Shown here in pieces: positions 1 through 32,000 of a stretch of DNA of 32,000 bases. The notes beneath the pieces were generated by a model. That model did not search any database. It saw only the letters and a list, made by a program, of their open reading frames with translations, and had not been told where the DNA came from. The position numbers were made by a program, and so were the translations under genes. Numbering within the stretch: position 1 is the stretch's first letter; every line of letters starts with the position of its first letter. This stretch comes from Candidatus Jordarchaeales archaeon (GTDB lineage Archaea > Asgardarchaeota > Jordiarchaeia > Jordiarchaeales > Freyrarchaeaceae): assembly GCA_038858525.1 (NCBI GenBank), contig JAWCFL010000004.1:52353-84352 (forward strand), given 5' to 3'.

Positions 1-1
1 C

Positions 2-3000
2 TCATCTCACCCAGACTTGGATGACCTGGACGATGACCCATCAACCAATGACCCTAAGGTCATAGCCAGCGTGTCAATGGTCGATTATGACCCTTTCACC
101 TACGACTTTAGCGGGCATGGAACCTACGTAGCAGGCATTGTCGCCGGAACAGGTAACGCTTCTAACGGAACATACAAGGGAGTGGCGCCGGGAGCATTGC
201 TCATGAACGTGAAAGTCTTCGACGTTGAAGGGATAAGCTTATACTCATGGATACTTTCAGGAGTCGAATGGAGCGTCAGCCACGGAGCAGACATAATACT
301 AGTTCCCATCTCGGTGCCAGGACTGCCTGACGACCCCCTCTGCCTAGCGGTGGAAGCAGCTATCCGCATGGGAGTAGTAGTGATCACCTCGGCAGGCGAC
401 GGGGGGCCAGCCTACATAAGCATAGGCTCCCCGGGATCAGCGCTAGGCGCAATAACTGTTGGAGCCTACAATCACTCCTCCGGAAGAACATGCACGTTTA
501 GTGGGAGAGGGCCAAGCCTCTACATGTGGACCAAACCAGACATAGTTGCCCCAGGCTACAATATAGTGTCTTGCCGTGCTCATCCTCCAGACCTAGGATT
601 CAACATCTCTATTCCCCAATTTAAAGATGGGTATGGAACCCCCATAGACGAAAACTACACTGTGGCTTCAACCACGGCTGCTGCAGCAGCCTACGTTGCT
701 GGTTTAGCCGCTCTTCTTCTACAGTCATCTATGTATGCCAGCCCTGAATCCGTAAAGATCGCCCTTATAAAAACAGCCGTAGACCTCTACGAGTCCCCAA
801 ACATACAGGGAGCGGGACTCGTTAACCCGTACTCTGCTTACAGTTATCTCAAATCCAAGGGCGGAACTCCACTTAACTTGGATAAAAGAACCTATACGAT
901 AGGATTGCCTCCCGCCCCTCTTCTCGTCAATAGTACGGACATTTCAAGCTACTGCTTGGTTGGTAGTTGCGGGACATTTACGGCCATGTCTCTTTCCAAC
1001 CACACGTCAAACTTCAACTCATCCCACCTTTTACAGGGGATGTTCGGTGTTTCTTATGGTGGCGGAGATACTATTTGGCTGACGACCGGAACAGTGCTGC
1101 GAGAGCTCCACGTCTCACATGTAAATGAAACCACTGGCTACGAGAAGCTGGTCTCCATACTTCAAGTGGACTGCCTTCTCGTAGTTGTAGTTTTCGAGTG
1201 CTGGAGCAACTATAATATGACCCATGCCATAAACGCCTTCAAGGTCACCATGAAATTCATTAACATAGGAGACGAAGCGCTATCTGATGTTTGCCTTACC
1301 TTCTTCTGGAACCCCTCCCTATTTCTGAACGAAAGCGAACAACCACCAGACGAACATGGCTTTTTCGACGACACGACGGGTATGTTGGAAGTTAACGACA
1401 CGTGCAACCTTGACGTAAGCCAATCCTTGTGGCTGGTTTTTAAGGGTAACCTGCCCGTTGTGGGTTACGATGTCGGAGAAAGGGACGAAGTGTTTAATGG
1501 TGCTTCGAAGGGTCTCTTCTCAAACAACTCGGAGTATACTGGCGATTTGGGTCTGGCGGCTAGGTGGCCCCTTTCGCAGCATCTTGAATCCGCTGGCTCG
1601 TGCTCCTTTATGGCAGCGCTTTCCTTTGGAGGCAACCGGACTGCTGCTCGGGAGGCAGTGTTAGACGCTATTGAAGCTCAGGAACAGCTGAACATCGTCG
1701 ACCTGTGTGTTGTTAACGCGTCGATAGTCCGCTTGCATCAGCTGGGAGCAGACTACGTTTCCGGATGCATGGTGATCAACGTGGGGAGCATTGCAGCTAA
1801 TGCCTCTGTTTTCTTCTTCGCTAACAAGTCTGGAGATGGTAGTACAATTTATTATGCTGAAGAGTTCAGGCTTGAACATCTTCAGCCATACGTGCCCGTG
1901 AAGCTGAACGTCATGTGGCGTCCAACAAGCGGCGGAATTTACTCAGCGGGCTGGGCTGCATGGGAGCTTCCTTTCCTACCACTAGAATACCTATTAAACC
2001 CCGGGCTTCTCGCAAACATAACGGAAGTCATCCAGCAGCTCAACCTAACAGAGCTTTACTTGCTAGATAACTACGTGGCGAGAAACGTCTTCATAGGTTC
2101 ACCTTCACCTGACCAAGCGGTATTTCCGACGAGAATACCATGCGACCCGTTCCCCATCAGCTTCCCAATAGACTTCGCATACTACAACCTGACCGTAATA
2201 TCCACGGGAACCGTGAGCAACATTAAAGTTTCAGTTGAAGGGGCAGCATCCAAGCTGACTGCAGCATCAAAAGTGCCAGCCTACATAGACAGACTCGGAA
2301 CTGTTGAAATTTCAATAAACACCACGACTCCCTCAACCTTAAAGCTTGAAGGAGTCCAATCCCCTCTTTCGTTAGGATTCTTCAACTTTCCAAATCCCGG
2401 AGAATATAGCGGCGCCATTAAGGTGATGCTGAACGGAGCCGAATGCTTGGTGCTGACGTCATTTACGATCACTTACCCCCAAGGCAGAATGTTCTTTGAC
2501 AGCGCTCACAACTTAATAGACGTCGAGCATATTGAGGAGTCTCTTGACAGCATATTCACCGGATACTTCAGCCTCTACCAGACAGCCCGGTCCGGCATGT
2601 ACGAGCTTGACGAGATACCCTTTCTACGTGAAATCAACGAGACGATCCTAAGGGTGTACGACGCCCTGATAATATGTGACCCGGAACTACCCTTCAACCA
2701 GGCGGAGTTGGAAGCAATAAAGCTCTTCGTGAGGAACGGTGGCAGCCTCCTCGTAATGGTCGAACCTAAGAACTTCACAGTTATAAATGAACTCTTAGAG
2801 CCCTTCGGAATAAAGGCTACTTCAAATGTCACCGGAAACCTGACGCTCACCAGCTTTAAGCCTCACCAGGTAACCAGCGGATTATCATCAGTTACTTTTT
2901 ATTCCCCAGCCATCTTTGAAGTTAACGAATCAAAGGGAGCCTTCGCCTTAACTGAAGGACCGATTTTCGTTGCGGGCGCACTGTACGGGATGGGCAAGGT

Positions 3001-3766
3001 TATAGTGTTCGGCGACTCGGATTTCGCCTCCCTCTTTCACGTTGAAGAGAGCGATAACTCCAAGCTTCTGTATAACGTTTTTGAGTGGCTTTTGGAGAAC
3101 AAGCTTGATTTGGAAATAGTGATGAGCACGCCTAGGGAGGGAGGAAAAGTATACCTTGGAGACAGGGTTTACTTCCTGATTCACGTAGCTTCCATTGGGG
3201 GGGAAGACGCCCACGAGAACTTGACAATCTTTGCGGTGTTCAACCTTCCAAATGGGACCTCCATACCCATGTGGTGCTTCCATTATAAGGACGGATACTA
3301 CACGACGATGCTCTTCACAGAACTTATAGGGCAAAGTGGAAACTACACTTTGATATTATGGGCCGACTCTCCTAGTCATACTTCAACATTTGCGACAATT
3401 ACATTCACAGTGCTCCCTAGCCCCCCAGAGTCGCCTTCCATATTTCATTATCCATCCGCAACGCAAGACATTCTGCTTGGCTTCCTCGCCACTTCATCTG
3501 TATTAGCGTTAGTTGTCGGAGCTTACTTTGTGAGGAGAAGAAGGTTCCAGCGGAAAGCCTTCATACCTGAACTTGACCAGGAGCTTGCCTACCACATGAG
3601 AACAATGATCAACGAGGTGAGAGCCGTATTCAAAGAGCTTGAAATTATGCTTTCAGACGAAAGCCTAGATGACTTCGAAAGAATACGAATAATTCACGAA
3701 AAACTTCCCAGACTAAAGCGTACACTCACCAAGCTAAAAATGCTAGCCGAAATAATAGGCGAATAG
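2..3766 (+). CDS. Membrane-anchored S8 subtilase-like protein, probably catalytically inactive, with GATase1-like/DUF4350 (GIFT-like) domain and C-terminal TM; 5'-truncated by window edge
   Basis: Frame is open from position 2. His motif GHGTYVAGIVAG, SAGDGGP (oxyanion Asn replaced by Asp), SPGSALGAITVGA, FSGRGP, KPDIVAPG, QGAGLVN. Nucleophile region ASTTAAAAAYVAG (Ser replaced by Ala). Later RMFFDSAHN...YDALIICDPELPFNQAELEAIKLFVRNGGSLLV. TM helix followed by RRRR. Confidence 0.85.
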   Translation, partial: SSHPDLDDLDDDPSTNDPKVIASVSMVDYDPFTYDFSGHGTYVAGIVAGTGNASNGTYKGVAPGALLMNVKVFDVEGISLYSWILSGVEWSVSHGADIILVPISVPGLPDDPLCLAVEAAIRMGVVVITSAGDGGPAYISIGSPGSALGAITVGAYNHSSGRTCTFSGRGPSLYMWTKPDIVAPGYNIVSCRAHPPDLGFNISIPQFKDGYGTPIDENYTVASTTAAAAAYVAGLAALLLQSSMYASPESVKIALIKTAVDLYESPNIQGAGLVNPYSAYSYLKSKGGTPLNLDKRTYTIGLPPAPLLVNSTDISSYCLVGSCGTFTAMSLSNHTSNFNSSHLLQGMFGVSYGGGDTIWLTTGTVLRELHVSHVNETTGYEKLVSILQVDCLLVVVVFECWSNYNMTHAINAFKVTMKFINIGDEALSDVCLTFFWNPSLFLNESEQPPDEHGFFDDTTGMLEVNDTCNLDVSQSLWLVFKGNLPVVGYDVGERDEVFNGASKGLFSNNSEYTGDLGLAARWPLSQHLESAGSCSFMAALSFGGNRTAAREAVLDAIEAQEQLNIVDLCVVNASIVRLHQLGADYVSGCMVINVGSIAANASVFFFANKSGDGSTIYYAEEFRLEHLQPYVPVKLNVMWRPTSGGIYSAGWAAWELPFLPLEYLLNPGLLANITEVIQQLNLTELYLLDNYVARNVFIGSPSPDQAVFPTRIPCDPFPISFPIDFAYYNLTVISTGTVSNIKVSVEGAASKLTAASKVPAYIDRLGTVEISINTTTPSTLKLEGVQSPLSLGFFNFPNPGEYSGAIKVMLNGAECLVLTSFTITYPQGRMFFDSAHNLIDVEHIEESLDSIFTGYFSLYQTARSGMYELDEIPFLREINETILRVYDALIICDPELPFNQAELEAIKLFVRNGGSLLVMVEPKNFTVINELLEPFGIKATSNVTGNLTLTSFKPHQVTSGLSSVTFYSPAIFEVNESKGAFALTEGPIFVAGALYGMGKVIVFGDSDFASLFHVEESDNSKLLYNVFEWLLENKLDLEIVMSTPREGGKVYLGDRVYFLIHVASIGGEDAHENLTIFAVFNLPNGTSIPMWCFHYKDGYYTTMLFTELIGQSGNYTLILWADSPSHTSTFATITFTVLPSPPESPSIFHYPSATQDILLGFLATSSVLALVVGAYFVRRRRFQRKAFIPELDQELAYHMRTMINEVRAVFKELEIMLSDESLDDFERIRIIHEKLPRLKRTLTKLKMLAEIIGE

Positions 3767-3769
3767 CCA

Positions 3770-4597
3770 TCACTCTTCTAGTAACGCCTTGAACTCCTCC
3801 AGTTTCTTAACAACTGTTCTACGGGTTGAACGCGTAAGATCCCAAAGGTTTTCCTCAATTTCTTCTATTATCTCTCGAGCAGCCTCCCGGTCTCCCTCCT
3901 CTACGTAGATATGGGCCGCCTTCAAGTAATTGTCGATCATTCTGCGCATGTCACCCTTGTCGCCGTAAGCGTCACCAATCCGCTTAATTAGGTATGCACT
4001 TGTCAGTTTGTCCCCCACCTTTTCAAGGAGCTTCAGCGCCTTCTGGTAATGTTCAATAGCCTTGTCAACATCCTCCAACCTATAATGCGCCTCACCTATG
4101 TCTAGAAGGACGCTGCTCGCGGCATCATCATTTCCCTCCTCATTATAAATGCTAAGTGCCTCTTGAAGGTATCCGATTCCCTTTTCTATATCCGCCTTTC
4201 CAATATAGACTAACCCTAAAGCGTAAGCCGCGTCTGCGACCCCCTCCTTTAACTTCTTCCTTCGATAGGTTTCAATTGCCTTCGCTCCATACTTTTCCGC
4301 TTCATCATACTCGCCCATTTCGAGATAGGTGACGCAAAGATTATATGCAGCATCAGCAGCACCGTCCTCGTTCCCCCTCTCCTCATAAAAACTCAAGCTC
4401 TTCTTGTAAAACTCAAGAGCCTTCTCGAGCTCTCCATGCCTAGTATAGAAGAGACCTACCTCCAAGTAGGTTTCACCAAGAAAATCGCTCCTCCCTCTTT
4501 CAGCTTCATTTACAGCTTCCACGTATTTTTCCTCTGCCTCATCAAGTAGCCCTTCCTCTTCAAGCTCTCTCGCTTTCCGAAGAATTTCCTCTGCCAT
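3770..4597 (-). CDS. Tetratricopeptide-repeat protein (about 6 TPRs)
   Basis: Repeating TPR pattern (YLEVGLFY..HGELEKALEFYKKSL; AYNLCVTYLEMGEYDEAEKY; LLDIGEAHYRLEDVDKAIEHYQKAL). AGGGGAG upstream of the ATG. Confidence 0.85.
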   Translation of the reverse strand: MAEEILRKARELEEEGLLDEAEEKYVEAVNEAERGRSDFLGETYLEVGLFYTRHGELEKALEFYKKSLSFYEERGNEDGAADAAYNLCVTYLEMGEYDEAEKYGAKAIETYRRKKLKEGVADAAYALGLVYIGKADIEKGIGYLQEALSIYNEEGNDDAASSVLLDIGEAHYRLEDVDKAIEHYQKALKLLEKVGDKLTSAYLIKRIGDAYGDKGDMRRMIDNYLKAAHIYVEEGDREAAREIIEEIEENLWDLTRSTRRTVVKKLEEFKALLEE

Positions 4598-4836
4598 TAC
4601 CGCTCCCCTTTCCTATGACAACTCTAAATATACGCTCCTTCCATTTTTCGGATCATATCGCCTTTTTTACTTTTTTGGTCTTCCGTTCATAAGCAACTCT
4701 ACTGATCATAATTCATCCATTCTTCAACACAAATCCTCGTATTTCCTCCAGAAACACCCTTTTCCTCATACCAAAAAGCGGTTAGGGCAACCTTCTTCTA
4801 AAGATGTTGCCGCGTCAGTGCCCGTATTACGTTCTT

Positions 4837-5232
4837 TTAAGGAAGTCCACCGACCCTTCGAAGTATTTCGTCAAGCTTGTCTAGGCGTCTTCTCTTGTTA
4901 TACCTCACGATTACCTCGTTAACCTTTTTGGCTAGTTCTTCCTTGCCCTCAGCTGTCAGGCATGCCTCCTCTAATTCATCAAAAACATCATCCACTTTCT
5001 CCCCCTCACTCACATAAAGTATGAAATACCCCTCCCCTATTGCCTTGTACACAAAGGTTTTGTCCTCAAGGATTATCCATGACGTTTCCTCCCCTGAAAC
5101 GTCCTTGGTGAACGTTTTAATCGCTGCTAAGAGGCCGCTCACCATTTTATAATTATCTTTTATTTCTCCCTCATAAGAATTGAAGAAAATGTTTTTTCCG
5201 TCCTTATCCATGATCCATAAAGCATATATCAC
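4837..5232 (-). CDS. Small longin-domain protein (Asgard-type)
   Basis: N-terminal beta-beta hairpin IYALWIMDKDGKNIF, then MVSGLLAAIKTF helix and beta strands (WIILEDKTFVYK, YFILYV). This pattern is typical of longin domains. Starts 3 nt after the upstream stop. Confidence 0.7.
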   Translation of the reverse strand: MIYALWIMDKDGKNIFFNSYEGEIKDNYKMVSGLLAAIKTFTKDVSGEETSWIILEDKTFVYKAIGEGYFILYVSEGEKVDDVFDELEEACLTAEGKEELAKKVNEVIVRYNKRRRLDKLDEILRRVGGLP

Positions 5233-5235
5233 TCT

Positions 5236-8200
5236 CTACCCCTCACCGATCAGTATCCGGATTGGGTTTGGCTTAAAATATCTTTTCCTGTTTTTGTTAT
5301 CCCTGAAAATTACCATGGGCTGATATTCCACTTCTTGCTCCTTCTCCGCCACGATTTTTATCTCTAAGCTAATCTTTTCCCAAGAGGCTAGCTCTCTCCT
5401 AATCACCATGTCGCCATCTTTAACTGTTTCCGCTTTGCCCATAAACTTGAAACCTTGCGGGACAGCATTTTCCAATCTCTCTATAATAGCGTTCGCGTCT
5501 CCGATGTTCGTCAGCTCAATCTTTACTGTGATCCTGTCTCCTACTTTGAAAAGGCTCCTATCCGCCGGCTCGTTAACCCTCACGACAACGAATCCATCTC
5601 TTAAATTCTCCATATCCTCCCTGGAAACTCCCTCACCAAGAACGGCCTCTAAGTATCTTCTCCTTGCCTCTTGCTCCCTTAACTTCTGAATTTTTTCTTC
5701 AACTTCCCTTTCAAGCCCAATGTAGCCTGCATCCGAAAACTTCTCCTTAGCTTTGTTATAGCTCTCTTCGGCAAGCGCATAATATTTCTCAGCGGCTTCA
5801 CCCGCGCTCTCTAACTTCTTAATGTATCTCTCTCCATCAAGGAGATACCCTAATCCCTCAACATACTTGGCATAATTGCTCAGTCCAGCTTCTACAAAGA
5901 ACTTTAAGCTTCTCTCGAGATGCATTCTAGCCTCAATGTAACTGTCCTCCTTTTCTTCCTCTCCTTCAATATACTCCAGAAACTTACGCCACCCATAGCA
6001 TAAATCAGTAAACCCGAAAGCCGCATTTTTCATCTTGTCAGTTACAAGTATCTTGGTGCTTTCATTGAAGAGACTTGCAGCCTCCAAGAACTCATCATGG
6101 GCCCCTAGCTGGCCCCTGATAAACCGCTCCAAGCCTTGCGCGAAAAGCACATAGCCATTCGCTTTCTCCCAGTCTCCCTCCCCAAGCTTTGCCGCCTCCC
6201 CCAATGCCTTCGCAGCCATAGAAAACTTAACGAGTGCAGGCGAATACGCTCCCTCGGCATACAAAGCCAACCCCTCCTCCAAGTGCTCCTTTCCTCTACA
6301 TAGCCTCAAGAGCGCCTCGGCTTTTTTATCGCCCCCCATCTCTCTTAACGCTTTAAGTCGTTCGCTTGCCGTCTTCAACCGCTCTAACGCCTCACGCGGC
6401 TTATCCATGCTTACATCCTCTGCCTCTAGAAACTCGCTTAAGGACTGATAGAACATGGCCTCATGCTTGTTCTCCTTTAGCAACAGCTCGCCTCCTTTCC
6501 TAAAATAGGATGCAGCCTCGGAAAGTCGGCTTTTCAGCAGCTCCTTGCCCTTCTCAATGCTGATCCTCGCCTCAACACTTTTCATTCTCTCCTTTATGTC
6601 TTCTTCTTCTCTCCCCTCAATCATTATTTTGTTAAACCTTTCAAGAGCCTGAATGTAGTATTCTGATGCTTGTGCGTAGTTGCCTTTTTCGTCCTCAAGC
6701 TCCGCCAACTTGACTAGTGCCTCCCCCTCCATTTCCTTCCAGTCCATGCTTGACGCTACTCTCACAGCCTCCAAATATTCCTGCCGAGCTCTTAAGTAGC
6801 CTTCCCCCCCTTTCTCTCGCCTCCATATTTCTCTCTGAATGTTCCCTGAAAGAATAAATGACCCAGCAGCGCCTACCAGGTCCTCGGCCGAAATAAAGCT
6901 TTCACGCGCCTTTTTAGCCACTTCTCCAGCCTTCTCAAACGCGCCTGCCTGCCCGCACTTACCGAGCATGTAATATGTTTCAGCTAAACAGTACAAGTAA
7001 TCTCCCCTTCTCAGTCTCTCCTCCTCGTACTCCAGCGCCACTTCACCATATTCTACAGCCTTCTCTAAGAGCTCTCTTCTCCTTCCCTCATCCACCTCCG
7101 CCTCAGCTGCAGCTGCCAAGTAACTAGCCACACTACCATAAAACTCGCCGATAAACGCCTCCTCAGGTACCTTTCTCACTTCATCCAAAGCTTCCCTGCT
7201 ATAGGAAGCCCCATCCCTAATCAACCTAATCTTCAACGCATCGTTCTCAACCAATTTAATATACTCTGATATCACTCTTGCCATCATGATAAGAACCTTT
7301 ATATTGACATCACTCTTCATCTGGGCTCTCGCATACATGTACGCTTTTTTCAGTGCCTCATAGCATTCCTCCAACCTTTCTCTCTTCCTCCTGTTTGACA
7401 AAGTTATTTTAAAGGCTTCATAGCATGCCTTTGACAAGAGAAAATACGCATCTGCTGCTAAGCCACAGTCCCCCACCTCCTCAAGTCCCTTAGCCGCCTC
7501 CCTAGCATTGCTCAAGGCGTCATATGTTCTTCGTTGCCTCTCAGCGAAAAATCTCTCTCTTACAGCTGAATACAGCTCTAACAGTGTAAGATTATACTTA
7601 TGAATCATCCTGCACCGTTCCTCCCTAGGCTCAGCAGTTAAGCCTTTCAATTGAAGTGGCGCACCCCGCTCCTCTAAGGCAAGCATCACGTCGCACAGTT
7701 CCCTCATCATTTCAAGGCAAAGGTAATGGCGAGGCCGCCTCGCCGCCTCAAAAAACCTCCCAGCTTTACTAAAGCTCTCAGCGGCTTTTCGCAGCACATT
7801 TAGTGCCTCCTCCCCCCTAAACCACGAGGCACTCCTCACACATGCAATTCCGATCCAGAAAAGGAGAAGCCCTGCTTTCTCGCTCTCCTCAAGTCTCTCC
7901 AACCACTCAACACAAGTCTCTCCTTCCTTTATAACTTTCATACACGAATCTTTTTTAGCTGGAAGATTCTCCTCCAAAAGGACTCTTAAAGCATTAATGA
8001 AATTCACGTAATAACTTATCCATACATCCCTCTCCACTCCCCTCAACGTGTAATCCTTAATGTAACCCTTTCTAACTTCATTGATCACTTCTATAGCCTC
8101 CTCGATCAAGCCTCTAAACCTATCCGCAGCCCGCTCAGACAACGCCTGAAAAGCTATGCAGTGTCCTCTAAGTAACTCAGAATTAACAAAAGCGCCCCTC

Positions 8201-8373
8201 TCACCAAGGGAAGCGTATATGTCACTCGCCTCCTTAAACCTCTTACCAGCCTCCCTAACATCACCCCTCCCCTCCGCCTCCACTCCTCTACCGAACAGCT
8301 TTTCAGCCTTCTCCAAAGAACGCTTAGTCCTATTATCACCCCTAGCCCCGCGCATCATAACTGTACCCTCCAT
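5236..8373 (-). CDS. Large TPR/alpha-solenoid protein with C-terminal Ig-like beta-sandwich
   Basis: 1045-aa ORF. About 900 aa of A/E/L/K-rich helical repeats, then a beta-rich end (FKVGDRITVKIELTNIGD...ISLEIKIVAE...YQPMVIFRD). Confidence 0.75.
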   Translation of the reverse strand: MEGTVMMRGARGDNRTKRSLEKAEKLFGRGVEAEGRGDVREAGKRFKEASDIYASLGERGAFVNSELLRGHCIAFQALSERAADRFRGLIEEAIEVINEVRKGYIKDYTLRGVERDVWISYYVNFINALRVLLEENLPAKKDSCMKVIKEGETCVEWLERLEESEKAGLLLFWIGIACVRSASWFRGEEALNVLRKAAESFSKAGRFFEAARRPRHYLCLEMMRELCDVMLALEERGAPLQLKGLTAEPREERCRMIHKYNLTLLELYSAVRERFFAERQRRTYDALSNAREAAKGLEEVGDCGLAADAYFLLSKACYEAFKITLSNRRKRERLEECYEALKKAYMYARAQMKSDVNIKVLIMMARVISEYIKLVENDALKIRLIRDGASYSREALDEVRKVPEEAFIGEFYGSVASYLAAAAEAEVDEGRRRELLEKAVEYGEVALEYEEERLRRGDYLYCLAETYYMLGKCGQAGAFEKAGEVAKKARESFISAEDLVGAAGSFILSGNIQREIWRREKGGEGYLRARQEYLEAVRVASSMDWKEMEGEALVKLAELEDEKGNYAQASEYYIQALERFNKIMIEGREEEDIKERMKSVEARISIEKGKELLKSRLSEAASYFRKGGELLLKENKHEAMFYQSLSEFLEAEDVSMDKPREALERLKTASERLKALREMGGDKKAEALLRLCRGKEHLEEGLALYAEGAYSPALVKFSMAAKALGEAAKLGEGDWEKANGYVLFAQGLERFIRGQLGAHDEFLEAASLFNESTKILVTDKMKNAAFGFTDLCYGWRKFLEYIEGEEEKEDSYIEARMHLERSLKFFVEAGLSNYAKYVEGLGYLLDGERYIKKLESAGEAAEKYYALAEESYNKAKEKFSDAGYIGLEREVEEKIQKLREQEARRRYLEAVLGEGVSREDMENLRDGFVVVRVNEPADRSLFKVGDRITVKIELTNIGDANAIIERLENAVPQGFKFMGKAETVKDGDMVIRRELASWEKISLEIKIVAEKEQEVEYQPMVIFRDNKNRKRYFKPNPIRILIGEG

Positions 8374-8577
8374 TAATAATACAAACCTTCCTTTCCCCCA
8401 AATAACTTCTCCCCATGTTCATTTTTAAACGAAATTCGACAGTTTAATCTTACATCCAAAACCAATTTCGATACTTGAAATGTTAAACTGATAAACTGTT
8501 CGGCAATTTTCTCTCTCATAGAATTTAAGGAAAACCATTTTTAATATTTCCTCTCTCTTTCTTTTATCTCGGGGGAA

Positions 8578-9000
8578 TTGTTATTGTCAAAGAGACGTAG
8601 ACCAAACTCAAACATTAGTAGCGCCGGACGCTGGCTTATGATAGGTAGTGAAATACCCATAATGGTTGTTGCGGGGGCTTACATAGGACGCTACATAGGA
8701 GAACAGATTCCTTGGATTGCGCCGTTCTCCATAATAATTGGCGCATTTCTGGGTTTCGGCGTTGGGGTATACAACACCTACAAGGTCATCCAAGTCCTAG
8801 AAAGAAGAGAAAAACTCAGCGGGGAGACCTCTGTTGAAAGGTCATCAGTTAAGGAAGAACTCATCGAGAAAAAAGCTGGTAGGCGAAGAGGAAGTGCCTC
8901 GAACGAGATACTCGAATTGTTAAAAAAGCAACGAGAAGCTGAAGATCCACGCAGAAGCCAGGCGCCGCCTTTAAGCGGTTTTTCCCCAGAAGATGAATAA
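8578..9000 (+). CDS. AtpZ/AtpI ('ATPase gene 1') family two-TM protein with charged C-tail
   Basis: IGSEIPIMVVAGAYIGRYIG...PFSIIIGAFLGFGVGVYNTYK resembles the AtpZ/AtpI-family pattern. First gene of the ATPase C-K unit. Confidence 0.6.
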   Translation: MLLSKRRRPNSNISSAGRWLMIGSEIPIMVVAGAYIGRYIGEQIPWIAPFSIIIGAFLGFGVGVYNTYKVIQVLERREKLSGETSVERSSVKEELIEKKAGRRRGSASNEILELLKKQREAEDPRRSQAPPLSGFSPEDE

Positions 9001-9079
9001 AAATTTTTTTAAGAGTTGGCTGGCTAATTGAAGCTGGATTCCTAGGCGGTCGTTGCCTTACCAGGAGACGGTGATTAGT

Positions 9080-10159
9080 ATGTCTTTCCTGAAGGGTCCA
9101 AGAAACTACGCATTCATAAATGCTAGGGTGAGGGGCATTAGATCAAAAATGCTCACCATTTCTCAGTACGAGAAACTTATTCAAGCATCGGACTTGGACG
9201 AAGCTGTGAGGCTTCTAAGCGCAACCCCTTACTGGGACGAGTTGTCGAAGGTTCTCTCGCAGCCTCCAATAGACATGGAGGAAGTAGATGCAATGCTAAG
9301 ACAGATATACGCAAAGGAAGTAAAATCATTAGCGAAAAGTTTACCTAAAAAAGTTAGCGAATTTGTTCTGAAGTATCTGAAGGGAGCCTACTATTATAGC
9401 AACATAAAAACAATAATAAAAATCATACACAGCGGTGAGCCGAGAGACCATATCAGAAAACACCTCGTCGCCTTAACGCTGGAAGAGGGCGAAGAGTACG
9501 ATCACCTCCTAGCAGCGCAAAACGTTCCTCAACTCGTAGATAGGATTCCCGACCCCCGCCTCCGACGCCGCCTCCAAGAGGCACTTCAAAAGTATGAAGC
9601 AACGGGGTCGACGATGCCATTTGAAGCAGAACTTAACAAGTACTTCTTTCACGATGAGATCTGGAAAGCAATACGAAATTATCTAGACCGCACTGATCAA
9701 AAATACGCCCGCGAATTTTTCGGGCTACGGATCGACCTAACAAACATTATGACCGTCATAAGGGCTAAGCTACAGGGAATCGAGCCTCAGATAATTGAAG
9801 ACCTATTGATACCTGTCACGCATAGGGCGACTCTGATAGCTAGAAGCTTGCTCGCCGTCAGAAACATAGAAGAAGCATTAAACATGCTTACAACTACGCC
9901 ATACAGAGAACTCGCCCACAGAATCAAAGAGGCGTATGAGAAAAGTCCAACCATAACATCAGTTGAACACGCGTTCGAGGAGTACTCCATTCAGACGACA
10001 TACCTCTCCGTGATCGGCTACCCGTTCCACATAGGCACAGTCCTCGCCTACCTTGACCTCAAGTACTATGAGCTACGAAACATTAAAATAATACTCGTAG
10101 GAAAAAGTGAGGGCGTGAATCCGGCAACAATACGCGAACTAATAGTAATAACCCCGTAA
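9080..10159 (+). CDS. atpC: A/V-type ATP synthase subunit C (d)
   Basis: NYAFINARVRGIRSKML, IDLTNIMTVIRAK, LAYLDLKYYELRNIKII. ATG 9080 is preferred (GGTGA SD at 9070-9074); the ORF track starts at TTG 9053. Confidence 0.93.
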   Translation: MSFLKGPRNYAFINARVRGIRSKMLTISQYEKLIQASDLDEAVRLLSATPYWDELSKVLSQPPIDMEEVDAMLRQIYAKEVKSLAKSLPKKVSEFVLKYLKGAYYYSNIKTIIKIIHSGEPRDHIRKHLVALTLEEGEEYDHLLAAQNVPQLVDRIPDPRLRRRLQEALQKYEATGSTMPFEAELNKYFFHDEIWKAIRNYLDRTDQKYAREFFGLRIDLTNIMTVIRAKLQGIEPQIIEDLLIPVTHRATLIARSLLAVRNIEEALNMLTTTPYRELAHRIKEAYEKSPTITSVEHAFEEYSIQTTYLSVIGYPFHIGTVLAYLDLKYYELRNIKIILVGKSEGVNPATIRELIVITP

Positions 10160-10179
10160 AACCTCGGCAGGTGGTTGGA

Positions 10180-10518
10180 ATGGTGAATGTACCATTGAAA
10201 AGAATGATTTTAATACAGATCGCAGCGGCGCTTTTAGCGGTAGCCTTAGCATATGCCACTTCGCTTGTGCTCGCACAGATACCGTCATATATCACTTTGA
10301 TGGAGCCGTCCCTTGAAAGTGGATTAGGAAAACTCGGCGCCGGGGTAGCTATAGGCATAGCGGGCCTTGGAGCAGGTATAGGCATGGGGACTGCAGGTGC
10401 AGCAGCAATCGGAGCAATAGCTGAGAGACCTGAAGTCTTCGGTAGGACGATGATATACATCGTATTCATAGAAGCCATCGCGATTTACGCGCTGGTTATA
10501 GCTTTCATGGTGATGTAA
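10180..10518 (+). CDS. atpK: A/V-type ATP synthase subunit K (c, proteolipid), single hairpin with N-terminal leader
   Basis: GAGVAIGIAGLGAGIGMG...AIAERPE...VFIEAIAIYALVIAF with the conserved Glu. AGGTGG SD at 10169-10174 favours ATG 10180. Confidence 0.95.
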   Translation: MVNVPLKRMILIQIAAALLAVALAYATSLVLAQIPSYITLMEPSLESGLGKLGAGVAIGIAGLGAGIGMGTAGAAAIGAIAERPEVFGRTMIYIVFIEAIAIYALVIAFMVM

Positions 10519-10560
10519 AAAATCATACATTTTATTATTTTTTTACTAATAAATTAAAAG
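10519..10560. terminator. AT/T-rich tract between convergent atpK and atpE, probable archaeal terminator region
   Basis: ttttattattttttt run just after the atpK stop. Confidence 0.4.
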
Positions 10561-10719
10561 CTAACTTCCTTCTTCATTTCTTAAAGAAGGAATCAACAAA
10601 AACTTGTATTTAGCGCAATTTTCGTCTCGTTCAAACAACTGAGAAGAATAAGAAGATATTTTTCCTCAAAAATAAGAGGGTTATCCTTTGTTTTAAAGAA
10701 ACCGAAATATATACTAAAA

Positions 10720-11379
10720 CTAAGTGAACAGGATTCTAGCTATTTTTGTCCTTAGTTCTTTCTCTTTTCTCTCGAAGACTGCTTCAAACGTGTTGTCCAC
10801 CAGCAAGCTTCCATCCTTCCTTCGTATTATCGCGCCGCCAGTTGCATATACGGTATCTTTCGCTTTCTCAATCGTCGTTCTTACTCCTGTTTTCTTACTA
10901 ACCTCCTCCGCTATTTTTTCTAGGTTTAAGTTTATGCCTACATGTTTCTCTGGAAGAACAACCTCCAGTTCTCCGCCTCCCAGAGTTAGTGCCCCTCTCT
11001 CAATTATTTTTTCAAGCGTTTGAGCGTAATCCTTTGAGGACGCAAGCGCTTCAAGCTTTTTTCTTGCCTCCTCGAATACTCTTCTTATTCCCTCTTCCTT
11101 GGTTTTTGTCACTATTTGTCTTGCCTTTAGTTTCGCCTCAGCTATTATTTTCCGTTTCTCCCTCTCAGCATCCTCGCCTCCTCTTCTCAGTATTTCACTA
11201 GCCTTCCTCTCGGCTCTTCTCTCCGCCTCCTCAATAACTTTAGCCTCTCTCTTGTGTGCCTCATTTAGTATTTCGCTAGCCTGCTTTTCAGCGTACTCCA
11301 TTATTTTCTTTCTTATCTTTTCTAGGCGATCCTCAACAGGTGTTTCCTCGAAAACTTTGACCTCAACTTCCTCGCTCAA
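10720..11379 (-). CDS. atpE: A/V-type ATP synthase subunit E
   Basis: Charged N-terminal helix (AEREKRKIIAEAKLKARQ), then GGAIIRRKDGSLLVDNTFEAVFER...IARILF. TTG start overlaps the atpH stop (TTGA). Confidence 0.93.
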   Translation of the reverse strand: MSEEVEVKVFEETPVEDRLEKIRKKIMEYAEKQASEILNEAHKREAKVIEEAERRAERKASEILRRGGEDAEREKRKIIAEAKLKARQIVTKTKEEGIRRVFEEARKKLEALASSKDYAQTLEKIIERGALTLGGGELEVVLPEKHVGINLNLEKIAEEVSKKTGVRTTIEKAKDTVYATGGAIIRRKDGSLLVDNTFEAVFERKEKELRTKIARILFT

Positions 11380-11708
11380 CTTGACCCCCCAGAGAGTATT
11401 GAATTCAAAACTACGCTAATAGCTTCCTCAAGCTTCCTCTCCACTTGGCTTCTAATGGCAGCCACTTCTTCCTCAGCTTTTTTAATGATCTCCTCAGCTT
11501 CCTTCTGCGCCTCTTTTCTCGCGTTCTCTAATCTTTTCTCTGCCTCCTTCTTCGCCCTTTCAACCTTTTCGCTTTCTATCCGCTTCGCCTTCTCCTCAGC
11601 TTCTGCCTCTAGTCTTTTCGCTTCTTCACTCGCCTCCAAAATCCTCTTTCCCGCCTCAGCCTCAAACTTCCGGATCTCCTTGAGCGTCTCGGAAGCCACG
11701 GTCATCAC
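11376..11708 (-). CDS. atpH: A/V-type ATP synthase subunit H (G), peripheral stalk
   Basis: 110-aa A/E/K coiled coil (ETLKEIRKFEAEA...LEEAISVVLNSIL) directly upstream of E. True start may be GTG 11699 (GAGGTGA SD spacing). Confidence 0.8.
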   Translation of the reverse strand: MMTVASETLKEIRKFEAEAGKRILEASEEAKRLEAEAEEKAKRIESEKVERAKKEAEKRLENARKEAQKEAEEIIKKAEEEVAAIRSQVERKLEEAISVVLNSILSGGSS

Positions 11709-11857
11709 CTCTCACGCACCCCAATGATGAAATCTCACACTTTAATCTTTCGATCGCAACCCAGAGAACTGTTAGAACAACTAACCCTGCGCCTCCATGA
11801 GCTTGCACTTTCACTTCAGACCACCCAGAAAACATTTATTTTCAAGCTTCCTTTTAG

Positions 11858-12343
11858 TTGAAAGGGTGGTGGGGGTTCTTGATCCGTTTGCATCATGTCG
11901 GTGTAGTTGTGGAAGATTTAATGTCGGCTATATCGAAGTTTTGTCGTGCGCTTGGCGTGGATGAGAAGAAGATAGTTGTTCATCGTGGCCAGTACTCCAC
12001 TAGGGACGGAGAAGTGGAGGAATTCGAATACGCGTTTATTCCTTCTGGTAATGGGACCATGATAGAACTTGTGACGCCTAAGAGTGAAGGACCGACGATG
12101 AGGTTCCTCAGGAAGAGGGGTGAAGGTCTTTTCCACTTGGCGTTTGAAGTGGACGACGTTTATTCGACCATTGAAAAGTTTAAGGAGGCCGGTATACCCT
12201 TCGCGGGGGAAAACCCGACAGGGGAGCTCGTCTCTGTTTTCTTCCACCCGAAGCACGCTCACGGCGTTCTTCTCCAAGTAGTAAAGAAAGGGCTCTTCCT
12301 CCCTGATGGAGAAATTAACCCAGAAACCCTACTGAAAACCTAA
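11858..12343 (+). CDS. VOC-family protein, methylmalonyl-CoA epimerase-like
   Basis: LHHVGVVVEDL, IELVTP, FLRKRGEGLFHLAFEVDDV, FFHPKHAHGVLLQVV. Likely start TTG 11879. Confidence 0.8.
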   Translation: MKGWWGFLIRLHHVGVVVEDLMSAISKFCRALGVDEKKIVVHRGQYSTRDGEVEEFEYAFIPSGNGTMIELVTPKSEGPTMRFLRKRGEGLFHLAFEVDDVYSTIEKFKEAGIPFAGENPTGELVSVFFHPKHAHGVLLQVVKKGLFLPDGEINPETLLKT

Positions 12344-12394
12344 AAAAGCGCTTAGGTTGAGCCCGGGTAGTGAAGACTAGATGGTGGTGGTTGC

Positions 12395-12913
12395 TTGAGG
12401 GCACGTAAGCATGGCAGCGTCATTCTGGGTGAGGCAAGCCGTATAGATGTTTTCGCTGAAGCCCTCGACCGTGAGCTCTCATTCACTCATTTAAGAGTTA
12501 AGAGGATGGGTGCTTACGAGTGGAAGCTACGCATGGGTCTTGGTGTTAAGGGTTCCCTCCGCCTGCTCCAAGTGGACGGCGACCTGCGATATGAACTCTC
12601 ATTGGAACTGAGCAGAATACCTCTCCTTCTCTCGTTAGCTATAGCAGCAATCTCCCTCCTCGTCTCCATAATTTTCTTCTTCTTTGGTTTCCTCCTTTTC
12701 TTCTTTCTGTTCCCGTTGGCGGTGGGCTTCTGGAATATCGAGAAAGCTGAAAAGGAAACGCTGGAAGCATTAGAGGCGGCACAACTTCGCGTATTCGGCG
12801 AACTAAAGTCTCTACCACAGAGAGAGCAAACATGTCCCGCATGTGGTTTCAAGCCGCCGAAGTGGGCAATATATTGTCCACGATGCGGTGCTGAACTGCG
12901 AAGCTGGCACTAA
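12395..12913 (+). CDS. Membrane protein with C-terminal zinc ribbon
   Basis: Hydrophobic stretch IPLLLSLAIAAISLLVSIIFFFFGFLLFFFLFPLAVGFW, and CPACG...CPRCG. Confidence 0.75.
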   Translation: MRARKHGSVILGEASRIDVFAEALDRELSFTHLRVKRMGAYEWKLRMGLGVKGSLRLLQVDGDLRYELSLELSRIPLLLSLAIAAISLLVSIIFFFFGFLLFFFLFPLAVGFWNIEKAEKETLEALEAAQLRVFGELKSLPQREQTCPACGFKPPKWAIYCPRCGAELRSWH

Positions 12914-13653
12914 CGGGAACCGCAGACAGGGCATTCTTTACTTCTTCTCACTTCTACTATCATGAAGCGTGGCTCCTCCCCGTCGTATATTAATAGGCGT
13001 CCGACGAGAGGCTTACCTATTCCCGTGATGACCTTTATCACCTCGTTCGTCTGCATACAGCCTAGGACTCCCGGAGTTGATGCCGCTACTGGTATTACTT
13101 CTTCGGCTGGCGGTGGATGAGGAAAAATACACTGGAGGCATGGCCCCTCTTGGGGGATTATCGTTGTCAGCTGCCCCTGAAACCCATAGACTCCTGCGTG
13201 GACGAAAACTCTCCCCTCGTTAACACAAGCCTTGTTGACCAGCATTCTAGAAGCAAAGTTGTCCATAGCGTCAACCACCACATTTGCCTTCCTAATTATT
13301 TCGTGGACATTGTCCTCGTTAACCCTCTCGTTAATGGCTTCAACAGAAACCTCCGGGTTTAGCTCTTCAATTTTTTCTTTGGCACTTTCAACCTTTGGTC
13401 TGCCTATATCTCTGCTCCAGTGGAGCACCTGCCTGTTCAAATTGCTCAACTCGACGTTGCCCATGTCTACAAGGACAAGCTTGCCCACGCCTGCCGCTGC
13501 AAGGTAAATCGATACAGGCGACCCCAGTCCTCCAACACCTATGACGGCAACGCTAGCCCTCTTAAGCCTCCTTTGCCCCTCTTCCCCCCACCCCTCAATG
13601 AGCATCTGCCTGCAGTACCTTTCAACTTCCGCCTCGCTTAGCTTCTCATCCAC
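12910..13653 (-). CDS. HesA/MoeB/ThiF family E1-like adenylyltransferase (UbaA-like)
   Basis: RYCRQM, VIGVGGLGS, VELSNLNRQVLH, DAMDNFASR, CLQC and CPVC zinc motifs. GGAGG SD. Confidence 0.92.
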   Translation of the reverse strand: MDEKLSEAEVERYCRQMLIEGWGEEGQRRLKRASVAVIGVGGLGSPVSIYLAAAGVGKLVLVDMGNVELSNLNRQVLHWSRDIGRPKVESAKEKIEELNPEVSVEAINERVNEDNVHEIIRKANVVVDAMDNFASRMLVNKACVNEGRVFVHAGVYGFQGQLTTIIPQEGPCLQCIFPHPPPAEEVIPVAASTPGVLGCMQTNEVIKVITGIGKPLVGRLLIYDGEEPRFMIVEVRRSKECPVCGSR

Positions 13654-15452
13654 AGAGAACCTCCTTCCAGCCTCTTCATAAGCATAACATAGAAAGCGTG
13701 AGACCAGCCTAAAGGTGTTGCTGATAAGGGCTTCCCCTTCTTTCTATGTACCTGCTCAGGTATCAGTCCAAGTTTAGAATGAGCTAGGCACCACTCGGCA
13801 AGCTCCTCCGCCTCTTCTCTCCTCCCCAGCTCCGCCTTATAAAGCGCCAGCCAGAGAGTTGCAACGGTCCAGAAGTTTCCTCCAAAATACTTATCCTTCT
13901 TATACCTGAAAACTCCTTCCCTACGCTTCAGCTCCCTTTCAAGCCACTCGGCGGTAGCCCTCATTTTGGTACTGGCCGGTTCCACGAACATGTATGGAAC
14001 GGCTAGTCCTAGAAGAGATGAATCAGGCGTTGGATCCGGCTTCAAACCATTGGCGCTTAGAGCTCGAACATAGTGTTCCCCATTCCAGAAGAATTGGTCG
14101 AAGCTTTCCTTCAGCTTACGAGCCGCCTCACGCCACGCCTCACCCCTCTCACCGCTCCCTAATTCCTCCATCATCTTCGCCGCGCTTTCTAGTCCGGCGT
14201 AAACTGCCGCTGTGGAGTAAGCATGCACCCCTCTCCTTTCCTCCCACAAGTCGAAGCACGGCGCAAGAAGCCCTCTGTCATCCACCGCCCTTGCCAGTCC
14301 TTCAGCCATTTCTTCGACCATAGGCGATAGAGCTGAAAGAAGATCGTAGTCTTCAGTCATTTCGATGTGCTTTCTTAGCCCCCATAAGACTGTCCCAGTC
14401 TCGTCTAACTGAACGTCTCCCCACTGGGATGCAAGTCTCCCATCACAACAATATCTCTGGAGGAGTAGTCCTCCTTTCTTTTTGAGCCCCGAACACCAAA
14501 TGTAAAACTTTCTTGATAGTTCATGATAGCCTGCAATATCGAAAGCATAAGCGATGAACGTGGCGTCCCTGCCCCAAACATACCTGTAGCCTCCGCTATG
14601 CTGAAGCTTCGGGTCAAATTCAGGAGCGGCAATTATCCCGCCTCCACCATCGCACAGAAGCCTCATAGCAAGTAGGGAGCGAGCAACCCCTATGCCGTCT
14701 ATCCTGCTCCTAGAAGTAAAGTTATTTCCTTCATTGATAGCCTCCTCTAAGTGCTTTTTGACTGGCTCCTTTGCTTTTTCGTTGAGGAGAAAAATGGCGT
14801 CATCATCAGTCTCGCCACAGCACACGTAAACGGTGACTTCTCCCTCTCTGCCAGACAATTTTCCCAAATCCCACTTTAAGTAGCCTCCTACGTCTCCTAT
14901 GGCGTAACGGTTGCCGCGTCCTCCTCTAATCTTCCACCTGAGACCAAATGAATTCCATCTATCCATTCTGAAGCATGAGTACTCATTTACAGGTCTGTCG
15001 CCTCCAACTGCGAAGTAATACCCTCTCTTGTAGAACACCATCGCCTCTCTTTCTACGTCGTAGAAGACGGCGTTACCTATCTCGCTTTCTGAAATTTTGA
15101 AATGCCCGAAAAACTCGATAGCAATGTTTCCCTCTCTATTATGTACTCCCGACACTTTGAAAGAGAAAACAGCAACATCTTCATTGGGCAAAGCAAAAAC
15201 ATACCTAGCAACATGCCAACCCCCCTTCCAACTGTTAAGAAAAATCACATTAGCCCCATTAATGTAATTTGCTTGATGCTTCCATCCGTCGCCCAGCCAC
15301 TCCCCACGCCCTTTCCAAGAGAAACCAAAACTAATCCTTTCTACGTGATTCGGGAAGTCTATCATGGGCCATGAAAGCCACCTCACATCCCCTTCCCAGC
15401 TAAGAACCCCCAGCATTCGCCCGTTACCAAAAATCCCATTAGCCTCTATCAA
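13638..15452 (-). CDS. Glycoside hydrolase family 15 (glucoamylase/trehalase-like)
   Basis: GIIAAP, YRYVWGRDA, QLDETG, DLWEE (general acid), DSSLLGL, GLIPEQV (general base), PLGWSHA. Confidence 0.92.
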   Translation of the reverse strand: MIEANGIFGNGRMLGVLSWEGDVRWLSWPMIDFPNHVERISFGFSWKGRGEWLGDGWKHQANYINGANVIFLNSWKGGWHVARYVFALPNEDVAVFSFKVSGVHNREGNIAIEFFGHFKISESEIGNAVFYDVEREAMVFYKRGYYFAVGGDRPVNEYSCFRMDRWNSFGLRWKIRGGRGNRYAIGDVGGYLKWDLGKLSGREGEVTVYVCCGETDDDAIFLLNEKAKEPVKKHLEEAINEGNNFTSRSRIDGIGVARSLLAMRLLCDGGGGIIAAPEFDPKLQHSGGYRYVWGRDATFIAYAFDIAGYHELSRKFYIWCSGLKKKGGLLLQRYCCDGRLASQWGDVQLDETGTVLWGLRKHIEMTEDYDLLSALSPMVEEMAEGLARAVDDRGLLAPCFDLWEERRGVHAYSTAAVYAGLESAAKMMEELGSGERGEAWREAARKLKESFDQFFWNGEHYVRALSANGLKPDPTPDSSLLGLAVPYMFVEPASTKMRATAEWLERELKRREGVFRYKKDKYFGGNFWTVATLWLALYKAELGRREEAEELAEWCLAHSKLGLIPEQVHRKKGKPLSATPLGWSHAFYVMLMKRLEGGSLWMRS

Positions 15453-15604
15453 TTTCAGTCACGCGTCCATTCTCCCTCTCTCCTCCTAACATGGAGAGAG
15501 AAAAATAAAAAAATACCTACACCTAACTGAGACTCATCTGAAAACAATTGGTCTTAGCGGCCCATTTCTGATAAGACGTTTAGTTGGAAATCGAGCTCCA
15601 CCGC

Positions 15605-16375
15605 TTATTCAAGTTGTGCTCCGCAGTTTGGACAGTAAATAGCAAATAATGGGGTTTCAGAACCGCAGTGTTGACAGAACTTTTTTCCTGGAGGTGGCGT
15701 TGGAACCTTCTCTATAGGTATTTTCTCTTTCCCTTTCGTGACGACAAGCTTTCCCGACTCACGCATCCAGGTAAACATGTTCTCAACTAGCCTAGCATTG
15801 TCAAACCTTCTAAGGAAGTTCGTGGAGAAGAGCATCGTGCTTGCAACGTAAATGAACTTCCCCTCCTCATATTCCCTGACTGCGACAACGGGGAATGACC
15901 TAACTCCCAGCGGAACCCTGACTACATGCTCCCATTCAAAACTCATCATTGTCGTTCTAAACCATGGGGCTTGCAGCTTGCTGACACCCTTTACAAATGG
16001 GTGAGGAGAGAAATCTGTTGCAACCCTTGAACTTGCACCCAGATAATCTATCCCTAGCATGTTAACGAAGTTCTCCTTGTATTCTCTACTGCTATAGCTC
16101 GGAGTGAAAAGCACTAGGCCACCACTCTTAACAAACTCAATGACCGCCTGCATTTCGTCAAGCCTAAACTCTGTTCCTCTAACGCCTCTCCTAGGACCTA
16201 TCATGACTAAAGCCGAATAGTCCCCCAAAAGCGCAGGAGTAAGCGGGCTTGAAGCGTTTATGTAAAGCTCTATTCCCCAATTGCCAACCATCCTGTTCTT
16301 TAAATCATTATATATTCTAAGCCTAGTTTCCTCGTTATGAAACTCATCCATTAAAACCCTTATTGACCCCGACAT
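15605..16375 (-). CDS. GATase1-like/DUF4350 (GIFT-like) domain protein with C-terminal zinc ribbon
   Basis: RVLMDEFHNE...YSALVMIGP...EMQAVIEFVKSGGLVL...DNARLVENMFTW, then CQHC...CPNC. AGGTGA SD. Confidence 0.7.
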   Translation of the reverse strand: MSGSIRVLMDEFHNEETRLRIYNDLKNRMVGNWGIELYINASSPLTPALLGDYSALVMIGPRRGVRGTEFRLDEMQAVIEFVKSGGLVLFTPSYSSREYKENFVNMLGIDYLGASSRVATDFSPHPFVKGVSKLQAPWFRTTMMSFEWEHVVRVPLGVRSFPVVAVREYEEGKFIYVASTMLFSTNFLRRFDNARLVENMFTWMRESGKLVVTKGKEKIPIEKVPTPPPGKKFCQHCGSETPLFAIYCPNCGAQLE

Positions 16376-16920
16376 TTAGTTCACCTTCTCAGCCGTCTCC
16401 CCGTCTTCAATCTCTCTCCAGTTCCTCTAATTAAAAGATTATGTTAACTAATATAAAAGTAGTTTTGATGGCAATGAAACCACCATGAATAACATTAGCG
16501 TCCATGAAGAGTAAGTTCTTTGTTAAGTCCCCCGTCACTTTACTTTATTGTATCTTTACCACGTAATCGGCAATTCCTTCTTAAATGAGTAGACCTTCAT
16601 GGATGTTCCTCGTTAATCCTGTAGACGTCCAAGATAAGCCTTCCTAGTGGAAATAATGCAACTATTGACGCGTACTATTGCCATCCTACCATGGTAGTGA
16701 AACCATCAAAGCAAAGCCGATAGAGGAAAATATGAAAAAACCATGGTCTCGCAACAACCCCCCTATTATCTGAACTTTCATATCTTATCCGGAATGATAA
16801 TGCTCCAATTTCATAAGTTGATGACTAAATTGCATTAAATTTAATAACGTGAAACGCTCTCTTCTCTCTCTTAAGTGAATTTCGTGACGGCTCTATTTTG
16901 AAATTTGGGAAAAAAGGGGA

Positions 16921-17415
16921 GTGTTGTTGGTGAAGTTTGACTTAAAGAAAAAGCTGAATGGCATGCTTCAAGTAGACTCAAGAACTTGGATGTGGAAAAT
17001 TCAGGTTGACCTGCAGAAGCTGGCTTCTTACTCGAAAAGCTCTGATCCCCGCTTCCTCGGAGGCGACTTAGCATCCTTGAGCGAAATATATACTGTTTCC
17101 GAAATAAACACTGTTTTCAGTGACCACGTAGGTGTCGCGACGATATTCGACGACATTGCTTCGTTTCCTCACGACCAGATACTGGCAAAGAGAGTTTCAT
17201 TTATAGTAGCTTATCCATTGATCTTTAGGGGAAACTTTTCGGTCAAGTATTTAGAGGAGCGTAGTGCTGGAAAGCTCAAGTATGCCCGGGCGAAGCTCGA
17301 CGTCTACGATAAAGACCAAGACAAGGAAATCGGCGTAGTATATGCTATGTTTAACGAGAAAGAGGAATTCGTCGGCTTCACAACGCCGCCAGACTCTTTC
17401 CTACTGAGCATTTAA
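16921..17415 (+). CDS. Hypothetical protein (alpha/beta, soluble)
   Basis: 164-aa ORF with plausible composition, AGGGGA upstream, convergent with the next gene. No motif recognised. Confidence 0.6.
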   Translation: MLLVKFDLKKKLNGMLQVDSRTWMWKIQVDLQKLASYSKSSDPRFLGGDLASLSEIYTVSEINTVFSDHVGVATIFDDIASFPHDQILAKRVSFIVAYPLIFRGNFSVKYLEERSAGKLKYARAKLDVYDKDQDKEIGVVYAMFNEKEEFVGFTTPPDSFLLSI

Positions 17416-17429
17416 AAGCAAGCCCTCAA

Positions 17430-17915
17430 TCACTCCTTTTTCGAATCTTCACCCAACAGCTTTTTAAACTCCTCGACAACACTAGTGAATTTCCCCTCCT
17501 CAGCAAGCCCCCACTCCTCGTCAACCTCGACAGTTTTCTTTTCTCCCTTTTCTTCCACAACGCTCTCCACCTTCCCTGCCGCATCTTGAATTACTCTCTC
17601 CTCTTTTTCAGCAAAAGCGACAGGAGGTGGCTGTGCCTTCATAGTTTCCACAATAGATGATGGTATCCTGATGGTTTTCTCCTCCGCGAAGCGCTCTTCT
17701 ACTCTCCTCTCAACTAAAGCGACTCTCCCCTCAACTTCGGCAACTCTTCTTTCAAGACCGAAAAACATTTTTTCTAGAACCTCAAGCCTCCTCTCAACTT
17801 CCCTCATATACCCTGACAACATCGCCGATATTTTCTCTATTCCCTCCTTGACCGCGCCTAGTTCCAATTCTCTCTCCTTACTCCCCCCTAATTCCTCCCT
17901 CCTACGAAGAGGCAT
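17430..17915 (-). CDS. Hypothetical coiled-coil protein
   Basis: Heptad run EVERRLEVLEKMFFGLERRVAEVEGRVALVERRVEERF, and an acidic low-complexity C-half. Confidence 0.75.
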   Translation of the reverse strand: MPLRRREELGGSKERELELGAVKEGIEKISAMLSGYMREVERRLEVLEKMFFGLERRVAEVEGRVALVERRVEERFAEEKTIRIPSSIVETMKAQPPPVAFAEKEERVIQDAAGKVESVVEEKGEKKTVEVDEEWGLAEEGKFTSVVEEFKKLLGEDSKKE

Positions 17916-18045
17916 TATATCCCTCCATCAACAAACCAAATGCAATCAAAACCTCATAAGAAGCAACGGTTTATATATCTTTATTGGAAACTCCTTGTAA
18001 GAACCCGTAGCCACTTAAACATGTCCTCAAAGCGAGGTGACCTCA

Positions 18046-18717
18046 TTGAAAGTAACTGATAACGTCTACTACTACCCCGGGCGCCTCTTCGACTCTAACA
18101 TTTTCATTGTGGCCAGCCATGGCGAACTTCTCATGATCGACACAGGAACAGGAATGTTCCATGAAAACATCAAAGGGCAACTGGAGAAGGATGGGTTAAG
18201 CGTCGAAAGCGTGGCCAAAATTGTTTTAACGCATGTTCACGTGGATCACAGCGGCGGTTTAGCAAAAATAATGGAGGAATCCTCTCCAGAAGTGCTAGTC
18301 TTCCATAAAGAGGCCGACAGCATAGAAAAAGGAGGCCCATTCACATTAGCCGACGAATTCGGCATCCCCTTCACTCCAACGAAGGTTCACGTTCGCCTCA
18401 AGGAAGGAGACGTCATAGAAGTAGGCCACCTCCTCCTAGAAGTAATGAACACTCCTGGGCACACAGCAGGCTCAATATGTCTCTACGAGCCACGGGAAAA
18501 AATGCTCTTTTCCGGAGACACTGTTTTTACCGGCGGAAACTTCGGCAGAGTAGACCTCCCCACAGGAGACCTGCAGCAGCTAATCTCTTCCCTCAGACGT
18601 CTAAGCAGACTAGACGTAACATACGTTTTCCCGGGCCACCTCGACATAGCAACCAGAAAAGGAAGCGAACAAATAGCCCTCTCATTAAGATACGCCGAGC
18701 TCATGGCAAACCTATAA
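18046..18717 (+). CDS. Metallo-beta-lactamase fold hydrolase (glyoxalase II-like)
   Basis: IDTG, THVHVDHSGG, TPGHTAGS, FSGDTVF, FPGH. GAGGTGA SD (18034-18040) favours TTG 18046. Confidence 0.92.
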   Translation: MKVTDNVYYYPGRLFDSNIFIVASHGELLMIDTGTGMFHENIKGQLEKDGLSVESVAKIVLTHVHVDHSGGLAKIMEESSPEVLVFHKEADSIEKGGPFTLADEFGIPFTPTKVHVRLKEGDVIEVGHLLLEVMNTPGHTAGSICLYEPREKMLFSGDTVFTGGNFGRVDLPTGDLQQLISSLRRLSRLDVTYVFPGHLDIATRKGSEQIALSLRYAELMANL

Positions 18718-18817
18718 GCATAACAACCACAGTAACACTATAAGCTTCCGAGCACCGTCAGAGGGTATTTCAAGACGAGGCGTTTTTCATCTAACTTCTC
18801 CATAACTCCTATCCTCT

Positions 18818-19447
18818 TTATAGCTCTTCCCATCTTTCTTCCTCTTCCACAACTTCTTCCTCGCCTTCCTCTATGACTCCATATTCCTCTTTGGCTATCT
18901 GAGGTGCGTATTTTCCCTTAACTACATACCTGTAGAATACTGTTTCCCCGGCGGTAGGACTTCTTCTTGTTATTTTAATTATGTCTCCGGGTTTCGCTCC
19001 TATAGCTTTAACGGCAGGATCCGTGTCTTTTATCCTTGGCAACTGCTCCTCCCTAACGTGAAAAGTCTCAAGCAGCCATTTTCTTTCCTCTTCACTGATA
19101 ACTTCGTGCCTCGGAACCAACTCATGCTCAAATATGTTGAAGCGAGGATAGTCAACTAATAGCTCGACGCCGCTCTCCTCAGCCATCTCTTCAGCGTTAG
19201 GCGTGCTCCTCTTGCCACCCATGATCACTCCCCTACCAGCCTTGAACTCCCCCATTTTTTCTTTGACCTCCCTGATCATCGCTGTTCCGACAACTTTATT
19301 CGGAGGAGCAACCTTAACAACAAATTTTTGATTTACCCCACCCTTCTCGGCGTCAACCACGAAGAACCCTTCCCCAGTGATCTCTTTCAAATCAATAATG
19401 TTATAACCCCTAAGAGAAAGCAGCGTCCTAACCTTCTCTGAATCCAT
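18818..19447 (-). CDS. rpo5: RNA polymerase subunit Rpo5 (RpoH) with N-terminal Rpb5-jaw-like domain and acidic tail
   Basis: C-domain [14 protein letters not shown]...[43 protein letters not shown]-domain begins [24 protein letters not shown] before ATG 19447; 209 aa. Confidence 0.93.
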
Positions 19448-19574
19448 AAAGAACCCCCTCAGACGGGAAAAGCAAGCATACAAGAGGCAATCACAAATCA
19501 TCCTTAATAACTTTTCTCCCCCAACGATAAGTGTATGATGCAACCAAAAACGTTATGAATGAAACAAACCAATA

Positions 19575-21446
19575 ATGGAAAAAACGGAGGTCACTAAATT
19601 GAATAATTCACACAGGAAAACCATAATTCTTCTCCTGGTAGTCCTGTTCTCCATATTATCCCTAACGTTACCGCAAACGCCCACCAATCAACAGTTACCA
19701 GTCATATTAACAGTTACTTCTTCAATGAGCCAGCCTAAAGGCAATCTTCTCTCAAAGATCGACTATAGACTTCAATCCATGATGGATGAAGAAGACCCTA
19801 ACCAGAAAGTCGAAATGATAGTGGTCTTCCAAGGAGTCTCATCCACTAGGGGAGCCGAGCTCCTCAAGTCCCTCGGAGACATCACAGTACTTGAAACATA
19901 CAGCATAATAAGCGGTGCACTTATCGAAGCCCCCCTAGGCATGGCAATAAACATAGCACCCCAAAACTACGTAAAGTCAATAACATATAACTACAAAGTC
20001 AAAATACACAGCACACTCCACACTCTACAAGCCACAGCAACCACCTACTCCGCAAACATAGAGCAGATAGGCGCAACCCGTCTCCACCAGCTGGGCATAA
20101 ACGGAACAGGAATCAAAGTCGCAGTCCTCGACACAGGAATAAACACCCACGAAGCCCTACCAGCCACCAAAATAATATACAGTAAAAGCCTAGTCCAGGA
20201 AGAAGGCATTGAAGACCTTAACGGGCATGGGACACATGTAGCCGGTATAATTGCAGGATACTGCGAAGGAAAATATGTCGGAGTTGCCCCCGGCGCCCTA
20301 CTCCTAAACATAAAGATTCTCAACAAAAATGGCGAAGGAAATCTCAGCGGCTTAGTAGATGGCATTAATGAAGCGGTAAGTCAGGGTGCTAATGTTATTT
20401 CTATTTCTGCCGGTGCCCTGATAAATAAACCAGATGATCCTGCGTGTCAGGCGGCTAACAATGCTACGCTGGCAGGGGTTGTTGTGGTTGCCGCTGCTGG
20501 CAACGAGGGCCCTGATAGCGGCACGGTGAATGCTCCAGGCGAGGCGGCGCTGGCGATATGCGTTGGTGCAGTCACTTCGTCCAACGTTATACCTGACTTC
20601 TCGAGCCGCGGCCCAACACCTGACAATCGAGTAGGCGTAACTATCTTAGCTCCAGGTGTAAACATTGTCTCCCTAGACTACAGTAACTCCAGCGGTTATG
20701 TGCGTATGAGTGGTACTAGTCAGGCGACGCCTCATGTTTCAGGAGTAGTCGCCCTTCTCCTAAGCAATATGAGTCTGACTCCCTCAACGGTGAAGGCGGC
20801 TCTCATGGCTACTGCGGTTGACTTGGGCGATGATCCTTACGCTCAAGGGTGTGGGCTGGTTAATGCTTCGGCAGCCTATGACCTGCTCTCTAGCGGGAAG
20901 CCTCCAGTAGCCATATCTCCTCCTAGGTTCGAGTTAACTAGCTTTGGCTCTGAGCTCTCCGTAACAGTGAATTTCACCATAGTTGGAGGGTTAGCTAGGG
21001 ATGACTACTTGAGTAATGTGAGTATTAAAGTTGAAGGCGGCATCTCAAGCCTCATAACTCTTTCGTCGACGGGCCCCTTCAATCTTAACGACACGCACGT
21101 GTTCGTGGCCGCTACGATCTATGTTCCATCATATTATATGGCTCCGTTCTTCTCTGGCTCGATAAAACTTGTTAATGGCGATGGCACTGTCATAGCTAGC
21201 GTGACTATACAAGGAACAGGACCAACAATGTTCCTGTTGCTGTACCTCCTAAGCCAGGAGACTTCCTCATTCTATGTTACAGTGGCAGAGGTCATATTTG
21301 TTTGTCTCGTAGCAGGTGTCGCACTCATCGTTAGTCTAGCAGTACGCTATAGGAGAAGGCATGCTCCTCCGAAAGAAGAGGGCTTCATGCCTGAACCAAT
21401 AGATCTTGGTCCACTTGGAGGAGAACCCTACAGGTGGCCCTACTAA
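19575..21446 (+). CDS. Membrane-anchored S8 subtilisin-like serine protease
   Basis: Signal peptide and propeptide. Intact triad VAVLDTG / NGHGTHVAG / SGTSQATPHV, oxyanion AAGNEG. C-terminal TM followed by RYRRR. Confidence 0.93.
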   Translation: MEKTEVTKLNNSHRKTIILLLVVLFSILSLTLPQTPTNQQLPVILTVTSSMSQPKGNLLSKIDYRLQSMMDEEDPNQKVEMIVVFQGVSSTRGAELLKSLGDITVLETYSIISGALIEAPLGMAINIAPQNYVKSITYNYKVKIHSTLHTLQATATTYSANIEQIGATRLHQLGINGTGIKVAVLDTGINTHEALPATKIIYSKSLVQEEGIEDLNGHGTHVAGIIAGYCEGKYVGVAPGALLLNIKILNKNGEGNLSGLVDGINEAVSQGANVISISAGALINKPDDPACQAANNATLAGVVVVAAAGNEGPDSGTVNAPGEAALAICVGAVTSSNVIPDFSSRGPTPDNRVGVTILAPGVNIVSLDYSNSSGYVRMSGTSQATPHVSGVVALLLSNMSLTPSTVKAALMATAVDLGDDPYAQGCGLVNASAAYDLLSSGKPPVAISPPRFELTSFGSELSVTVNFTIVGGLARDDYLSNVSIKVEGGISSLITLSSTGPFNLNDTHVFVAATIYVPSYYMAPFFSGSIKLVNGDGTVIASVTIQGTGPTMFLLLYLLSQETSSFYVTVAEVIFVCLVAGVALIVSLAVRYRRRHAPPKEEGFMPEPIDLGPLGGEPYRWPY

Positions 21447-21474
21447 TCCCTTCATTTTTTTGAAGGTGTTCCGG

Positions 21475-21963
21475 TTGATTAGTACGAGTGCTTTTTGGAG
21501 TTTGGTGTCTGACCTTGTAAGCGTTATTTCCCATCTGCAGTTTTACCCATCCCACTCGGTTTCTAACCACTTGAAGCGTGCCGGCTCCGGTCGCTTCGCT
21601 CACTCTTTACGTGTAGGATACATAAGCTTCTTATTATCGAGGCTCGTGGGGTGCTCGTCTTCCATCTGTGCTAGGGCTGGCGTGCTGCATGACGCGGGCT
21701 ACGATGTTGAAGACGCAGCCAACGTGTTAAGGCAACTGCTGAGCCACGCTGAGAAGGGTGCTAGAATAGCAGAATACATCGGGGAGCCTCGTAGAGTGGT
21801 TGAAGCCATAAGGACACACATGTTTCCTCTAGGGGGGCCGCCTAAGACTGTTGAGTCATTTGTCGTGTGGCTTGCCGACAAAATGGATGCTGTTCTTGAA
21901 CTTCTCGGCTTAACCCGGCTTCTTGATGGCGCTATAAAACTGCCGGAGGCGCGTTGCAAGTGA
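21475..21963 (+). CDS. HD-domain metal-dependent phosphohydrolase
   Basis: HSLRVG, GVLHDAG, HAEKGA, IRTHMFP, VWLADK. AAGGTG SD suggests TTG 21475; the ORF-track start overlaps the protease gene. Confidence 0.85.
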   Translation: MISTSAFWSLVSDLVSVISHLQFYPSHSVSNHLKRAGSGRFAHSLRVGYISFLLSRLVGCSSSICARAGVLHDAGYDVEDAANVLRQLLSHAEKGARIAEYIGEPRRVVEAIRTHMFPLGGPPKTVESFVVWLADKMDAVLELLGLTRLLDGAIKLPEARCK

Positions 21964-22751
21964 ACCATGCTACCTGCAATGAAATAATAGAAACGATAAT
22001 CAAGTTTCTCTCCAAAACGGTGGGTGCAGATAAAATTTCCTCAGTAATCCTTTTTGGCAGCTTCCTTGACGGAAGTGCGTCGCCCATGAGCGACATAGAC
22101 GTCCTAGTGGTTCTGAGAAGCAGTGATAAAAGAATAATCAGGAAGGCGGCAGCCGTTTTAAGGAGTCTTGAGAATCGTAAGCCCCCCTCATCACTTATCG
22201 AGATGGTGCTTGAAGGGGTGAAGGCTAAGACAGGAATGTTCAAATCCTTTTTTGTATGTAGCGAGGATGATCTTAAGTCGGGTGATTTCCCCTCAATATT
22301 TTCTTTGAGCCGCGCAATGTGTCTTCTCCTCGCCCCCTCAAAGCTAGTTTTGGGCAGCGTGATCGACGGGGCAAAGGTTGTCTACGGATGCATCCAACTA
22401 CCTCCTCCACCAAAGCTCAGCTCAGCTCAAATTCTCAAGAGTCTCGTCATGAACCTTATCCTCTCCATGGCAGCCATAATAATAGCCCCATTCATCAAGG
22501 AAGCAGCCAAATACTCCATGGAGGCAGGAAAATGGAGCGTCATGGCCTCGTATTACTACACGTTCAGGAAGCGATTACCCGTCGAAAAAATACCGCAATC
22601 CCTTAGTGGATGGACACGCGTACATGCTGCAAAACTCATAAGTCTAAGGCGTAACTACTGGAACGACCCATACATACTAATCCTGACACCCTTTTTCACA
22701 CTAACAACTCACCTACTTGCTCTCAGAGGAGCCATACGTCTCGTTCCCTAA
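21954..22751 (+). CDS. Pol-beta superfamily nucleotidyltransferase with helical C-terminal domain
   Basis: VILFGSFLDGSASPMSDIDVLVV (GS...DxD). 10-nt overlap with the HD gene. Confidence 0.8.
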   Translation: MQVNHATCNEIIETIIKFLSKTVGADKISSVILFGSFLDGSASPMSDIDVLVVLRSSDKRIIRKAAAVLRSLENRKPPSSLIEMVLEGVKAKTGMFKSFFVCSEDDLKSGDFPSIFSLSRAMCLLLAPSKLVLGSVIDGAKVVYGCIQLPPPPKLSSAQILKSLVMNLILSMAAIIIAPFIKEAAKYSMEAGKWSVMASYYYTFRKRLPVEKIPQSLSGWTRVHAAKLISLRRNYWNDPYILILTPFFTLTTHLLALRGAIRLVP

Positions 22752-22788
22752 CTCAAAAAGTACTGCACTCGGAACCCTGATGCTTTTC

Positions 22789-23340
22789 TTAAGTCCCGTA
22801 GAACTCGAAGACTAGCTCTTTCCTCTTTCTCTTTGCAAGGAGAAACTTGCAAGCTGGGCGACCCATAGCTATACACTCGACTTCTACGCCGTTCCAGTCG
22901 TCGCCCGTCGCCTGCGAAAGTAGTCCCGCTCCATAACCGCTCAGGTACATGCAGACGGGTTGCCCGAACCCCTTGAGGCTCTCTGCAATGGGAGAGTTCT
23001 CGACGTAATAGGTCACCTTGCCGTCCGCCGCGTTCTCGATTACCATTTTTCCCCAACCCATTGCAGCGTAAAAAGGCGCGATCCAAGCCGCCAGCTCCTT
23101 CGCATCGCTAGGTGCTCCCATAACTTCCCTAAGAATTTCGTAATCCTTTCTTCCACATTCCTTCCCTGCCTCGTATATCCCTTCTAGGAGAGCCTCCCCT
23201 GCCAGTCTATTTATCCACTTATATATGATCGCCATTGCTTCAGGCCTCGTGAGCCAAACTCTCACGTTTCTAAAAAATAGGCATCCATCTTCAGCCCTTA
23301 ACTTGAGCATTTCCTTGACTGCTTTCTCGTCCAGCTCCAA
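22789..23340 (-). CDS. V4R-domain protein (Bet3/TRAPP-related fold)
   Basis: YEAGKECG, FYAAMGWGK, VENSPIAE, PVCMYLSGYGAG, VEVECIAMGRPACKF. TTG start directly abuts the upstream TAG, with a GGAGG SD. Confidence 0.88.
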   Translation of the reverse strand: MELDEKAVKEMLKLRAEDGCLFFRNVRVWLTRPEAMAIIYKWINRLAGEALLEGIYEAGKECGRKDYEILREVMGAPSDAKELAAWIAPFYAAMGWGKMVIENAADGKVTYYVENSPIAESLKGFGQPVCMYLSGYGAGLLSQATGDDWNGVEVECIAMGRPACKFLLAKRKRKELVFEFYGT

Positions 23341-24126
23341 CTAAACTCCTCCAAGCATTTTTTCAAGGCTCTTTGCCGCATTATCCATCTCGAGAAATAT
23401 GTAGCCGATATTCGCATCAGGCTTAGCCACCACTAGGAGGACAGCTCGCTCCCCAACGTCAGTTAACACGAGAACTCCTCCATCCCCCTCTATGAAAACG
23501 TTTCTCGGTCTACCTAACCTCATCTCTTTCAACCCCTCCAACCCCATTCTCATTATAGATGGCGCTATAGCTGAAATCACTTTCTCATCGAAATCCGGCG
23601 TGAGGGTGGAAGCGATCATGAATCCTCTGTTACTTATCAGAGCCACCGCCTTCACCCCAGGTATGTCCCTTAATTCGTTCAGCTTCTCGTTTACCCTCCT
23701 AAACCTTTCCGTCATGCTGACAGCACCTCTCCTTTTGAGTAGCTCCATGGCTCTCACTTTTAACGGCTCAAACTCGGCGACATCCCCCCTCCAGCTCTTA
23801 AGCTTCTCCCTAACGTCGTCACCCAGTGCCGAGACTAGCTCGACAAGTAACCTCTCAGCCTCAGCCTGAAACTCTCCTGCTGCCCTTACAGCAAAAACAG
23901 CATCTCCATAATACTCGTAAACCACCATTTTACCTTCAAACTCTATCCTCTTAACCCTAGCCTCCTCAATCTCCTCTCCAAACTTAGAGATCGCGCTTAG
24001 AAAACCCGAGACAAGATTAGAGTCGATCCGTTCAGAACTCTCAGCGGGAATGTGCATCAGGCAAACGCCATCTCTATGAAAAACGCAAAAATCGAACATC
24101 CCGCTCAAGGACTCACACCTAATCAA
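23341..24126 (-). CDS. Longin + Roadblock/LC7 (MglB-like) fusion protein
   Basis: N-half FCVFHRDGVCL...NLVSGFLSAISKF (longin). C-half LNELRDIPGVKAVALISNRGFMIAS...AVLLVVAKPDANIGYIFLEM (roadblock). Start may be 24108 or 24099. Confidence 0.8.
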   Translation of the reverse strand: MIRCESLSGMFDFCVFHRDGVCLMHIPAESSERIDSNLVSGFLSAISKFGEEIEEARVKRIEFEGKMVVYEYYGDAVFAVRAAGEFQAEAERLLVELVSALGDDVREKLKSWRGDVAEFEPLKVRAMELLKRRGAVSMTERFRRVNEKLNELRDIPGVKAVALISNRGFMIASTLTPDFDEKVISAIAPSIMRMGLEGLKEMRLGRPRNVFIEGDGGVLVLTDVGERAVLLVVAKPDANIGYIFLEMDNAAKSLEKMLGGV

Positions 24127-24718
24127 ATGTCATCACGTATTACTTTTAAATGTTTCATGACCAACGCAACCCGCCACGAAAAATTACGCAAAAGGGTATT
24201 TATCCAAAAATGGTGCAAACGAGTATACTGCACGGTTCTTCTTAACAGGTTCTTAGCAGGATCATGTTTTCACTAGCTACCTTAAGTGTCACGAAAATCC
24301 AGTAAGTTATCCTCAAAGAAAGTGAGGCGAAAAAACTGTCACTCAGCGCATCATCCTTTATTTATCCGCTTTTTGTTACAAAGCCCTCCTTAGCATAAAC
24401 CATTTTAAGTTAACGTTTAGTCATAAGCATAAGCATTAGTTTGTTAGTGTCTTACGTTAGTGCTGAAAAATGCTTTTTAACTGCGTCCCTAAACACATAG
24501 CAGATCACCGAAGTTGCTTTTAAGGTAGAAATCGCAGTTTAAGGAAGCAAGAATGCAACTCACGTGTAAAAAAATTCGCTTGGGATTAGTGTGGTTCTAT
24601 TGTCTTCAAAAAATTACCATTAAACTTCAGGAGAACTGGACGGGATTAATAAAAACATTAACTATCCTGACAATTGCGGCATCGCCTATCTGTGTGATGC
24701 CTGAGATATAAGTATCAA

Positions 24719-26077
24719 TTAGTTGAATGTATTTGTAGCGTCACTAGTCATAACGCCTGTTTGAATGCTTTGGTAGCGTCGTTGGGCCCATTTTGCCACT
24801 TCTCCAACCACTCTGACCGCCCTTTCAGCATCCCAGAAGTAAGGTATATTTAGCTTTCTCATTCCCTTCCTTACTTCCTTCGAAATATTGTCCTCCACCT
24901 GGACGAGGACAGCGACCAGTGTTTTATCCTTGTCGGCTGCCTCCCGGAATGCCTTTTCAACGTCAAACGCTATTTCCTCCATGAGCTCCAGGATTAGGAA
25001 GACAATGTCCACTCTCTCGTCTCCTACGAGTGCGTTGACTGCGACCCTATGTTTTTCCCCCACCTCCTCTCCGTTAAGCTTGGTTGGAGGCCAGTAATCC
25101 ACAGGGTTAACGCTGGGGCTAAACGGGCTCAGAACCTTCTCCCTGATAACTCTCTCGGTTTTCTCGGAGAGGCATGCCAGCGTTAAGCCGTTCTCCTCAA
25201 GGCGTGACGTAGCTATTGAAATCGCCCCTGAAGATGGACCAATGACGGCAACCCTATTTCCTCTCGGAACCCGACTCAACAGTATCCTTGCGGCATCAAA
25301 CATCTCGTTGTAATGCGAAACGCAAATTGCACCTGCGTCTCTTAACTTCTCAGCTTCATCACTAACGCAGTAAGCCACCACCGGCTTAACGCTGGCCGCC
25401 TCCTCAACTCCTCTCACAACCCTCCCCGTCAGCTTGCAAAATTGGCAGAGAATCACCTTCGTTTCTCTATCCATAGAAAGAAACTTCAAAACATCTTCCT
25501 CATTAACATCACACGCATTCCCAACATGAATCAGCTTACTAAACTTTACACCTTCCGGTTGCCACCAACCCAACCCACAAGTTAGTCCTCCACTATGACC
25601 CACGAAACTCACTTCTCCAGCCTCAAACTTTCTCACAGGCGTCAGCATAGGAGCGAATCTCGCTGAGAAGTTCACCAAGCCAACAGTGCTCGGCCCAAAC
25701 ACACGAATTCTCTTCCGCCTTGCCTCCTCTAGAACAACCCTCTCCCTCTCCACACCTTCCCCTCCAGCCTCAGAGAATCCTGAAGACGCCATGATGACAT
25801 TCCTAACATTAGCATCAGCCAGCTCAAGGAAGGCGTCAACTGCAGCGTCGGGTGGAAGGACGACTACTCCCAGCTCAGGCACCTCTTCCAACATGTCCAC
25901 CCTGGGAGCGGCTGGAACGCCGAGTACGTCCTCCCCCTTTAGGTTAACGACGTAGAGCCTCCCTCTGAACCTCAAACTGGTAATGTTCTTAACGATCTGG
26001 TAGCCGAACTTTCCCTCAATGGGCGAGCCGCCGACGACTACGACGCTACTAGGGCTTAAAAATCCGTCCAGTGACAC
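24719..26077 (-). CDS. Acyl-CoA synthetase (NDP-forming) alpha-subunit homolog lacking the phospho-His loop
   Basis: FLSPSSVVVVGGS..GKFG CoA-binding fold, RVFGPSTVG, HSGGL, GNACDV, NPVDY. The segment normally carrying SHTG is absent between KPVVAY and AGAI. Confidence 0.82.
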   Translation of the reverse strand: MSLDGFLSPSSVVVVGGSPIEGKFGYQIVKNITSLRFRGRLYVVNLKGEDVLGVPAAPRVDMLEEVPELGVVVLPPDAAVDAFLELADANVRNVIMASSGFSEAGGEGVERERVVLEEARRKRIRVFGPSTVGLVNFSARFAPMLTPVRKFEAGEVSFVGHSGGLTCGLGWWQPEGVKFSKLIHVGNACDVNEEDVLKFLSMDRETKVILCQFCKLTGRVVRGVEEAASVKPVVAYCVSDEAEKLRDAGAICVSHYNEMFDAARILLSRVPRGNRVAVIGPSSGAISIATSRLEENGLTLACLSEKTERVIREKVLSPFSPSVNPVDYWPPTKLNGEEVGEKHRVAVNALVGDERVDIVFLILELMEEIAFDVEKAFREAADKDKTLVAVLVQVEDNISKEVRKGMRKLNIPYFWDAERAVRVVGEVAKWAQRRYQSIQTGVMTSDATNTFN

Positions 26078-26079
26078 CT

Positions 26080-27165
26080 TTAAATCCCCCAGGTCATCAC
26101 TTCCCTAAGTGCGGAGCACGATGAGCACCTGACGCATCCCGCACGGTTATCGAGCGGGTTAACCCCGAACTCCAGCAAAATCCTCCTTAAGGCGGCGTAA
26201 AGCTTAAGCATCCTCTCTGGGGGTGGCGGAGTAGCATCCTCCATTTCTGTGCCCGCAATAGGCATCAGCGGAACTAGAAAAGGCACGACACCAATTCGAG
26301 CAACCTCTTCGAAACCCCAAAGCAGGCAGCCATCAGCCTCACCTAAACCGGCGATAACGTATGTGCTAACTTGCCCCTCCCCGAACACGCTAACCGCCTC
26401 TCTCCAAGCCCTAAAATACTCCTCCAAGGATACCTCAGACTTCCCCGGGCAAACCTTTCTCCTAACATCCTCGTCGAACGTCTCGACGTGAACCCCAACA
26501 GTGTCCACGCCTGCGTCAGCCAGCTCCTCAAACACCTTAAGGTCTTTCGGGGGTTCAAGCTGGACGTGAACCGGGACATCATAGCTTTTCTTTAGTCCTT
26601 GCGCGGCTTCAGCTAGGAGCCGAGCCCCCCTATCTGAGGATGCAGGAGTCCCAGTTGTTATCGTCACATGTCTACAAATCCCCTCTTCTAACGCCGCTCC
26701 CACGACCTCGACAAGGTCTTCCACTCTCTTACGGGCAACAGTTAACCCGCCTTTTAGGGAAAGATCCACTCCGCAAAACTTGCAACCCAGCCCCGCCTCT
26801 CGCCTCACACAACTCTGGAGGAGGGTTGTAGCCACGCAGTCCTTTCCATGTAGGAGGGCAACCTTCCACATTGGAATCCCGCTGGAAGTAACCCTGCTGT
26901 AAAACCCCGGAACAGGGATAGGCTTAACCTCAGTAATCCTCTTTTCCCTTTCAACCACAAACCACCTTCCGTTTTCCCTTCTCAAAATTAGGCTAGACGT
27001 TCTTGCAAAGTGAGCAGACACGGGTGCGTTCACCACCCATCCTCCCTCTAGGAGAAGATGCTTGCCGCCAGCTGGTCCAGCCCCCGTCCTCCTAACCCCG
27101 TCAAGTTCCCCGTCAACCCTTAATCCCCGACACAAAATCTCGATCTTCAACCTTGCAGGGTTCAA
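26080..27165 (-). CDS. Radical SAM protein, MSMEG_0568-like
   Basis: RRTGAGPAGGKHL, LHGKDCVATTLLQSC-X8-CKFC, VHVQLEPP, GVHVETFD, C-terminal AGCVRCSSCSAL. 2 nt upstream of the ACD-like gene. Confidence 0.85.
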   Translation of the reverse strand: MNPARLKIEILCRGLRVDGELDGVRRTGAGPAGGKHLLLEGGWVVNAPVSAHFARTSSLILRRENGRWFVVEREKRITEVKPIPVPGFYSRVTSSGIPMWKVALLHGKDCVATTLLQSCVRREAGLGCKFCGVDLSLKGGLTVARKRVEDLVEVVGAALEEGICRHVTITTGTPASSDRGARLLAEAAQGLKKSYDVPVHVQLEPPKDLKVFEELADAGVDTVGVHVETFDEDVRRKVCPGKSEVSLEEYFRAWREAVSVFGEGQVSTYVIAGLGEADGCLLWGFEEVARIGVVPFLVPLMPIAGTEMEDATPPPPERMLKLYAALRRILLEFGVNPLDNRAGCVRCSSCSALREVMTWGI

Positions 27166-27180
27166 CGCCGCCGTCTCCCT

Positions 27181-27205
27181 TTGTTGACGAAAATTTCGTC
27201 AACAA
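27181..27205. promoter_or_regulatory. Perfect 25-bp palindrome, candidate operator
   Basis: TTGTTGACGAAA-A-TTTCGTCAACAA (12-bp arms), 15 nt upstream of the radical SAM start and next to a TATA-like element at 27220-27227. Confidence 0.6.
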
Positions 27206-27330
27206 GACTAACGAGAAACTATATAAACCTTTACCTCAGCAACCCTCCAATCTTCAATGGAGGAAGGCTTCAACCATAAACGTTAAAAGGCAGCCATCTA
27301 AAAGTCTCCAAGCTCTTCAGGTGGTGTCTG

Positions 27331-28005
27331 TTGCAAAGACATGTAAATCAAACTATTAAAGAAATAAAAAGCATGATGAACCCTGTGGTCGCATCACAAC
27401 TCGTAACTTTTCTAGCTGCAGCAGCCTGCTTCTATGCGTCGAACATAATAGTGTTCGTGTCCCCATCAATTTCACTATATGTCCTTCCCGTTCACCCGGT
27501 AGCCGTGTTATTCCTAAAACCTCAGCTAAAAGTAACGCTTTTCGGAGCATACCTCATAATCAACGGAAACTTTTGGATCCCACTCGTAGTTGATCCCTCC
27601 ATGCCCTACGTTTTCTTTGCAGTCGGAAGCACTGCATTCGCACTAACCCTAGCGCTCGACGCCCACCCCGACACCGCCCCAAACTGGTACGGTATTCTAA
27701 GAGCCAGATACGGAATCAACGAAATACGGAAAGCCCTGAAAATAATCACCTCGAACACCCAATTCAAAGCACTCTTCACCACGTTTCAAACATCAGCCTT
27801 CATACTAACAGTCACGTCATTCTACTACTACGCAGTCAATTACATAATCAATGGCGGACTACAGTGGGAAATACTAGCAGGAACAACCATCATAAACCCG
27901 GCAGTCATCGTCATTCTTGCAACACTAATCATCCTAGCAGCCAAAGTAATCACGTATAAAAAACTGAAATCAACACTACCACGACTCATCGCCCCAAATA
28001 GTTAA
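27331..28005 (+). CDS. Hypothetical multi-pass membrane protein
   Basis: Several hydrophobic segments. Likely start ATG 27373. Confidence 0.65.
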   Translation: MQRHVNQTIKEIKSMMNPVVASQLVTFLAAAACFYASNIIVFVSPSISLYVLPVHPVAVLFLKPQLKVTLFGAYLIINGNFWIPLVVDPSMPYVFFAVGSTAFALTLALDAHPDTAPNWYGILRARYGINEIRKALKIITSNTQFKALFTTFQTSAFILTVTSFYYYAVNYIINGGLQWEILAGTTIINPAVIVILATLIILAAKVITYKKLKSTLPRLIAPNS

Positions 28006-28400
28006 CCTCGCTTATAACCACACCCTTTACCTCTAAATCCTCGTAAATTACTCTCTTTCGATAAAAATTAGCAGCATTTGAATAAAGTCATAGCTGAACT
28101 CTGCTTTCTTCTACTTTTCCAAATAGTTTAGTTGGATCCGCCGTTTTTAAATCAGGCACTGGAACTGAAGAATACCCAGCGACGTGTTTGGGCCTCACAG
28201 ATTTATTTGAACATTGTGGCACGCGCTCTGGATTACTTCAACCTCTTCGTCTCCAAAAATTCTCTAGTTAAAGAGCCGTTGGCTGCAAGCGCTTCCCTTA
28301 GCCATCTTTTCAACGTTCAATTAGTGTTAATAATCAACGAAGCAAGCTTATTTTTCCTTGAGAAGGTGGAAAGAGTGGGTGGTGAGCAGGTTAACGGGCC

Positions 28401-28414
28401 GAGAAATTTAAAAA
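28401..28414 (+). promoter_or_regulatory. BRE-TATA promoter for EF-2
   Basis: GAGAAA-TTTAAAAA about 55 nt upstream of the ATG. GAGGTGA SD at 28456-28462. Confidence 0.55.
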
Positions 28415-28467
28415 CCTAAACACCTCACACAACATAGAAGCAACGTAGAAGGTCCGAGGTGAAACAC

Positions 28468-30701
28468 ATGTCAGCAAGGATGAAGTACATTGAAGAAGTT
28501 GAAAAAATGATGCGAGTGAAGGATCAAATAAGGAACTTCGGAATAATAGCGCATGTGGATCACGGCAAAACCACTTTAAGTGACTCCCTACTGGCGGAGG
28601 CGGGTCTGCTCTCCCCGACGATCGCGGGGGAAGCAAGGGCTCTCGACTACCTCGAGGAGGAACAGAAGAGAGGCATAACCATAAAGGCGGCTAACATCTC
28701 ATTGGTGCACAAGTTCGACGGAAAGGACTACCTCATCAACTTAATCGACACGCCCGGGCACGTAGAGGACGAGCCAACCGGCTTGTTCGCGTAAACTTCA
28801 CCGGGCACGTTACTAGAGCATTAAGAGTAATCGACGGTGCAGTAGTAGTTGTGGATGCCGTCGAGGAGGTCGGCGTCCAGACGGAAACGGTTACCCGGCA
28901 GGCTTTAGCTGAGCGCGTTAGGCCTGTGTTATTCATTAATAAGATTGACCGTTTAATTCGTGAGTTGAAGCTTGATGATCGTGGCGTTCAGGAGAAGCTT
29001 AACAGAATTATTCGTGACTTTAATGGTTTGATTGACTTATATGGTGAGAAGGAATTTGCAAACAAATGGAAAGTTAACCCTGCTGAGGGTAATGTAGCTT
29101 TTGGCTCGGCTCTTCACAGGTGGGGTTTCACTGTCCCCCAGATGTTGAATTTGGGATTGAAGTTTAGCGATATTGTTGCTTATTACAGGGAAGACCGGGT
29201 GGATGAGCTCAAGAAGCTTCTTCCCGTTCATGCCGCCGTGCTGGACATGGTTGTCGACCACCTTCCTAACCCGGTTGAGGCTCAGCGATACAGGGTTCCG
29301 AAGATATGGCATGGCGACATCAACAGCGAGCTCGGTAAAGCTATGCTTGATTGCGACGAAAATGGTCCGACAATCATTTGCTTGAACAAAGTTATCGTTG
29401 ACCCCCATGCAGGTATCGTGTCAACGGGTAGAGTTTTCTCTGGAACTATTAGTGAAGGTGACCAAGTTTACCTGCTCACAGCCAAGAAAGGATACAGAGT
29501 CCAGCAAACGAGCATTTACATGGGTGCTAGGCGTGCGATTGTCGGAGCTATTCCTGCCGGCAACATTGCGGCGATGCTTGGCCTAGAGCTCGCTAGGGCT
29601 GGGGAGACCGTGGTGGCTGAGGGCCTTAAAGACGTCATGGTTCCATTCGAGAAGATCAAGTATGTTTCAGAGCCCGTCGTCACAGTGGCTATCGAGCCGA
29701 AACACCCGAAGGACCTGCCAAGGCTTGTTGAGCTAATGCAGAGGCTTTCAATTCAGGACCCAAACATTGTTGCGACAATCAATCAGGAGACAGGAGAATA
29801 CCTGCTTTCAGGTATGGGTGAGTTACACCTCGAGATCTCGCTGAAGGAGATCCAGTCCGAGGTGGACATCACAGTTTCGCCACCTATAGTTGTCTACAGA
29901 GAGACCGTTACGTCATCCTCGCCGCCCATCCTGGGTAAGAGCCCGAACAAGCATAACAGGATCTGGATCATGGTTGAACCGCTTAACGAGGAGACGATCA
30001 ACCTGCTCGCTGAAGGAGAAATTTCAGAGTACCAGGATAGAGATGAAAGAGCGCGTATTTTGAGGGAGAAAGCTGGCTGGGATGCTCACGACTCTAGGAA
30101 CCTTTGGGCTATCGATGAACACTTTAACGTCATAGTGGACAGGACACGTGGCATCCAGTACATGCGAGAGGTCAAGGATACCATGATTTCAGGTATAAAG
30201 TGGGCTTGTGAGTCTGGGCCGCTCGCCGAGGAGCCAATGAGAGGTGTCAAAGTAGTCGTTACAGACTGCCAGCTTCACGAGGACCCAGTTCACAGAGGAC
30301 CAGCACAAATTATGCCTATGAGTAGACGCGCCACATGGGGTGCCTTCCTGAGCGCGAAGCCTACTTTGCTTGAACCCATATACAAGATTCAGGTGACTGT
30401 TCCACCAGACTACATCGGGACAGTCTCAAGTATACTATCCCAGCGCAGGGGACATGTTCTAAACGTGGAGCAGCGAGGCCCACTAGCATTCATAAATGGA
30501 GAAATCCCTGTCAGAGAGAGCTTCGGGCTGGCGAACGATATGCGCTCCAGGACCTCAGGCAGAGCCTTCTGGCAGACGCAGTTCTCAAGGTGGGCTGAAG
30601 TTCCAAAATCTTTACTGGGCGAAGTAATAGCGGAAGTGCGGAAGAGGAAAGGATTAAAGCCGGAGCCACCCAAAGCGGAGGAATACATAGACACGCTTTA
30701 A
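28468..30701 (+). CDS. fusA: Archaeal elongation factor EF-2, split by a 29-nt BHB intron (exons 28468-28765 and 28795-30701; 734 aa spliced)
   Basis: [20 protein letters not shown]|DF (restored by splicing), [12 protein letters not shown], diphthamide loop [11 protein letters not shown]. (2234-29)/3 = 735 codons including the stop. Confidence 0.95.
28766..28794 (+). other. Candidate bulge-helix-bulge (EndA-type) intron in EF-2 mRNA
   Basis: ACGU/GCGU 4-bp helix, bulges AG|A and AA|A, 9-bp intron stem GGACGAGCC/GGCUUGUUC. Excision gives CAC GUA GAC UUC = HVDF. Confidence 0.85.
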
Positions 30702-30865
30702 CCCTTTTTCCATGAATGAGACCTCTTTGCTTATTCTTTTTTCTCCAGATTTCTCCAAGGAAGAAACTGGATTTCTCTAAAAGGAAAAGATAAACAAAAT
30801 ATATGAGAAGAGAGCAAGTAAAAAGGGGAGGCTGTGTATTAAAGGATTGTGGGGAGATGTTTGGC

Positions 30866-31180
30866 ATGGCTAAAGAGGGAGGAAACGCCTCTAAGAAGGT
30901 GCCTGAATGGGCGGAGGCTAGAGAATACTTGAAGCCCCCTCCATCTGAAAAGCTTGGCGACGACGAGCTATTCCTGCTTGAAATCTTATCTGGGCAGAGG
31001 AAGGTCCTTGACCAGATCATAACTGAGTTTAACGCTCCACGAAAGGCAGCGGGAAAGGAGCTTGCCTCCAAGGAACAGATAGCGTCTCTGCTGCAAAGGC
31101 TTGAGGAGAAAGGCTTTCTGAGTAAGGTTGAGGTGTGGCAGATAACCAGTAAGGGAAAACATTACCTCGAAGGGCTTTAA
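30866..31180 (+). CDS. Small protein with probable winged-helix C-terminus
   Basis: LLQRLEEKGFLSKVEVWQITSKGKHYLE wHTH-like wing. Start 30857 or 30866 after GGGGAG. Confidence 0.6.
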   Translation: MAKEGGNASKKVPEWAEAREYLKPPPSEKLGDDELFLLEILSGQRKVLDQIITEFNAPRKAAGKELASKEQIASLLQRLEEKGFLSKVEVWQITSKGKHYLEGL

Positions 31181-31320
31181 ACAAACTTTACCTTTGGGGT
31201 GGATCAAGAACATCAACTGTTCGAAAAAGAAACACGCGTCTCCTTAGACTAATTTCCGGTGCATTAAGTGTAACATTAAAATTTTCATGTTCCGGCTGAA
31301 TTTACGACTGATAACTTCTT

Positions 31321-31336
31321 CGAAAACTATATAAAA
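31321..31336 (+). promoter_or_regulatory. BRE-TATA promoter for tRNA-Gln
   Basis: CGAAAA-CTATATAAAA about 26-40 nt upstream of tRNA +1. The same AAACTATATAAA 12-mer occurs at 27216-27227. Confidence 0.7.
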
Positions 31337-31376
31337 TTTCGCTTCCATCTTCTGGAACAGAAGCCCGGTGGTGTAG

Positions 31377-31392
31377 AGTTTTAAAGACGCAG
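31377..31392 (+). other. tRNA intron in D-loop (15/16)
   Basis: GUGU/ACGC helix with two AG|A bulges. An alternative 18-nt excision (to 31394) gives the consensus D-loop but no BHB. Confidence 0.7.
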
Positions 31393-31432
31393 AGCGGCCA
31401 AGCATACGGGGCTCTGGACCCCGGGACCCCAG

Positions 31433-31447
31433 ACGCTCATGGAGGAT
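31433..31447 (+). other. tRNA intron at 53/54 (T-arm), relaxed BHB
   Basis: 15-nt insert between G53 and U54. CCCC/GAGG helix with one C-A mismatch; bulges AG|A and AU|U. Confidence 0.8.
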
Positions 31448-31504
31448 TTCGAATCTGGGCCGGGCTACCAATCCCCCATTTATTCTTCCTCGGCAGGTGC
31501 GAAG

Positions 31505-31795
31505 TTGAGTTTTCCTAAGAAGAAGGTGTATGCGGTTATTCGAGAATACAATAAGTATCATGCTCCCGAGGCTATTGCCAAACTGGTTCAGGTAGGCGGC
31601 AACTGGTTCATAGTGCTTTTTAGCGGTTCCTTCTGCTTCTCATGTGGCGTCTACGATTACATAGATGACCTTCGCGTTTTACTGGAAGATTTCGGGTTAA
31701 ACGTGCACATTGATCATTCAGAGAAAAGCGATGAAGGAATACTTGTATTATTCATCATGAAGAACGAAGCAGGATTACCGGCAGCTTCCAAATAG
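31505..31795 (+). CDS. Small conserved-looking archaeal hypothetical protein with CxxC
   Basis: IREYNKYHAPEAIAKLV...FSGSFCFSCGVYDYIDD. TTG 31505 follows AGGTG; the ORF-track start 31439 lies inside the tRNA. Confidence 0.7.
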   Translation: MSFPKKKVYAVIREYNKYHAPEAIAKLVQVGGNWFIVLFSGSFCFSCGVYDYIDDLRVLLEDFGLNVHIDHSEKSDEGILVLFIMKNEAGLPAASK

Positions 31796-32000
31796 AGGCT
31801 TTAAAGCTTCTTAAGTTCGCTTTAAGCAACTTGTAATTGCTTTTGTGGAAGGGGCGATATCTGAGCGTTCGGCGTATACTCGCTTTATTTAGTAGCGAAA
31901 CTCGTTGAGCATTCAGGCTGACAGATGGGAGCAATGAGAACTAGACGAATCAACAAAGGTTCCCCCCTCGCGCTGTATGGTTTCACTGTTGTAGGATAGT

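Follow-up and report, generated by a model that had tools for sequence, protein, structure and literature searches.

A 29-nt bulge-helix-bulge insert in the EF-2 gene of a Jordarchaeales archaeon is very probably a spliced mRNA intron

Among described systems, the closest to the one reported here is the intron of the cbf5 pre-mRNA in Crenarchaeota (Desulfurococcales and Sulfolobales; Watanabe 2002, Yoshinari 2006, Yokobori 2009, PMC2738675), for which sizes of 36 and 39 bp are quoted (PMC2738675). Within the literature that we searched, crenarchaeal cbf5 is the only gene for which bulge-helix-bulge (BHB) introns in coding sequence are documented. A full-text search returned no paper on BHB introns in elongation factor 2 (EF-2) or in Asgard protein genes, in agreement with the original prediction for this DNA, which was aware of no such EF-2 case. 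The EF-2 insert resembles the cbf5 intron in several respects: a BHB motif lies in a coding sequence, the intron measures tens of nucleotides, the splicing endonuclease is hetero-oligomeric, an invariant Asp codon is split between its first and second bases, and presence or absence among relatives is patchy and precise. The two differ in that the host gene is EF-2, the phylum is Asgard, and the insert would be one of at least five introns in its genome. Moreover, whereas splicing has been demonstrated for crenarchaeal cbf5, the EF-2 intron is known here from sequence, and we infer from it the cleavage and ligation of the EF-2 mRNA.

A second point of comparison is given by tRNA introns at non-canonical positions in Freyarchaeia and Atabeyarchaeia (PMC11291895). 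These come from the same clade (the GTDB class Jordarchaeia includes Freyarchaeia records), carry the same splicing signal and are similarly short. In contrast, the substrate in the case of EF-2 is an mRNA, and removal with single-base precision is needed for the frame to be kept. Introns in protein genes are not mentioned in PMC11291895.

EF-2 inteins and the archaeal rRNA introns that bear homing endonucleases share with the present insert a parasitic appearance and a location in the best-conserved motifs of essential genes. However, inteins are excised from the protein and comprise hundreds of residues, whereas the EF-2 intron is 29 nt long, encodes nothing and, with up to 5 mismatches allowed, is found only once in the genome. 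A comparable chemistry is found in the IRE1/RtcB splicing of HAC1/XBP1 mRNA, where an endonuclease cuts two structured sites, an RtcB-type ligase joins the ends and the reading frame changes. There too, a protein endonuclease and an RtcB-type ligase act on an mRNA and alter its frame. On the other hand, IRE1 recognizes stem-loops and not BHB motifs, and its activity is regulatory and stress-induced, whereas in the present case it seems that no EF-2 can be made without splicing.

Geometry of the EF-2 insert

The window is a 32,000-nt stretch of contig JAWCFL010000004.1, from a genome of 2.09 Mb in 63 contigs (92.7% complete) that belongs to a GTDB class of only 11 species. The host is an Asgard archaeon of the class Jordarchaeia, as the original prediction of a probable Asgard source had it. 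On its forward strand, the interrupted EF-2 gene spans positions 28468-30701, with the 29-nt insert at 28766-28794. Exon 1 (28468-28765) starts at an ATG at 28468 that matches the MSARMKY N-termini of congeners, and its N-terminal G-domain matches EF-2 in 385 of 400 Asgard genomes. It contains 99 full codons, to ...DTPGHV, plus a G corresponding to the first base of an Asp codon. Read without interruption, exon 1 gives ...LIDTPGHV and then meets an in-frame TAA (28792-28794) inside the insert. Exon 2 (28795-30701) begins with the AC that completes the Asp codon and continues for 634 codons up to the stop at 30699-30701; its frame, translated from 28797, is open as far as this stop. The insert shifts the frame by 2. 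Because an A is found at both 28766 and 28795, the bounds 28767-28795 are equivalent to 28766-28794.

The insert and its flanks have the shape of a BHB motif. The 5' strand of the central 4-bp helix, ACGU (28760-28763), is exonic and belongs to the His-Val codons; it pairs (A-U, C-G, G-C, U-G) with the intronic strand GCGU (28789-28792). This helix is flanked by the 5' bulge AGA (28764-28766) and the 3' bulge AAA (28793-28795). On each side, the bulge follows the helix strand in the 3' direction, which is the arrangement of pre-tRNAs and not its mirror image. Within the intron, the hairpin h' (28767-28788) consists of a 9-bp stem, with strands GGACGAGCC at 28767-28775 and GGCTTGTTC at 28780-28788, closed by an AACC loop (28776-28779). 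This stem and the central helix are both recovered in the ViennaRNA minimum free energy (MFE) fold of a 66-nt segment (-27.8 kcal/mol, z = -2.46). By our own estimate, the chance of finding a 4-bp helix and an adjoining 9-bp stem in a fixed register, G-U pairs allowed, is about 3e-6. The original prediction had assigned these bases, helices and bulges, the AACC loop and the TAA; all of them are correct to the base.

Under the EndA rule, each bulge would be cut 3' of its second base (after 28765 and after 28794), which is predicted to join CAC GTA G/AC TTC (H-V-D-F), so that the invariant GHVDF is restored. The predicted spliced junction joins GGGCACGTAG to ACTTCACC, and the spliced frame is open for 734 codons.

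No outer exon-exon helix adjoins the 3' bulge of the EF-2 motif (outer = 0). The only exonic pairing around it is a distal 6-bp helix (GCCCGG at 28752-28757 with CCGGGC at 28801-28806), which encloses the motif (28752-28806) across an asymmetric loop and is present in both MFE and centroid folds. Hence, the EF-2 motif is of the relaxed HBh' type and not of the strict hBHBh' type. Cleavage of a relaxed substrate depends on the type of the enzyme, which counts against reading the insert as an intron.

Even so, we consider it highly likely that the 29 nt at 28766-28794 are a BHB intron of the EF-2 pre-mRNA, removed by EndA/RtcB splicing. This reading draws on the geometry, on the exact junction relative to a congener, on constraint, on the single copy of the gene, on the enzymes encoded by the host and on the same architecture in four other genes. 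The insert is thus very probably a real, spliced intron and would be a new member of the cbf5-type class. In the proposed mechanism, EF-2 would be transcribed with the insert, and the exonic ACGU would pair with the intronic GCGU. The resulting helix, flanked on opposite strands by the AGA and AAA bulges, would stack on the 9-bp intron hairpin. A two-subunit endonuclease, made of a catalytic alpha subunit with a Crenarchaeota-type specificity loop and a beta-like partner, would then cut after the second bulge bases, and RtcB would join the exons into CAC GUA G/AC UUC (H-V-D-F); the 29-mer would probably be circularized by RtcB. Only the spliced mRNA would be able to yield EF-2, because the unspliced message, read from a GTG at 28459, stops at the UAA after 111 codons.

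Splicing machinery and other split genes of the genome

Two matches to the EndA family (PF01974), on contigs C3 and C43, and one to RtcB (PF01139), at C1:35280-36587, are found in the genome. The first EndA homolog, of 191 residues, is nearest to the catalytic alpha subunits of crenarchaeal heterotetramers (3P1Z, 3AJV, 2ZYZ, 2CV8). Its alignment to the Aeropyrum pernix alpha subunit extends without gaps across the specificity loop, and the catalytic residues (Tyr, His and Lys) are conserved. The second homolog, of 198 residues, has the M. kandleri fused EndA and the M. jannaschii enzyme as its closest solved relatives. Judged by eye from its sequence, it appears to lack the catalytic His, and we read it as a putative beta-like partner. 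The host is therefore predicted to encode a two-subunit, Crenarchaeota-like splicing endonuclease together with RtcB. In line with this assignment, Kaneta et al. (PMC5829648) describe Asgard EndA as an (alpha-beta)2 type with an L1 loop, and report that relaxed motifs are cut only by (alpha-beta)2 enzymes with an L1 loop or by epsilon2 enzymes. Intron-bearing tRNA genes are also frequent in the host: ARAGORN detects only 11 tRNA genes, of which eight contain introns, which fits the 92-95% of tRNA genes interrupted in Freyarchaeia and Atabeyarchaeia genomes (Valentin-Alvarado 2024, PMC11291895).

Both strands of the genome were scanned for a 4-bp helix with two 3-nt bulges and an adjoining stem, for which the cut rule fuses two open frames. 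The shortest candidates (29-31 nt) comprise EF-2 and four further genes: cbf5, gatE, a PCMT methyltransferase gene and a gene of the AIR-synthase (AIRS) family. The two parts of each of the four genes match consecutive positions of a single Pfam profile. The 30-nt insert of cbf5 separates DKCLD from TruB_N, which is matched from profile position 17. In the AIRS gene (30-nt insert), the halves correspond to profile positions 2-48 and 49-100, in gatE (30-nt insert) to GatB_N 2-37 and 47-276, and in the PCMT gene (31-nt insert) to positions 2-59 and 61-208. The bulges are like those of EF-2, with AGA, ACA, AAA and ACA on the 5' side and AAA or AAG on the 3' side; the cbf5 5' bulge has the same letters, AGA, as the EF-2 5' bulge of the same genome. 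The cbf5 insert interrupts the codon of the catalytic Asp after its first base, which is the location assigned to the intron studied by experiment in crenarchaeal cbf5 (PMC2738675). Judging from these sequences, at least five predicted BHB introns of this architecture are present in coding genes of the genome.

A mirrored decoy contains about as many BHB-like hairpins of 20-45 nt as the genome does (2880 against 2849; for stems of at least 8 bp, 461 against 463). Given this lack of enrichment, structure alone is unusable for counting introns, and the weight rests on the shape combined with the restoration of frame and motif and with comparative data. For the same reason, the census of split genes is non-exhaustive. 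The longer scan candidates and one candidate of 29 nt are false. Among those rejected, the A-ATPase B subunit has an intact ORF in another frame. The pairs MazE+PIN and Cdc6+HTH, a cation-efflux gene and a flavoprotein gene are cases of adjacent genes and not of split ones; likewise, Cas7+Cas5, Brix+Pcc1 and Metallophos+PF0610 are neighboring genes. A putative further scan candidate, of 31 nt, is located at C3:105398-106277.

The insert might also be removed at the RNA level by enzymes other than EndA and RtcB. The lack of an adjacent outer helix in the EF-2 motif would be easier to accommodate in that case. However, the cut sites that the protein sequence demands are exactly those of the EndA rule, in EF-2 as well as in the four other genes. 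In addition, 29 nt are far too few for a group I or group II ribozyme, whose core takes hundreds of nucleotides, and no Rfam family matches the region at E <= 1. Removal by other enzymes is therefore very unlikely.

Splicing by EndA and RtcB would have consequences for annotation. EF-2 is a universal marker for phylogeny and for estimates of genome quality. With a 29-nt intron unrecognized, gene callers report a 111-residue stub and an N-terminally truncated protein, and the same miscalling applies to cbf5, gatE and other genes of this genome. Taken together, the essential translation GTPase EF-2 and the several other split genes suggest that this Asgard lineage, whose tRNA genes are extremely intron-rich, regularly uses its tRNA-splicing machinery on mRNAs during gene expression.

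Presence, absence and conservation within the genus

The original prediction had proposed to examine fusA of related genomes, and presence and absence are indeed observed within the genus at exactly the predicted site. The congener G003, like Jordarchaeum sp. LHC_1308 (L049), lacks the insert and shows the exact junction CACGTAGACTTT; G003 and L049 read CACGTAGACTTTACC, exactly as the bulge rule would have it. The claim that the EndA cut rule joins H-V-D-F within DTPGHVDF thus held, the product being equal to the sequence of the insert-free congener, and the predicted cut sites coincide with the indel boundaries. Two further congeners, G001 and G002, carry an orthologous 29-nt insert at the same site with substitutions relative to the window; in the EF-2 region, G001 is identical to the public Jordarchaeia QC4 record L032. 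Uninterrupted DTPGH[VIL]DF is found in the sister genus and in all Freyarchaeia-like genomes but one. No further orthologous insert was found among 80 metagenomic loci retrieved with exon 1 as the query (65-81% identity, no close relative), all of which have an intact DTPGH[VIL]DF. In a tree of EF-2 DNA, the order of the four congeners is poorly separated, and both a loss in G003 and a primary absence fit.

The insert evolves slowly. It differs between copies at 4-6 of its 29 positions (14-21%), as compared to 45-60% at the 242-245 fourfold-degenerate sites of EF-2 (binomial P 3e-4 to 3e-6). In the alignment of the three copies, no base changes in either strand of the central helix or in either bulge. 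Five pairs of the stem are unchanged, three are altered on one side and still paired (G-U to A-U, G-U to G-C, and C-G to U-G), and one becomes A.C in two copies. The AACC loop, on the other hand, varies at three of its four bases. Paired cells make up 96.5% of the three-copy alignment, versus 10-37% when the partners are slid. The original prediction had also suggested a search for compensatory stem changes: the changes mostly keep pairing, and the three orthologous copies contain no double compensatory change, which with three sequences is weak evidence either way. The six pairs of the distal helix (28752-28757/28801-28806) are all unchanged in the three copies; this is uninformative because both arms are coding. 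Overall, the alignment indicates that the insert is under selective constraint, with its structure maintained.

These comparisons bear on a translational recoding of the message without splicing, either by a ribosome hop of the phage T4 gene 60 type or by a frameshift within the insert. GUA occurs at 28762-28764 and at 28791-28793, exactly 29 nt apart, and could form a matched take-off and landing pair; in addition, the exon-2 frame is open throughout the insert, so that a frameshift would meet no stop. However, a hop from GUA to GUA continues with AAC and gives HVNF, with loss of the invariant Asp that is kept in the insert-free congener and in all 80 metagenomic relatives. The codon that follows the take-off GUA is GAG and not a stop, so the insert has neither the stop after take-off nor the conserved product that characterize bypassing of the T4 gene 60 type. 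A frameshift would add about ten residues to switch II, in a protein nearly identical in all other respects to its insert-free form. Finally, the inserts of the same architecture in cbf5, gatE and the AIRS gene contain in-frame stops, and that of cbf5, at least, has no matched codon pair. These observations make recoding highly improbable.

A dead or split gene can be judged from the same data. Mechanical ORF calling gives exactly two ORFs at the EF-2 locus, of 111 and 616 residues, as would be expected of an EF-2 pseudogene or of a gene producing two polypeptides. However, EF-2 is single-copy, with one match in the 92.7%-complete genome. The original prediction had regarded an intact EF-2 paralog as evidence against an intron; none was found in the genome, and the single-copy status rules out a dispensable pseudogene. 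When the spliced EF-2 frame is compared with congeners, dN/dS is 0.02-0.04 at dS 0.9-2.1. EF-2 has therefore been under strong purifying selection through a long divergence. The low dN/dS holds across both parts of the gene in three insert-bearing species, at nearly saturated synonymous divergence, and the insert itself is conserved. Moreover, the 616-residue ORF begins 18 codons past the junction, so that conserved G-domain residues would be lost, and a break inside switch II would be hard to reconcile with GTPase function. Hence, there is very little probability that the gene is dead or split into two polypeptides. An artefact of assembly or sequencing, a concern raised by the original prediction and by the 63-contig, 92.7%-complete assembly, is next to impossible, as orthologous inserts with 4-6 substitutions are found at this site in two further genomes of species rank from the genus, the insert of the public record L032 is identical to that of G001, and three independent assemblies carry the insert.

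EF-2 inserts in other Asgard lineages

Inserts of BHB shape, unrelated in sequence, occupy three sites no more than 6 nt away from the EF-2 motif GHVDF when other Asgard lineages are considered together with the present genus. The first position, after base 1 of the His codon, is used in the Freyarchaeia-like genome G005 (217 nt) and in G033, from another family (33 nt). The second, after the His codon, is used in L038 (29 nt) and G146 (33 nt). The third, after base 1 of the Asp codon, is that of the 29-nt insert in the genus of the window. The cut rule restores GHVDF in G005, G033, L038 and G146. In G005 and G033, the central helix contains one G.A mismatch, while the G146 insert has a 4-bp outer helix and corresponds to a canonical hBHBh' motif. 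It is possible that inserts persist at conserved codons since the exonic strand of the central helix is not free to drift at such sites.

Patchy occurrence inside a single genus, together with independent neighboring inserts in distant Asgard families, makes this site tractable for the study of intron gain and loss. A broader proposal, which we regard as speculative and rather unlikely, is that core genes of Jordarchaeia and other Asgard archaea, such as EF-2, cbf5 and gatE, contain a population of mini-introns for which splicing by the endonuclease is obligatory. The clustering at EF-2 GHVDF would then reflect site-directed gain, for example by reverse action of the endonuclease and ligase or from decayed homing introns. 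If this were true, synthesis of the translation apparatus might depend on the capacity for tRNA splicing, and the prokaryotic lineage nearest to eukaryotes would possess a system of mRNA splicing based on protein enzymes.

In G005, the 217-nt EF-2 intron occurs only once in the genome, and two congeners lack it. About 30 codons upstream of the GHVDF motif, G020 and G040 carry 31-nt inserts of the same shape between QRRG and ITIK.

Inserts at the EF-2 GHVDF codons

The predicted 29-nt intron of EF-2 (window 28766-28794) is flanked on both sides by a 10-nt direct repeat, CCGGGCACGT, located at window 28754-28763 and 28801-28810. The two copies encode PGHV and TGHV in the protein and supply the arms of the distal helix around the intron; the repeat is probably a by-product of the EF-2 protein sequence.

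In other Asgard lineages, inserts with a bulge-helix-bulge (BHB) shape are also found within the codons for the GHVDF motif: 217 nt in the Freyarchaeia-like genome G005 (G005:C414; locus L012), 33 nt in G033, from another family (G033:C76; L018), 29 nt in NJEG01000044 (L038), and 33 nt in G146:C23 (L162). These four inserts are independent. Together with those of the genus of the window's genome, G000, they occupy three positions inside 6 nt. The NJEG01000044 record is labeled Altiarchaeales, yet its EF-2 is 78% identical to that of G000.

A second EF-2 site and N-terminal irregularities

The codons QRRG|ITIK, which precede the GHVDF site by about 30 codons, form a second EF-2 intron site: G020:C23 (L169) and G040:C61 (L170) each carry a BHB-shaped insert of 31 nt there.

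Two other genomes give a two-piece match to the EF-2 N-terminus within a single open frame of 919-924 residues (G012:C29:13895-14713, G023:C137:2596-3414), a pattern that suggests an intein inserted in the P-loop region. The N-terminal match contains one in-frame TAA in G122:C36:26987-27274 and one in-frame TGA in G135:C1:88421-88741, the latter match being 24 nt above the expected length; in-frame mini-introns or recoding could account for these stops.

Split protein genes and tRNA genes of G000

In G000, cbf5 carries a 30-nt BHB insert (G000:C1:177182-177211, plus strand; L063; CACT.aga...GGTG.aaa, helix strands in capitals, bulges in lower case) at the position known from the classic cbf5 intron of Crenarchaeota. 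It splits the catalytic Asp codon between bases 1 and 2 (GTL|DP), and the flanking halves are contiguous in Pfam matches. BHB inserts of 30-31 nt also interrupt gatE (G000:C2:68773-68802; L065), an AIRS-family gene (G000:C2:6357-6386; L064) and PCMT (G000:C1:145116-145146, minus strand; L066), the two halves of each gene matching consecutive positions of one Pfam profile. At G000:C3:105398-106277 (L067), a further 31-nt BHB-shaped insert (GTTC.gag...GAAT.aaa, 10-bp stem, 2-bp outer helix) has on one side a 145-codon frame that matches no Pfam family and on the other a hexapeptide-repeat frame; it may be either an intron or a gene boundary.

Across the whole 2.09-Mb genome, ARAGORN found only 11 tRNA genes, 8 of them with introns, which suggests that the majority of tRNA genes are too fragmented for detection.

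What the first reader, a model, noticed from the sequence alone, without database searches (positions are those of the whole stretch)
28468..28794. Unspliced EF-2 mRNA ends at a stop inside the intron: possible splice-gated control of translation
Seen: the intron length is not a multiple of 3 and it carries the in-frame TAA, so unspliced RNA gives a 108-aa fragment (P-loop and switch I, no switch II). The outer helix is weak (C28759-C28796 mismatch, then G-U/G-C pairs, or an offset 6-bp GCCCGG/CCGGGC pairing), so this is a relaxed substrate. Inference: EF-2 output would depend on EndA/RtcB activity. That could couple elongation capacity to tRNA-processing capacity, temperature or stress, loosely like the unconventional Ire1/HAC1-XBP1 splicing that also uses a tRNA ligase.
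Basis: inference. Interest (0 to 1): 0.7.

Follow-up and report, generated by a model that had tools for sequence, protein, structure and literature searches.

The report
Spliced tRNA-type intron in EF-2
The only gene for the translation factor EF-2 in this hot-spring Asgard archaeon is broken by a 29-base tRNA-type intron that an RNA data set shows exactly removed. I found no sign that the stop codon inside it works as a regulatory switch, because similar mini-introns sit in other housekeeping genes and the closest relative has lost this one cleanly.

Summary
aEF-2 (ATG 28468) runs into an in-frame TAA (28792-94) after 108 codons. The break is a 29-nt bulge-helix-bulge (BHB) intron, 28766-28794, with a weak in-register outer helix and a stronger offset 6-bp helix.

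Removing it gives exactly the sequence of the intron-less gene of a congener. One metatranscriptome contig lacks exactly these 29 nt, while the DNA contigs laid across the site keep them.

The genome is a Jordarchaeia/Freyarchaeia (Asgard) MAG. It has one EF-2 gene, an (alpha-beta)2-type splicing endonuclease with the broad-specificity loop, and RtcB. EF-2 output therefore does depend on EndA/RtcB.

The "splice-gated control" reading has no positive support:
- The TAA is built from the last base of the central helix plus two bulge bases.
- Out-of-frame stops follow within 9 codons anyway.
- Cbf5, PCMT and GatE in this genome carry 30-31-nt introns with equally weak outer helices.
- A four-gene tree nests the intron-less species inside the intron-bearing clade, which implies precise loss.

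Most likely this is a constitutively spliced, dispensable mini-intron. The scan has already noted this EF-2 intron in another genome and many such introns in coding genes in this lineage.

The parts
28468..28765 (+). aEF-2 exon 1 (99 codons plus the first base of the Asp codon). Holds G1 AHVDHGKT, switch I and G3 DTPGH.
   Evidence: TIGR00490 profile positions 2-98.
28766..28794 (+). 29-nt BHB intron, cut after AG|A and AA|A. Removing 28767-28795 instead gives the same product.
   Evidence: Fold. Exactly these 29 nt are left out in RNA contig record 9 of run X12 and kept in DNA runs X10, X11 and X14. Absent from the G003 and G004 orthologs.
28795..30701 (+). aEF-2 exon 2 (last two bases of the Asp codon, 634 codons, stop 30699-30701). 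The mature protein is 734 aa.
   Evidence: TIGR00490 profile positions 99-720, 761 bits.
28760..28763 (+). Central 4-bp helix, exon side (ACGU). Pairs with 28789-28792 (GCGU).
   Evidence: Invariant in the 3 species.
28764..28766 (+). 5' three-nucleotide bulge AGA. Cut between 28765 and 28766.
   Evidence: The cut position is fixed by the junction GTA G|AC TTC = V-D-F, which matches the intron-less ortholog and the RNA contig.
28767..28788 (+). Inner hairpin h' (9 bp, loop AACC).
   Evidence: 92.6% of cells are paired in the 3 species, with one-sided changes G.U to A-U or G-C.
28789..28792 (+). Central helix, intron side (GCGU). Its last base, U28792, is the T of the TAA.
28792..28794 (+). In-frame TAA that ends translation of unspliced RNA after 108 codons.
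   Evidence: Kept in G001 and G002, where it is part of the invariant GCGUAAA.
28793..28795 (+). 3' bulge AAA. Cut between 28794 and 28795. In the predicted fold it is the start of an 8-nt loop, 28793-28800.
28752..28757 (+). GCCCGG, 5' arm of the offset outer helix. Pairs with CCGGGC 28801-28806. The in-register alternative is 28756-58 with 28797-99.
   Evidence: At 37 C: offset -27.8, core alone -16.1, in-register -14.1 kcal/mol.
28801..28806 (+). CCGGGC, 3' arm of the offset outer helix.

Best explanation
This is a real archaeal bulge-helix-bulge (tRNA-type) mini-intron in the sole aEF-2 gene of a Jordarchaeia/Freyarchaeia (Asgard) archaeon.

Proposed mechanism:
1. The pre-mRNA folds into a 9-bp hairpin, a 3-nt bulge AGA, a 4-bp helix, and an AAA that opens an 8-nt loop closed by the GCCCGG/CCGGGC helix.
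2. The (alpha-beta)2 splicing endonuclease cuts after AG and after AA.
3. RtcB joins the exons, giving GTA-GAC-TTC (V-D-F) and a 734-aa EF-2.

Splicing is most likely constitutive. The in-frame TAA is an incidental consequence of the BHB sequence (U of the central helix plus AA of the bulge). Ribosomes that read unspliced RNA would make a 108-aa G-domain stub that is probably non-functional.

The intron is one of a family of about 30-nt introns in housekeeping coding genes of this lineage. It is evolutionarily young and dispensable.

Shown here: the anatomy, ORF restoration, presence in 3 species, the enzymes, and one spliced RNA contig. Inferred: the cleavage chemistry, constitutive splicing, and the fate of the stub.
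For: - Anatomy and stop.
- Profile contiguity 2-98 / 99-720.
- Same 29-nt insert in G001 (MAG QC4, Candidatus Jordarchaeia) and G002; exact intron-less junction [16 protein letters not shown] in G003 and G004.
- Run X12 (metatranscriptome) has a 245-nt contig, 3 mismatches, spanning 28713-28986, that leaves out 29 nt at 28766. DNA contigs of X10 (1777 nt, 0 differences), X11 and X14 keep them.
- The junction is not in the G000 DNA and EF-2 is single copy.
- EndA alpha is 191 aa, best match A. pernix 3P1Z_B at 1.6e-48. The Tyr/His/Lys triad and the K44/R46-equivalent basic residues of the broad-specificity loop are kept. The 198-aa second EndA subunit (the presumed beta subunit) lacks the catalytic His: with PMC3241643. 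RtcB.
- Sister introns in Cbf5 (30 nt, splits the catalytic Asp codon), PCMT (31 nt) and GatE (30 nt), confirmed by contiguous Pfam coordinates. The Cbf5 and PCMT introns are kept across the order, with variable length and compensatory stem changes.
- All four introns have poor outer helices.
- Four-gene tree (((G000,G003)91/96,G001)52/89,G002)99/100 nests the intron-less G003, implying precise loss.
- No sequence conservation in the intron beyond what the BHB needs; the loop reads AACC, AGCC or GGCT.
Against: - The RNA evidence is one assembled contig from one sample. There is no DNA run of that same sample and no silent control stretch was laid. An intron-less strain (98.8% identical) is therefore not formally excluded.
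- Contigs cannot give a spliced:unspliced ratio, so 'constitutive' is inferred and not measured.
- The three-species alignment shows no double compensatory change.
- The loss inference rests on four genes from MAGs, and one internal node has only 52/89 support.
- The predicted dominance of the offset helix, and the marginal stability of the core at 75-85 C, mean splicing efficiency could in principle be temperature-sensitive.
Confidence: 0.75

Rival explanations
1. Splice-gated control. The relaxed BHB makes EF-2 mRNA a poor EndA substrate. The spliced fraction, and so the supply of elongation factor, would then track tRNA-splicing capacity, temperature or stress. The in-intron TAA would keep unspliced RNA silent.
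For: - The sole EF-2 gene needs splicing.
- The in-register outer helix is energetically unfavourable, and the core is only marginally stable at 75-85 C.
- Every tRNA needs the same enzymes in a lineage where 92-95% of tRNA genes carry introns (PMC11291895; only 11 tRNAs were found by ARAGORN).
- A 'negative regulator' role was once proposed for the cbf5 intron (PMC2738675).
Against: - No intron conservation beyond BHB needs.
- The TAA is structural and redundant.
- Equally weak outer helices in three other introns in coding genes.
- The intron is absent outside one genus and was lost precisely in the nearest relative.
- EndA has no sensor domain.
- The only RNA contig is spliced.
Confidence: 0.12
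2. Passive dampener, or ribosome-versus-EndA kinetic competition. Translation may follow transcription closely in archaea, so ribosomes could unwind the BHB 298 nt after the start codon. A fixed fraction of transcripts would yield the 108-aa stub, lowering EF-2 yield without any signal-dependent switch.
For: Half of the BHB lies in translated exon sequence and the stop lies inside the motif. This is inference from general knowledge of coupled transcription and translation in archaea.
Against: There are no data on stub peptides or on coupling in this organism. The same argument would apply to every intron in a coding gene of the lineage. It therefore explains a cost and not a function.
Confidence: 0.1
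3. Not spliced at all. The gene would be a pseudogene or an assembly artefact, or would be decoded by ribosomal bypassing or frameshifting, and the RNA-library contig would come from an intron-less strain.
For: cbf5 introns were historically confused with frameshifting (PMC2738675). No DNA run of the X12 sample was available.
Against: - look-up of sequencing runs listed 11 public runs that hold at least half of the stretch's sampled words. The DNA contigs laid from X10, X11 and X14 keep the insert, and a JGI metagenome contig carries it identically.
- Three species keep the BHB intact while 14-19% of surrounding bases differ.
- The gene is the single copy of an essential factor, with otherwise intact frames.
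- The RNA contig is 98.8% identical to the window, against 86% for the intron-less species.
Confidence: 0.03

Closest known systems
BHB intron in the cbf5 pre-mRNA of Crenarchaeota (Watanabe 2002 as cited in Yokobori 2009, PMC2738675)
   Same: A short (16-44 bp), ORF-less BHB intron inside a coding sequence, at a catalytic or conserved motif. It is removed by a heterotetrameric EndA, shows gain and precise loss among close relatives, and breaks the frame or carries a stop. A negative-regulator role was proposed but never shown.
   Different: The host gene is EF-2, the lineage is Asgard (Jordarchaeia), and the intron is much younger (3 of 4 species of one genus). This genome also has a cbf5 intron of its own, at the catalytic Asp codon.
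BHB intron in the 5' UTR of Haloferax volcanii HVO_1309 (Schwarz 2020, PMC7714728)
   Same: An mRNA substrate of the tRNA splicing endonuclease. Expression appears to need splicing.
   Different: That intron lies in the UTR, does not interrupt the reading frame, and is cut by the single endA gene product of H. volcanii. Here the coding frame itself is broken.
Ire1-dependent unconventional splicing of HAC1/XBP1 mRNA
   Same: Non-spliceosomal endonuclease cuts at stem-loop sites, followed by a tRNA ligase (RtcB in metazoa). Splicing changes the reading frame and so the protein made.
   Different: Ire1 is a stress-activated sensor nuclease, and the unspliced mRNA is a stable regulated pool. Here the nuclease is the housekeeping EndA with no sensor domain, and no condition dependence is known. 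The resemblance is in the chemistry and not in the control logic.
Non-canonical tRNA introns of Freyarchaeia/Atabeyarchaeia (PMC11291895; bioRxiv 10.64898/2026.10.13.758758)
   Same: Same lineage, same machinery, and short introns at relaxed BHB motifs that were repeatedly gained.
   Different: Those introns are in tRNA genes. Neither paper mentions introns in coding genes.

Membership tests
Archaeal BHB (EndA/RtcB-spliced) intron | [quoted passage not shown] | tested here: met
   AGA 28764-66, ACGU/GCGU, AAA 28793-95. Invariant in 3 species.
Archaeal BHB (EndA/RtcB-spliced) intron | Flanking helices: inner h' and outer h | tested here: inconclusive
   h' is a good 9-bp helix. The in-register h is a mismatch plus 3 weak pairs and costs energy. 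An offset 6-bp helix forms instead and turns the 3' bulge into an 8-nt loop, a relaxed BHL-like form.
Archaeal BHB (EndA/RtcB-spliced) intron | Excision at the bulges restores a functional gene | tested here: met
   The junction V-D-F equals the intron-less orthologs of G003 and G004. TIGR00490 positions 2-98 and 99-720.
Archaeal BHB (EndA/RtcB-spliced) intron | Splicing endonuclease of suitable specificity, and RtcB ligase, encoded | tested here: met
   A catalytic alpha subunit with the CSL K44/R46 equivalents plus a His-less beta subunit. RtcB at 601 bits.
Archaeal BHB (EndA/RtcB-spliced) intron | Spliced RNA exists in vivo | tested here: met
   One metatranscriptome contig lacks exactly 28766-28794, and the DNA contigs laid across the site keep it. 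Single sample, contig level.
Archaeal BHB (EndA/RtcB-spliced) intron | Cleavage by purified EndA at the predicted phosphates; circular intron released | not testable with these tools
   Needs an in vitro assay or circRNA-seq.
cbf5-type pre-mRNA intron (BHB intron within a coding sequence) | Short, ORF-less, inside the CDS; unspliced frame broken; patchy distribution among close relatives | tested here: met
   29 nt with a TAA in frame. Present in 3 of 4 species of the genus and absent in the other genera sampled.
Regulated unconventional splicing (Ire1/HAC1-XBP1 type) | Signal-activated, dedicated sensor nuclease | tested here: not met
   The two EndA subunits (191 and 198 aa) match only splicing-endonuclease chains over most of their length. 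Together they leave fewer than 35 N-terminal residues unmatched, so there is no room for an added domain.
Regulated unconventional splicing (Ire1/HAC1-XBP1 type) | Spliced:unspliced ratio changes with condition | not testable with these tools
   Only assembled contigs of one RNA run were available, and the cap on read laying was reached.
Regulated unconventional splicing (Ire1/HAC1-XBP1 type) | The intron is retained wherever the regulated gene occurs in the clade | tested here: not met
   Absent in G003 (nested within the clade, so lost), in G004 and in all six same-order genomes.

The most novel reading that the evidence does not exclude
In these intron-laden Asgard archaea, the supply of EF-2 would be throttled by the same EndA/RtcB capacity that matures almost every tRNA. 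The relaxed, thermally marginal BHB in EF-2 mRNA would then act as a built-in gauge that matches elongation-factor synthesis to tRNA-processing capacity or temperature. That would be an archaeal analogue of HAC1/XBP1-type control.
Probability: 0.1. Interest if true: 0.8.

Novelty: new member of a known kind. Interest (0 to 1): 0.45.

Why it matters
In the papers I could search, tRNA-type splicing of an archaeal coding sequence is confirmed only for cbf5 (PMC2738675, PMC7714728).

Here the single gene for an essential translation factor in an Asgard archaeon needs such splicing, with transcript-level support. It belongs to a set of mini-introns in housekeeping genes, some conserved across a whole order.

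This matters in three ways:
- Gene calling: EF-2, Cbf5, PCMT and GatE would all be annotated as split or frameshifted.
- It raises the question of how ribosomes and the splicing enzyme share an mRNA if, as is often assumed for archaea, translation follows transcription closely.
- It bears on how introns spread in the closest prokaryotic relatives of eukaryotes.

The specific regulatory idea would matter if true, but it currently has no positive evidence.

Tried and rejected
1. 'Stops inside' the EF-2 matches of four other Asgard genomes looked like further introns. They are only the true C-terminal stops.
2. A search for other copies of the 29-nt intron in the genome with blastn-short found only chance 10-13-mers. 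There is no sign of a mobile sequence family.
3. My first genome-wide BHB scan timed out. The vectorised one gave 4336 hits, mostly gene junctions. Only hits with long inner stems were followed up.
4. Two candidates were not confirmed. L041 is two separate genes (complete Metallophos plus a PF0610-like protein). For L036, exon 1 has no family match. The candidates at C1:44875 and C27:15239 were not tested.
5. The EF-2-only tree could not place the intron-less G003 (supports 51-55). It was replaced by a four-gene concatenate.
6. The three-species covariation test gave no double compensatory change, and the shuffles were uninformative.
7. No unspliced contig covers the intron in RNA run X12. Contigs drop rare variants, so this says nothing firm about absence of unspliced RNA.
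8. High-depth short contigs in X10 and X11 that cover only 28726-28766 continue into another organism's EF-2.
9. Literature searches for an EF-2 BHB intron, or for introns in coding genes of Jordarchaeia, found none.
10. The CCGGGCACGT direct repeat flanking the intron was considered as a target-site duplication. I rejected this because it encodes PGHV...TGHV and is present in intron-less orthologs.

Full report
**What is there.** The + strand carries an aEF-2 gene that starts at ATG 28468. After ...LIDTPGHV the frame reads EDEPTGLFA and stops at TAA 28792-94, 108 codons in all. A second frame opens as [14 protein letters not shown]... at 28797 and runs 634 codons to the stop at 30699-30701. 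The two pieces match the aEF-2 equivalog TIGR00490 at profile positions 2-98 and 99-720, so this is one gene broken by a short insert.

**Anatomy.** RNAfold and direct inspection show these elements:
- a 9-bp hairpin 28767-75/28780-88 with loop AACC
- a 3-nt bulge AGA (28764-66)
- a 4-bp helix ACGU 28760-63 / GCGU 28789-92
- AAA (28793-95)

This is the core of an archaeal bulge-helix-bulge motif. Cutting after the second bulge base on each side removes 28766-28794 (29 nt) and joins GTA G|AC TTC, which reads V-D-F. The mature protein is 734 aa.

In register it is C.C, then G.U, G.U, G-C. Adding it costs energy: -14.1 against -16.1 kcal/mol for the core alone. The offset helix GCCCGG 28752-57 / CCGGGC 28801-06 is strongly favoured at -27.8. 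The 3' cut site therefore sits at the start of an 8-nt loop, a relaxed bulge-helix-loop-like form.

One detail of the finding needs correcting. The 108-aa fragment retains the G3 motif DTPGH. The intron lies inside switch II, not before it.

**Is it real?** The genome (G000, 2.09 Mb, 92.7% complete) belongs to Candidatus Jordarchaeia, also called Freyarchaeia, an Asgard lineage from hot springs.
- Two congeners, G001 (MAG QC4) and G002, carry a 29-nt insert at the same site with the same GCGUAAA end.
- The congener G003, the sister genus G004 and all six same-order genomes read [16 protein letters not shown] without interruption. That is exactly the predicted spliced product.
- A JGI metagenome contig is identical to the window over the intron region. 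Eleven public runs hold at least half of the stretch's sampled words, and the DNA contigs laid from three of them keep the insert.
- EF-2 is single copy, and the spliced junction is absent from the genome's DNA.

**RNA evidence.** I laid four runs on 28300-29400. Metatranscriptome X12 has a 245-nt contig (record 9, 3 mismatches, spanning 28713-28986) that leaves out exactly 29 nt at 28766. The DNA contigs of X10 (1777 nt, no differences), X11 and X14 (a relative about 95% identical) keep them. The contig is 98.8% identical to the window, whereas the intron-less species G003 is only 86% identical.

The simplest reading is spliced mRNA of this species. The caveats are one sample, contig level, no matching DNA run, and no ratio.

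**Machinery.** Two EndA genes are present.
- The 191-aa protein aligns almost end to end with the catalytic alpha subunit of the Aeropyrum pernix heterotetramer (3P1Z_B, 1.6e-48). It keeps the Tyr/His/Lys triad. It also keeps Lys and a basic residue at the positions of K44 and R46 in the Crenarchaea-specific loop. That loop was shown to confer broad specificity, including bulge-helix-loop substrates (PMC3241643).
- The 198-aa protein has lost the catalytic His, as expected for a structural beta subunit.
- RtcB is present.

A relaxed substrate is therefore what this enzyme type handles.

**Context: EF-2 is not special.** ARAGORN recognises only 11 tRNAs, 8 of them with introns. This fits the report that 92-95% of Freyarchaeia tRNA genes carry introns (PMC11291895).

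A BHB-plus-ORF scan of the genome, followed by Pfam contiguity tests, confirmed three more introns in coding genes.

| Gene | Length | Pfam coordinates, exon 1 / exon 2 | Note |
|---|---|---|---|
| Cbf5 | 30 nt | DKCLD 12-57 / TruB_N 17-149 | splits the catalytic Asp codon |
| PCMT | 31 nt | 2-59 / 61-208 | |
| GatE | 30 nt | GatB_N 2-37 / 47-276 | |

All three have the same build: a 4-bp helix, 3-nt bulges, a 3' AAA, and a long hairpin. All have poor or irregular outer helices. The Cbf5 and PCMT introns sit at the same site in every genome of the order that I checked. Their lengths range from 25 to 35 nt and their stems show compensatory changes. Earlier notes of this scan list further cases in this lineage.

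**History.** A concatenate of EF-2, Cbf5, PCMT and GatE (3384 nt) gives (((G000,G003)91/96,G001)52/89,G002)99/100, with G004 and G006 outside. The intron-less G003 is nested within the intron-bearing species. One gain in the genus followed by one precise loss is therefore the most parsimonious history. The same pattern was described for cbf5 in Crenarchaeota (PMC2738675).

**The regulatory reading.** Dependence of EF-2 on EndA/RtcB is supported. A dedicated gate is not, for these reasons:
- The TAA is made of the last base of the central helix plus two bulge bases, and further stops follow within 9 codons.
- The weak outer helix is shared with the other introns in coding genes.
- Nothing in the intron is conserved beyond the BHB.
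- The nuclease has no sensor domain.
- The intron is young and was lost cleanly in the nearest relative.
- The only RNA contig is spliced.

Two points remain in favour. The thermal marginality of the core is an arguable point. The old, untested 'negative regulator' proposal for cbf5 is a precedent for the idea, not evidence for it. I put regulated gating at about 0.1, and a constitutively spliced, dispensable mini-intron at about 0.75.

**Novelty.** This is a new member of a known kind, the cbf5-type BHB intron in a coding sequence. I found no paper describing an EF-2 intron or introns in coding genes of Jordarchaeia. The scan itself has already recorded this EF-2 intron in another genome (e1-5423756).

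Noticed in passing
L038:258-287 (G000:C1:177182-177211, + strand): The cbf5 gene carries a 30-nt BHB intron that splits the catalytic Asp codon (GTL|D|PKVTG), the codon that the crenarchaeal cbf5 intron is also reported to disrupt. It is present in G001-G004 and G006 with lengths of 27-35 nt and compensatory stem changes.
   Followed up: yes
L040:502-532 (G000:C1:145116-145146, - strand): The protein-L-isoaspartate O-methyltransferase gene is split by a 31-nt BHB intron inside the conserved ISAP|H|M motif (Pfam PCMT 2-59 / 61-208). It is conserved at the same site across the order, with lengths of 25-32 nt.
   Followed up: yes
L039:341-370 (G000:C2:68773-68802, + strand): The GatE/GatB-family amidotransferase gene is split by a 30-nt BHB intron (GatB_N 2-37 / 47-276). 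In the five relatives, the exon-2 frame opens only 2 to 21 codons upstream of the match, which suggests they are interrupted too.
   Followed up: partly
L033:1474-2049 (-) and L034:1189-1785 (+): There are two splicing-endonuclease subunits. One is a catalytic alpha with the Crenarchaea-type specificity loop (K44/R46 equivalents). The other is a His-less beta with an acidic N-terminal extension rich in Glu. Together this indicates an (alpha-beta)2 enzyme in an Asgard archaeon.
   Followed up: partly
whole genome G000: ARAGORN recognises only 11 tRNA genes in a 92.7%-complete genome, 8 of them with introns. Most tRNA genes are probably hidden by multiple or non-canonical introns.
   Followed up: no
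window 28754-28763 and 28801-28810: A 10-nt direct repeat, CCGGGCACGT, brackets the intron. It encodes PGHV and TGHV and also exists in intron-less orthologs, so it predates the intron. It supplies the palindromic CCCGGG/CCGGG that forms the offset outer helix.
   Followed up: yes
G000:C3:105835-105865 and G000:C1:44875-44903: Two further hairpin-type BHB candidates of 29-31 nt were found, each with a 3' AAA or AAG bulge. One is in a hexapeptide-repeat protein gene and one is just upstream of a gene whose product begins DVAYNEVVLIELPNGETRRG (family not identified). Neither is confirmed as an intron.
   Followed up: partly
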